This document shows, piece by piece, positions 1 through 64,000 of a stretch of 64,000 nucleotides of DNA. Position numbers and translations under genes: made by a program. Every line of letters starts with the position of its first letter. The stretch's first letter is position 1. The notes beneath the pieces were generated by a model. That model worked only from the letters and a program-made list of their open reading frames with translations. It was not told the DNA's origin and made no database searches. The stretch comes from Thermoanaerobaculia bacterium (GTDB lineage Bacteria > Acidobacteriota > Thermoanaerobaculia > UBA5066), in NCBI GenBank assembly GCA_022071945.1, contig JAJVIN010000029.1, positions 390-64,389 of the forward strand. The letters run 5' to 3'.

Positions 1-1165
1 TGCCCCCGCCAAACAGGACGACCGAGGTCCTCATGAAGTGATCTCTCCCGTTCTGGCCATTCAGGGCCCCGACGGTGCGGCCGAACTCGCCCGCGACGAG
101 AACGATCGTCTCGTCGTAGAGCGTCTTGCCCGCCCCCTCACCCGGCGTTGCCTTCAGGTCGTCGATGAGGGCCCCCAGACCGTTGTCGAGCTGGGGCGCC
201 ACGGAAAAGAGACTCGTCCCGGTTGTTGCGTAGATGTTGCTGTGCATGTCCCAGCCGCCGAGACTCACCTGGATGAATCGCGCTCCCCTCCGGCCCGCCA
301 GGAGCTTCTTGGCGACGAGGCAGGACCCTCCAAAGGCGGAGTTCCCGTACCGCTGGTAGTCGGCGGTCGAGTAGCTGAAGAGGGCGTTGACCTCCGGCGT
401 GTCGATGAGGGCCTTGGCCTGCGTGTAGAAGTTCGCCATGTCCGAAGGCGCCTTGCCCAGGGGTTGTCCCGTCCGGAGCGACTTGTCGACCATCTCGATG
501 TCCGAGTACCTCAGCGCAAACCGGGCCGCGCCATCCGGGTGAGAGAGGCTCGTCAGGCCCGTCGACGACGGCTGGACGGAGAAGGGCGAGTATGTCGACG
601 GAAAGTAGCCGGAACCAGGAAGAGATCCCGTGTTGAGCGCGATGAAGCCTGGCAAGACGTCTCGGGTCTTGTCCCGGTTCTTCTCGAGCTCGAGGGCCAC
701 GACCGCCCCGAGGTGCGGCGCCACGCTGCCGAGGGCCCCCGTGGGGTTCCGGGAAATCTGCGACCAGACTTGGGCGAGGTCATGAACGAGCGCCCAGCTC
801 TGGTATGAACGGACCAGGCTGATGTCGGAGAGCCGGTCGGCGAGCTTGGGCAGAAGCCCCTGGGGAAAGCGAATGGGGCCGAAGGAGGCCGGTTTGAAGG
901 CCTCGGGGGTCCACGACCCTTCTTTCAGGTCCCAGGTGTCGATCTGGCTCGGCGCCCCGGGCAGGAACACCAGGATCGCGTTTTTCGCGGTGGCCCTGGG
1001 AGTCACGCCGGTCCCGACCGCCTCCAGGGCGGCGAAGGCCTTGGCCGGCAGGAACCAGGAGGCAACGAGGCCTCCGGAGGTGAGCTGAAGGAAGCCGCGG
1101 CGCGAGAAGCCGGGCCCCTGCAGGGGCGACGATCCGTTTTCGGGACGCGGAATCGAGGGTTTCAC
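1..1165 (-). CDS. DUF1501 family protein (sulfatase-like fold, Tat-type signal), 3' end beyond window
   Basis: Minus-strand frame starting GTG at 1165, preceded by AGGAGG. Translation VKPSIPRPENGSSPLQGPGFSRRGFLQLTSGG (twin-arginine signal), then SQIDTWDLK and VAGEFGRT blocks typical of DUF1501. Not in ORF track because it runs off the window edge. The plus ORF 38..808 is antisense to it. Confidence 0.75.
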   Translation of the reverse strand, partial: MKPSIPRPENGSSPLQGPGFSRRGFLQLTSGGLVASWFLPAKAFAALEAVGTGVTPRATAKNAILVFLPGAPSQIDTWDLKEGSWTPEAFKPASFGPIRFPQGLLPKLADRLSDISLVRSYQSWALVHDLAQVWSQISRNPTGALGSVAPHLGAVVALELEKNRDKTRDVLPGFIALNTGSLPGSGYFPSTYSPFSVQPSSTGLTSLSHPDGAARFALRYSDIEMVDKSLRTGQPLGKAPSDMANFYTQAKALIDTPEVNALFSYSTADYQRYGNSAFGGSCLVAKKLLAGRRGARFIQVSLGGWDMHSNIYATTGTSLFSVAPQLDNGLGALIDDLKATPGEGAGKTLYDETIVLVAGEFGRTVGALNGQNGRDHFMRTSVVLFGGG

Positions 1166-1180
1166 GTTCGCCTCCTGCAC

Positions 1181-3175
1181 TCAGTAGTTGAAGATGAAGT
1201 CGAGCTTGTTGAGAAGGGCGAACTGGAGGTCTTCCGTCACGGTCGCCGCGGTCTGCCCCTGCTTGAGGTTCTGAAAGAGCGCCACCCCGGCCGCGAGTTC
1301 CGAGGCTGAAGGCGGCCGTGACAGGGTGCCGAGATAGAGGGCGTTGACCGTCTCCTCCGGCGTCGCCTTCGCGGTCACGAGTTGGTTCGTCAGCGTCCCC
1401 CGGGTCGCCGACTTGATCCTGTCCGTGACGGTCCTGTCGTTCATGAGCGACAGCGCTTGCAGGATCGTCCCTTCGGAGGACCGCTTGTTCGTATCGCGAT
1501 CGCCCCGGATGAAGGCATCGAGGAAGAGACGGATCGCACGGCTGTTGGACGGCTCGGCGACGACGTCGGGCAGCTGGCCCGCCCAGAGCACGGGCGAGGA
1601 GTAGCCGTTCACCGAGAGGCTCGGCTGAACTCCGGTGGCCTTCGAGAGCGCGTCATAGACCTCCTCCGCCCTCAGGCGGCGGACGAAGTGACGGGCAAAC
1701 AGGGGCGTGTAGGTTTCCTTCCACTCGCCCGGATAGCTCGAGGAGAGCTGGTAGGACCTAGACTGGGTGATGAGCCTGAGGAGATGCCTGAGGTTGTATC
1801 CCGAACCCGCGTAAGAGTCCGCGAGCCGAGTCAAGAGTCGTGGATGAGTCGGCTGGATGGTCCAGGGGCTGGGGGGAGGATTCTCCGGGTCCTGACGCAG
1901 GAGATCGAATCCGTCGGCCGGCTCCACGATCCCCAGGTTGAACATCTCTTTCCAGATGTAGTTGACGTGCGCGCGGGAGAACTGAGAGCTCGCCGTGATC
2001 ATCCGGGCCAGCGCGGAGCGGTAGCTCTCGTTTCGCGCCGGGACCTCGTCCGTGAGGATGAACTTGGGGCTGACGGCCGTCGCCCCGTTTGCCCAATACA
2101 TGCCGTCGCGAGGCGTCTTGTTCCCCGTCGTCGTTCCGAGCGCGTATTCGCCTGCCGCTCGATCCGACACCAGGAAGTAGTAGTTCGGAGCCGTTCCCTG
2201 GCGGCGCATCTGGATCCGGGAGTAGAAGGCCGCCATTCCCCAGAAATCGGCGCGTCCCTGCTGGGTGAGCCAGAGGTCGATCGAGTCCGTGTGTCCCTTC
2301 CCGCTGTGGCACGACGTGCAGAAGATGTTGACCCCAAGAAAGGCGGTTCCCGTTGCAGCCGCGAGGTTGTCGTAGGTGTCCTGCGCGGGACCGTTCGTCT
2401 GGATGTTGCGCACGGGAAAGTTCGCCGGGGCATCGACCTTCTGCGTCCCGCCTCCGTCCGCGCTCGTCCCGGTCGCCGTGATCAGTTCTCGCGCCATCAC
2501 GTTCCAGGGCTTCTGGGAGCGGACGGAATCGACGAAGTAAGCGTGAAGAGAGTTGCGCCCCGAGAACCCGAGCTTGCCGCTATCGGCATTGAACGTGTTG
2601 CGAAAGAGCTCGTCGTAGAAGAAGGCCCAGCGGTCGGCAAAGGCGTCGGAGGCGAGGAGCTGCTCGATCATCTTGCTCCTCTTGTCCGCGCTCTTGTCGG
2701 CGAGGAAGGTCTTGACGGTCGTGGAATCGGGAATCCGGCCCGTCAAATCGAGGGTCACGCGCCGCAGAAACTCTGCATCGCTCGAAAGCGGGGCCGGCGT
2801 GACGCCGGCCTTCTCCATGGCGCCGAGGATCTCGTCGTCGATGAAGTTCACCCGCGGAGTCCGGGTCACGACACCAACCTGTCCCTGATCCGATCCCGGC
2901 AGCACTCCTTCACCGTTCAAGGACGGGTGGGATTTGGCAAGGAGGCGCGTGGCCGCGGCGGCCCGCTCCCGGGCGCTCTTCCCATCGCGGTCCAGGGGGC
3001 CCTGGAGAGCGCAATCCGAAACCGCGGGCCGGGCCGCCTCATCCGTGACCAGGATCGCGGGCGCGCCAGCCGTAGTTGGCGCGTCCCCCGCGTTCTCTGG
3101 AGGCTGAGCAATGAGGGCCGCCGCCAGGACGCCCGAGACCGCGACCACGGCACCGAGGTAGAGGGAAGGACGCAT
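1181..3175 (-). CDS. DUF1549/DUF1553 (PSD1-like) domain protein, secreted
   Basis: 664-aa ORF with signal peptide. Long conserved DUF1549 region (FIDDEI..LDLTGRIP) and DUF1553 C-terminal region. Sits immediately upstream of the DUF1501 gene, the canonical pairing. Confidence 0.8.
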   Translation of the reverse strand: MRPSLYLGAVVAVSGVLAAALIAQPPENAGDAPTTAGAPAILVTDEAARPAVSDCALQGPLDRDGKSARERAAAATRLLAKSHPSLNGEGVLPGSDQGQVGVVTRTPRVNFIDDEILGAMEKAGVTPAPLSSDAEFLRRVTLDLTGRIPDSTTVKTFLADKSADKRSKMIEQLLASDAFADRWAFFYDELFRNTFNADSGKLGFSGRNSLHAYFVDSVRSQKPWNVMARELITATGTSADGGGTQKVDAPANFPVRNIQTNGPAQDTYDNLAAATGTAFLGVNIFCTSCHSGKGHTDSIDLWLTQQGRADFWGMAAFYSRIQMRRQGTAPNYYFLVSDRAAGEYALGTTTGNKTPRDGMYWANGATAVSPKFILTDEVPARNESYRSALARMITASSQFSRAHVNYIWKEMFNLGIVEPADGFDLLRQDPENPPPSPWTIQPTHPRLLTRLADSYAGSGYNLRHLLRLITQSRSYQLSSSYPGEWKETYTPLFARHFVRRLRAEEVYDALSKATGVQPSLSVNGYSSPVLWAGQLPDVVAEPSNSRAIRLFLDAFIRGDRDTNKRSSEGTILQALSLMNDRTVTDRIKSATRGTLTNQLVTAKATPEETVNALYLGTLSRPPSASELAAGVALFQNLKQGQTAATVTEDLQFALLNKLDFIFNY
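3062..3083. repeat. Copy of 21-22 nt palindromic motif GCGCCAGCCGNNGTTGGCGCG, here inside coding sequence
   Basis: gcgcgccagccgtagttggcgcg, 19/21 identical to the two tandem intergenic copies at 12901-12942. Encodes DAPTTAGAP in the low-complexity N-terminal linker of the DUF1549 protein. Confidence 0.45.
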
Positions 3176-3370
3176 CGGAAACCTCCTGAATGCGCGATCA
3201 GACGGACGGACATGAGAGAAGGATTACGGCATCGAGGGCGTTCGCGAAAGAAACATCAACAGATATCACATCTCGGGTTCCTCGCGCGGCGAGGCCTCCC
3301 GGGTCGCCGTGAACGGACGCGATCCGGGGAACTTGACCTAGAATTCCAGGCGTCCTCACCGAGGAGCCGG

Positions 3371-4798
3371 ATGAACGAAAAGGAGCTGCTCCAGCAGTTC
3401 TTCGCCGGGAATGCCCGCTACCAGTACCTGGATGTAATCGGCCGGGGCGGAATGAGCGTGGTGTTTCGCGGCATCGATCTGGAGTTGGACGAGGTGATCG
3501 CGATCAAGGTCCTCGCGCAGAGCGAGTCGATCGCCGAGCCGGAGCAGCTCATTCGCTTCAAGCGCGAGATCAATCTCAACCGCAAGATCAAGCACCCGAA
3601 CGTGGCGCGCCTTTACGAGTACGGGACGAGAAACGGCCTTTCGTACATCACGATGGAGTTCATCCCGGGCACGGACCTGAAGAAGATCCTCGAGGACAAC
3701 ACGATGGGGCTTCCCGTCAAGCGGGCCTTGACGATCCTGCGCCAGATCTGCCTGGGGACCCAGGCCGCCCACTCCCACGGGATCATCCACAGGGACCTGA
3801 AATCGTCGAATGTCGTCATCGGCCCCGAGGACACCGTCGCGATCCTGGATTTCGGGCTCGCCCGGGCCAAGTACAACCCGAACCTGACGATGGACACGGT
3901 CATGCTCGGAACACCGCACTACATGGCCCCCGAGCAGGCGGTCGGGACGCCCATCGACCACAGGGCCGATATCTACTCGATCGGCGTGATCGCCTTCGAG
4001 GTCCTCTGTGGCGAGGTCCCCTTCACGGGGGACAACCCCATCGCCGTCGCCTACAAGCACGTGACGGACAGAATCCCGGACACCCTCGAGTACTTCCCGG
4101 AGATGCGGCCTCGTCTGAAGAACGCCGTCTACAAGGCGCTCGCCAAGAACCCCGAGGTTCGCTTCGCGACGGCGGCGCAGTTCGAGGCCGAGCTCGCGGC
4201 CGTTCAGCGCGAGTACACCTCGGGGGCCCTCCGGGCGGTCAAGGACCCGGAACCGCCAAAGCCCAGGGGCCCCGAGAAGCCCCCGGCCTCCACGGCCCCG
4301 AAGACCGACAGCCGCCCCGTCGCGGTTCTTTTGCCTCCCAGGCGGCAGGCTCCCGGCACTCGCCACTCCCGCGTCTTGCTCGTCGAGGCCGACAGCGAGA
4401 GACGCCGCCTCCGCAGGAGCCAGCTCGTCGAGGCCGGGTACACCGTCCTTGATGCCTCCGACGGGTTCGAGGCCCTCGAGATGCTCCCGCGCGTCCAGCC
4501 GGGCCTCGTGGTGATCGACGTGAGGGTCCCGGGGATGAGCGGATTCGACGTCACCCGCGCCATCCGGAGCCGCGAGGATCTCTCTGTTCTCCCCGTCATC
4601 CTCCTCGTGCCAGATCTCGACCGTCAGGCTTACGCGTACGGGATCCAGTGCGGCGCCAACGACCTCCTGGACGCCGCGGGATCCGAGGAGGAGTTCACCC
4701 AGGCCGCGAGCGGACGCCTGAAGCCGGATGCCCTGGAGATGCCATCGGGAAGCTCCCGGGCGGATTCGAACGGCGAGGGCACGGACGGAACCGCCTAG
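3371..4798 (+). CDS. Hanks-type Ser/Thr protein kinase fused to a C-terminal receiver-like (REC) domain
   Basis: ATG at 3371 preceded by GAGGAG. Kinase motifs GRGGMSVVF, AIK, HRDLKSSN, DFG, APE. Pro-rich linker, then REC-like fold (LLVEADSE ... VVIDVRVPGMSGFD ... ILLVPD). The upstream part of ORF 1382..4798 is antisense to the DUF1549 gene and is spurious. Confidence 0.8.
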   Translation: MNEKELLQQFFAGNARYQYLDVIGRGGMSVVFRGIDLELDEVIAIKVLAQSESIAEPEQLIRFKREINLNRKIKHPNVARLYEYGTRNGLSYITMEFIPGTDLKKILEDNTMGLPVKRALTILRQICLGTQAAHSHGIIHRDLKSSNVVIGPEDTVAILDFGLARAKYNPNLTMDTVMLGTPHYMAPEQAVGTPIDHRADIYSIGVIAFEVLCGEVPFTGDNPIAVAYKHVTDRIPDTLEYFPEMRPRLKNAVYKALAKNPEVRFATAAQFEAELAAVQREYTSGALRAVKDPEPPKPRGPEKPPASTAPKTDSRPVAVLLPPRRQAPGTRHSRVLLVEADSERRRLRRSQLVEAGYTVLDASDGFEALEMLPRVQPGLVVIDVRVPGMSGFDVTRAIRSREDLSVLPVILLVPDLDRQAYAYGIQCGANDLLDAAGSEEEFTQAASGRLKPDALEMPSGSSRADSNGEGTDGTA

Positions 4799-5053
4799 CT
4801 CTCCCGAGCCCGATCAGCCAGTCCGCGGTGCGGGCCGCGCGGAGAGCCGCGAACGCCAGGGCATCAAGGACCACGCTCCGAAACCGGTTCGTGCCCCGGC
4901 CATCGGCCGGATTCAGGCGCGGGCGAGGGAGACCAGGGGCCTCCGCCCCGTAACACGCGGGCGAAGTCCGCGACGGTTCCTCACCCCGCCGCGAGAAGGA
5001 ACCGCGAGATCACGGACACACCGGCGGAGCCGGCGCGGCGAGCCAGCCCGCCT

Positions 5054-7621
5054 TCACTGCTGCCAGTGAACGAGATTCCACTCGTAGGGGTTCAGGAGAT
5101 CCTCGTATTTCGGCAGGATGCGGATGGTGAAGCCGTGAAGGCCGCTGGCGCTGCTTTGAAGCTGCCCCTCGAAGACGGTGAGGTCATCGATCGTGCCGGC
5201 GGACGTCATCGAAATCCAGGCGGGCTGGATCAGCGACCCGTCTGGATCCAGCTGGCCGTAGTAGATCTGGACATCCACGGCCTCGGCGGTCAGGGAGCCG
5301 AGCTTCACCCACGCCTTCACCTGGAGGGGCGCCTTGACCGCGACATCCCCTTCCGGACTCTTGACGACCCTCACGATCTCGAGATCTCCCCAGCCGGCAC
5401 GGATGCGCTCCCGTGCCTTGCGGTACTGGTGGGCACGCGCGTGGCCGTCCGCCGAGAACTCGCGGGCCCGCCGCTCGGCCGGAACGTAGAAGCGCGTGGC
5501 GTAGTCGCGCACCATCCGGTTCGTGTTGAAGGCGGCCGAGAGCGTCCCGATCGACACCTTCATCTTCTGGATCCAGTCGACCGGCAGCCCTCCCGGGCTC
5601 CGCGTGTAGAAGGTGGGCACGATCTCTCGCTCGAGAAGCTCGTACAGGGCATTCGACTCGACTTGGTCTTGATAGGGAAGATCCGTGTACGTTTCTCCCC
5701 GGCCAATGGCCCAGCCGGCCTCGGGGTCCAGTCCGTAGCCCTCGATCCACCACCCATCGAGAATGCTGCAGTTGAGAACCCCGTTCATGGCCGCCTTCAT
5801 CCCGCTCGTCCCGCTGGCTTCCATCGGGCGCCTCGGCGTGTTCAGCCAGACATCGCAGCCCGAGAGCATGTACCGCGAGACGACCATGTCGTAGTCCTCG
5901 AGGAACACGACCCGGTTCCTGAAGTCCGGGTCCTGCCCCAGGGAGACGATCTCCTTGATCAGAGCCTTCCCGTCGTTGTCCTGGGGATGGGCTTTGCCCG
6001 CGAAGATGAACTGGACGGGACGGTCATCGCTGAGAAGCAGGCGCCTCAACCGGTCCCGGTCTTTCAGGAGGAGCGTCGCTCTCTTGTACGTCGCGAACCG
6101 GCGCGCAAAACCGATGGTCAGGGCGCGGGGGTCGAGGACCTCGCGCGCCCGAGCGAGCTCCTGGGCTCCCGCGCCCCGGGACTGGAGCTGCTTGACGAGG
6201 CGCCTTCGGGCAAATGAAATGAGGCGGTCGCGCCGCCTTTCGTGCAGGCGCCAGAGTTCCTCGTTCGGGATCATCGCGACCGATCCCCAGACCGAGTCGT
6301 CACCGTGGTCGTCCCGCCAGGCGATGCCCATGTAGCGGTCGAAGAGCTCCGCGAGGTCGAGCGAAACCCAGGACGCGGCATGGACTCCGTTCGTGATGCT
6401 CGTGATCGGGATCTCGTCGACCGGAAGCTCGGGCCAGATGGGCGAGAAGAGCTTCCTTGAAACCTCGCCGTGCAGCCTGCTCACCCCGTTGCAGTGGGCG
6501 GCCAGCCGGATGGCGAGGTAAGCCATGTTGAAGAGCGACGTGCCACCGCCGTCCGAACCGTGACCGAGGGCCAGGAGCGCCTCGACCGGAATCCCGAGAC
6601 GCGCGGCCGGCTCGGTGAAGTACTTCCGCATCAACCCGTCCTCGAACATGTCGATCCCCGCGGGGACGGGAGTGTGAGTCGTGAACACGCAGCTCGCCCG
6701 CACGGCCGCCATCGCGTCGAAGGGCTTGACCCCCTTTTCCATCAGGATCTGCACCCGCCCGAAGGTCAGGAAGGCCGCGTGTCCCTCGTTCATGTGAAAG
6801 ACCGACGGCGTCAGACCCAGGGCCTCGAGAGCGTAGACGCCTCCCGCCCCCAGCAGGATCTCCTGCTGGATCCGGGTCTCCCTGTCTCCGTTGTAAAGGC
6901 CACTGGTTATGAACCGGTCGGCCTCGGTGTTCCGCGGAACGCTCGTGTCGAGAAAGTAGAGCCTCACCCGTCCGACCTGCGCGTACCAGAGCGCCGCGTG
7001 AACCTCGCGCCCCGGGAAGGGGACGGAAACGACGACCTGGTTGCCCTGACCATCCCTAACGAGCCGGACAGGCAGGTTGTAGAAGTCGTTGCGCGGATAG
7101 ACCTCCTGCTGCCATCCGTCCCGGTTCACGTACTGACGGAAGTAGCCCCCCTGATAGAGGAGTCCGACGCCGACGAGGGGGATCCCGAGATCGCTCGCGG
7201 ACTTCAGATGGTCGCCGGCCAGGATTCCGAGACCTCCCGAGTAGATCTGAAGACACTCGGTGATCCCGTACTCGAAGGAGAAGTAGGAAACGAGGGGCCG
7301 GGTTTCCTCGCGGTCCGGAAAGGTCCGCGCAAACCAGGTCTCGGCCCCCATGTAGTCATCGAGCGAGTTCTTGACCCGTCCGAGATGGGCCAGAAAGCCC
7401 GAGTTCTTGGAAAGCTGGTCGAGCTGAGACTGCGAGAGGGTACCGAGCATCCGGATCGGGTTGTGCCCGCTCGATTCCCACAGCTGCTGGTCCATGCGCC
7501 GGAAGAGCAGGATGCTCTCCCGGTCCCAGGTCCAGCGGAGGTTGTAGGCGATCTCCACGAGGGGTTCCAGGTTGGCCGGCAGGGCCGGCACAACCTGGAA
7601 CGGCTGGATCTTTCTCACCAT
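5054..7621 (-). CDS. glgP: alpha-glucan phosphorylase (GT35, GlgP family with DUF3417-type N-terminus)
   Basis: 855 aa. Conserved blocks EYGITECLQIYSGGLGILAGDHLKSASDLG, HMNEGHAAF, and the pyridoxal-phosphate Lys region TSGMKAAMNG. Confidence 0.85.
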   Translation of the reverse strand: MVRKIQPFQVVPALPANLEPLVEIAYNLRWTWDRESILLFRRMDQQLWESSGHNPIRMLGTLSQSQLDQLSKNSGFLAHLGRVKNSLDDYMGAETWFARTFPDREETRPLVSYFSFEYGITECLQIYSGGLGILAGDHLKSASDLGIPLVGVGLLYQGGYFRQYVNRDGWQQEVYPRNDFYNLPVRLVRDGQGNQVVVSVPFPGREVHAALWYAQVGRVRLYFLDTSVPRNTEADRFITSGLYNGDRETRIQQEILLGAGGVYALEALGLTPSVFHMNEGHAAFLTFGRVQILMEKGVKPFDAMAAVRASCVFTTHTPVPAGIDMFEDGLMRKYFTEPAARLGIPVEALLALGHGSDGGGTSLFNMAYLAIRLAAHCNGVSRLHGEVSRKLFSPIWPELPVDEIPITSITNGVHAASWVSLDLAELFDRYMGIAWRDDHGDDSVWGSVAMIPNEELWRLHERRRDRLISFARRRLVKQLQSRGAGAQELARAREVLDPRALTIGFARRFATYKRATLLLKDRDRLRRLLLSDDRPVQFIFAGKAHPQDNDGKALIKEIVSLGQDPDFRNRVVFLEDYDMVVSRYMLSGCDVWLNTPRRPMEASGTSGMKAAMNGVLNCSILDGWWIEGYGLDPEAGWAIGRGETYTDLPYQDQVESNALYELLEREIVPTFYTRSPGGLPVDWIQKMKVSIGTLSAAFNTNRMVRDYATRFYVPAERRAREFSADGHARAHQYRKARERIRAGWGDLEIVRVVKSPEGDVAVKAPLQVKAWVKLGSLTAEAVDVQIYYGQLDPDGSLIQPAWISMTSAGTIDDLTVFEGQLQSSASGLHGFTIRILPKYEDLLNPYEWNLVHWQQ

Positions 7622-7653
7622 GTGAGCTCACCCCTCCCGCGTCCGTGGCGGGA

Positions 7654-10593
7654 TCAGCCGCGGCTGAAGACTTTGAAGTCCATGTCCTCGTAGGGGAAGA
7701 TGCAGTCAGCGGTCTCCAGCGGCGCGAGGTAGTCGGCATTCACACAGTCCTCGGCGACCTGGCGGAGGAGCTCCTTCGCCCGGTCGAGGTGCGTCACCAT
7801 CTGGACTTCCGAGTACCGCACGGCCTGTCCCGTGGAAATCAAGAAGCCCCAGTCGGAGGCACCCGCGAGGAAGAGAGAGCGTGCGGCCTGATTCAGGGCG
7901 CGGATCTTCAAGTCGTCGCGAGTGTCCCGGTACTGGGTGGCGAGGTCCGACATCCGCTGGCAGAGACGGAAGATGTGCCGGTAGAGCCACGTGTTCGGCT
8001 GGAAGTCGCGGCCCTCGACCCATGTCTGGTAGTAGTCCGACTTCCCCCACGAGCTCGCGCCCGGGACCAGCTTCTGGTGTCCCGGATGCTCGGAGAGGAA
8101 CTCTCCCGGAGTGACGGGCCGGACGACATCCTGGTCGTAGAGCATCTTGCGGAAGACCGTCTCGAGGAAGTACGGGCCCTCTTCCCACCAGTGGCCGAAG
8201 AGCTCGGCGTCGTAAGCCGAGACGATGCACGGCTTTCGGTGGAACTTCTCGAGCATGTGCGTCGCCTGGGCGCCGCGCTCGAAGACGAACTGTCCGGCCT
8301 GGATCTCCGCGGTTTCCTTGGCCCAAGACGGCATGTAGATCGGCTTGTGCCCGAGCCCGGTCCCGGGGTTGCCGATCCGGTGGTACTTGATACCGGAGTT
8401 CCGGCGCACGCCGGCCGTCCTGAAGTACTCAGGCACTTCATCCCAGGGCAGGTCGTAGCCGAGGTCGCGGTACCACTCCTTGTAGTTCGGGCTGCCCGGG
8501 TAACCGTGTTCGCGCGACCAGATCTTGGCCCGGGTCTCCTCGTCGATCCCGAAGAAGGCCACGCCCGAGGGCGAGATCACGGGCCGGGACGTCCCGAAGA
8601 AAGACCGGGTGTCGCCCTCGAGGACTCCCTTGCTGGACAGGAGCGTCCACCGGATTCCCTCGCGGGCCAGCGCCTCGTCCAGACCCGGAGTGAAGGCGTT
8701 CTCGGGCAGCCAGATCCCGCGCGGCCACCGGCCGAAGACTCGCAGGTACTGCCGGCAAGCGGTCTGGATCTGAGCCCTCAGCGTCTCGGGCTGGTGCATG
8801 TAGAGAGGCAGCAGGAAATGAGTGGCCGCGCAGGTGATGACCTCGAGCTTTCCGGCATTCTGGAAGTCCCGGTAGCCGCGCGTCAGGTCTCCCTCGTAGG
8901 CCTCGAAGACCCGCTTGGCGATCCAGAGCTTCTCGAGCGTCTCGTTGAGCGACTCGACTTGCGGCTTGCCCCACGAGCGGTCTCTCTCGCGCGTGGCCAG
9001 CCTTATGCACTCGTCGATGTGTCTCCAGGCCCGGGCTTTCAGATCCGGGTTTTGCATCATCGACAGGAGCGGGGGCGTGAGACTGACCGTCAGGCGGAAG
9101 TCCACCTTGTCCCGCTCGAGCTTCCACATCAAGTGGAGAAGCTGGGTGTAGACCGAGGTGACGGCCTCGAAGAACCACTGCTCCTCGAGCGACACCTCGT
9201 ACTCGGGATGACGGACGAACGGCAGGTGCTGGTGCAGGACGAGCGACCAGTAGCCCTTTTCCTCGGGCGCGGCGTGTGTGCGGCGCTTCCAGTACAGGTA
9301 CTGGTTCCAGCGCCACTGGTCCCCTCCGACCGGGATCTCGACGTTGTTTCCCTCGACGTAGGCGCTCGAGAAGTCCGCGTACTTCTCCGCGTTCTCGGTC
9401 TCCCCCCTCGGGACGAAAACCGCGTTGGAACGGGCGACCATCTCGAAGAAGGTCGTGCCGTGGGCCCGGAATCCGAGCTCCGCGACATAGCTCCGTCCGC
9501 TCTGTGCACGCACCCAGTAGTTGTTCTTGTCGATCAGGAAGTCGTCGACCTCGAAGAAGGAGTTGGCGTTGAACCCGTTGAAGTCGATTCCCGTGACGTC
9601 ATAGACCCTGAGGATGAGGGCGTTGTTCGACAGGAAATCCTGGCCGAACCGGTGGGCGAGGTGAGCGAGCGTCCCCTCGCTCAACTCCCAGATCACGAAG
9701 ACGCTCTTCGGGTCGCAGGGCACCAGGTAGAGATACGTCTCGTTGTACTTCTCCGTCAGGAACGGAAGCTCCTTGAGGATCTCGAGCCTCCGGTCGACTC
9801 CGGGCTCGCCTTCCGGCTCCTGAGTGGCATAGGCATTGGGCCGATCGAGCGGTGCGTGACCGTCGAAGGTCCCCGCCTCCTCCACGGCTGCGGCCTCGGC
9901 CTCGGCCGTGGCCTCGGGTTCCCCGGGCTCGGCAGGCCCGGTCGCGGCGCCGGGAGCGAAGGCTTCCTGGGACGGCTCGGGAACTGCCGCGGCCGCCTCG
10001 ACGACCGCGTCCGTGACAGCCTCCACAACGGCGGCCGGAGCAGCCTCGGCGACATCCGCCGGGGCGGCCTCGGCAACGGCGGCCGGGGCCTCGACCACCG
10101 GCACGGCGGCAGAAGCCTCGGGTGCGGCCTCCGCGGCCGCGGGCGGCTCGGCCTGCGTCGGGACCGCGGAAGCGGGCTTGGGCTTTTCCGCCGCGACGCG
10201 GGTGCTTGCGGGCTTGCGGGGAACGGGGACCGTCTTCTTGCCCGTTACCTTCTTCGGCAAGGCCGACTCGGGAGTGGGGCCGGCCTGGACCGTCACCGGC
10301 GGCTCGGCCACGGCCTTCTGCGGCACTGACTTCCTGACGGTCTTCTTCGGGGCCGTCTTGGCTTCGGGGGCGGCCTCTGCCCGGCTCTCGACGGGGGTCT
10401 GAGGTTCCGGAGCAGGCGTGACCACCGCGGCCTTTTTCGCAGTGGCCTTTTCCGCCGTGGTCTTCTTCGCCGCGGTCTTCGCCGCCGTCACGGCCTGTTC
10501 AGCGGGGGCGGGCCCTGCGACTGGTTTCGGCGCGGGCTTTGGTTCGTTCTGAGCAGCGGGCGCCCCGCCCGTCTTCTTCGTGGTCTTCTTCAT
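7654..10593 (-). CDS. GH57-family 1,4-alpha-glucan branching-enzyme-like protein with DUF4912 region and ~260-aa Ala/Pro-rich N-terminal extension
   Basis: 979 aa. GH57 catalytic core (HQHLPFV, SAYDAELFGHWWEEG) plus DUF1957-like C-terminal region. N-terminus is low-complexity AP-rich. 32 nt upstream of glgP on the same strand, so a likely operon. Confidence 0.75.
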   Translation of the reverse strand: MKKTTKKTGGAPAAQNEPKPAPKPVAGPAPAEQAVTAAKTAAKKTTAEKATAKKAAVVTPAPEPQTPVESRAEAAPEAKTAPKKTVRKSVPQKAVAEPPVTVQAGPTPESALPKKVTGKKTVPVPRKPASTRVAAEKPKPASAVPTQAEPPAAAEAAPEASAAVPVVEAPAAVAEAAPADVAEAAPAAVVEAVTDAVVEAAAAVPEPSQEAFAPGAATGPAEPGEPEATAEAEAAAVEEAGTFDGHAPLDRPNAYATQEPEGEPGVDRRLEILKELPFLTEKYNETYLYLVPCDPKSVFVIWELSEGTLAHLAHRFGQDFLSNNALILRVYDVTGIDFNGFNANSFFEVDDFLIDKNNYWVRAQSGRSYVAELGFRAHGTTFFEMVARSNAVFVPRGETENAEKYADFSSAYVEGNNVEIPVGGDQWRWNQYLYWKRRTHAAPEEKGYWSLVLHQHLPFVRHPEYEVSLEEQWFFEAVTSVYTQLLHLMWKLERDKVDFRLTVSLTPPLLSMMQNPDLKARAWRHIDECIRLATRERDRSWGKPQVESLNETLEKLWIAKRVFEAYEGDLTRGYRDFQNAGKLEVITCAATHFLLPLYMHQPETLRAQIQTACRQYLRVFGRWPRGIWLPENAFTPGLDEALAREGIRWTLLSSKGVLEGDTRSFFGTSRPVISPSGVAFFGIDEETRAKIWSREHGYPGSPNYKEWYRDLGYDLPWDEVPEYFRTAGVRRNSGIKYHRIGNPGTGLGHKPIYMPSWAKETAEIQAGQFVFERGAQATHMLEKFHRKPCIVSAYDAELFGHWWEEGPYFLETVFRKMLYDQDVVRPVTPGEFLSEHPGHQKLVPGASSWGKSDYYQTWVEGRDFQPNTWLYRHIFRLCQRMSDLATQYRDTRDDLKIRALNQAARSLFLAGASDWGFLISTGQAVRYSEVQMVTHLDRAKELLRQVAEDCVNADYLAPLETADCIFPYEDMDFKVFSRG

Positions 10594-10759
10594 GTTTTTC
10601 CAACCATTCGGGACCGTAGTTGAACCTCTCCACGCGAGCGGTCGTCGCCGCGCGGGAGCGGGTTCGAGTCAATCGACGGGTCGCTGACCCGCTTCAAGTC
10701 ACTCCGTTTCTCTCACAGAAGGGGCGAGTAAATCAAATCTCTTACGCCTGACTAACGCC

Positions 10760-11587
10760 TCAGGGACGGACGGAAGCGAGGGCTCGTTGCAGGGCGCTCA
10801 CGAACTGGCCGCAGGATGGGAAGCGGTCCTCGGGACGTTTTTCGAGCACTTTCAGGAGCACATAGTCGACCGACCGGTGGAGCCCAGGCTTGACGAGGGA
10901 CGGGAGTCCGGGTTCCTCGAAAAGCGTCTTGCTCATCACGACGAGAGTGGAGTTCGCCTCGAAGGGGGGCTTGCCCGCGACGAGGTAATAGGCGAGCACA
11001 CCGAGTGAATACTGATCGGAAACGGGACTGACGGCCTCTCCCCGGACCTGTTCCGGGGACATGTAGACAGGCGTTCCCATGACCGTGCCCGCCACGGTCA
11101 TCCCCTCCTGATTGAGAGGCTTGGCCAGTCCGAAGTCCGCCAGCATGACGCGGTCGCCGCGATCGAAGAGTACGTTCGCTGGCTTGACGTCTCTGTGGAT
11201 GACGCCCTGGGAATGGGCGTAGTCGAGGGCGGAGGCGAGGTCTCGAAGCCACCCGATCGCGGTGTCCCAGTCCGAGCCCTTTCGTGCCCGATCTCTCAGG
11301 GTCCCTCCCGTCATCAGCGGCATGACGAGGAAGAGAACGTTTTCGAAATCCCCGAAATCGTAGACGGGAAGGATATTGGGGTGCTCGAGCTGAGCCGTGA
11401 GGGTCGCCTCGCGCAGAAAACGCTTGACGAAGCCGGTGTCGACGATGCCGGAAGGGGCCATGACCTTGAGGGCCACGTGGCGCGAGAGCTTCTCGTCGAT
11501 GGCGTCCCACACCTCGGCCATGCCTCCGGCGCCGACCCTCTGGACCAGGCGGTAGCGGCCTAGGGCGAGTCCGGGCTCGAGGATCAC
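10760..11587 (-). CDS. Ser/Thr protein kinase (kinase domain only)
   Basis: 275 aa. GAGGMAEVW, ALK, HRDVKPAN, DFG, SPE motifs. The overlapping frame 10752..11606 is spurious. Confidence 0.8.
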   Translation of the reverse strand: MILEPGLALGRYRLVQRVGAGGMAEVWDAIDEKLSRHVALKVMAPSGIVDTGFVKRFLREATLTAQLEHPNILPVYDFGDFENVLFLVMPLMTGGTLRDRARKGSDWDTAIGWLRDLASALDYAHSQGVIHRDVKPANVLFDRGDRVMLADFGLAKPLNQEGMTVAGTVMGTPVYMSPEQVRGEAVSPVSDQYSLGVLAYYLVAGKPPFEANSTLVVMSKTLFEEPGLPSLVKPGLHRSVDYVLLKVLEKRPEDRFPSCGQFVSALQRALASVRP

Positions 11588-11777
11588 CGGGAAAAGGCCC
11601 CTTCACTCAGTGCAGGTCCATTTTCGGGGCGCCCTCCGGGGTGCGCGCGGCCGGCATTTCCACCCATCATTCTGAAACAAGAGTATAGGCGCGGCCGGGC
11701 GGGCCGGCGTTCTCTGGCGTGCCCCTTAGAATCCGTTCTGGTGCGCACCCGCCTGGGCACGCCCGAGGAGTCCCCGA

Positions 11778-12899
11778 ATGGTCTGGATGTACACCGGGTT
11801 CATATTCCTAATCCTGATCCTCTTGGCTCTAGACCTAGGGGTCTTCCACAGGAAGGCCCACGTCGTCTCGATCCGGGAGGCATTGCTCTGGTCGGTCTTC
11901 TGGATCACCCTGGGCCTTCTCTTTTCCGTCTTCATCCACTTTGGGTACGACAACCACTGGCTCGGACTCGGCCTGACGACCGACACGATGACGGTTGCCC
12001 CCCAGGAGGTGGCGGGGACCGGTCTCGTCTACAACGACGGATCGTCAGCGACGATCAAGTACATCACCGGCTACGTGGTCGAGAAGTCGCTGGCCGTCGA
12101 CAACATCTTCGTCATCGCGATGATCTTCGCTTTCCTCCGCGTTCCGGCGATCTACCAGCACCGGGTCCTTTTCTGGGGAATCCTGGGCGCGATCCTGATG
12201 AGGGGCGCCGTCATCGCGGCCGGGACGACGCTGATCCGGGAATTCGCGTGGATCCTCTACGTCTTCGGCGCGTTCCTCATCTTCACCGGCATCCGGATGT
12301 TCTTCATCAACGAGGAGGAAGAAGACCCATCGAACAACGTCGCGATCCGGGTGGCGAGGAGGCTCTTCCCGATCACGGAGGACTTTCACGGCTCCCACTT
12401 CTTCCTTCGCGCCGGAAGCGTGAAGTCGGAGGAGCCGGCCTTTCCGGGGGCCCCCGTCAAGACCGACCGGGTCGTGGAGTCGGCGGCGCCCGGAACCCTC
12501 CTGGCAACCCCGCTCTTTCTGGCTCTCGTCGTGGTCGAAGTCTCCGACGTCATCTTCGCCGTCGACTCGATCCCGGCGATCTTCGCCATCACCACCGATC
12601 CGTTCCTCGTTTTCACGAGCAATGTCATGGCGATCCTGGGCCTGCGAAGCCTCTACTTCGCCCTGGCGAGCATGCTCGACCGGTTCCGTTTCCTCAAGGT
12701 CGCCCTGTCCATCGTTCTCGTCATCGTCGGCGTGAAGATGCTGACCCACGTCTGGTTGAAGAAGCTCCTCGGCGAGCATTTCAACTTCTATCTCTTGGGC
12801 ATCGTCCTCGGCATCCTCGCGATGGGCATCGCCGCCTCGCTCGCGATCAAGCCGAAGGCTCCGCCCAGGAACCCGTCGGAGGGAGCCGGAACGCCGTAG
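11778..12899 (+). CDS. TerC family integral membrane protein
   Basis: 373 aa, multi-TM, TerC hallmark blocks (LAVDNIFVIAMIF, FAVDSIPAIFAIT). Confidence 0.85.
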   Translation: MVWMYTGFIFLILILLALDLGVFHRKAHVVSIREALLWSVFWITLGLLFSVFIHFGYDNHWLGLGLTTDTMTVAPQEVAGTGLVYNDGSSATIKYITGYVVEKSLAVDNIFVIAMIFAFLRVPAIYQHRVLFWGILGAILMRGAVIAAGTTLIREFAWILYVFGAFLIFTGIRMFFINEEEEDPSNNVAIRVARRLFPITEDFHGSHFFLRAGSVKSEEPAFPGAPVKTDRVVESAAPGTLLATPLFLALVVVEVSDVIFAVDSIPAIFAITTDPFLVFTSNVMAILGLRSLYFALASMLDRFRFLKVALSIVLVIVGVKMLTHVWLKKLLGEHFNFYLLGIVLGILAMGIAASLAIKPKAPPRNPSEGAGTP

Positions 12900-12900
12900 A

Positions 12901-12942
12901 CGCGCCAGCCGCAGTTGGCGCGCCAGCCGTTGTTGGCGCGCG
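12901..12942. repeat. Two tandem copies of palindromic motif CGCCAGCCG(NN)GTTGGCGCG between convergent genes (REP-like hairpins, probable bidirectional terminator)
   Basis: cgcgccagccgcagttggcgcg followed directly by ccagccgttgttggcgcgcg. Each forms a GCGCCA/TGGCGC stem. Lies between the TerC stop (12899) and norR stop (13023). Confidence 0.5.
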
Positions 12943-13022
12943 GCGCGAAGATGGCCCGCTAACTTCGACGTGAACGGAACTCGCGACGGGGCCGTCCGGA
13001 TAACGGGACGGCTTCACCCGCC

Positions 13023-14600
13023 TCAGCGGCTGATCCCGAGCCTCTTGGCGAGGTGATGCTGGTTCGCCCGGTGCATCCCGAGATCCCTGGCCGCGGCGGC
13101 CCAGTTGCCCCCGTTTTTCGCGACCGCCTGTTCGATCAAGGTTCGCTCGAAGGCATCCACCCGCTCGCGCAAGGGAAGGGTCTCCGCGATTTCCGGCGCC
13201 GCCTCCACCTCTGGCGGACGAGGCAGCGAGGGGGCGACGTCGAGGTGTTCGGGCCCGACGGAAAGTGGCTGGCCGGACGGTTTCCCGGCTGCCGCGCGCA
13301 GGATGGCCCGGCTGATCACGTTCTCGAGTTCCCGGATGTTCCCGGGCCAGTCATTGGCGGAGAGACGAGCCCTGGCTTCCGCGGTCAACCGAATCGGGCC
13401 GAGCCCCAGTCGCCGGCGGGCCCCGTCGGCAAAGTGCGTCGCCAGGATCGGGATGTCCTCCCGTCTCTCGCGCAGGGGCGGCACCCGGATCGGATAGACC
13501 GCGAGCCGGTGATAGAGGTCCGCCCGGAAGCGGCCCCGCTCCACCTCTGACGGCAGGTCGCGGTTCGTCGCCGCGATGACCCGGATGTCGACCTTGTGGT
13601 GCCGGTCAGACCCGACCCGCTGGATCTCGCCCTGCTGCAGGGCCCTCAGGAGTTTGGGCTGCAGGACGAGCGGGAGTTCCCCGATCTCGTCGAGAAAGAG
13701 CGACCCTCCGTCCGCCGTCTCGAACTTGCCCGGCCGTTCCTTGACGGCGCCCGTGAAGGCTCCCGCGACGTGCCCGAACAGCTCACTCTCGGCCACCGAC
13801 TCCGGCAGGGCGGCGCAGTTCACGTGGATGAGCGCCTCCTCGTGCCTCCTCGAGCCCTCGTGGATGTGGCGGGCCACCAGCTCTTTGCCCACGCCGGTCT
13901 CCCCCGTGATCAGAACCGGGAGGTCCGAGCTGGCCACCAGAGCGATCTCGTCGAGGAGCCTCATCACGGCCGGACTGTTACCGAGGATGGCCGAGCCGCC
14001 CGACTCGCCCGCCGTCCGCTGGAGTTCCCGCGCCACCCGGGTGCTCGCCTCCGCTCGGCGCTCGAGCGACTCGATCAGGGTCGATGTCCGCAGCGCCGCC
14101 CCTGCCAGCGCCCCGAGGGTCGCCAGAAGCCTCGGGTCCAGAGCGTCGAAGGCCTCCGGGTCCAGGGAGTCTGCCGTGAGCGCCCCGACCACTTCGTCGC
14201 CAACCGTCAGCCGGCAGCCCAGACAGGCGTGAATCCGCTCGAGGGCGTGGGGATCGACCGTCAGCAGCCCGTCGAAGGGATCGGGCAGGAGCGTGTCCGG
14301 GGGAAACCGGATGGGCGAGGGCGCACTCAGGATCGCGTCGAGCCTCGGATGCCGGCTGCGAGGGTACCGCCTCTCGAGCGCCTCCGGTACCAGCCCGTGC
14401 GCCTCGAGCGGAACCAGTTCCTCTCCCGTCAGCCGCAGGAGGCAGGCCGCGTCGTAGGGGATGATCCGGCGCACCGCGGCCAGGAGCCGCGCATACCGGT
14501 CGTGCGCCGCCAGGGAGGCCGTCAGATCCCGGGCGATCTCGAGCAGGACCTCGAACGCATCCGTTTGTTGTGAAGATGACGACGATGTTGTCGATTCCAC
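13023..14600 (-). CDS. norR: sigma-54-dependent NO-responsive transcriptional activator (GAF-AAA+-Fis HTH), NorR-like
   Basis: 525 aa. GAF N-terminus, sigma-54 interaction domain (GETGVGKE, GAFTGA, ESELFGH), C-terminal HTH. Divergent from ric-norZ, the classic NorR arrangement. Confidence 0.8.
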   Translation of the reverse strand: MESTTSSSSSQQTDAFEVLLEIARDLTASLAAHDRYARLLAAVRRIIPYDAACLLRLTGEELVPLEAHGLVPEALERRYPRSRHPRLDAILSAPSPIRFPPDTLLPDPFDGLLTVDPHALERIHACLGCRLTVGDEVVGALTADSLDPEAFDALDPRLLATLGALAGAALRTSTLIESLERRAEASTRVARELQRTAGESGGSAILGNSPAVMRLLDEIALVASSDLPVLITGETGVGKELVARHIHEGSRRHEEALIHVNCAALPESVAESELFGHVAGAFTGAVKERPGKFETADGGSLFLDEIGELPLVLQPKLLRALQQGEIQRVGSDRHHKVDIRVIAATNRDLPSEVERGRFRADLYHRLAVYPIRVPPLRERREDIPILATHFADGARRRLGLGPIRLTAEARARLSANDWPGNIRELENVISRAILRAAAGKPSGQPLSVGPEHLDVAPSLPRPPEVEAAPEIAETLPLRERVDAFERTLIEQAVAKNGGNWAAAARDLGMHRANQHHLAKRLGISR

Positions 14601-14666
14601 GACAGCTCCTGTTGTCGATTTCCTAACACAGGAATGTAACTCACTGATTCAGATTGACTTCTTACG

Positions 14667-14681
14667 TGGCATCAGCCGTGC
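14667..14681 (+). promoter_or_regulatory. sigma-54 (-24/-12) promoter TGGCAT-N5-CGTGC upstream of ric
   Basis: tggcatcagccgtgc matches TGGCAC-N5-TTGC, with GG at 14668-9 and GC at 14680-1 at correct spacing. About 22 nt upstream of the ric ATG (14704). GGAGG at 14695-99. Confidence 0.5.
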
Positions 14682-14703
14682 GAGGTGGGGATTGGAGGCC
14701 AGC

Positions 14704-15375
14704 ATGGAAACCTCGATCACACCGAACGCCACCCTCGCCGAACTCGCGGTCAGCCACGCGGCGGCTTCACGAGTCTTCCGCAACCACGGACTCGACTACT
14801 GCTGCCACGGCGGACGGCCGGTCTCGGTGGCCTGCGCGGAGCGAGGCCTCGACCCCGAGAAGGTCCTCGCCGAGATCGTCGCGGAGGGTGGGAACCAGTC
14901 CCCGGCGGAGCAGGGAACCGACCAGCCGCTCCCGGAGGTCATCTCCCGGCTCCTCGAGTGGTACCACCCTCGCCTTCGGGAGGAACTCCCGCTCCTCATC
15001 GAGCTGGCGAGAAAGGTCGAAGGACGTCACGCCGAGAAGACCACGTGCCCGCGCGGCCTGACCTCCCACCTGCAGGGGCTCACGGCTGAGCTGCTCGACC
15101 ACCTCGAGAAGGAGGAGACGACTCTCTTCCCGATGATCCTCTCCGGCCGTGGGAACCACGCGGCGGCCACGGTTCAGGCCCTCGAGCGCGAGCACCTCGA
15201 CGTCGCGACGGGACTCACCCGCACCCGGACCCTGACGGACAACTTCCAGCCCCCGGAAGAGGCGTGCCCGACGTGGCGCGCGCTCTACCTGCGGCTCGAC
15301 GCCTTCGAAGCAGAACTCATGGAGCACGTCCACCTCGAGAACCACATCCTCTTCCGCCGCGCGCTGTGCGCCTGA
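14704..15375 (+). CDS. ric: iron-sulfur cluster repair di-iron protein (RIC / YtfE / ScdA family)
   Basis: ATG at 14704 (METSITPNATLAELAV...). Hemerythrin-like His/Glu motifs (HGLDYCCHG, HHPRLREE, EHVHLENHILF). The longer ORF 14461.. overlaps norR and is spurious upstream of this ATG. Confidence 0.8.
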   Translation: METSITPNATLAELAVSHAAASRVFRNHGLDYCCHGGRPVSVACAERGLDPEKVLAEIVAEGGNQSPAEQGTDQPLPEVISRLLEWYHPRLREELPLLIELARKVEGRHAEKTTCPRGLTSHLQGLTAELLDHLEKEETTLFPMILSGRGNHAAATVQALEREHLDVATGLTRTRTLTDNFQPPEEACPTWRALYLRLDAFEAELMEHVHLENHILFRRALCA

Positions 15376-15394
15376 GACGAAAAGGAAAGGAACC

Positions 15395-17749
15395 ATGAAC
15401 AACAACGCGACCCCCTCCTCCGACTCACGCCGCTGGGCGCTTCTCGGATTCACTCTCCTCATCGCCTTCATCATCCTCGGCTTCTTCGGCCGGGAGGTCT
15501 ACCGGAAAGCCCCGCCGATCCCGGAGCGCGTCGTGGCGAAGGACGGCACCGTCATCGCGACGAAGGACCGGATTCTGACCGGCCAGCAGGTCTGGCAGTC
15601 GGCTGGCGGCCAGCAGCTCGGCTCCATCTGGGGACACGGCGCCTACCAGGCTCCCGACTGGACGGCCGACTGGCTCCACCGCGAGTCGATGGCCCTACTC
15701 GACGTGTGGGCGGAGCGGGAGGACGGGACGGCCTATTCGAACCTGTCGGCTGACCGTGCCGGCGCTCTGCGCGCCCGGCTGGTGCGCGAGATGCGGACCA
15801 ACACGTGGGACGAGAAGACGGGTGACGTCACCATCGGGAACGAGCGGGCCGAAGCCATCCGCCGCGTGGCGGCGCACTACGATGGCCTCTATGGCGGCGC
15901 GCCCGAGTTCGCGAAGCTCCGCCAGGCCTACGCCATGGCGGAAACGACGATCCCCGACGGCTCGAGGCGCCAGGACCTCACCGCCTTCTTCTTCTGGACG
16001 AGCTGGTCCGCAACGACCGAGCGTCCCGGTTTGAACATCACCTACACGAACAACTGGCCGCACGAACCCCTCGTCGAAAACCACCCCTCCGGCGCCAATG
16101 TCGTCTGGTCGATGGTGAGCATCGTGCTGCTCCTGGCGGCCACCGGCGCCATCGTCTGGTGGAAGGCGTTCCGCCCCGCGGAAGAACCGGTCCCGGCGCC
16201 CCCGGCGTTCGATCCCCTCTCGACCATCACCGTGACGCCCTCGATGAAGGCGACCGCGAAGTACCTGGGTGCCGTCATCGGACTCTTTGTCGTGCAGGTG
16301 GGGCTCGGCGCCCTGACCGCGCACTACACGGTCGAGGGACAGGCTTTCTTCGGGCTTCCGCTTTCCGAGTGGCTTCCCTACTCCCTCTCGCGCACCTGGC
16401 ACATCCAGACCGGCGTCTTCTGGATCGCGACGGCGTTTCTGGCGGCCGGGCTCTTCCTGGCCCCGGTCATCGGGGGCCACGAGCCGAAGTACCAGCGTCT
16501 GGGCGTCAACGTTCTCTTCGGCGCTCTCCTGCTCGTCGTGGCGGGCTCGCTGGCGGGTGAGTGGTTCGCGATCCACCAGGTCCTGCCGTTGCCCCTCAGC
16601 TTCTGGTTCGGCCACCAGGGCTACGAGTACGTCGATCTCGGACGCGCCTGGCAGATCGCCCTCTTCGCCGGGCTCGTTCTGTGGCTGGTCCTGATGCTCC
16701 GGGCGCTCGCCCCGGCCCTGAAGCGGCACGACGACGCTCGTTCCAACGACGCTCGTTCCAACGAGGCTCGTTCCAACGAGGCTCGCTCGCTCGTCCTGAT
16801 GTTCACCGGGGCGACGGCCGCCATCGGCCTCCTCTACGGCGCGGGCTTCTTCTTCACCGCCAAGACGCATCTCTCCGTCATGGAGTACTGGCGCTGGTGG
16901 GTGGTCCACCTCTGGGTCGAGGGCTTCTTCGAGGTCTTCGCGACGGCCGCCATCGCTCTCCTGTTCGCCAGGCTCGGCCTCGTCGACAAGAAGCACGCGG
17001 GCGCGGCCGTCATCGCCTCCTCCGCGCTGTTCCTCTTCGCCGGAATCCCCGGGACGTTCCACCACCTCTACTTCAGCGGCACGCCGACCTCGATCCTGGC
17101 GGTCGGGGCGAGCTTCAGCGCTCTCGAGGTCGTGCCCTTGACGCTGATCGGAATCGAGGCGTTCCAGACGAGCCGGCTGCAGTCCGTCGCCCCGTGGATG
17201 GCACGGTACCGCTGGCCGATCCGCTTCTTCGTCGGGGTCGCGTTCTGGAACCTCGTCGGCGCCGGCGTCTTCGGGTTCCTCATCAACCCCCCCATCGCTC
17301 TCTACTACATGCAGGGCCTCAACACGACACCTGTTCACGCGCACACGGCTCTCTTCGGTGTCTACGGGCTCCTCTCCCTGGGACTCTGTCTCGTCGTGGC
17401 CCGCAAGCTCTCGGGCGAGCGCCCCTGGCGGGAAGGCGCCCTGAAGGCGGCCTTCTGGACGTTGAACATCGGTCTCGGATTGATGGTGGCCCTGAGTCTC
17501 CTTCCGATCGGCCTGGCGCAAACCTGGGCGAGCGTCGAGCACGGACTCTGGTACGCGAGGAGCGCGGACTTCATGCAGCTGGCATGGGTGCAGAACCTCC
17601 GCTGGCTCCGGATCGTCGGAGACTCGGTCTTCCTTGCGGGGGTCGCGTCTCTCGCCTGGTTCTTCATCGGTCTTCTGACCGGGTGGAGCTACGAGGAAGA
17701 GCAGCCGGTCACGGAACCAGACAGCGTTCTCCCCCTCGGTTCGAACTGA
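15395..17749 (+). CDS. norZ: quinol-dependent nitric oxide reductase (qNOR / NorZ, single-subunit NorB-like)
   Basis: 784 aa. N-terminal TM plus periplasmic extension, then 12-TM heme-copper-oxidase-like core with conserved His ligands (HLYFSG, HAHTALFGVYG). 19 nt after ric, with aaaggaaagg RBS. Confidence 0.8.
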   Translation: MNNNATPSSDSRRWALLGFTLLIAFIILGFFGREVYRKAPPIPERVVAKDGTVIATKDRILTGQQVWQSAGGQQLGSIWGHGAYQAPDWTADWLHRESMALLDVWAEREDGTAYSNLSADRAGALRARLVREMRTNTWDEKTGDVTIGNERAEAIRRVAAHYDGLYGGAPEFAKLRQAYAMAETTIPDGSRRQDLTAFFFWTSWSATTERPGLNITYTNNWPHEPLVENHPSGANVVWSMVSIVLLLAATGAIVWWKAFRPAEEPVPAPPAFDPLSTITVTPSMKATAKYLGAVIGLFVVQVGLGALTAHYTVEGQAFFGLPLSEWLPYSLSRTWHIQTGVFWIATAFLAAGLFLAPVIGGHEPKYQRLGVNVLFGALLLVVAGSLAGEWFAIHQVLPLPLSFWFGHQGYEYVDLGRAWQIALFAGLVLWLVLMLRALAPALKRHDDARSNDARSNEARSNEARSLVLMFTGATAAIGLLYGAGFFFTAKTHLSVMEYWRWWVVHLWVEGFFEVFATAAIALLFARLGLVDKKHAGAAVIASSALFLFAGIPGTFHHLYFSGTPTSILAVGASFSALEVVPLTLIGIEAFQTSRLQSVAPWMARYRWPIRFFVGVAFWNLVGAGVFGFLINPPIALYYMQGLNTTPVHAHTALFGVYGLLSLGLCLVVARKLSGERPWREGALKAAFWTLNIGLGLMVALSLLPIGLAQTWASVEHGLWYARSADFMQLAWVQNLRWLRIVGDSVFLAGVASLAWFFIGLLTGWSYEEEQPVTEPDSVLPLGSN
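16733..16792 (+). repeat. In-frame 15-nt x4 tandem repeat inside norZ (encodes DARSN-DARSN-EARSN-EARSL)
   Basis: gacgctcgttccaac x2, gaggctcgttccaac, gaggctcgctcgctc. Read directly from the sequence. Confidence 0.85.
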
Positions 17750-17777
17750 TCAACAGGTCACTCTGATCTCCAGGAGC

Positions 17778-17801
17778 GGCCGGCCCTTCCGGGGGCCGGC
17801 C
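17778..17801 (+). terminator. GC-rich hairpin after norZ (ggccggccc-loop-gggccggcc)
   Basis: Perfect 9-bp inverted repeat 29 nt after the norZ stop, followed by gttcgctttcc. Confidence 0.45.
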
Positions 17802-17847
17802 GTTCGCTTTCCGCCGCCCGCGCCATCCTGAATAGAATCCTGTCCGT

Positions 17848-19581
17848 TTGATCAGCTCCCGTAGCCTGGCTCCGCTCGTCGCGCTCGCCCTCGTCTGCTC
17901 TCTTCGGTTGATGAGTTTGGGACGCGATCTGTGGGAATGGGATGAGATCCTGTTCGTGGATGCCGTGCAGCACGGAATCGACGTGCGCGTGAACCGGCCT
18001 CATCCTCCGGGTTACCCCGCCTTCGTCTCCCTTTCGCAGTTGGCGACACGCGCCGGAATGTCACCCTTCGAAGCCTCGCGTTCGGCCGGCGTGGCGGGAG
18101 GCATTCTGTCCGTCATCGGAGTGTATTGCCTGGCTCTCACACTCGGGACCTCGCGGGCGGGAAGTCTCTTCGCGGCCGTGGCCTATGCGCTGTTGCCGGC
18201 CGTGTGGCTGCACGGTGTCAGACCGCTCTCAGATCCGCCAGGCGCGGCAGCCTTCCTCTTTTCCATGACCTGCTTCCTCAGGAGCATGAAGGGGGGACGG
18301 GTGCCCGACCTGGCACTCGGGTTCGCCCTTCTCGCGGTGGGCTGCGGGCTGCGCCCCCAGACCGCCATCCTGCTCGTGCCGCTCGCGTCGATGAGTCTCC
18401 TCGAGGCCGTGCGCAGGAGAGGCCCGCGAAGTCTGGTCGCGCCCATCTTCATCATCGCAGTCCTGTCTTTTCTGTTGTACTGGCCAGTGCTCCAAGGCTC
18501 TGGGGGACTCCACGGCTACATTCAGGCGATCACGTCGCAGGGCAGATTTCTCCTCGCCGAGGACAGTCCCGGTCTGGGAGTTCTGTCACCGCGAGTATGG
18601 AAGAGATGGCTCTTCGATCCTTTCGGATCCGGACTCGTCGCGCTGGGATACTGGGGAGCAAGCATCCTGGCGTTCTTCCGTTCCCCTCGAGAGCTGAGGT
18701 TTCCGCTCTTGGCCGCATTTGGCCCCACGGCCGTTCTCTCCGTCCTCTTCCTGGGGTCACATGTCGCACCCCGATACGCCATCGGGCTCCTGGCGGCACC
18801 CTGCATCCTCACCGGGATGGCGCTGGACGGAGTCACCCCTCGGCCGTCGCGCCAATGGTGGGCCGCGACCGCGGCCACCTTGCTTCTGGCGGCTTCAGCC
18901 TCGATCTCGGTACCCGGCGTGATGGAAGTCCATGACAAGAGCAGTCCATCCGTGGCCTTGGTCGAAGCGCTAGAGGCCGACCCTCGCTTCGCGGGGAGGC
19001 CCGTCGTTGTCGATGAACCACTCGAGCTGCACGCAAGCCGTTCCGCGCTCCGGACCCGCCTGACCGTGATCCATGAGTGGGTGCCGCTGGCTCCAGAAAG
19101 AGACGCTCTGCTCGCCTTCGCGGATTACCGGCCCATCGGACTCCAGCCGGCGCGGGTCTTTGCCTTCAACTCCGCCGGGCTGGCTCGATTCTCCCGTGGC
19201 AGGTATATCGAGACGTCGATCTACGATGGCCGAGAGGGCGCTGCGATTCACATCCCGGAGGTCACAGGTCCGGGAGCGTGGAACGAGAGAGGGCAGATTG
19301 CCCGCCTCCGGAGTGGCTCGACCTTCACTCTCCGTTCTCCCGAGGGCCGGGCGCAGATCGCCTTCAAGGTCGAGGCAGAAAGGCGTGCGTCCGTGTCTCT
19401 CGCGACCCCCACGGAGAGCCGAACGCTCGAGTTCGCTCCCGGCTCCGTCCCCATGGAATTCACGGCTTCGCCGGACCCGGCGACATCGATCTCGTTGCGC
19501 ATGAGTGTTCTCACAGGCCAAGTCAGCCTGACCCAGTGGCGAATCACCCACAGTCGCACCGGCGTCACCGCCGGCAAGTGA
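17848..19581 (+). CDS. polytopic membrane protein, GT-C (PMT/ArnT-like) glycosyltransferase fold, putative
   Basis: 577 aa, many TM helices. EWDE-containing first loop and HPPGYP motif reminiscent of GT39/GT83. Soluble C-terminal domain. Starts at TTG with no clear RBS, so the start is uncertain. Confidence 0.5.
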   Translation: MISSRSLAPLVALALVCSLRLMSLGRDLWEWDEILFVDAVQHGIDVRVNRPHPPGYPAFVSLSQLATRAGMSPFEASRSAGVAGGILSVIGVYCLALTLGTSRAGSLFAAVAYALLPAVWLHGVRPLSDPPGAAAFLFSMTCFLRSMKGGRVPDLALGFALLAVGCGLRPQTAILLVPLASMSLLEAVRRRGPRSLVAPIFIIAVLSFLLYWPVLQGSGGLHGYIQAITSQGRFLLAEDSPGLGVLSPRVWKRWLFDPFGSGLVALGYWGASILAFFRSPRELRFPLLAAFGPTAVLSVLFLGSHVAPRYAIGLLAAPCILTGMALDGVTPRPSRQWWAATAATLLLAASASISVPGVMEVHDKSSPSVALVEALEADPRFAGRPVVVDEPLELHASRSALRTRLTVIHEWVPLAPERDALLAFADYRPIGLQPARVFAFNSAGLARFSRGRYIETSIYDGREGAAIHIPEVTGPGAWNERGQIARLRSGSTFTLRSPEGRAQIAFKVEAERRASVSLATPTESRTLEFAPGSVPMEFTASPDPATSISLRMSVLTGQVSLTQWRITHSRTGVTAGK

Positions 19582-19694
19582 ACCCGATGATGGACCCATG
19601 ATGTTGCACTTGGAATAGAATCAATCGCTTATCTTGTACCGCGGGAGAGCGGTCCGGCACCATCCGTGGTGACCAAAGAGAGAAGGGGCGACTC

Positions 19695-22600
19695 ATGACA
19701 CCCTCCAGACGGTCAGCTCTCGCGATAGTGGCGGCTGTACTTCTTGGTCTCTTCCCAGAGGCCGGGACCGAAGCTCAGCCGGCATATCTCGTCAAGGACA
19801 TCAACGCCGCGCGGTACGCGGGCGGCTCGAGCGGCGAGTTGAGGAACTTCAAGACCGTGGGAGCGATGGCGTTCTTCTCGGCGCTCGACGAATACGGACA
19901 GGATGCCGTCTGGAGGTCCGACGGGACTCCCGGGGGCACCGTGGCCCTCTTCCGGGTCCCGAGGAGCTACAGGGGCCAGATCATCCAGTCGATCGAGCCG
20001 GTGGGGGATCGGGTCTACTTCGTCGCAAACGCCTCCGCGGCCGGCAGGGAGTTGTGGGTCACCGACGCAAGCCCCTCGGGAGCGCACCTTCTCGCGGACC
20101 TCACTCCGGGACCCTTCAGCACGACCTTCGGCGAGATTGCCGGCGCCAATGGCGAGCTCTACTTCACCATTACGGACTGGGACACATCGAGGCGTGGCCT
20201 GTGGCGCACGCAGGGACCGGACAGTGCTCCGATACAGCTCAGGGTGTCCTCGTTGCTGCCCAGCAAATTGGCCGAGGCAGGAGGAATGGTGTACTTCGCC
20301 GACAGCGACTCGCAGACGGGCAGCGAGCTGTGGGTCACGGATGGTTCGGTGGCCGGGACGCGGCTCGTCGCGGACCTCGTACCGGGCCCGGCGTCCTCGA
20401 GTCCCCAGATCATCCGTCGAGCCGGTGGCAAGATCTTCGTCGTGACGGGCGACAGCTCGTGGTGGGACCTCTGGTCCTTCCCGATCGGGACGTCCACGCC
20501 CGAGAAGCTGAAGGGCGTTCGCCACTTGTCGTCTTCTCTCCCGGGGCCGTCCCTCGGCCTCTACGGCACGTTCCTGCTCGCCGCCCCCGACGAGGATGGC
20601 CGCCGGCGGCTCTTCGCATCCGATGGCACCACCGCGGGAACGGAGGCGATCACCCCACCGATCCAATGGCGCGTGACGGCCATGGTCCAGGTGAGGTCGG
20701 TCGCCTTGGTCGAAACCGATGACGACATCCTGGTCACCGACGGCACGCCCGAGGGGACGGCCTTCTATCCTCCCGGCTCAGATGTCAGGGGCCTGACGTC
20801 GTGCGGCGAGACTGCGTTCGTGGTTCGATCGGATGGCACGATTTCACAGACAGAAGGTACACCCTCCGACGAACGCACCGTTCTTCCCCTCAACGCGGCG
20901 CCGTACTCCTCGTCGATTCGCGGGGCTGATTCCGTGCTGTATGTCAGCAGTCAGAATCCGCCCATGTTGTTCGCGTACTCGCCATCGAACAGCCAGTTCG
21001 TTCTGCTTCGAGCCTTCAATGCCGCGGGAACGGTGGACAGCGAGCCCCTGGGCGTCGTGGCCCACGGAAATCGCCTGCTCTACTCGGACGCCTACGGCCT
21101 CCATGCCGCCGGCCCTGAACCCGGCGACACCCCGCAGCTGCTATCGGTGCGTGACCTCTATTACCTCGGAACCGCCGGTCCTTCCCGAATTCCATGCTTC
21201 GGTTCGGCCTACGGCAATGTCCTGAACCTCTACCTTTCAAATGGGACGCCTGAGGGAACGGTTCCCTTTCTGTCCGTTCCGCTGACCGGTTTCCACGCCC
21301 AATCCCGGCCGCTCTCGGGAGCGAGCGCCGGTGATCAGCTCTTCTTTTCGACAAACGGGGACTGGAGCCCCACGACGCTCTGGAGAACCGACGGCACAGC
21401 GGCCGGCACGGTCGCCCTGCGCCAGTTCATGACGTCTGCCACGCTCACCTTTGCGGGTGCGGAGAGCCAGCTCTTCTTCATGGCCCGGAGCAGCACGGAG
21501 AATGGGCTCTGGCGAAGCGACGGGACCGCTGGGGGGACCTTCCGCTTTTTCGAGTTCGACTCCTCGCTCAATCCCTCGGACGTGAGCATCGCCGTCCTGG
21601 GCAACAAGCTCACATTCGTTCTGAGGCGTTCGCTCCCTTCCGGTTCGTACCAGGTCGAACTGTGGTCCTCGGACGGGACCCAGGACGGCACGAGGTTGAT
21701 CTCGAGCTTCTCTCCCAGTCCCTATTACATCCCGGGGCCCGGTCTCGTCCCCGGACCCGGCGGTGTCTTCTTCATCGCTTGGACTCCATCGGGTTATCGA
21801 CTTTTCCGAACCGACGGGACCTCCTCGGGAACCACGGAAGTCATTCCGGACTACGACTTGGCCTCGAGTTCGCTGCAGGCCGTTCTCACATTGGGCGGCA
21901 AGCTCCTTCTCCTCTCCGGCGGCAGAGTCCTGGCGAGCGACGGCACGGCGGCTGGAACGATCCAGATAGGTTTATACGGGAGTCCCGGAGGCAGGAACAC
22001 ACCCGTCGTCGCCGAGTTCCAGAATGGAATCGTCTACCCCGGATACTCCTCCGGTGAATACGAGCTTTTCTTCACGGACGGGACAGTGGCGGGCACGCGG
22101 CTCCTGCAGGACATCGCTCCGGACGGCGAGTCCTCCAACCCGGAGTGGTTCGTCAGGATCGGCACGAGGGTCTACTTCCTGGCGAAGACCCGCGAATTCG
22201 GACGCGAGCCATGGGTGCTGCCCGAGGGCTGCTCGGGGGGCGCCCCCGCTCCCATTCCCACGATCGAGACCGCGGCAGGCAGCACCCTGGGCTGCGGCGA
22301 TCTCGGATCCATCACGCTCACCGTGAACGGCCCGTACGCGCGCTTCCTCTGGAGCAACGGCGAGGCGGGAAACCAGGTCACCCTCGCCGCCGAGCCCGCG
22401 AGGATCGTGTCCGTCACCGGCATCGATGCGAGCGGCTGCGCGGGCGGCACCGCCTACCACTACATCCGGGTCCGCAACACGCCATCCGCCGTTCTGCCGA
22501 ACACCTCGCGATCGGTTTGCGCAGGAGGTTCCACGGAAATCCGGGCCTACCTGACCGGCACTCCACCCTGGCAGGTCCTCTGGTCGGATGGAGTGAAGCA

Positions 22601-24485
22601 GGATGCGAGCCTGAGCCCGGCCGTCCGCGACGTGTCTCCCGCCGTGACGACCCGCTACTCGGTGGCGGACGTGCGGGACGCACACTGCTTTGGCACCGGA
22701 TCGGGTTCCATCGAGGTTCAGGTCGCGGCCCCCGCCGAGATCACCGCACCCTCGCTCGCATGCGCCCATCAAACCGGCCTCGTCGCCTCTGCTCCTCCTC
22801 GTCTCTACTCGGCGACCTATTCCTGGTCGATCGAGAACGGCACCATCGTCGGATCGGCCTCGGAACCAACCGTGACCTTCAATACCCTGGGACCGGGCAC
22901 CCTGACACTGCGTCTCGTGCTGGTCCACGGAGGCTGTTCGACGCAGGTCGAGAGATCCGTCGAGGTCGGATTGATCCCGGGCGTCCCGGCTCCCGTCGCC
23001 CCCGCAAGTGGAGTCACGGGCGTGACCGAACCTCTCCTGTCATGGGAAGACCCGGCCGCCGGCGAATTCGACGTTCTCTTCGACACGGTCAATCCTCCGA
23101 GGGCTCGCGCCGCCATCGGTCTTCGAGCCAAAAAGTTCGCCCCGGCCGGCTGGCTCCCCGGCCAGACCTATTTCTGGCGCGTCGCCAAGCCCACTCCCTG
23201 CGGCCCCGTCTATTCGGAAGTCCGGCAGCTCACGACGAGCTCGTGCCCCTGGACGGGGGCCACGCCCGCCCTCGTATCGCCTGCTGACGGCACGAGCGGT
23301 CAGAATCCTTCCACCACGTTCGCCTGGACCCCGGTCACGGGAACCGGGCACTACGACCTTTACCTGGGGAGCTCGCTCGCAGGCCTGCGCCGGTACCGGA
23401 GCGTCCCGCCGGACACGACCTCGCTTCCCGTCTCCCTGAGCGCCCAGTCCGGGTACTTCTGGAAGGTCGTGGCCGTTCCCTCGTGCGGGAGTGCCGCCGC
23501 GGTATCCAGCCCCGTCGCCTCTCTTCGGACGGGGTCCTCCCAGCCCGCGCTCGCCTTCGTCTCTCCCCCGCTCTTCCAGAGGGATTCCGGCACTCGCCTG
23601 GCTGTTCTTGGCTCGGGTTTCGACAGCGCCGATAGCCTGCACGGGGAGGCCGAAGACGGACTGCTGCAGGGCGTTCTTCAGGGCACGGCTGACGCGAACC
23701 GCAGGGACCTCTGGATTCCCGCGAACCAGTCTCAGCGCGCCGGGTTCTACGACTTCTGGCTCGAGTCCGGCGGGCTTGAACGGGCACGGATCCCGATGGC
23801 CCTCACGGTTCAGGCGTTCGAGGACGTCCCCGCTTCGAGCTTCGCTTTTCTGTCGACATCACGGGCTGTCGAAAAGGGGTTCGTCGAATGGCCCGTCTCA
23901 TATCCTGGATCCCGGTTCGAGCCGGGAACTGTCGTGAGCAGAAGAGACGCCGCCTCGGCGCTGGCAAGCACCTACAAGTATCTCGTCGACGGAACGACGG
24001 AGCTCGAAGACGCCACGTGTACTCCCGCGGGCTCCTCGGGATCGACGGATTTCATCGACGTCAGCTGCTGGGACCCCGCATGGCTCGCCATTCACTGGCT
24101 CAAGACATGGGGGGTCACCCAGGGGGCGGGATGTCCCGAGGGCCCCTGTTTCAAACCCTACGATCCGATGGACCGTTCTCAGATGATCACGTTCTTGCTG
24201 CGGCTCAAGTTCGGACCTTCTCTTTCGGGCTTTCTCGATTCTCTCGGGACCGTCGATCCTGGCTGCGCGGCGGCATGGCCGTCGTGCTCGGGCTGGACGG
24301 ATCCCGGCCTGCAGGTCGAGACCTGGCCCCGGCGCGAGGCAAACCTGGGCTTCCAGACTCGTCTCACGGCGGGCTGCGCGGGAACGGCCGGGAATGGCCT
24401 CACCTTCTGCGCCAGTGCTCCCGTGACTCGCGATCAACTCGCCGAGTTCCTCGCACGGCTCTCCGGACTCGTACCGGCCCCATGA
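19695..24485 (+). CDS. giant secreted cell-surface protein: signal peptide, ELWxxDGT repeats, Ig-like Cys domains, Fn3-like domains, three C-terminal SLH domains
   Basis: 1596 aa. Repeated (E/G)LW(V/R)(T/S)DG(T/S)xxGT modules. Cys-pair Ig-like modules around residues 850-1100. C-terminus has SLH-type motifs FEDVPASSFAFLSTSRAVEKGFV, FIDVSCWDPAWLAIHWLKTWGVTQG, VTRDQLAEFLARL. Confidence 0.75.
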   Translation: MTPSRRSALAIVAAVLLGLFPEAGTEAQPAYLVKDINAARYAGGSSGELRNFKTVGAMAFFSALDEYGQDAVWRSDGTPGGTVALFRVPRSYRGQIIQSIEPVGDRVYFVANASAAGRELWVTDASPSGAHLLADLTPGPFSTTFGEIAGANGELYFTITDWDTSRRGLWRTQGPDSAPIQLRVSSLLPSKLAEAGGMVYFADSDSQTGSELWVTDGSVAGTRLVADLVPGPASSSPQIIRRAGGKIFVVTGDSSWWDLWSFPIGTSTPEKLKGVRHLSSSLPGPSLGLYGTFLLAAPDEDGRRRLFASDGTTAGTEAITPPIQWRVTAMVQVRSVALVETDDDILVTDGTPEGTAFYPPGSDVRGLTSCGETAFVVRSDGTISQTEGTPSDERTVLPLNAAPYSSSIRGADSVLYVSSQNPPMLFAYSPSNSQFVLLRAFNAAGTVDSEPLGVVAHGNRLLYSDAYGLHAAGPEPGDTPQLLSVRDLYYLGTAGPSRIPCFGSAYGNVLNLYLSNGTPEGTVPFLSVPLTGFHAQSRPLSGASAGDQLFFSTNGDWSPTTLWRTDGTAAGTVALRQFMTSATLTFAGAESQLFFMARSSTENGLWRSDGTAGGTFRFFEFDSSLNPSDVSIAVLGNKLTFVLRRSLPSGSYQVELWSSDGTQDGTRLISSFSPSPYYIPGPGLVPGPGGVFFIAWTPSGYRLFRTDGTSSGTTEVIPDYDLASSSLQAVLTLGGKLLLLSGGRVLASDGTAAGTIQIGLYGSPGGRNTPVVAEFQNGIVYPGYSSGEYELFFTDGTVAGTRLLQDIAPDGESSNPEWFVRIGTRVYFLAKTREFGREPWVLPEGCSGGAPAPIPTIETAAGSTLGCGDLGSITLTVNGPYARFLWSNGEAGNQVTLAAEPARIVSVTGIDASGCAGGTAYHYIRVRNTPSAVLPNTSRSVCAGGSTEIRAYLTGTPPWQVLWSDGVKQDASLSPAVRDVSPAVTTRYSVADVRDAHCFGTGSGSIEVQVAAPAEITAPSLACAHQTGLVASAPPRLYSATYSWSIENGTIVGSASEPTVTFNTLGPGTLTLRLVLVHGGCSTQVERSVEVGLIPGVPAPVAPASGVTGVTEPLLSWEDPAAGEFDVLFDTVNPPRARAAIGLRAKKFAPAGWLPGQTYFWRVAKPTPCGPVYSEVRQLTTSSCPWTGATPALVSPADGTSGQNPSTTFAWTPVTGTGHYDLYLGSSLAGLRRYRSVPPDTTSLPVSLSAQSGYFWKVVAVPSCGSAAAVSSPVASLRTGSSQPALAFVSPPLFQRDSGTRLAVLGSGFDSADSLHGEAEDGLLQGVLQGTADANRRDLWIPANQSQRAGFYDFWLESGGLERARIPMALTVQAFEDVPASSFAFLSTSRAVEKGFVEWPVSYPGSRFEPGTVVSRRDAASALASTYKYLVDGTTELEDATCTPAGSSGSTDFIDVSCWDPAWLAIHWLKTWGVTQGAGCPEGPCFKPYDPMDRSQMITFLLRLKFGPSLSGFLDSLGTVDPGCAAAWPSCSGWTDPGLQVETWPRREANLGFQTRLTAGCAGTAGNGLTFCASAPVTRDQLAEFLARLSGLVPAP

Positions 24486-26017
24486 CGGCGAAGGGTTCCG
24501 AGTCGAAAAGCGGCCAGATCAGGGCCCTCACGCGGGCTCTCGAGCGCGCCGAGAGCTATCCACAGTGGCTCGAGATCGCAACGGAGCTCGACCACATCGA
24601 TGGCTCCATGGCCTGGCGCGAGAACGACGCCTCCGAGTTCCTCCACGAGCGCCTCATCCGGGAGCAGATCCAAGAGTTGCGCGCCCTCCGCGAGGGCGAG
24701 GACCTCGATCAGCTGGCGGCCCTCCTTCAGGAAAGCGTCTACCGCCACCTCGGCGAGCTCAACAACCCCGAGCTCTACCTCCACGCCCGCACCGGGACCA
24801 AGTTCGTCGTGACGGACTACCTCGACGAGGTCGAGAGGGCCATGCACACTCTCGCCGAGCGGCCCATCCCCGGCATCCCAGAGAGCCGCAAGCTCGCCCT
24901 CTTCCAGCTCGCGGAGCGCGTCTATGGCCGTCCCGCCCTCGTCCTGTCCGGTGGGGCCTCCTTCGGCATCTACCACCTCGGGGTCGTCAAGGCGCTATGG
25001 GAGGCACGTCTCCTGCCCCGCATCATCTCCGGCTCCAGCATGGGTGCCATCGTCGCCGCCGCCGTCTGCAACCGGACAGATGAAGAGCTCGACACCTTCT
25101 TCGGGCAGATCACGGAGATCCACCGGCTCGCCCTGAAGTGGCGGAACCCTCGCGAGATCTGGGAAAAGGGCTCCGCCATGGACGAGAGGCAGCTCTTCTC
25201 TCACATCCTCGCCAACGTGGGAAGCGCGACCTTTCTCGAGGCGCACGCAAGGACCGGCCGCACCCTCGTCATCTCCGTCTCTCCCACTCGAACACACCAG
25301 AAGCCGCGAGTGCTCAACTACCTGACGGCCCCGGACGTCCTCATCGAGTACGCAACCCAGGCCTCGTGCGCCGTGCCCGGTCTCTTCCCGCCAGTCGCCC
25401 TCAAGGCCCGCCGTCCCGGCTTTCGGCTCGTGCCCTACATGAGCACCGAGACCTGGATCGACGGCACCGTCCACGGTGACTTGCCGCGCGAGCGCCTCGC
25501 CCGCCTCCACAACGTCAACCAGACGATCGTCAGCCAGGCCAACCCTCACGTGATCCCCTTCATCACGCACCGGCAAGAACGCGGACTCCTCGCCTTCGCC
25601 AAGCAGGCGCTCTCGTCGCTGATCCACGCCGGCAGCGCCGAGCTCCTGGACATCGGCCGGCACCTGCTCGACGGCACGCCGTTGAGCCCGCTCCTGGACC
25701 AGGCACACGCCGTTGCGGCTCAGACCTATCTCGGCGACATCAACATCCAGTTCCCCTTCCGCCCGGCGGCCTACCTCGAGGTGCTCTCGAACCCGTCCCC
25801 CGCTGATCTCGCCGCCTACGTCAGGCTCGGGGAGAAGGCCACCTGGCCCCGGATCACGATGATCCAGGATCTGACGCGCATCAGCAGGGCCTTCCACCGG
25901 TCCGTGGAGATCATCCGCAACAACCTCGAGGCAGATCCCCCGGGCAAAGCCTCGGACCGAAAGTCACGCGCCGCCTCCGGTAGGGACGGAAGCGCTCTCC
26001 CCGAGACGTTCAATTGA
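24482..26017 (+). CDS. patatin-like phospholipase family protein (TGL/DUF3336-type)
   Basis: ATG at 24482 overlaps the upstream stop by 4 nt (ATGA). GGASFG oxyanion motif and GSSMG nucleophile elbow. The longer ORF 23888.. is a spurious upstream extension. Confidence 0.75.
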   Translation: MTAKGSESKSGQIRALTRALERAESYPQWLEIATELDHIDGSMAWRENDASEFLHERLIREQIQELRALREGEDLDQLAALLQESVYRHLGELNNPELYLHARTGTKFVVTDYLDEVERAMHTLAERPIPGIPESRKLALFQLAERVYGRPALVLSGGASFGIYHLGVVKALWEARLLPRIISGSSMGAIVAAAVCNRTDEELDTFFGQITEIHRLALKWRNPREIWEKGSAMDERQLFSHILANVGSATFLEAHARTGRTLVISVSPTRTHQKPRVLNYLTAPDVLIEYATQASCAVPGLFPPVALKARRPGFRLVPYMSTETWIDGTVHGDLPRERLARLHNVNQTIVSQANPHVIPFITHRQERGLLAFAKQALSSLIHAGSAELLDIGRHLLDGTPLSPLLDQAHAVAAQTYLGDINIQFPFRPAAYLEVLSNPSPADLAAYVRLGEKATWPRITMIQDLTRISRAFHRSVEIIRNNLEADPPGKASDRKSRAASGRDGSALPETFN

Positions 26018-26072
26018 GAAGGGGCGAGGGCCCGGCCTCAGGACAGCCAGGGCCCGCGAGCCTGGCAAGGTC

Positions 26073-26966
26073 TCAGGCCGCCAGGCCCGCCCGACTCGGC
26101 TGCCTGCGGAACCAGCCCAGGATCTCGTCCCACAGCGGACGCAACGTGGGCCGGAAGTAGCCCATGTGCCCGATCGCCGGGACCCCCAGCCGTGCGGGCG
26201 AGAGGTCGACGCCCTTCCACGGGGCATTCACGTAGCCGGCCATGAAGGCGTCACGAGAGGGTGGAAGAGCCCAGAGGTCGTCGAGAGCGGTGGCCGCGAC
26301 GATGGGCGTTCTGACCCGCGCGAACTCCGCGGAGAGGTGCGGCATCGCCGGATCCTCGAAGAAGTAGCGCGGGTACGAACACCAGTGGCGCCACTGCCGG
26401 TAGACATCGAGCGGAAGATCCTCGCCCATTCCGAGCAGGCTCCAGGGCAGGTATCCCTTCCAGGCCGAGAGGACGGGCCCCATGATGCGCCACATCGTGA
26501 GCACCTTGACCCGCTCGAGGGGTGGCATCCAGCCGTGCCAGCCCGCGCCGGTCGCCATCGTGTAGAAGGCACAGACCCGTTCGTGATTCGGCAACAGACC
26601 GAAGGCGTGACCGCCGAACGAGTGGCCGACCATGAAGAGAGGGAGAGAGTCGCTCGACATCGCCGCGACCGCCGCCGCCAGGTCCAGTCGCGCCCAGTCG
26701 AGATAGTCCATCCGGAAGCCGCGCAGGCTCGCGGGGCGCGACTTTCCGATGCCGCGATAGTCGAGAGTCAGCGTGGCGAACCCCTGCCCGGCGGCGTGCT
26801 CGGCGAAGCGGCGATAGAAACCCTGCGGAACCCCGGTCGCGCCCGCGACCACGAGATGGGCAAGTGGCCTGCCTGCGGGTTCATACCGGGTCGCGGCCAG
26901 CTGAAACCCGTCCGCCGCCACGAGGGTGACGGACTCGGGACGGTTGTGTACGTGCTCGTTTCTCAT
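26073..26966 (-). CDS. alpha/beta hydrolase fold protein
   Basis: 297 aa with GHSFGG nucleophile motif. Overlaps the TetR stop by 4 nt, so likely co-transcribed. Confidence 0.75.
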   Translation of the reverse strand: MRNEHVHNRPESVTLVAADGFQLAATRYEPAGRPLAHLVVAGATGVPQGFYRRFAEHAAGQGFATLTLDYRGIGKSRPASLRGFRMDYLDWARLDLAAAVAAMSSDSLPLFMVGHSFGGHAFGLLPNHERVCAFYTMATGAGWHGWMPPLERVKVLTMWRIMGPVLSAWKGYLPWSLLGMGEDLPLDVYRQWRHWCSYPRYFFEDPAMPHLSAEFARVRTPIVAATALDDLWALPPSRDAFMAGYVNAPWKGVDLSPARLGVPAIGHMGYFRPTLRPLWDEILGWFRRQPSRAGLAA

Positions 26967-27568
26967 CGGATTCCTTTCACGGCGTCGAGCTCTGACTGGA
27001 TGAGTTGGAGAAGGGCCGAGGCCGTCTCCGTCATGGGCGCGAGACTCCCGGCCACGCGCGCCTGCATCAACGCCCCCTCGTAGGCGGAGACGATCAGCGT
27101 CGAGAGCGCGCGGGCTTTCGCCGGGACCACACCACTGGCGACGAGCGCCGAGGAGAGCCGGTCTCTTATCGCCGCGAACCCGGCCGCGATCTCGCCGCGG
27201 ATCGTCTCGTCCTCGGCGGTGGACTCGAGCGCGACCGTCGCGAGGGGACAGCCTTTCTCGAACCGCCCTTTTTCGAGCTGCTTCTCCGCCCCCGCCATCC
27301 AGGCCGAAAGGGCCGCGACGGGGTCCGCGCCGGAGGCGATCAACCTGTCGAGGGCGGACGTCAGACGGGAAACGGCGCTCTGAATCGCGGCGATCGCAAG
27401 CTCGGTCTTGCCTCCCGGAAAGTGGTGGTAGAGGACACCCTTGGGCGCCTGGGCCTCGACGAGGAGCTCACTCAGGCCCACACCGTGGTAGCCCCGCCGC
27501 TGAAGGGCATCGGACATGGCCGCGATGAGCCGGTCACGGGTTGCGGGGAGCTCCGCCGATCTCGTCAT
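26963..27568 (-). CDS. TetR/AcrR family transcriptional regulator
   Basis: 201 aa with N-terminal HTH (RRGYHGVGLSELLVEAQAPKGVLYHHFPGGKTEL). Confidence 0.85.
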   Translation of the reverse strand: MTRSAELPATRDRLIAAMSDALQRRGYHGVGLSELLVEAQAPKGVLYHHFPGGKTELAIAAIQSAVSRLTSALDRLIASGADPVAALSAWMAGAEKQLEKGRFEKGCPLATVALESTAEDETIRGEIAAGFAAIRDRLSSALVASGVVPAKARALSTLIVSAYEGALMQARVAGSLAPMTETASALLQLIQSELDAVKGIR

Positions 27569-27582
27569 GGCGGAAGAATCTA

Positions 27583-27598
27583 TAGACCGGTCGGTCTA
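27583..27598. promoter_or_regulatory. Perfect 7-2-7 palindrome TAGACCG-GT-CGGTCTA, candidate TetR operator
   Basis: Located 15 nt upstream of the TetR start codon in the tetR/MOSC divergent region. Confidence 0.5.
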
Positions 27599-27689
27599 GT
27601 GTCAAGGGGACGGGAGGAATTTTTCTCTCGCGCCGTTCACGTCAGAGTTCGTCTTCCCGAGGATCGACTCCTTCCCTCATCCTCCTCAT

Positions 27690-27729
27690 CCAGATCGAGC
27701 CGTCTCGCTCTGCTCGCTGGAGAACATCG
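27690..27729 (+). repeat. 40-nt segment duplicated (37/40) inside the MOSC coding region at 28025-28064
   Basis: ccagatcgagccgtctcgctctgctcgctggagaacatcg versus ccggatcgagccgtctcgctctactcgctggagatcatcg. Confidence 0.8.
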
Positions 27730-27862
27730 TCTCCGCCTCGTCTCCGAATGTCTGTCCCTCATCGTCCTCATGCTCTGAGGGTTCACGACGCTTCGGTAAA
27801 CCTCCCGTTGGCCCCCGCGGCGTCGACCCGCGAAAGCCGTTCGCGACGAGACCAAACCCGAA

Positions 27863-28366
27863 ATGGGGTACAACTCCCGTGTGGACTCGATCCTCTCCGC
27901 CGGAACCGTTCACAGCATCAACGTCTCGAACGGCGGCGTCCCGAAGCGGCCGGTTCTGTCTGCCGCTGTTTCCCGTTCGGGAGTCGAGGGCGACCGGCAG
28001 AACGACCTCCGGTACCACGGGGGCCCGGATCGAGCCGTCTCGCTCTACTCGCTGGAGATCATCGAGCGGCTTCGGACCGAGGGACACCCGATCGAACCTG
28101 GCTCGGCCGGAGAGAACTTGACGCTCGCCGGGGTGGACTGGCGCCTCGTGGCGCCCGGCGCTCGCCTCGAGTTCGACTCGGGGGTCGTCCTCGAGGTCGT
28201 TTCGTATTGCGTCCCGTGCGGGAAGATCCGGCCCTCCTTCGCGGACGGAAGAGTCCACCGTATCAACCAGGAAGACCACCCCGGCGAGAGCCGGGTCTAC
28301 GCACGTGTGCTTGCCGAAGGGATGCTCCGCGAGGGCGAGGGCGTCCGGGTCTGCCAGCCGGCCTGA
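27863..28366 (+). CDS. MOSC domain-containing protein
   Basis: 167 aa. GVEGD ... HGGPDRAVSLYS blocks similar to the YiiM/MOSC family. Confidence 0.8.
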   Translation: MGYNSRVDSILSAGTVHSINVSNGGVPKRPVLSAAVSRSGVEGDRQNDLRYHGGPDRAVSLYSLEIIERLRTEGHPIEPGSAGENLTLAGVDWRLVAPGARLEFDSGVVLEVVSYCVPCGKIRPSFADGRVHRINQEDHPGESRVYARVLAEGMLREGEGVRVCQPA

Positions 28367-28506
28367 AAGCATCAACCGGCAAGAACACTCCCCCCTTCGC
28401 AATTGAAGGTGCCCGGCGTCTGATGAAAGAATTGACTGTTTGGCCGGCTCTTCGACCCACCCCCTGGCAAGGCCGGCGCCGGTCACTTCGGGCAAAGGAG
28501 TAAGAG

Positions 28507-29076
28507 ATGCGAGTTCGATTCCTGGCAGCCCTTGTCTTGGCTCTGGTCCTGCCTCCGACCACCGCCTTGGCGGATGACTACGGCGACACCATCAAGGTCT
28601 TTCAGAACGCCGGAGCGAGCGCCGAGTTCTTCAAGACCGCATACGGATATGCCGTCTTCCCCTCCATCGGTAAGGCGGGCGTGGGGGTGGGCGGAGCCCG
28701 GGGAAAGGGACGCGTCTACGAACAGGGAAAGCACATCGGCGACACGACGATGACGCAGGTTTCTGTCGGCGCGCAGCTCGGCGGGCAGGCCTTCAGCCAG
28801 ATCATCTTCTTCGAGGACGCGCGGGCCTTGAAGGACTTCACGAGCGGCAACTTCGAATTCGGTGCCGAGGCCTCGGCCGTGGCGATCACCGCGGCCGCCG
28901 GCGGACAGGCGACGAGCACCGGTGCCTCGGCGGGAGCCAGCGGCGGCAAGAACGATGCGACGACCGTCGGCAAGTACCGCAAGGGGATGGCGATCTTCAC
29001 CGTGGCCAAGGGCGGCCTGATGTACCAGGCAACCGTGGGCGGCCAGAAGTTCAAGTACAAGCCCCTCAAGAAGTAG
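28507..29076 (+). CDS. secreted SYLF (Ysc84/DUF500) lipid-binding domain protein
   Basis: 189 aa with signal peptide. SYLF hallmark GxGxGG-rich blocks. Strong SD aaaggagtaagagATG. Confidence 0.75.
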   Translation: MRVRFLAALVLALVLPPTTALADDYGDTIKVFQNAGASAEFFKTAYGYAVFPSIGKAGVGVGGARGKGRVYEQGKHIGDTTMTQVSVGAQLGGQAFSQIIFFEDARALKDFTSGNFEFGAEASAVAITAAAGGQATSTGASAGASGGKNDATTVGKYRKGMAIFTVAKGGLMYQATVGGQKFKYKPLKK

Positions 29077-29144
29077 GTCGCTTCGAAGCAACGTGCGTCC
29101 GGCCCGGCGAGAGCGCGTAAACTGCCCGCCGGGAGAACGCACAC

Positions 29145-31421
29145 ATGGGATACAGGGTCGAGACCCCTTCCTCGAACGCCGGAACGTTCCTTTACCCGAT
29201 CACGTCGACAAGCGGGCGAGTTCCTGTTCGTCCAGTGAGTGAGCTGCGGCGCGGAGGCCTCGCGGCGCGCCCGGCTCTCGCTCTTGTCTGGACTCTCGTG
29301 GCGGCGGCCCTCACTGGCCCTTCAGCCGCGGCCGTTTCTCCAGGGCCACTTCCCGCGAACGTGGTGTCCGCGGGGTCTGGGTCACCCGCGGCGGTGAACA
29401 CACTGCGCGTCTACATCGCCGGGGAGAGCATCGAGAGGCGGAACCGCTGGGTCGAGGCCCCGTTTCTGCCTTCCGGGCTCCTGAACAGCCGCGGAGGCGG
29501 CGACCTCAGAAACGACAACGAGGAGTACGGCTGGATGGTCCCGATGCGCGACCGGTTGAAGCTCCGCGCGCCGGATCTCGACATCCAGTTCGTCGGTTCC
29601 GACGTGTGGGCCGATGCCGACGACAACCCCTACACCGGGACCTACCCGACCTCAACGGCTGAACCGACGTCCGCCATCTCCGGTACCACAATCCCCTCAT
29701 GGCTCGAACAGCGGCGCGAGGAGCTGGAGAGGAAGACCTTCTGCTATGACCTCGCCTTTGCCTCCCGGGGCGGGAACGACTTCGGAAACGACAATGACAC
29801 CGAATACAAGGCCCAGCTGAAGGAACTCGTTCTCCTCCTGGCGCGGGGCTCGAGCTGCCGCACCGACCCGATCGTCGTCGTCACGGCGCACATGCCGGAC
29901 GATCAGAGATGGGGTGGACCCGAAGACGAATACGTCGCCCTCGCCAAGCACCGTTTCATGCAGCGCGCCCTGGACGCGGTCAACGAGCTCAAGGTCTCCA
30001 ACCCCTCCGTTCGCGTCCGCTTCGCCGATCAGTACACCCCGTTTCTCGAGAACAAGCCGACGACCGCCTTTCCGTCGGAAACCTGGTCGACAAACGGCAT
30101 CCCCGACTACTTGAAGATCGCTCGCCACAACGACCCCTACCACCCCAGGCGTCTGTCCTGTATTTACGCGGGGGAGCTCGCCGCCGACAGCCTCGATCTC
30201 ACCGAGCTGCGCGGCCTCTTCGGCGGGGCCTCGTGCAGCGTGACCATCACGGGTCCTTCCTCCGTGTGCAGCGGCCAGAGCGTGACGCTCTCAGCCGGCA
30301 CGGAATTCGCCTCTTATCTCTGGTCGACGGGCGCCACGACCCGCGCGATCACGGTGGTGCCTTCCACGACCACGACCTACACCGTCACGGCGACGACCAC
30401 CGGCGGCTGTCAGGCCACATCCGCGCCGCACACGGTGACGGTGAATCCGCTCCCGTCCGCGGTGATCGAGGCACCGTCGAACGTCCCGGCCTCCTCGACC
30501 GGGAACACGGCATCGGTCCCGGATGCCGGGGCCGGCGCCTCCTACTCGTGGACGATCTCGGGGGGAACCATCACGGGCAACAGCTCGCTTCGCTCGGTCA
30601 CCTTCACGGCCGGCGAGACGGGCTCTGTGACCCTCAACGTGAACGTCACCTCTTCATCTGGCTGCCAGGCGGCGGGAACGAAGTCCATTCCCATCTTGGC
30701 CTCCGTGGCCGGTCCGGACCTCCTCCTTCCCGTCATCCTGGACCTCACAGGCGAAGTGGGCAGTCACTACACCACGGAGCTGACCTTCGTGTCGCGAGTC
30801 TCCTCGACGCTCGTGATCTCCCTGTCGTACGTCGCCTCCTCCGGGGGCGGGTCTGGCACGACCGAGATCGAGCTGGCTCCTGGACAGATCCGCATCATCG
30901 GGAATGCCATCGACTTCCTCCGCTCCGCCGGACTCGCGATCCCCGCCGACTCCACGAGTAAGGTCGGCTCACTCAGAGCGACGCTTCCCGCCAACCGCTC
31001 GGCGAGCGATGTGTTTCTCGGCGCGAGGACCTCGACACCGGGAGGCGGAGGCACCTATGGGCTCTTCTACCCGGCACTCGCTCTCGACCAGTCAGCCGTG
31101 TCTTCCGCGTGGATCTTTGGCCTGAGGCAGGACTCGACGATGCGGTCGAACCTCGCGGTCATCAATCGCGGAGACGCGGGCGACTCCATCACTCTTCGGA
31201 TCACCTACTACGGCAACGGAGGGGCCCGGCTCGGCGATCCGGTGGAAGTTCCCCTGGCGAGCGGTGAGTGGAAGCAGTTCGGGCGTCCCCTCGAGGCCCT
31301 CGGAGCCGCCACGGGCTACGCGAAGATCGAGAAGATCTCGGGCAACTCCCGCTTCGTGGCGTATGGAGTCCTCAACGACGCGTTCACGTCCGACGGGAGC
31401 TACATTGGAATGAGTTTCTAG
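29145..31421 (+). CDS. secreted protein: SGNH/GDSL-like hydrolase N-domain, Cys-containing Ig-like modules, C-terminal beta-rich domain
   Basis: 758 aa. GGNDF block (SGNH block III-like). Ig-like modules (SCSVTITGPSSVCSGQSVTLSAG...) paralogous to modules in the giant surface protein. True start may be internal. Confidence 0.6.
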   Translation: MGYRVETPSSNAGTFLYPITSTSGRVPVRPVSELRRGGLAARPALALVWTLVAAALTGPSAAAVSPGPLPANVVSAGSGSPAAVNTLRVYIAGESIERRNRWVEAPFLPSGLLNSRGGGDLRNDNEEYGWMVPMRDRLKLRAPDLDIQFVGSDVWADADDNPYTGTYPTSTAEPTSAISGTTIPSWLEQRREELERKTFCYDLAFASRGGNDFGNDNDTEYKAQLKELVLLLARGSSCRTDPIVVVTAHMPDDQRWGGPEDEYVALAKHRFMQRALDAVNELKVSNPSVRVRFADQYTPFLENKPTTAFPSETWSTNGIPDYLKIARHNDPYHPRRLSCIYAGELAADSLDLTELRGLFGGASCSVTITGPSSVCSGQSVTLSAGTEFASYLWSTGATTRAITVVPSTTTTYTVTATTTGGCQATSAPHTVTVNPLPSAVIEAPSNVPASSTGNTASVPDAGAGASYSWTISGGTITGNSSLRSVTFTAGETGSVTLNVNVTSSSGCQAAGTKSIPILASVAGPDLLLPVILDLTGEVGSHYTTELTFVSRVSSTLVISLSYVASSGGGSGTTEIELAPGQIRIIGNAIDFLRSAGLAIPADSTSKVGSLRATLPANRSASDVFLGARTSTPGGGGTYGLFYPALALDQSAVSSAWIFGLRQDSTMRSNLAVINRGDAGDSITLRITYYGNGGARLGDPVEVPLASGEWKQFGRPLEALGAATGYAKIEKISGNSRFVAYGVLNDAFTSDGSYIGMSF

Positions 31422-31486
31422 CGGCTTTGCGACCGTTTAGTGGCGCCGGCCCCCGCCCTCATCGGACCAGCTGCCTCCCAGGATGT

Positions 31487-31511
31487 CCCCCCGCACTCGC
31501 AAGGCGGGGGG
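31487..31511. terminator. hairpin ccccccgc-loop-gcgggggg between convergent genes
   Basis: 8-bp GC stem followed by ctcgagtttcccc. Between the + gene end (31421) and the - gene end (31625). Confidence 0.4.
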
Positions 31512-31624
31512 CTCGAGTTTCCCCATCCCTGCCGGTGGATCCAGCGTGAATCGGCCTTCTGCCGGGGGATGAATCCCTCGCTGTCCCTGGGAACTCGAGA
31601 CAGGGTCGGAATCAGTCGACCGCG

Positions 31625-32863
31625 TCACCGCCCGAGAGGCACGGCCACGATCGCCGCTGGTTTCACCGTGTCTCTATCCTGGATCGAACCGTCCGGCCGG
31701 AGCCGATCGACGTGGGAGTTCGCGATCACGAAGATCTCGTCACCCACGATCGCTCCGGTCGTGGGAATGTCGAAGGCCGGGTGGTGGTGTGACTGCAGCA
31801 CAGTGAGACCGGCGACCCGGCTGCCCGAGTCTACGAGCCCGATCCGGACCACGCGCCCCGGGTTGGGTCCATTCTGGATGCCCACCAGGTCTCCGTCGTG
31901 CCAGTAAAGGCCGTCGATGCCTCCCGTCACCGTGTCGCCGCCCTGCAGGACTCGCTCGGCCCTGCCGGTCGCGGGCTCCACGCGCATCAGACCCGTCCCT
32001 ACGGCGACGTAGACCACTCCCGCCGGAGTGGCCGTGATGCCATTGGCCGCGCGGAAGGCCCCCGGCTCACCAAGTCGCCTGAATGCGGAGTCGTTGCCCT
32101 TTCGGCGAAAGACCGAGCCGCCCCCCGAATCGGTCACGTAGAGGGTTCCGTCCGCCGCCACCGCAACGTCGTTGAGCTGCACGGCCTCGGGGATGCTCCA
32201 CTTGTCGGTCAATCTCCCGGTCCTCAGATCGTAGCGGACCACAGCATTGCGGAGTGGAGATTGCGGAGGCCGGGAATCGGCGTTCGTCGCGACGGCGAAG
32301 AGAGCGCGGCGGGCCTGATCCACCCTTATTCCCAGGACGGAATCGAGCCCGTCCTGGCGACGGGAGAGGTCGCGCGACCGGCCGTGCGAGTCCACTGCGA
32401 CGATCTTCCGGCGGGCGATGCTGCCCACATAGAACCGTCTCCCAACCGCGTCATACGCGATTCCCTCGGGAATGAGGGACGCATCGCGAAGCAGGAACCG
32501 AACGGGAGCAACCGGCGTTCTCGGTTCCTCCGCTTCGAGCCGGCCCCGAATCGCCTGAAACTCCTGGTCGGCCCAGATCTCGTCGAACCCGATTCCGCGT
32601 GCGGGGATCAGCCCGAGGCGGCGGCCGAACAGGCCCCGCAGGAGCAGGAGCGCCTCGCCTTTCTGACCCAGCCGTGCCCGGGTGGACGCGAGGTAGAAGG
32701 TCAGAAGTCCATCATCCGGCCGCTCTTGGCGGAGAGATTCCAGCCTCGCAAGCTGCGCCCGGACGGGAGCCAGCGGGTCGTCAGCGGCTGGCAGCGGGAA
32801 TGCGACCGCCAGGGCAACCACGAGTGCCGGCAGTCCTCCCTTTCGATCCGAGAGGTGGAGCAT
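31625..32863 (-). CDS. secreted SMP-30/gluconolactonase/LRE-like (NHL-type beta-propeller) protein
   Basis: 412 aa. Signal peptide plus repeated beta-propeller blade signatures (YVTDSGGGSV, GITATPAGVVYVA). Confidence 0.6.
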   Translation of the reverse strand: MLHLSDRKGGLPALVVALAVAFPLPAADDPLAPVRAQLARLESLRQERPDDGLLTFYLASTRARLGQKGEALLLLRGLFGRRLGLIPARGIGFDEIWADQEFQAIRGRLEAEEPRTPVAPVRFLLRDASLIPEGIAYDAVGRRFYVGSIARRKIVAVDSHGRSRDLSRRQDGLDSVLGIRVDQARRALFAVATNADSRPPQSPLRNAVVRYDLRTGRLTDKWSIPEAVQLNDVAVAADGTLYVTDSGGGSVFRRKGNDSAFRRLGEPGAFRAANGITATPAGVVYVAVGTGLMRVEPATGRAERVLQGGDTVTGGIDGLYWHDGDLVGIQNGPNPGRVVRIGLVDSGSRVAGLTVLQSHHHPAFDIPTTGAIVGDEIFVIANSHVDRLRPDGSIQDRDTVKPAAIVAVPLGR

Positions 32864-33033
32864 GAAGCCGGATTATGTCGTCACGCGGGCAGCGCGTGCC
32901 CAGCCGGGACGGCACCCCCTCTCCCTTCTCCCGCAGGGAGAGGGGCCCCTTCTCCCGCGCTTGCGGGAGAAGGGGCCGCGTGAGCGGCGAATGAGGGCAC
33001 CGTGTCAGGGCGCTGGGGAGGGAAGCAGCTGGC

Positions 33034-33528
33034 TCACCCGATCTCGGCGAGCACCTCGTTCAACATCACGCGCTGCCCGGGTTTCACCTTCAAGTCCCCG
33101 AACTTCCCCGCCTTCGGCGAGCCGATCGGGTTCTCCATTTTCATCGCCTCGAGAATGAACAGGATCTGCCCCGTCTCGACGGGAGTGCCCGGCTCCGCCA
33201 GGATCCGCGTGATCGTTCCCGGGATCGGAGCCCTCACCCGGCCATCCTGGCTCGCGGGCCGGACGACGCCGGTTTCCAGGTCACGAACCTCGAGCCTGTG
33301 AAGCCCCGTCGACGCGCGAAGCCAGTGGAGGTTCGTGTCCACCACCACCTCGTGCGGCCGTCCGTCGATCAGCATCCACTCGAGAGAACCCAGGTTCCCC
33401 GCCTCGGGGACGCTCACAGCCACCTGCTCTCCATTCACGAGGACTTGCCACTCGGTGCCCGCCCGCTGTCTCAGGTCGATCTCGACCTCGAAGGAGCGCC
33501 CGTCAATCACCACGCCAATCTTCGACAT
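33034..33528 (-). CDS. biotin carboxyl carrier protein (biotinyl domain, EAMKMEN)
   Basis: 164 aa. C-terminal biotinyl-lysine motif ILEAMKMENPI. Confidence 0.8.
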   Translation of the reverse strand: MSKIGVVIDGRSFEVEIDLRQRAGTEWQVLVNGEQVAVSVPEAGNLGSLEWMLIDGRPHEVVVDTNLHWLRASTGLHRLEVRDLETGVVRPASQDGRVRAPIPGTITRILAEPGTPVETGQILFILEAMKMENPIGSPKAGKFGDLKVKPGQRVMLNEVLAEIG

Positions 33529-33542
33529 CTCGCTCTCCTTCT

Positions 33543-35027
33543 CTAGAGGCCCGGCAGCCGCCGGGCATCCCGGTGCCAGCCGCCCAGGAAGCGCTCCGTC
33601 ACGGCGGGTTTGAACAAGAGATTCCGCGAGGCGTACGCAAACGCGGCCGCCACGGCCAGGTCCTTCAGGTGCTCCTCATCTCCGATCGGCTCGAGGAGCG
33701 CCGGACCGAAGAACGTCGAGTCGTACTTCCCTTCCTGAAAGGCCGGGTCGTTCATGATCCTGAGGAACAGCGGCAGGTTCGTCGCCGGCCCGATCACGGT
33801 GAACTCCTCGAGCGCGCGGCTGATCCGTCGCATGCTCTCCATGCGGTCGTGGCCCCACGCCGTGACCTTCGCGATGTACGGGTCGTACTCTTCCGGGATC
33901 GTGCACCCCTCGAAGAGATAGGTGTCGACCCTCAGGTTCGGTCCTCCGGGGACCCTGAGCCTCTCGACTTTTCCCGGGGTCGGCAGGAAGTTCCGCCAGG
34001 GGTCCTCCGCGCGGATCCCCACGATCATCGCGTGTCCGCGAAGCCGGATGTCCTCTTGCCGGTAATGGACCTTCTCCTTTCCGGCCAGACGGAACTGAGC
34101 CCCGACGATTCCGATCCGGGTCACCATCTCGCTGACGGGGTGCTCGCGCTGGATCCTCGGCTTGACCTCTGTAAAGAAGAAGTCGCCATTCTCGTCGGCC
34201 ACGAACTCGATCGAGGCCACGTTGCGAATCCGGAAGAGTCGCGCCAGTTCGACGGCCGCCCGCAGGAGTTTGGCCCTCTGATCGGGATTCAGGAACGGCG
34301 ACGGGGACTCCTCGAGGAGCTTCTGGTTGCCGTGCTGGACCGAGCCTTCCCGCTCCCCGAGGTGAACGATGTTCCCGTCACTGTCGCCGATCACGATCAC
34401 GGCCAGGTGGTGGGCCCGCTCGACTGACTTCTCGAGGTAGACGCGCTTGTTCCCGTAGACGATCTGTGCCTCGGTCTGTGCCGCCTCGACGGCCGCGGTC
34501 AGCTGTTTCGGCGACTTCACGGGCCGCTCGCCGCGCCCGCGGCCGCCGCTGCACGACTTGATCGTCAGCGGGTACCCCATCTTCTCCGCATCGGCTTCCA
34601 AGAGGGCGCGGTCTCCCTCGCCATACGACTGCGCCGAGTGCGTCACGACCGGGAATCCCGCCCGCCGCGCCCAGTCGAGGGCCTTGATCTTGTCCTGATG
34701 GGCGAAGATGACCTCGCTCGACGGACCGACGAACGTGATTCCCGCCTCTTCGCAGGCCCTCACGAACGCTCCGTTCTCGGCGAGGAATCCATAGCCCGGA
34801 TGAACGCCGTCGCACCCCCGCGACTTGGCGATCTCGAGGACGAGATCTTGATCGAAGTAGCTCTTCGGCGAGTTCAGAGGCACGCACTCGGTGGCGATCC
34901 GGGTGTGCAGCGCGCCGCGGTCCGCCGGTTCGAACAGGGCGACGGATTGGATCCCGAGGTCTCTGCACGCGCGCACGACGCGCACCGCTATCTCACCCCG
35001 GTTGGCGACGAGGACTTTCTTCAGCAT
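33543..35027 (-). CDS. accC: biotin carboxylase subunit of an acyl-CoA carboxylase
   Basis: Starts MLKKVLVANRGEIAVR at 35027 with GGAAGGGAG RBS. The ORF-track start at 35057 adds 10 non-conserved residues. ATP-grasp core. Confidence 0.85.
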   Translation of the reverse strand: MLKKVLVANRGEIAVRVVRACRDLGIQSVALFEPADRGALHTRIATECVPLNSPKSYFDQDLVLEIAKSRGCDGVHPGYGFLAENGAFVRACEEAGITFVGPSSEVIFAHQDKIKALDWARRAGFPVVTHSAQSYGEGDRALLEADAEKMGYPLTIKSCSGGRGRGERPVKSPKQLTAAVEAAQTEAQIVYGNKRVYLEKSVERAHHLAVIVIGDSDGNIVHLGEREGSVQHGNQKLLEESPSPFLNPDQRAKLLRAAVELARLFRIRNVASIEFVADENGDFFFTEVKPRIQREHPVSEMVTRIGIVGAQFRLAGKEKVHYRQEDIRLRGHAMIVGIRAEDPWRNFLPTPGKVERLRVPGGPNLRVDTYLFEGCTIPEEYDPYIAKVTAWGHDRMESMRRISRALEEFTVIGPATNLPLFLRIMNDPAFQEGKYDSTFFGPALLEPIGDEEHLKDLAVAAAFAYASRNLLFKPAVTERFLGGWHRDARRLPGL

Positions 35028-35053
35028 CTTCGGCTCCCTTCCTCGCTCCTCCC

Positions 35054-36601
<1,548 letters not shown>

Positions 36602-36615
36602 CGTTTGATCTCCTC

Positions 36616-37392
36616 TCAATTCGCGTGTGACGACAGATCGGGCCGGGTTTCTGACAGGACGGAGAGCGTCAGCACATACCCATCCTGTTGTTTCCAGAAC
36701 CCAAATACCGCGCCGGGAAAGCGTTTGAGGCGAGAGGCCAGCTCGACCGTGAAGGGCTCCCACCCGCCTCCGGCCGGCCGGAGCTCCTCCGGCGCCTCAT
36801 CGGTCCGGGACAACGTGACGCGCACGTCCCGGGTGTCGGCCGTCAATCCCAGCTCGAGTGCCTTCAGGACGGCTTCCTTGGCACTCCAAAAAAGGTTGGC
36901 GAGAAGCGGCCGCCTCTCCTCGGGCGCCGAAAAGACCGCATCCGCCTCGTGTCTGACAAAGAAATCCTCGACAAATCGCGCGGACCGGGGCTCGATCCAC
37001 TCGAGATCCGCCCCGGCATGCCACGTCTGCAGGCCCTCGTTTGCGAGAACGGCCGCAAGCCCGGCGGCATTCGAGTGGCTGAGCGACAGCGAGACCGGGA
37101 TCGGGGCTCCAGGCAAGAGTCCGCTCGAGAGCGGCCTCGCGTCTGGAGAGAGCCGAACGAGCGGAGCCCCGGACGGCTTTCTGAGGATCTCGATCGAGGA
37201 GAGCGGCGGCTCATCTCCCTCTCGCTCGAGTAGCACTCGGGCCAGGAGAACCTTTGCCGTGTACCGTCCGAGCTTCCAGTCGGCCTTTCGTTTCTCGATC
37301 CTGAACTGGGACAAGCGAGAAGCCTCCCGGGGGGAGAGCCACTGGGACTCATCCCCGGGAGGCCGCTTTGAGTTCAGGAGCCACTCGATCAT
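36616..37392 (-). CDS. Sfp-type 4'-phosphopantetheinyl transferase (PfaE-like)
   Basis: 258 aa. PPTase motifs (..GAPIPVSLSLSHS.., FWSAKEAVLKALELG). Sits between the PKS and the carboxylase genes. Confidence 0.8.
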   Translation of the reverse strand: MIEWLLNSKRPPGDESQWLSPREASRLSQFRIEKRKADWKLGRYTAKVLLARVLLEREGDEPPLSSIEILRKPSGAPLVRLSPDARPLSSGLLPGAPIPVSLSLSHSNAAGLAAVLANEGLQTWHAGADLEWIEPRSARFVEDFFVRHEADAVFSAPEERRPLLANLFWSAKEAVLKALELGLTADTRDVRVTLSRTDEAPEELRPAGGGWEPFTVELASRLKRFPGAVFGFWKQQDGYVLTLSVLSETRPDLSSHAN

Positions 37393-37416
37393 GGGCTGCC
37401 CGTTACCACGGGCGTC

Positions 37417-46485
<9,069 letters not shown>

Positions 46486-46552
46486 GAGCCATGTCTCCGG
46501 CCCGGCGGGGCCGGCCGGAGAGCCGGACGGCCCCGGGGCGAGCACCCGCGTC

Positions 46553-48169
46553 TCACTCGGCGGGGAAAACCTCGTTCAATTGGCGGGCGATCTGATCCAT
46601 CTCCTCGATCATCCCGGCCTGGGCGGCGACAGCGCCCGCTAGATTCAGCGTCGTGGCGAAGTTCGAGTCGGTCTGTCCGGCGGCCACCGCCCACTTCAGT
46701 CCGTCCGAGGCGACCTTCATGAACGCCTCGCGCGCGTGGACGCGCGCCATCTTCTGAAGGAGCTCGGCGGAAAAGCCCAGGACGCCGCTCGGCTTGGTGT
46801 GGGCTCTCTCGGCGAAGATCGCCGCGGTCTCGGCCCAGGCGATGAGCTCGCCCAGGCGGAAGAGGATGTGCTGGTTGCGCGTCAACCGGTCGAGACGGCA
46901 GCGCTCGAGAAGCGCTCCGAGCGACCGGAACGTGGCCGCGGGGATCTTGCCCCAGGCTTCCTTCTCGAGCCGGGCCGCCCAGTCGAGGTAGTACCCGCCC
47001 CGCGTCTTGAGGTGGAGCTGCCAGCGGTCGCGCGCCATCGTCCACTCCATGATCTCGGAGGTTCCCTCGTAGATCGTGGTGATCCTGACGTCCCGCTTGT
47101 ACTTCTCGACCATGTACTCGCGGGTGTAGCCGTAGCCCCCGAGAGCCTGGATGGCATCCTCCGATGCCTTGTTCCCCGACTCGGTCGCGAAGTACTTGGC
47201 GACGGCGCCCTCGGTCGCCAGGTCGTCCTCGCCGGAATCGAGACGGTCGGCCGTCCACTCGATATAGGCCCGCGCGGCCTCGAGACGGATGGCGTTCGGG
47301 GCGATCAGCTTGTGGGTGTAGCCCTGTTTCTGGGAGAGAGGAGCGCCCGCGGCGATTCGTTGCTGCGAGTACTTGATCGCACGTTTCAGCGCGCCCCAGC
47401 CCGCGCCGAGGCCGAACGCGGCCACCATGAGGCGCGTGTAGCCGAACACCGCTTGAGCCTGAGCGAGACCCTTCCCTTCCACGCCCCCGACGAGCCGGTC
47501 CGCGCCCACCTCGACGTTCTCGAGGAAGAGGGCCGTGGTGTTGGAGGCGCGGATGCCGTGCTTGTCCTCCGGCTTGCCCGGGGTGAAACCCTCGAGACCC
47601 TTCTCCACGATGAACCAGGAAGGACCGCCGGGAGCGTTCGCCAGCACCGTGTAGAGGTCCGCGACACCGCCGTTGCTGATCCACTGCTTGCGGCCGGTGA
47701 TCCGGTACCCGGTGATCTGGCCATCCTTCTCGATCCGCTCGGCGACGGTGGTGAGGGCTGCCAGGTCCGAGCCGGCCTGCGGCTCGGTTGCTCCGTAGGC
47801 CATCAGGAGGCCCTCGTCCGCGAGCTTCGTCATCCAGAACTTCTTTTGCTCGGGGGTCGCTCCCACCAGAATCGGATCCGCCCCCAGACAGGTCGCGAGA
47901 ACCCCCGTCGCGATGCCGAGGTCGATCTCGGCCATCACCGTCGAAACACGGTAAATGTCATAGGCCCCCGCTCCGACGCCTCCGCAGTCCTCGGGGACGA
48001 AAATGAGGTGGAGTCCGATCGACGGGTCGTAGAGATCCTTCAAGACCTTCATCGGGAAGACGTCCTCGTGGTCGATCTTGAGGAGGACGTCCGGCGTCAG
48101 GTTCCTTTCGGCGTAGTCATTCAACGTCGACAGGAACATGTCGAGCGTCTCACTATCCAGTCTCGGCAT
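46553..48169 (-). CDS. acyl-CoA dehydrogenase family protein
   Basis: 538 aa. ACAD N, middle and C domains ([24 protein letters not shown]). Has a GGAAG RBS. First gene of the minus-strand PKS operon. Confidence 0.85.
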
Positions 48170-48316
48170 ATAGCTTCCTTACTCTGAGAGCGGTGACCGG
48201 CGGGTGCCTTTACTGAGGTCCACGTTTTGCCCTGGGGGCATGCTATCGGTTTCAGGCCCCCGCGTCGTGATCCAAATGATTCAAACCGCCTAAGCCGAAC
48301 GTATCCATCCTTCGCG

Positions 48317-51300
48317 TTAACGGGGCCCCCGCTCCTTCTCGTCCGAGAGCGCCGGCAGGGTCACGGGGACGGGTTCCGAGAGGCTTTCGGGGCTGAGGAT
48401 GCGGGCTTCTTCGCGAGTCGCCTTTGCCTCTAAGTGGTCTCCCGCCGCCTCGAGAAGCGACGCTTTCAGGAGCAGGGTCCTGACGTTCAAGACCCCCCGG
48501 GCCGCGATCTCTTCGGCAGCCTGGAACGCCTCGGCCGGCCGCCCGGCCCTGGCGTAGAGCACGGCGAGCGTCTCGAGCCTCGGGATCTGGGCGAATCCGG
48601 CATCGGGCGGGGGCAGTTTCTCGATCAGCGGCACGAGCTCTCTCGCCCGGTCGCGACTCGTGGCGAGGCGCTCCAGCTGGACGTAGATGTCCCGGACGGC
48701 CTGAGAGCCGGTCTCGGACCCGAGCCGCGCGGAGGCGAGCAGGGATCTGCCCAGACTCAACGCCGGCTCCACGCGGCCGAGCGAGACGAGGAGGCTCAGG
48801 CGGTTTCTCTCGACCGCTGCGGTCCTCACGGGAACCGAGTCCAGGATCGAGAGGGCCTGCTCGGTCTTCCCTTCCTCCGCCGCCAGGCGAGCCTGGCCGA
48901 TGATCAGCTCCTGGAGGGCGTCGGGAGGGGGCGCCGAGGGAATCGAGGACGCGCGGGCCAGGAAGAGCCCCGCGGCCTCGAGGTCCTTGGCGTCCAGGGC
49001 GACTCCGGCCGCGCGGGCGAATCCCCGGTGCGCCTCTCCCCTTCCCACCGCCCTGAGATAGGCGTCCCGGGCCTCGGTCCAAAGCCCCGCCTGGCGGAGC
49101 ATTCCGGCAAAGCCCAGCCAGGCGACACCCTCCGGAACCGTTCGCGCCACCTCGACCGGAAGCCATTCCCCGTACTCGATCTTGGCCGCGAGAACCCGGC
49201 GATGATTCTGGGAATCCGCGGTGAAGAGGCCGCGAGGGGCCTCGAATTCCAGGACCGGGAACGCATCCCGGTGAACGGAGGGGAGGGCTCCCGAGAGCTT
49301 CCGGGCGCTTTCCGATCCCAGAAGGTAGCGGGAATAGAACTCCGCCGGACGGCGAATCTCGCCGTACCGCCGCAGCTCTTCCGAATAGTGCCGCGCCAGG
49401 AGCTCCTCGAAGGCCTTCGGCTCGACGCGCATTCCGGAGTCCGACCCGAGAAGCAGGAGGTTGTACGGGTCGAGCCACCAGACTTGCACGTCCTTGAAGG
49501 CCTGGCCGAAAGTCCCGAGAACGAGACGAACGGAGGCGAAGTCCAGTCCGTAGAGCTGAAGCCACTGGGCGAAGACCCCGCGCGGCTTCAAGACGCGCTT
49601 GGATTCCAGGAAGAAGTCGAGGGAGAAGACGTTGGCGATCCCCGCTCGCCACGGGTTCGAGGGCTCCGAGACGATCAGGTCGTACGTCCTCGGCGTCACC
49701 GCCACGTAACTTCTCGCGTCGTCCAGGAAGAGGCGGAAGCGCGGGTCCTTTTCGGGAACGAGATTGACGTGATGAAAGAGAGGAGAGGTCTCGACGACGG
49801 CCTTTTCCATCTCCACGAGGTCCAGGCGAGAAACCGAAGGGTTCTTCAGAAGGACTCCGGCCGTCACCCCCGAGCCAAAGCCCACCACGAGAACGTCCCG
49901 GGCTGATGGGGTGACGGCGAACGGAACGATGCCGGCGAAGGCCTGCGTCGGCATGTCTCTCAGATCCGAGGCGTCCGGATGCCCCCCGATGTAGAGGATC
50001 CTCGCGTCCGCCGATCGAGTGACCGCCACCGTGGCGTTGCGGCCCTCCTTGAAGAACAAAGGCTCCTGAGGCGACGCCGCGAGCTTCTCCTCCACGGCCA
50101 GACGTGAGGTGAGGACCGGGCTTCTTCCCTTCGTGTCGGAACTCAAGAAGAGCGCGGCGGGCCAGCGCGGCATCACCGCCACGAACACCAGGACGAGAGC
50201 CGTCAAGCCGAGGGCGAGCCTCCTCACGCGCGCTTCCGGCTCCAAAAAGAGCCCCAGCGTGCCCGTCGCCACGCAGAGAAGGGCCATCACGAGAAGGGTC
50301 CCCTCGGTCCCGGCCAGGGGCAGAAGGACGAAGCCCGTCAGGAGACTCCCCGACACGGTTCCCACCGTGTTGACGAGATAGGCCGCTCCGAGGTTCCCGG
50401 CCAGCCGATCGACCCGGTCACTCAGATGGGCCAGCAGGATTGGGACCCCCATCCCCGCCGCGATGGCGAAGGGCAGGAGAAAGACCGCGGAAAGAAGGGC
50501 CTTGCCCAAGAGGACTTCCCCGTAGGTCAAACCCGGGATCTGCCTCATGTAGACGACGAGTCTCGGCAAGAGAGGCATCCCGGCCTGTGCCAGGAGGATC
50601 AAGCCGGCCAGCACGACATAGACCGCCGAGAAGACCCTCAGACGGGAAACTCGGCGGCGTTCCAGCGGTGCCGTCGCCACTGACCCGATCGCCAGACCGA
50701 GAAGAAAGACCGCGAGAACGAGGGAGAAGGCGTGGTTGAAGACCCCGAAGATCAATCCGAGAACGCGGAAGAAGACGACCTCCGTCGCCATGGTGACGAG
50801 ACCCGAAACGAGGAGGCCCCAGATGACGAATCGGCCCTCGCGGCCGCTTCCCACCCCCCTGAGGGCTTCGAGAAGCCGGGGCCTCTCGCCACCCGAGGCA
50901 GGCTCCACGTTCTTCTTCCGCCCCCAGATCATGACCAGGGATCCCAGCAGGAGATTCACGATCGCCGCGGCGATCATGGTCGTCTCGAGACCGAGGCGCT
51001 CGACGAGGATGAAGGCCTCCGAGAAGACACCGGCGACGGCGCCGAGAGTGTTGATCGCGTAGTAGACACCGACGAGGGTCCGGGCCCGCTCGGAGGTGTC
51101 CGAGATCGCACGCAAGAGGGCCGGGAGCGTGGCCCCCATCGCGAAGGCCGGAAGGAAGAGGGCTGCCGTCGCCAGCGGCACCTTCAAAAAGACGGAGAAA
51201 AGACCGGGATCGCCGATCGATCGAGCGAGCCCCGCGTAGACGTCTCGAACGAGCCCCAGAAGCGGTGCCGTCAAGAGCGCGTAGACACCGATGCCGAACT

Positions 51301-51532
51301 CGAGGGCGCCGTAGATCGCCGCGGGACGGGTGGATCTGTCGATCCTGCGCCCGAGAACGCGCGCGCCGATCCCGAGACCGGCCATGAAGACCGCCAGGAC
51401 GACGCTCACCGCCTCGGTCGTCGACCCGAAGAAGAGCTTCAGGTGTCTCGACCAGAGAACCTGGTAGACGAGCGCAGTCGCTCCGGAAACGAAAAAACAG
51501 ACTCCGAGGAGAACCCGGTCCGATCGATTCAA
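48317..51532 (-). CDS. fused MFS-like membrane domain / spermidine-synthase-like aminopropyltransferase domain / C-terminal TPR protein
   Basis: ORF-track frame. Likely TTG start at 51532 (LNRSDRVLLGVCFFVSGATALVYQVLWS typical of the MFS-SpdS N-terminus); the upstream 84 codons are non-protein-like. Class I methyltransferase-like fold (VLVVGFGSGVTAG, DLIVSEPSNPW). TPR-rich tail. Confidence 0.7.
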   Translation of the reverse strand: MNRSDRVLLGVCFFVSGATALVYQVLWSRHLKLFFGSTTEAVSVVLAVFMAGLGIGARVLGRRIDRSTRPAAIYGALEFGIGVYALLTAPLLGLVRDVYAGLARSIGDPGLFSVFLKVPLATAALFLPAFAMGATLPALLRAISDTSERARTLVGVYYAINTLGAVAGVFSEAFILVERLGLETTMIAAAIVNLLLGSLVMIWGRKKNVEPASGGERPRLLEALRGVGSGREGRFVIWGLLVSGLVTMATEVVFFRVLGLIFGVFNHAFSLVLAVFLLGLAIGSVATAPLERRRVSRLRVFSAVYVVLAGLILLAQAGMPLLPRLVVYMRQIPGLTYGEVLLGKALLSAVFLLPFAIAAGMGVPILLAHLSDRVDRLAGNLGAAYLVNTVGTVSGSLLTGFVLLPLAGTEGTLLVMALLCVATGTLGLFLEPEARVRRLALGLTALVLVFVAVMPRWPAALFLSSDTKGRSPVLTSRLAVEEKLAASPQEPLFFKEGRNATVAVTRSADARILYIGGHPDASDLRDMPTQAFAGIVPFAVTPSARDVLVVGFGSGVTAGVLLKNPSVSRLDLVEMEKAVVETSPLFHHVNLVPEKDPRFRLFLDDARSYVAVTPRTYDLIVSEPSNPWRAGIANVFSLDFFLESKRVLKPRGVFAQWLQLYGLDFASVRLVLGTFGQAFKDVQVWWLDPYNLLLLGSDSGMRVEPKAFEELLARHYSEELRRYGEIRRPAEFYSRYLLGSESARKLSGALPSVHRDAFPVLEFEAPRGLFTADSQNHRRVLAAKIEYGEWLPVEVARTVPEGVAWLGFAGMLRQAGLWTEARDAYLRAVGRGEAHRGFARAAGVALDAKDLEAAGLFLARASSIPSAPPPDALQELIIGQARLAAEEGKTEQALSILDSVPVRTAAVERNRLSLLVSLGRVEPALSLGRSLLASARLGSETGSQAVRDIYVQLERLATSRDRARELVPLIEKLPPPDAGFAQIPRLETLAVLYARAGRPAEAFQAAEEIAARGVLNVRTLLLKASLLEAAGDHLEAKATREEARILSPESLSEPVPVTLPALSDEKERGPR

Positions 51533-51652
51533 CGCGTGGCCTCGCCTGTCATCATCGCAGGCCGCGATTATCGACCCCGTGGCCCAGCTAGACTCGTGAC
51601 GTTGGCAACAGATTCTGACACCTCCCCGGGCGGCTCTCGCGGAGTACCTGCC

Positions 51653-53722
51653 GTGATCGACTTCCTGGTCTGCTTCCTGGCCGCTGTCGCCTGGAGTTGG
51701 CCCTATCCGAGGCTTCTCGACGTCACCCTGCGGGACCCGTACGACGGCGAGGCCCAGACATGGGTCCTCTCGTGGGTTCGCCATGCCCTGAAGACAAACC
51801 CTATCGAGATCTTCCAGGCCAACATCCTCGCCCCCGCACGTGACGTTCTCGCCTTCACGGAGCCCCTCATCGGCTACGGAGTCCTGAGCCTGCCGTTCTC
51901 GTTTTTCGGGCTCTCACCGGCCGGGTGCGTCAACGCGGTCTGCCTCCTCATGCTGGCCCTCGTTCCGTTCGGAATTTCGAGACTGGCCCGCACGCTCGGG
52001 GTGCCACGGGTCCCTGCCCTGATCGGCGGGTGCGCGGCCGCCTTCGCTCCCCTCAGCGCCGCCAACCTCGGCTTCGTCTATTTCTCGGCCTGGGGAGGGA
52101 TCGCTTTGATCCTCGTCCTGACGGAGCGGTTCCTCAGAAGCCGCACGGTCCGATCGGGACTGTGGCTCGGAGCGGGCATCGGACTGATCGCCTGGTTCTC
52201 CCTGCAGCTCTTCGCCTTCACGGTCGCGGCCGTGGCGGTCCATCTGGCTCTCGGGCTCGTTCTCGAGCCCCGCTTCCGCCGGGAACCCGGGAGTCTGCTG
52301 CGCGTCCTCCCGGGCGTGCTCCTGGCCTGTCTCCTCGTCTCTCCCCTGGGACTGACGCTCTGGAAGGTGAGACAGCGGGAAGGGTTCACCCGCGCCGAGG
52401 CCGAGACGCGGAAATACTCGGCGACGCTCTCGAGCTGGGTCACATCCACCGCGGTCCAGCCGGCCCATCGATTTCTGAAGACCACGACCTCCGAGTCCGC
52501 GCTCTACCCGGGAAGCGCGACTCTCCTCCTCGGCCTTCTGGCCCTCGTTCTGGCCCGAAAAGGGGCGCCTCACGTCCGGGTCGCCCTCTGTGGCCTGGGG
52601 CTCGGACTCTTTGGTCTCCTGGCCTCTCTCGGTCCGAACGGCCCCGTCTATCCGGCGCTGGTGACGCTCGCCCCCCCGCTCTTCGGAGGTATTCGTTCAG
52701 CATTCCGGTTTGGCTACGTGGCCGAGACCGGATTCGGGCTCCTCGCGGCAGCTGGTGCCTGGGCGCTCGTCAGCCGGGTGGATCCATCGCGGAAGAGGCC
52801 GAGGCTGGCCAGTTCCCTTTTCGCCGGGCTCGCGCTCGTGGTCTTTGCGGACGGTTTCCAGAGGTACCCGTTCGACCATCGGCCTCCGCGCGAGCCGTCC
52901 GCCACCGACCGGCTCCTGGCAAGCCTGGAGCCGGGGGGGCCGATCCTCTTCGTGCCGATGACGAATCGTCCCGGCGAAACCAGGCTGATGCTGCGCTCCG
53001 GCTTCTGGGGGTTTCGACCCCTCGTCAACGGGAACATCAGCTACATCCCGGAAAGGCACCGGGCCCTGGCCGCGGATCTTGCGAAAGAGGAGATTGGCCT
53101 CCCGGTCCTCGAGACGCTGGAGAGCTGGCCCGTGGGACTTGTCGTCTGTGAGGAAGCAGCGATTCCGCTCCGGCAGCGGAGCCCCTTGATCCGGTTTCTC
53201 TCGGAGGGACTGGAATCGGGCCGGTTCGAGGGACCGGAGGTGGCCCGTGAAGCGGGTGAGAGGGTGTTCGTCTTCGGAGTCCGCAAGATCCGCCGGGCAG
53301 CCGGTCTCTCGGGGCTTCTGGAAGGCGGGAAGAGCGAATTCCAGAAGATGGCGTCGGAAACTCCGGCCCGGCTCGGGGAAGACGATCCAGGCCTGCCGGC
53401 ATCGATCGACGAGCCCACGGAAGGACTCGCGGTCCGAGGAGCTCTCAGGGTCCGCGGCTGGGCACAGACCGAGGCGGGGCCGGCGGGCGTCATCGACATC
53501 CGGATCCAGGGCCGGAGAAGAACGCCGGTCTCGGAAAGGCGAATGCCCCGTCCCGATGTCGCGGCCGCGTTACCGCACCTGGGGGACCCTTCCCGGGCTG
53601 GATACGAAGTCGTTCTCCCTCGTTATCCGGAGGATGCCGGGCCGGCCTTCGTGGACGTCACGTTCCAGGCTGCGGACGGACGGATCCGGACGCTTCGGAC
53701 TTCGATCCGGTGGGTGGACTGA
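51653..53722 (+). CDS. hypothetical polytopic membrane protein with C-terminal soluble domain
   Basis: Probable GTG start at 51653 after GGAG. The upstream part of ORF 50732.. is antisense to the MFS-SpdS gene. More than 10 predicted TM helices. Confidence 0.5.
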   Translation: MIDFLVCFLAAVAWSWPYPRLLDVTLRDPYDGEAQTWVLSWVRHALKTNPIEIFQANILAPARDVLAFTEPLIGYGVLSLPFSFFGLSPAGCVNAVCLLMLALVPFGISRLARTLGVPRVPALIGGCAAAFAPLSAANLGFVYFSAWGGIALILVLTERFLRSRTVRSGLWLGAGIGLIAWFSLQLFAFTVAAVAVHLALGLVLEPRFRREPGSLLRVLPGVLLACLLVSPLGLTLWKVRQREGFTRAEAETRKYSATLSSWVTSTAVQPAHRFLKTTTSESALYPGSATLLLGLLALVLARKGAPHVRVALCGLGLGLFGLLASLGPNGPVYPALVTLAPPLFGGIRSAFRFGYVAETGFGLLAAAGAWALVSRVDPSRKRPRLASSLFAGLALVVFADGFQRYPFDHRPPREPSATDRLLASLEPGGPILFVPMTNRPGETRLMLRSGFWGFRPLVNGNISYIPERHRALAADLAKEEIGLPVLETLESWPVGLVVCEEAAIPLRQRSPLIRFLSEGLESGRFEGPEVAREAGERVFVFGVRKIRRAAGLSGLLEGGKSEFQKMASETPARLGEDDPGLPASIDEPTEGLAVRGALRVRGWAQTEAGPAGVIDIRIQGRRRTPVSERRMPRPDVAAALPHLGDPSRAGYEVVLPRYPEDAGPAFVDVTFQAADGRIRTLRTSIRWVD

Positions 53723-53756
53723 GGGAGGGCGAGAGACCGGGTGTCGGTGGATCGGT

Positions 53757-53779
53757 GCCTCCCCTTACGAAGGGGAGGC
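53757..53779 (+). terminator. perfect hairpin gcctcccctt-acga-aaggggaggc
   Basis: 9-10 bp stem, 35 nt after the stop at 53722. Confidence 0.45.
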
Positions 53780-53970
53780 AGGCGCGTGAGCGCCGGAGGG
53801 GTCCGCGGGATTCCTCGGATGGCGCGGGTCGGCCAACAAGAACGGCGCTGACCCCTCCCGGGCCTGGGGGCCCGGCCTCCCCTTCGCAAGAGCAGGCGCC
53901 CCCATCTCCTCCTTCCGCCCTCAGGGAGAAGGCCTCGGGGCGCCCCGTTGGGCGCCCCGAGCGTGTGTTT

Positions 53971-55497
53971 CTACTTTTTCTTGGGGGCCGGAGGCGGCGC
54001 GGAACCCGGGGGTGGTCCGACGATCGTGAACGGCAGGTTGGCCTCGATTGTCTTGTTGAGAACCGCGTCGACGACCTTCAGCCTGAACTCGAGGTCGCCA
54101 GGCTTGAAGTAGTCGCCCAGGTTGTTGTCGACGATGCTTCCGGCCATGTCGACGACGATGACCTCGCCCTCCTTGGCGGTCGGCACGACGGACGGCTCAT
54201 CGGGCGGGAGCGGGACGTCTTGGCCAGGACCGTTCTTGGGCTTGATCTTGATCGAGCGCTTCAGGTTGGTCTTGTGCGAGACCGGATCGACGCCGGGGTT
54301 GTAGATCCGGATCAGATAAGAGAGGCCGTCGGTCTTCTCGAACTTGCCCTCACCCTTCGACAAGAACTTCCGTTGAGAGAAGACGTACGGGTCGTCGGGC
54401 TTTCCGGTCTCCCACGGGATGTCGGCGTAAGCGAGGAGGACGGCGGAGGCGGCGAATTCGGTCGGGAGGGCGGAGACGTTGACCTTGCGGAAGGCCGTGT
54501 AGGCCGCCTTGCCGGTGGAGTCGAGGATCGCGGCCGCGACCCCGTACTCACCAGGAGTGACGGGCATCGCCTTGTCGGTGAAGTAGTTCGCCTGGTGCTT
54601 CTGGAACACAGCGGGCTGTTCGACCCGGGCCGCGTCCTTGCCTTCCTTGTTCTTCACGAGCAGGACGAGCTTCGCGCCCTCGGTGGACGCCAGGGAGGAA
54701 ACGGGCGTGTGGACCTGGACGATGAGGTTGAGGGCTCCGTCGCGAAACGCCAGCGACAGGAGGGAAAGCTGGCCGAACGGTTCCTTGGCAAAGAGGGGCT
54801 CCACGATCTCCCGGATCTGGGGGGAAAGCTGCGGGCCGCGTGCGGCCTCTGCCGCTGCTTCCTGCGCGGCGAGCATCTCCTTTTCGATCTGCTCCTTCGT
54901 CTTGTAGACGGGCGGAGTCTTCAGATCCGGGTTCTTGACGTAGGCCGCCGGGGCCTTCTGGGCGATTGTCTTGGCGGCCTTGGGAGACACGAGGACGTCC
55001 GAGTCGCCGCCCCCCTCCTTGCGGAAGAGAATCTCGATCTTCTTCTCGCCGGTCCAGGGCGGCAGTTCCTCGTAGATGAACTTGAAGAGTTCGCCTTGGT
55101 CCATGGGGGACCCTTCGCCGGAGCCGGGCGCTGCGGAGCGCTGGACCGACTTGGGGGGGCCGAGGAGAATGAGGAACTTGCCCCGTTCCGTCAGGGAGCC
55201 CTTGAGGGACTTGCCTCCGAAGGACTTGTCGGCGAGCTCTTTCAAGGAGTCGAACCGCAGTTTGAACTCGTTGGGCTGGGTCTTCAGGTCGGGGTCCCTC
55301 TTGGCCCAAAAGAGGTTGACGAACTTCTCGGCGTCGGCGTCCGAGGTGACGGTCTTCCAGGCTTTTTTCTCGTCGTCCGTGGCGAGATAGGAGAACTCCG
55401 GTGATTTCTCCCAGTCCTTGAACTGGTTGAGTTGAGCGTTTGCCACCGGGACGGCGGCGAGGAGGGCAAGAACAAACAGCGAGGGCCGCAGCTTCAT
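53971..55497 (-). CDS. GWxTD domain-containing secreted protein
   Basis: 508 aa, signal peptide. GWxTD-family signature region (NLFWAKRDPD). Lys-rich and noticeably lower GC than neighbours. Confidence 0.7.
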   Translation of the reverse strand: MKLRPSLFVLALLAAVPVANAQLNQFKDWEKSPEFSYLATDDEKKAWKTVTSDADAEKFVNLFWAKRDPDLKTQPNEFKLRFDSLKELADKSFGGKSLKGSLTERGKFLILLGPPKSVQRSAAPGSGEGSPMDQGELFKFIYEELPPWTGEKKIEILFRKEGGGDSDVLVSPKAAKTIAQKAPAAYVKNPDLKTPPVYKTKEQIEKEMLAAQEAAAEAARGPQLSPQIREIVEPLFAKEPFGQLSLLSLAFRDGALNLIVQVHTPVSSLASTEGAKLVLLVKNKEGKDAARVEQPAVFQKHQANYFTDKAMPVTPGEYGVAAAILDSTGKAAYTAFRKVNVSALPTEFAASAVLLAYADIPWETGKPDDPYVFSQRKFLSKGEGKFEKTDGLSYLIRIYNPGVDPVSHKTNLKRSIKIKPKNGPGQDVPLPPDEPSVVPTAKEGEVIVVDMAGSIVDNNLGDYFKPGDLEFRLKVVDAVLNKTIEANLPFTIVGPPPGSAPPPAPKKK

Positions 55498-55607
55498 CGG
55501 CGTTCCTTCCGGTTGAATCGCTGCGACGGGCGCAGCTCACCTACTATACTGCCGCTCCCGCTGCCCGGACTGCCCCGAGACTCCGCCCGGTGGTCCGGGG
55601 AAGCTCA

Positions 55608-57116
55608 AAGGAACCGATGGCGCGCGCGCAGGTCTCTCACTACAACCGCTTCCCGACGGGCATCGTGCAGGCGGTCCGCCAGGCATCGGTCCCTCCCTAT
55701 CTGCACGCGCTCCTCGCCCGCCTCGGGGCCGAAGTCGAGCTCGACGCGGACCTGCCCCCGCTCGAGGAGAGCCTCCCCGACAGCGCTCTCGCGCTCCTGA
55801 AGCTCGCGGCCCAGGACACGGCCCTCAGGCTCGGGAGCGTCACCGTGCTCGAGGAGGCCGACCCCATCCGCCTGCGCCTGCGTCACCGGGGGCGAAAGCT
55901 CGTCTTGGACCGTCAGGACCTCCTGGATCCAGCCCTCTCCTCGATCCTCGTCCGGCGCATCGCGGAAGAACTGCTCGACCCTCCGGCCGCCTCGCGCGCC
56001 CTGGAGAGGTTTGCCCGCGAGGCTCCGAGACAGGAGGCTCTCAGGCGTCTCACCCGCGAGATGCTCGGCACTCACAGCATCGACACCCTGCTCTACATCG
56101 CGCTCCTGGGAATCACCTCGGGTCTGGCTCTCGGATTCAACCGCGCGGTCCTCTTCACGCCCGAGGGCGACATCTGGAGGGGCCGGCGCGGCATCGGCCC
56201 CTCCGATGATGACGAAGCCCACCGCGTCTGGGAAGCGATCGAGTTCGAGGACATGACGATCGAGGACTTGATCGACGACTACGAGAGCAACCGGGTGGAC
56301 AGCCGGTTCGACCGGCACGTGCAGACCCTGACCCTGTCCGCCTCGGAGGATGCCGAGGATGAGATCAAGCTGGCCCTCGAAAGCGAAGAGCCTCTCAGGC
56401 TCGAGCGCGAGAGGGTGCACAACCCGGGCCTTGCCGCGCTCACGCCTCACCGGGAGTTCGTGATCTCGCGCGTAAGGTCGCGCAAGGAAGTCCGGGCGCT
56501 CCTTTTTGCCGACAATCTCTACACGGGCGCCGCCGTCGACGCCGAGGTGATGGGATTCCTGGGGTTTCTCCTGGATGCGACGGCCGTCGTCTGGGAGAAC
56601 CTGACACTTCTCGAACACGTCGACAGGCTCGCCCGGCGCGACGCCCTCACCGGCCTCTTCAACCGGCGCGAGTTCGAGATGCGCTTTGCCGAGGAGCAGT
56701 CCCGCTGCGAGAGGTCCGGCTCGAGCTGCTCGCTTCTCCTCATCGATGTCGACCACTTCAAGTCGATCAACGACGAGAAGGGGCATCACGCCGGAGACCA
56801 GGTTCTCAAGCTCGTGGGGGCCTGGCTCTCGATCGGCATGAGGCAGCACGATGTCGCGGCCCGGTACGGTGGAGACGAGTTCATCTTGCTCCTGCCCGGG
56901 GCCGGACCGAGAGACACCCGCTCCGTCGTGAGGCGCCTGGGCGCCGTCGCGAAGGAAAACGGGGTCTCCCTCAGCGTGGGCGCGGCGGCCTGGCCCGACC
57001 AGTGCGCCGGTTTCTCCGACCTCATCGACACGGCGGACGAGTGTCTCTACCGGGCCAAGAACGCCGGACGGGGACGCTGCGCGTTCCCCGGGGACGAGGA
57101 CCTGATCGTCTTCTGA
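55608..57116 (+). CDS. GAF-like sensor domain / GGDEF diguanylate cyclase
   Basis: ATG at 55608 after aaaggaacc. GGDEF core RYGGDEF and inhibitory-site RxxD. The longer ORF-track start overlaps the GWxTD gene. Confidence 0.8.
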   Translation, partial: KEPMARAQVSHYNRFPTGIVQAVRQASVPPYLHALLARLGAEVELDADLPPLEESLPDSALALLKLAAQDTALRLGSVTVLEEADPIRLRLRHRGRKLVLDRQDLLDPALSSILVRRIAEELLDPPAASRALERFAREAPRQEALRRLTREMLGTHSIDTLLYIALLGITSGLALGFNRAVLFTPEGDIWRGRRGIGPSDDDEAHRVWEAIEFEDMTIEDLIDDYESNRVDSRFDRHVQTLTLSASEDAEDEIKLALESEEPLRLERERVHNPGLAALTPHREFVISRVRSRKEVRALLFADNLYTGAAVDAEVMGFLGFLLDATAVVWENLTLLEHVDRLARRDALTGLFNRREFEMRFAEEQSRCERSGSSCSLLLIDVDHFKSINDEKGHHAGDQVLKLVGAWLSIGMRQHDVAARYGGDEFILLLPGAGPRDTRSVVRRLGAVAKENGVSLSVGAAAWPDQCAGFSDLIDTADECLYRAKNAGRGRCAFPGDEDLIVF

Positions 57117-57192
57117 GAACGGCGGGGACCCCGTCGAGAGGCCCCCGCCAGTGCGGGCCCCCGCCCAGGGCGGGCTCCCGCCCGGGATGGAC

Positions 57193-57666
57193 TCAGGAAG
57201 CCTTGTGGCCGGTGATCTGCTTGCCGATCGAGATCGGGATGGACTTGGGCTTCGTCTCCTCCCGCTTCGGGAGTTCGATCGTGAGCACGCCACTCTCGAG
57301 ATCCGCGCTGATGCGCAAGGGATCGACGTTCGACGGGAGACTGAAGGACCGGACGAACTGGCCGTAGCTGCGCTCGATGCGGTGGAAGTTCTTGCCCTCG
57401 GTCTTCTTCTCGAACTTGCGCTCTCCCCTCAGCGTCAGGATTCCCGCCTCGACATTGAGGGAAAGCTCCTCCTGCTTGAAGCCGGGAACCTCGACCGTGA
57501 AGAGAAGGCGGTCTTCGGTCTCCGCGATGTCGACGGGCGGAGCCCAGGCACCGGGCTGCAGCTCGTCACCACGGGACGCCCCGCCGAGCGCGTCGGAGAA
57601 GAGACGGTTCATTTCCTTCTGAAAGCCCTGGAGTTCACGGAAGGGGTCGTTCCAGCGGACCAGCAT
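57193..57666 (-). CDS. Hsp20/alpha-crystallin family small heat-shock protein
   Basis: 157 aa. Alpha-crystallin domain (FTVEVPGFKQEEL..GILTL, GVLTIELPK). Confidence 0.9.
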   Translation of the reverse strand: MLVRWNDPFRELQGFQKEMNRLFSDALGGASRGDELQPGAWAPPVDIAETEDRLLFTVEVPGFKQEELSLNVEAGILTLRGERKFEKKTEGKNFHRIERSYGQFVRSFSLPSNVDPLRISADLESGVLTIELPKREETKPKSIPISIGKQITGHKAS

Positions 57667-57756
57667 GATGAAAACCTCCTTGATCTTTCGAACTCCCGGG
57701 GGATCTTGCCCGGGATCTGCTGTTCGAACTGTAATTTAGGATCTTAGTGCCTACTT
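57667..57756 (-). promoter_or_regulatory. Hsp20 promoter (TTGACA-17-TAAATT on minus strand) and ~60-nt leader with nested palindromes; candidate RNA thermometer
   Basis: Minus-strand read: cTTGACAagtaggcactaagatccTAAATT ... cAGTTCGAACagcagatCCCGGGcaagatcccCCGGGAGTTCGAAagatcAAGGAGGttttATG. GTTCGAAC and CCCGGG are self-complementary and duplicated. Confidence 0.4.
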
Positions 57757-57839
57757 GTCAAGTTCCTTCAAGAGAGAAATCTGCTCGCTTCCCCGGCCAG
57801 GGGGAAGGGTTTAGGATCTTCGTCACACCGGAGGGCCGA

Positions 57840-58952
57840 ATGGACCTGTTTTCACTGAACGCGGATGTTTCGGAACTCATCCTTCGCAAGAACTACTCGA
57901 GGGCCGCCAAAGTGCTCCGGGCCCGCCTCGAGAAAGAGCCCAACAAGTCCTCGTTGAGGCAGCAGCTCGCCGACGTCCTCATCCTCGACGGACGCCGGGC
58001 GGAGGCGCTCCCGCTCCTGGAGTCCCTCGCGGACGAGTACGCCCAGGAGGGCTTCGTCGCCAAGGCCATCGCCGTCCTGAAGAAGATCCAGCGGCTCGAC
58101 CCGGCCAAGGTCTCCGTCGATGAAAAGCTCGCCCGCCTCTTCAAGGAAAAGGACGAACACACGAGCAAGGTGACCGCGATGCGACGGACCGGCCAGATCC
58201 CGATCCGGACCTCGGCCCCGCCTTCCGCCCCGGAGTTTCCTCAGAAGAGCGAGACCCCGACCGGCGACTTCATCATCGAGATGGGCGGCCAGGAAATGGT
58301 CATCGGCCCCGAACCGCCGCGTGCCATCCCCAGGCCCCTCGAACCCCCTCGCGCCTTCCCCGTGCCGCCCGCCATTCCGGGCTGGATGCCTCCATCCCTC
58401 TCACCCACCGAGTCGAGCGCCGAGTTCGCCACCCCCACGGGCGCCAGCGATTCGGAGATCCTCGACCTCGACGTGTCCGAGCCGGCCGCCGCGTCGGCAG
58501 CGGCTTCCTCGACCGTCGGCTCGGGCATCGCCAAGACCCCTCTTTTTTCTGACTTCAACACCGAGGAACTGGTCGCCGTCATCAAGGGCCTCCAGCTCCA
58601 TACCTACGAGCCGGGCGACATCATCGTCAGCGAGGGCGAGGCCGGCACCAGCCTTTACGTGATCTCGACGGGCGCGGTGAAGGCCTTCGTCAGGGACGCC
58701 TCCGGCCGGGCCCACCCGATCCGCCTCATGCAGGAGGGCGACTTCTTCGGCGAGATGGCCCTCCTCACGGGCCGGCCCCGGACCGCCACCATCACGGCCG
58801 CCACCGCCTGCGAGCTCCTCGAGCTCCACAGCGACAACGTCCGGCAGATCGTCGGCAGCTACCCCCGCGTCAACAACGTGCTCCGGGCCTTCTGCGAGAT
58901 CCGGATGCGCAACCCGGCCGAAACCCTGATCCGGCGCAAGGGCGCCGAGTAG
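57840..58952 (+). CDS. cyclic-nucleotide-binding (cNMP) domain protein with N-terminal TPR-like helical region
   Basis: ATG at 57840 after GGAGGG. cNMP-binding cassette (GDFFGEMALLTGRPRTATITA). Confidence 0.75.
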   Translation: MDLFSLNADVSELILRKNYSRAAKVLRARLEKEPNKSSLRQQLADVLILDGRRAEALPLLESLADEYAQEGFVAKAIAVLKKIQRLDPAKVSVDEKLARLFKEKDEHTSKVTAMRRTGQIPIRTSAPPSAPEFPQKSETPTGDFIIEMGGQEMVIGPEPPRAIPRPLEPPRAFPVPPAIPGWMPPSLSPTESSAEFATPTGASDSEILDLDVSEPAAASAAASSTVGSGIAKTPLFSDFNTEELVAVIKGLQLHTYEPGDIIVSEGEAGTSLYVISTGAVKAFVRDASGRAHPIRLMQEGDFFGEMALLTGRPRTATITAATACELLELHSDNVRQIVGSYPRVNNVLRAFCEIRMRNPAETLIRRKGAE

Positions 58953-58991
58953 CCGGCTCCGCCACGGGCCGTCCCCCCTTCTGCCGCCCTA

Positions 58992-59010
58992 GCGGAGGGC
59001 CGCCCTCCGC
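58992..59010. terminator. perfect hairpin gcggagggc-c-gccctccgc between convergent genes
   Basis: 9-bp stem between the cNMP gene stop (58952) and the esterase stop (59022). Confidence 0.45.
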
Positions 59011-59021
59011 GAGGACCGCCT

Positions 59022-60614
59022 TCAGCGCGGCAGGAGGGTTTTCGGGTCGTTCGTGTCGTTGTCGATCAAGGCGACATATCCGAAGACTCTTGCGTCGCCG
59101 CCCACGGGCGTCACCGTCAGCCGCGCCCCGTCGACGTCGCGCGATTCCCCGAGTTCCCTCACGACCCGCGTGACCTGGAGCATTCCGAGCGGCTTCAAGG
59201 AGTACTCCTTTTCCGCGACTCGCGATCCTCGGGAATCGAAGAGCGTCACCTTCACGGTCGCGGGGTCCTCCTGGCCGTTCATCAGGATGAGATTCGACCT
59301 CGCTCCCGAGTCCTCGCGCACCCCGAGGAATCTCCCCGGACGCTCGGCGGTGAAGGCCTCCGCGGCCGTGAAGACCGGCACCGCCTGGCCATAAGTCCCG
59401 TGCTCGGCGGGAGTCGACGTCAGACTCTGGCCCCGGATGTCGCCGCCCGAGGCGACGATCCGCAGGCCGCCGTATCCCGAGTCGAGCCCGGACACGGCGC
59501 GCACCACGTCCCGGATCGCGACGACCTCTCCCGGAGCGATCGTGTAGGACGTCTCGGGCCCCTTCGTGCCGTCCTCCTCGTGGCCGGTGAACTTCAGGTT
59601 GGCCCGCGACTCCGAGCTGCCCTCGTTGGCGAGCCAGAGATCCGTCGTCCAGTAGGCGTTCCCGAGTCCCGGTGTCCGCGCGATGGCGGGAAGGTAGAGA
59701 ACCGACTCGGAACTCGACTTCAGGCTCGCGTCGAGGAAGGCTTCGACCCGCGCCAGGTTCTCGGCGTTCGTGAACGCGGAGCCGCCGTGGCCGGCTCCCT
59801 GGATCACATGGAGGGTGGACGCGACTCCCGCCGCAGCGAGTACCGTCTGCAGCTCCTCGCTCTGCTTGACGGGCACCGTGCAGTCGTTCGATCCGTGCAT
59901 GATCAGAAACGGAGGATCGTCGGCCGAGGCGTAGGTCACCGGGCTCGCCGCCCTCGCCTTGTCGGGACAGGCGGCCACCATGCAGCCGATGAGCTGGTTG
60001 TGCGGCGCGGAGGGCGAGCTCCCGTCGATCACACTGCATGGCGGGGCCTGCGCGTCGATCGTCAGGAGGTCCGACGGGCCGTACCAGTCGACGACCGCCT
60101 GGACACGGCTCGAGGCGCTCCCGTTACCCAGATCGCCCTCCAGTTCCGGGACACCGCCCGAGGTGCCGAGAAGAGCGACCAGGTGGCCTCCGGCGGACCC
60201 TCCCCAGACGCCGACCCGGGCGGGATCGATCTTGTACGCTGCCGCGTTGGCCCGAAGCCACCGGATCGCGGCCTTGCAGTCGTGGCTCTGCGCCGGGAAC
60301 TTCGCCTGTCCGCTGAGGCGGTAGTTGATGCTGGCCACCACGTATCCGCGCGCCGTCTGGCGGACCTGCGCGCTCTGGGCCGCCAGCGCCTTGTCCCCCG
60401 AGATCCAGCCGCCCCCGTGGATCCAGACGATCAGCGGGAACGGACCGCTTCCCGACGGAACGTAGACATCGAGAGTCAGCGAGACTCCCTCCGCCCGGGC
60501 GTACTCGAGGTCGCGCCACGTCGTCACGGGCGCTCCCTGCGCGAAGAGTTCACGACCCCCGGTCGTGAGGAAAAGCAGGACGGCCAGTCGCGCGGCGTTT
60601 CCGACGTATCTCAT
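59022..60614 (-). CDS. secreted alpha/beta hydrolase (esterase/lipase, HGGG-type) with C-terminal beta-rich domain
   Basis: Start MRYVGNAARLAVLLFL at 60614 with GAGGG RBS. The ORF-track upstream extension is Arg/Gly-rich junk. HGGGW oxyanion motif, GGSAGG nucleophile. Confidence 0.75.
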   Translation of the reverse strand: MRYVGNAARLAVLLFLTTGGRELFAQGAPVTTWRDLEYARAEGVSLTLDVYVPSGSGPFPLIVWIHGGGWISGDKALAAQSAQVRQTARGYVVASINYRLSGQAKFPAQSHDCKAAIRWLRANAAAYKIDPARVGVWGGSAGGHLVALLGTSGGVPELEGDLGNGSASSRVQAVVDWYGPSDLLTIDAQAPPCSVIDGSSPSAPHNQLIGCMVAACPDKARAASPVTYASADDPPFLIMHGSNDCTVPVKQSEELQTVLAAAGVASTLHVIQGAGHGGSAFTNAENLARVEAFLDASLKSSSESVLYLPAIARTPGLGNAYWTTDLWLANEGSSESRANLKFTGHEEDGTKGPETSYTIAPGEVVAIRDVVRAVSGLDSGYGGLRIVASGGDIRGQSLTSTPAEHGTYGQAVPVFTAAEAFTAERPGRFLGVREDSGARSNLILMNGQEDPATVKVTLFDSRGSRVAEKEYSLKPLGMLQVTRVVRELGESRDVDGARLTVTPVGGDARVFGYVALIDNDTNDPKTLLPR

Positions 60615-60753
60615 TCGACCCTCGCTGCCGTTCAGACTGCCGCCCCGGCCTTCCGGTTTACGTCTAGGTCCGATCCAGGCGAATTCCTCCATCTCCCGTG
60701 GAACCTGCGCCCTGTCTCCGGCATCTGCCTGTTGAGACTCCGACGGAGGATCT

Positions 60754-61118
60754 GTGACGAGAACGCCCGTGCTGCTTCTTGCCCTTGCGCCCTTGTTGCC
60801 TGCGTCCGCCGAGCCGGCTCGGGATGCCGAGCCCTTCCACGCCCGGTGGGCGGCCGTCCTCTCACGCTTCGTCGACGATCGCGGGCGAGTCGACCACGCC
60901 GCTCTCGCCAAGGACCGCGCCGACCTCGACGCCGTCCCCGCAAGGACCTCGTCGCCATCGTCCGCCGCCTCGCCGAGGCCGGACTCCGCCCCGCTCTCTT
61001 CACCAATGGGATCCGGGCCTCGCGCGACCTTCCGGAAGAACTCGCATCCGCCGGACTCTTCGACGTCGCCTCCTCCGGGCCCGGCGACGTTGCCGGTCCA
61101 CCCGTCCTTGGGAGGTAA
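60754..61118 (+). pseudogene. Gene remnants: DUF547-like N-terminus (with signal peptide) followed out of frame by a radical-SAM-like fragment
   Basis: Frame 1: MTRTPVLLLALAPLLPASAEPARDAEPFHARWAAVLSRFVDDRGRVDHAALAKDRADLDA (DUF547-like start), then Pro/Ser junk. Another frame from ~60930: KDLVAIVRRLAEAGLRPALFTNGIRASRDLPEELASAGLFDVASS, ending at TAA 61116. Confidence 0.4.
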
Positions 61119-62666
61119 GTGAGACGGAGCCTCGCCCGCGCCGCGCTCGTCGCGATCGTCCTGGCGATGGCTTCCGTCGAAGGCACCAGCCTTCCCGAGC
61201 GGACTCCCCCACCGGATCACCCGTGCCTGCTGCCCGACAGTCTTTTCGCGCCGCTGGCGCGAGCGGACGGGATCGAGACCGCCCTCGCGCGGCTCGCGGA
61301 CGGCAAGGCCGTCCTGAGGACCGTCGCCCAGCTTCCGGCCCCACCCAGCCGTCTTCTCTCCCTTCTCGAGGACGTCGAGGGTTGGCCGCGGTTCATCAAG
61401 AGGATCAGGTCTCTTTCTCGGATTCCGGGAGAACGGCTCCTTCTCCACGTCTTCTTCAATGCCCCCTGGCCCCTCTCGGACCGCGACTACGGACTGCTCC
61501 CGGCCGTGTCCCGTGAGGCTTCCGGCGGAGGGACAGTCTTCTGGGAAGCCGCGTCGGCGCAACTGCCGCCGAAGCCGGCGGGAATCGTCCGGGTCGATCC
61601 CGTCCGCGGAGGATTCGCGGTCACACCGGTCGAAGCGACGGGAGGTTCGCGACTCGTCTACACCGAACTCGACTCTTTCGTCGAGACGCTCCCGGCGCCC
61701 GCGCGTGACGCGGCGCGGAGCCGGGGTCCGCGAGAGATCGTCTCGTCTCTCCGCGCGCTCCTCGCCTCCGAGGCGGCCGCCTGGCGAGCGCCCCCGGTCC
61801 CGGCTGCCGGCGGCCGTGCCCGGATCATCGCCGCCTCCACGCTCCAAGCCGAGATGAACTCGGCGTCACCGCCCCTGGTCCTCGACGCGCGGTCCAGGCG
61901 TGACTTCGCGGCCAGTCACATCCCCGGCTCCCGGCCGGTCGACTGGCGGGATTTCACCGCCGTCCGGCCGAACGTCGGAACGTACTTCTTCGGCGACCCT
62001 TCCCGCTGGGGCCTCCTTGCCGAATCGGGTCCGAAGCTCGTTACCCGGCTCCGCGAGCTCGGTCTTTCGCGCGGCCGTCCCATCGTGGTCGCAGGCGACC
62101 CTCACGGGTGGGGCGAGGAGGGGCGGATTGCCTGGATGCTCCTGGCCCTCGGCGCGAGCGATGTCGCCCTCCTCGACGGTGGGTTCCCCGCCTGGCGGAA
62201 CCTCCCCGGGACACCGATCGAACGGGGATCCGAGACCGTCGCCGCAGCAGGAGATTTCGACCCGCACCCGCAGCCGGGACGGCGCATCCTTCTCCAGGAA
62301 CTCCGGTCCGTCCTTTCCGAGGGCAGGCGCCCGATTCTCGATGCGCGGACCGAACAAGAATTCGAGGGGAAGACGCTCCGTGGGCAGAAGCGGGGCGGGC
62401 GGATCCCCGGAGCCCGGCTCGTGCCCGCGGTTTCTCTTCGTGATTCTGGCGGCCGGTACGTTTCCGCGGAGGCGCTCTCCCTCCTGACCGGCCCCCTCGA
62501 GCCCAAGTCTCCCCCGGTCACCTATTGCACCGGAGGAGTGAGATCCGCTCTCCTCGCGGTCCTCATCGAGGCTCGCCTCGGAATCGTGGCGGCCAACTAC
62601 GATGGCTCGCTCTGGGAGTGGGGAGCGCACCCGGAGCTTCCCCTGGCGACTGGAACGGCCCGCTGA
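61119..62666 (+). CDS. SRPBCC (START/polyketide-cyclase-like) domain fused to tandem rhodanese (thiosulfate sulfurtransferase) domains
   Basis: GTG start after GGAGGTAA. N-terminal ~190 aa is SRPBCC-like. Two rhodanese domains, the second with catalytic Cys loop YCTGGVRS. Confidence 0.75.
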   Translation: MRRSLARAALVAIVLAMASVEGTSLPERTPPPDHPCLLPDSLFAPLARADGIETALARLADGKAVLRTVAQLPAPPSRLLSLLEDVEGWPRFIKRIRSLSRIPGERLLLHVFFNAPWPLSDRDYGLLPAVSREASGGGTVFWEAASAQLPPKPAGIVRVDPVRGGFAVTPVEATGGSRLVYTELDSFVETLPAPARDAARSRGPREIVSSLRALLASEAAAWRAPPVPAAGGRARIIAASTLQAEMNSASPPLVLDARSRRDFAASHIPGSRPVDWRDFTAVRPNVGTYFFGDPSRWGLLAESGPKLVTRLRELGLSRGRPIVVAGDPHGWGEEGRIAWMLLALGASDVALLDGGFPAWRNLPGTPIERGSETVAAAGDFDPHPQPGRRILLQELRSVLSEGRRPILDARTEQEFEGKTLRGQKRGGRIPGARLVPAVSLRDSGGRYVSAEALSLLTGPLEPKSPPVTYCTGGVRSALLAVLIEARLGIVAANYDGSLWEWGAHPELPLATGTAR

Positions 62667-62740
62667 GAGCCGGTCCGGAGCGTGCCTCAGGCCCCTTCGA
62701 CTCTCTCGCGGAGCGAATCCCGGTGGACGAACGCACACCC

Positions 62741-62803
62741 TCGCCGAGATGGAGCGCCAGCACATCGAGGCGGTCCTCGAGGAGTGCGGTTGGCGGGTCA
62801 ACG
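62741..62803 (+). pseudogene. Possible remnant of an NtrC/Fis-type C-terminal HTH (LAEMERQHIEAVLEECGWRVN)
   Basis: 21-codon stretch resembling the EREhIlrALeetgGN block of sigma-54 activators, with no upstream AAA+ domain and no intact downstream HTH. Confidence 0.25.
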
Positions 62804-62849
62804 CCTGTTGCGGTGGCCGAAGCCCCCCTGTAGACGTTGCCGACTGTCT

Positions 62850-63302
62850 TTACGCTTTTCCTCTCCTCTCGGCCCCCGCCAGCGGGTCGATCAGGGGAAC
62901 GCCTGGAAAACGTGAGAAGTCACTATCCACTGTATGCACGATGCCTCGGTTTTCCAGTGCATAGGCAGAAATCTGAGCATCAGTCGTGAGATCACGGGTG
63001 GTCCCCGCAGTCCGGAGCAGGTCGAATGCTATCTTGACGTGACGCGGTCCGGGGCGCAACACGTGCAGGCTCGGAAGTGTCAGCCATTCTTCAACGATAG
63101 TCGTTGCCTGTTGTAGGCTCATGGGCCGCACAAATACGCGCCGATTGGTCGCGATCCGAACGAAACCAAATAGTACCGGAGGGGCGATCCCCACCGGTTC
63201 CCCCCGCTCCGCGATTCCTTCCCACCAGCGTCTAGCCGCCTCGTGCATCGGAAACACGGAAAAATAGGCGAAGAGAAGCAGGTTGATGTCAGGAACGATC
63301 AT
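62850..63302 (-). CDS. vapC: PIN-domain toxin VapC
   Basis: 150 aa. PIN acidic residues (IVPDINLL ... D ... TVDSDF). Confidence 0.8.
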   Translation of the reverse strand: MIVPDINLLLFAYFSVFPMHEAARRWWEGIAERGEPVGIAPPVLFGFVRIATNRRVFVRPMSLQQATTIVEEWLTLPSLHVLRPGPRHVKIAFDLLRTAGTTRDLTTDAQISAYALENRGIVHTVDSDFSRFPGVPLIDPLAGAERRGKA

Positions 63303-63555
63303 GGGACGTTGCGCATCCCCGCGAGAACGGCTTCATCCTCGATTTCGTCCGCGAGTTGATTGAACCCTCGCGGGTCGATCCCAGCCTGCAAAGGGCTGAA
63401 ATGCGGCTCGACACGCAACAGCGGTCGCGGCCCACTGGACCGGAGACCTCTGCGTAACGCGTCGTTGATCACATCCTTCAAGCTGCTGTGCTCCCGTTCC
63501 ATCACTTCCCGCAGAAGCTGCGCCACATCGGGTTCCAGCGTGAGAGTCGTTCTCA
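63299..63555 (-). CDS. vapB: VapB-type antitoxin (small DNA-binding protein)
   Basis: Start MRTTLTLEPDVAQLLREVME at 63555. 4-nt ATGA overlap with vapC. The ORF-track upstream extension to 63922 is non-protein-like. Confidence 0.65.
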
Positions 63556-63807
63556 TGTAGACATCTTGATTCTGGGTTTTCCTGATGTCAAGATGTCTCA
63601 CCCGGGGGGCTCCGCGCGGGTCCTCCTCTATCGGCATCAGCCCTGCCGTGACCTTGGCCCGGGCGAGGGATTGTCCGGGGAAGCTCTCTCCGAGCTTCAT
63701 TCTGTTACATACCGCGGCGAACGCAGAAGGTTCGAGCGGTCCAGTGGGATGTGGACAGAATGGGAAGTGGGCCGGGTCGCGCGCGAGGAGTGACGGAGCA
63801 GATACGG

Positions 63808-64000
63808 AGCGTCTCTCAGGCCTCCTCGGCCTTCTCCCGGTGCGAGTCCCAGTAGACGAAGGCCGAGAGCACGAGGAAGGCCCCGAGCCCGAGCCAGTTC
63901 CCCCAGCTCGAAAGCCAGGCACCCATTCCCAGGGCCGTCAGCTTCGTCAGGTCGGGAATGATCGTCACACGGAAACTGTCCTCGAGGAACTTCAAGAGGG
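63808..64000 (-). CDS. C-terminal end of a membrane protein gene (5' part beyond window)
   Basis: Minus-strand frame ends ...GMGAWLSSWGNWLGLGAFLVLSAFVYWDSHREKAEEA-stop at 63808. Hydrophobic TM-like segment. Confidence 0.35.

Follow-up and report, generated by a model that had tools for sequence, protein, structure and literature searches.

The gene for a quinol-dependent nitric oxide reductase (qNOR) in an uncultured Thermoanaerobaculia population carries an in-frame tandem array of four 15-nucleotide units, and close relatives carry three or four of these units. We propose that the array is very probably a young coding minisatellite (VNTR) that arose by slipped-strand mispairing and that is tolerated in a cytoplasmic loop of the enzyme. 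It is an ordinary slippage-type length polymorphism in an unusual place, and it opens no new mechanism. (Throughout, "the window" is the whole 64,000-nucleotide stretch of DNA that we analyzed.)

The array and its host gene

These features of the window are discussed below.

13023..14600, minus strand: gene for a NorR-like sigma-54 activator (GAF, AAA+ and HTH_8 by Pfam), divergently transcribed
14704..15375, plus strand: gene for a ScdA/YtfE-type di-iron (hemerythrin) repair protein (Pfam ScdA_N and Hemerythrin), directly 5' of norZ
15395..17749, plus strand: norZ, encoding qNOR, 784 amino acids (open reading frame, Pfam, and matches to qNOR structures)
16643..16723, plus strand: transmembrane helix (TMH) VI, which precedes the loop, residues 417–443 (AlphaFold2 helix 417–443 and helix counting)
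16733-16747, 16748-16762, 16763-16777 and 16778-16792, plus strand: tandem array, four 15-nt units, encoding DARSN-DARSN-EARSN-EARSL
16790..16855, plus strand: membrane part of TMH VII, residues 466–487 (AlphaFold2 helix 456–487)

The array (16733–16792) reads GACGCTCGTTCCAAC / GACGCTCGTTCCAAC / GAGGCTCGTTCCAAC / GAGGCTCGCTCGCTC, with the four units head-to-tail. The first two units have the same sequence, the third departs from them by one base, and the fourth shares 11 of its 15 bases with the third. This degenerate fourth unit is probably the ancestral copy. The array is in frame, since a codon of norZ starts at position 16733, and it encodes D447-ARSN, D452-ARSN, E457-ARSN and E462-ARSL (residues 447–466). 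Tandem Repeats Finder reports 3.7 copies of period 15 at 16731–16785, with 97% matches and a score of 96, which is the joint highest score in the window. Allowing one mismatch at most, the longest period-15 self-match in the window runs to 40 nt. When the window was simulated 100 times with a first-order Markov model, the maximum across all periods from 4 to 39 was just 16 nt (mean 14). This rules out chance or low complexity as the source of the array. The preliminary description had reported a fourfold in-frame repeat inside norZ, and both the repeat and the identity of the gene hold up. It had also termed the array microsatellite-like. The array is indeed a tandem repeat, but the size term was wrong: with 15-nt units, it is a minisatellite and not a microsatellite.

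The norZ product has the architecture of a qNOR: one polypeptide in which a NorC-like domain at the N-terminus is joined to a NorB/COX1 core. Specifically, Pfam finds PF22085 (NorB_cytochrome_c-like; E = 2.4e-70) at residues 43–223 and PF00115 (COX1; E = 2.8e-58) at residues 286–744. The protein aligns end-to-end with the structures of qNOR from Alcaligenes/Achromobacter xylosoxidans (AxqNOR, E about 1e-283) and with the qNORs of Neisseria meningitidis (NmqNOR, 6e-251) and Geobacillus stearothermophilus (GsqNOR, 1e-147). The active-site motifs are intact and are identical to those of AxqNOR: HLWVEGFFE (with the FeB histidine and a glutamate), the HH pair, and HAH (heme ligand). Furthermore, H505, E509, E513, H556, H557, H648 and H650 are invariant columns in an alignment of 61 sequences. 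Judged by its domains and its motifs, the norZ product is plainly a qNOR. We also noticed that the same protein is labelled "hypothetical protein" in a public record (MCG3193641.1, from a Thermoanaerobaculia MAG).

We considered whether the array might belong to the pentapeptide-repeat proteins (PF00805), which have many tandem A(D/N)LXX repeats and form a beta-helix. However, the array has only four 5-residue units. Membership in this or another repeat-domain family also seems inconsistent with the Pfam results, which are the qNOR domains alone, and with the AlphaFold2 model, which has coil and helix at the array and no beta structure.

Copy number among close relatives

The protein cluster at 90% identity has four members: the window's protein (784 amino acids), two proteins of 779 amino acids, and a fragment that ends before the loop. 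At the DNA level, we compared the arrays of four genomes (units are given by their first residue).

Window: D-D-E-E, 4 units
L003 (Logan SRR32934022): D-D-E-E, 4 units
L002 (Logan SRR32799350): D-D-E, 3 units
L001 (GCA_023151375.1): D-E-E, 3 units

There are three alleles in these four genomes, which are 0.18–1.2% divergent over 14.8 kb (the pairwise figures are 0.18%, 0.49% and 1.2%). In the 3-unit relatives, the DNA of norZ is 98–99% identical to that of the window, and the arrays differ in length by exactly 15 nt. This one unit is the sole indel within norZ in the four genomes. Every allele encodes a full-length protein of 779 or 784 amino acids, with the frame kept. The expectation that whole units could be gained or lost without breaking the frame, which had been drawn from the window alone, is thus borne out by natural variants.

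Outside of the array, the genomes are nearly collinear. A 14.8-kb comparison of the window with L002 shows 72 substitutions and just one gap, namely the 15-nt unit in norZ. The same comparison with L003 shows 26 substitutions and no gap. Over 22 kb, the window and L001 have true indels only in tandem-repeat regions. These include a second variable array, with an intergenic 18-nt unit (12901–12941), of which the window has 2.3 copies and L001 has 3.3. Arrays of lower identity, such as the period-24 array at 9986–10089, do not vary between these two genomes.

The quartet ((window, L003), (L002, L001)) has 31 supporting sites, versus 6 and 4 for the other groupings. On this quartet, a minimum of two events is needed to explain the three alleles. 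Both could be indels of a unit; alternatively, since the two 3-unit alleles are one base apart in these four genomes, one event could be a point substitution (C/G) and the other an indel. A search of JGI metagenome contigs and of GTDB species genomes, using a flank-gap-flank pattern and a 23-nt core, found no further alleles. No two-unit allele was seen among the four genomes of the species. The more distant L004 has a norZ that is 77% identical at the DNA level, with a single copy of the unit. Overall, the array combines high-identity units, beyond what is expected by chance, with whole-unit differences between close relatives, which are the two properties by which a VNTR is recognized.

In comparisons of the window to its strain relatives, the dN/dS of norZ is 0.14–0.22, which argues that norZ is maintained by selection in the carriers of all three alleles. 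The gene neighborhood is kept as well: the pair of the ScdA/YtfE-type gene and norZ is also present in L001–L003 and in the distant L005, and the NorR-like activator is beside norZ in L001–L004.

The loop between helices VI and VII

The array is in a loop that is normally of constant length. In 113 of the 120 best homologs (98–69% identity), the motifs GHQGYEY and MEYWRWW are 82 residues apart; in the window's protein, they are 97 residues apart. The excess of 15 residues is three extra units. Homologs at 84% protein identity or less have a single unit, as in RRDDARSLV. Of 31 diverse qNORs (the representatives that have both of the anchors, with identity down to about 30%), 29 place GxQGxEx 89–92 residues from HLWVEG, versus 105 in the window. 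We also scanned for tandem peptide repeats (period 3–15, at least three copies). These were confined to the four proteins with the norZ array (three cluster members and the translation from the window itself, which was thus entered twice), and none were found in the 120 other proteins scanned (119 qNOR homologs and the truncated cluster member P0122).

These comparisons bear on what the preliminary description said about the loop. It held that copy-number change would alter the loop's length, and the window's loop is 15 residues above the usual. It considered the array to be unusual in this enzyme, and most other qNORs (113 of the 120 close homologs, 29 of the 31 diverse ones) indeed have a non-repetitive loop of fixed length. 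Finally, it raised the prospect that all orthologs might share a segment of the same length. Instead, the length differs, and among the qNORs examined, only the window and its close relatives have the array.

Five homologs from another clade (P0049, P0060, P0099, P0100 and P0105) have insertions of 14–28 residues at the same position in the loop, so this site accepts extra length. Like the array, these insertions are hydrophilic and of low complexity, but their sequences are unrelated to DARSN. We considered that they might also have originated by tandem duplication, but they have no current in-frame array at the DNA level: in the one homolog whose DNA we read, there was only a weak 7-nt repeat with 2.9 copies. 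By these comparisons, the TMH VI–VII loop is normally constant in length, yet it can accommodate extra residues.

Aligning the window's protein to AxqNOR places the array as an insertion in the loop R439-TPGGDKN-446. From helix counting, we infer that this is a cytoplasmic loop between TMH VI and TMH VII (corresponding to NorB helices IV and V). The count begins at the TMH II loop (Lys257–Glu259 and Arg255 in AxqNOR), which is described as the cytoplasmic site of proton entry (PMC6713497), and this puts the TMH VI–VII loop on the cytoplasmic side as well. Because the placement uses helix counting from the TMH II loop and published residue lists, it is a statement about topology, not a coordinate measurement.

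The AlphaFold2 model of the norZ product has a mean pLDDT of 79 and a pTM of 0.83. It has a helix at residues 417–443, a coil at 444–455, and another helix at 456–487. Units 1 and 2 are predicted to be flexible coil, and units 3 and 4 are predicted to be an N-terminal extension of helix VII, starting at residue 456. The pLDDT is below 50 at residues 446–459, and this low confidence would be consistent with disorder. The [D/E]ARSN modules are hydrophilic, net neutral and of low complexity, and each unit has an R-S dipeptide.

Structural papers assign several functional sites in qNOR (PMC10256718, PMC7201271). The mouth of the water channel is reported to lie on the TMH II loop and TMH X (Arg255, Trp251 and Glu572 in AxqNOR; Ser252, Thr255, His257, Glu259 and Ser579 in NmqNOR), and the dimer interface is reported to involve residues 113–122, 227–255 and 564–571. 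The loop of AxqNOR that is equivalent to the array (residues 439–446) is absent from these published lists for the channel mouth and the dimer interface. Term searches of the qNOR structure papers returned no mention of a role for the TMH VI–VII loop in the text that was covered. One feature alone lies nearby: in AxqNOR, a hydrophobic channel "around helix VII" that was predicted by CAVER is reported to open to the cytoplasm, with a semi-conserved lining that includes Ile423 and Phe466 (PMC10256718). These two residues sit on the helices to either side of the loop (VI and VII); a link from this channel to the array is a lead only.

Origin of the array and alternatives

We propose that an ancestral block of the loop, D-A-R-S-L, was duplicated in tandem, which would have led to three or four 15-nt units. 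Because the units are near-identical and adjacent, the nascent and template strands could misalign by one unit during replication, or else the units could recombine unequally. Each such event would add or remove exactly 15 nt, and because the unit is five codons, every change in copy number would keep the frame and leave the core of the enzyme intact. The extra residues would extend the TMH VI–VII loop, as flexible coil and as an N-terminal extension of helix VII. We expect such length changes to be tolerated because the loop appears to be cytoplasmic and is outside of the published channel mouth and dimer interface, and they would then segregate as strain-level polymorphism. The near-perfect identity of the units implies that the array expanded, or was homogenized, recently. 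Slippage or unequal recombination fits the unit-sized changes, the concentration of indels in arrays of high identity, and the single copy in distant relatives. A simple duplication of DARSL does not account for the Asn codon (AAC) at the junctions. Also, a DNA hairpin does not seem to drive the instability, as the array folds no better than shuffled sequences (z = -1.63). A 5-bp stem (CTCGT/ACGAG) across the junctions that precede both of the E units is not significant.

Both slippage as the molecular event and the neutrality of the extra residues are inferred. That these residues are tolerated rather than functional is most likely, since the segment is predicted to be disordered, is remote from the assigned sites, and another clade tolerates longer insertions. 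One observation that runs against neutrality is that the length of the loop is strongly conserved across the family, so the length could matter. Thus, we also considered that the length of the loop is adaptive and tunable, with copy number selected because it modulates the function of qNOR. This might work via the cytoplasmic opening of the helix VII channel, via access of protons or water, or via a docking or modification site, in which the R-S dipeptides would be recognized by another protein in the cytoplasm, for example the co-encoded YtfE/ScdA or a Ser/Thr kinase. Because most qNORs conserve the length of the loop, altering it might have consequences, and a second clade has independently expanded the same loop. 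Furthermore, all of the sampled strains have 3–4 units and none has reverted to 1–2, and the flanking helices contribute Ile423 and Phe466 to the CAVER channel that is reported to open to the cytoplasm (PMC10256718). However, the absence of short alleles from just four genomes is weak evidence, and the searched text of the qNOR structural papers gave no role for the loop. The very low model confidence is consistent with disorder, the unit is net neutral and of low complexity, and nothing ties the array to a partner protein; nor did we find any sign of a special function for the array. We consider an adaptive length to be unlikely. A broader version of this idea is that the loop is a selectable length dial, in which slippage variants tune the enzyme and the population keeps a standing pool of NO-reductase variants. 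The dial could act at the cytoplasmic mouth of the helix VII channel, on the packing of helices VI and VII, or on docking of YtfE/ScdA. This strikes us as quite unlikely.

Could the array or its variation in copy number be an artefact of assembly or sequencing? All of the sequences are from metagenome assemblies, and de Bruijn assemblers with short k can collapse tandem repeats. In particular, k-mers of 31 or less would leave alleles with three or more identical units ambiguous, and the Logan contigs could therefore under-call the larger copy numbers. But at 60 nt, the array is under the typical read length, and the 4-unit allele is found in two independent records (the NCBI MAG protein MCG3193641.1 and Logan SRR32934022). 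Two distinct 3-unit alleles come from still other sources (GCA_023151375.1 and SRR32799350). Also, at k of 21 or more, no k-mer occurs twice within any allele, and the k-mers across the junctions are specific to each one; the alleles are therefore not mis-assemblies of one another. An artefact therefore seems very improbable. We give even less credence to on/off switching of norZ by phase variation, with the array as a contingency locus, which we view as almost certainly wrong. The array is a tandem repeat inside a stress-related gene, and in Mycobacterium tuberculosis, switching of tandem-repeat copies in promoters has been tied to NO resistance (PMC12817950). However, this array is in the coding region and not in a promoter; its unit is a multiple of three, and all of the alleles are in frame and full-length. 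The array also has just 3–4 copies and has seen about two events over a total tree divergence of roughly 1.7%, which makes it far more stable than the classical contingency loci. We return to our proposal of a young, tolerated minisatellite.

The closest analogs of such an array are the coding VNTRs of other bacteria, which are used in MLVA typing and are generally attributed to slipped-strand mispairing or unequal recombination (PMC3899988). These share its near-identical head-to-tail units, a unit length that is a multiple of three, whole-unit differences between strains, and a preserved frame. But coding VNTRs are typically in surface, secreted or disordered proteins and have many copies, while the norZ array has only 3–4 copies and lies between two helices, in a short cytoplasmic loop of a respiratory core enzyme of the heme-copper oxidase family. 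Similarly, in variants of the KPC beta-lactamase, short in-frame tandem duplications lengthen a loop of an enzyme while the fold is kept (PMC12593533). Those insertions, of 3–6 bp and longer, affect loops of the active site; drugs select for them, and they alter kinetics (PMC12593533), whereas the loop with the norZ array is remote from the catalytic center. In contingency loci and in promoters with repeat variation (PMC12817950), slippage also alters copy number, so that close relatives differ. In those systems, the result is a frameshift or a change in promoter strength, and mutation rates are high; in contrast, the norZ array cannot cause a frameshift and appears to be moderately unstable.

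A loop of qNOR that is otherwise length-invariant from Acidobacteriota to Proteobacteria takes 10–15 extra residues under purifying selection. The array is in effect a natural tolerance experiment, which should help with the engineering of qNOR, such as in picking fusion sites like those of the BRIL fusions used for cryo-EM. It is also a strain marker for this uncultured Thermoanaerobaculia population. And it is a concrete case for gauging the mutation rate of a 15-nt array with 3–4 copies relative to that of point substitution: from two events on a total tree length of about 1.7%, we roughly estimate that the array mutates at about 100 times the per-site substitution rate, which would put its instability far below that of the classical contingency loci.

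The norZ product and insertions in another clade

The exact protein encoded at window 15395-17749 (norZ) is MCG3193641.1, which is publicly labelled "hypothetical protein". Despite this label, it is a full-length quinol-dependent NO reductase (qNOR). The three-unit allele (MCK6683460.1) is publicly labelled as a nitric-oxide reductase large subunit.

In qNOR homologues from another clade (P0049, P0060, P0099, P0100, and P0105), precisely this loop between TMH VI and VII has unrelated hydrophilic insertions of 14-28 residues. The DNA of one such insertion was read (positions 1836-1940 of the distant locus L005), and in this clade member the insertion is not a current tandem array. In L005 too, a ScdA/YtfE gene is directly upstream of the qNOR gene.

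Putative control elements upstream of norZ

Window 14586-14681: divergent norR / ytfE-norZ intergenic region, with a direct repeat and a sigma-54-like element
Window 14586-14596 and 14610-14620: 11-nt direct repeat TGTTGTCGATT
Window 14667-14681: sigma-54-like element TGGCAT-N5-GTGC

The sigma-54-like element has two mismatches to the consensus (TGGCAC-N5-TTGC), and the start codon of the ytfE-like gene is about 20 nt downstream of it. These elements are consistent with an NO-response operon under the control of NorR and sigma-54.

Other variable repeats

Window 12901-12941 (about 7489-7547 in L001, a near-identical relative's locus): copy-number-variable tandem repeat, 18-nt unit CGCGCCAGCCGCAGTTGG
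Window 10425-10488: overlapping tandem repeats of period 12/15/30, inside a long ORF (7654..10593, minus strand, or 7645..10329, plus strand)

Besides the 15-nt array in norZ, the 18-nt array is a second tandem repeat whose copy number varies (2.3 copies in the window versus 3.3 in L001). It lies between two convergent genes: a TerC-like gene, whose stop codon it directly follows, and the norR-like gene, whose 3' end is on the other side. Because every unit contains an inverted repeat (GCGCCA...TGGCGC), the array may be a reiterated terminator-like hairpin.

The period 12/15/30 cluster differs from L001 by several small, messy indels as well as substitutions, so it looks like a further repeat-associated variable segment.

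Large ORFs downstream of norZ

Window 17848-19581: ORF of 577 amino acids
Window 19695-24485: ORF of 1596 amino acids

The annotation precomputed for the relatives records no Pfam match for either ORF. Their synteny is kept in all three near-identical relatives (L001-L003).
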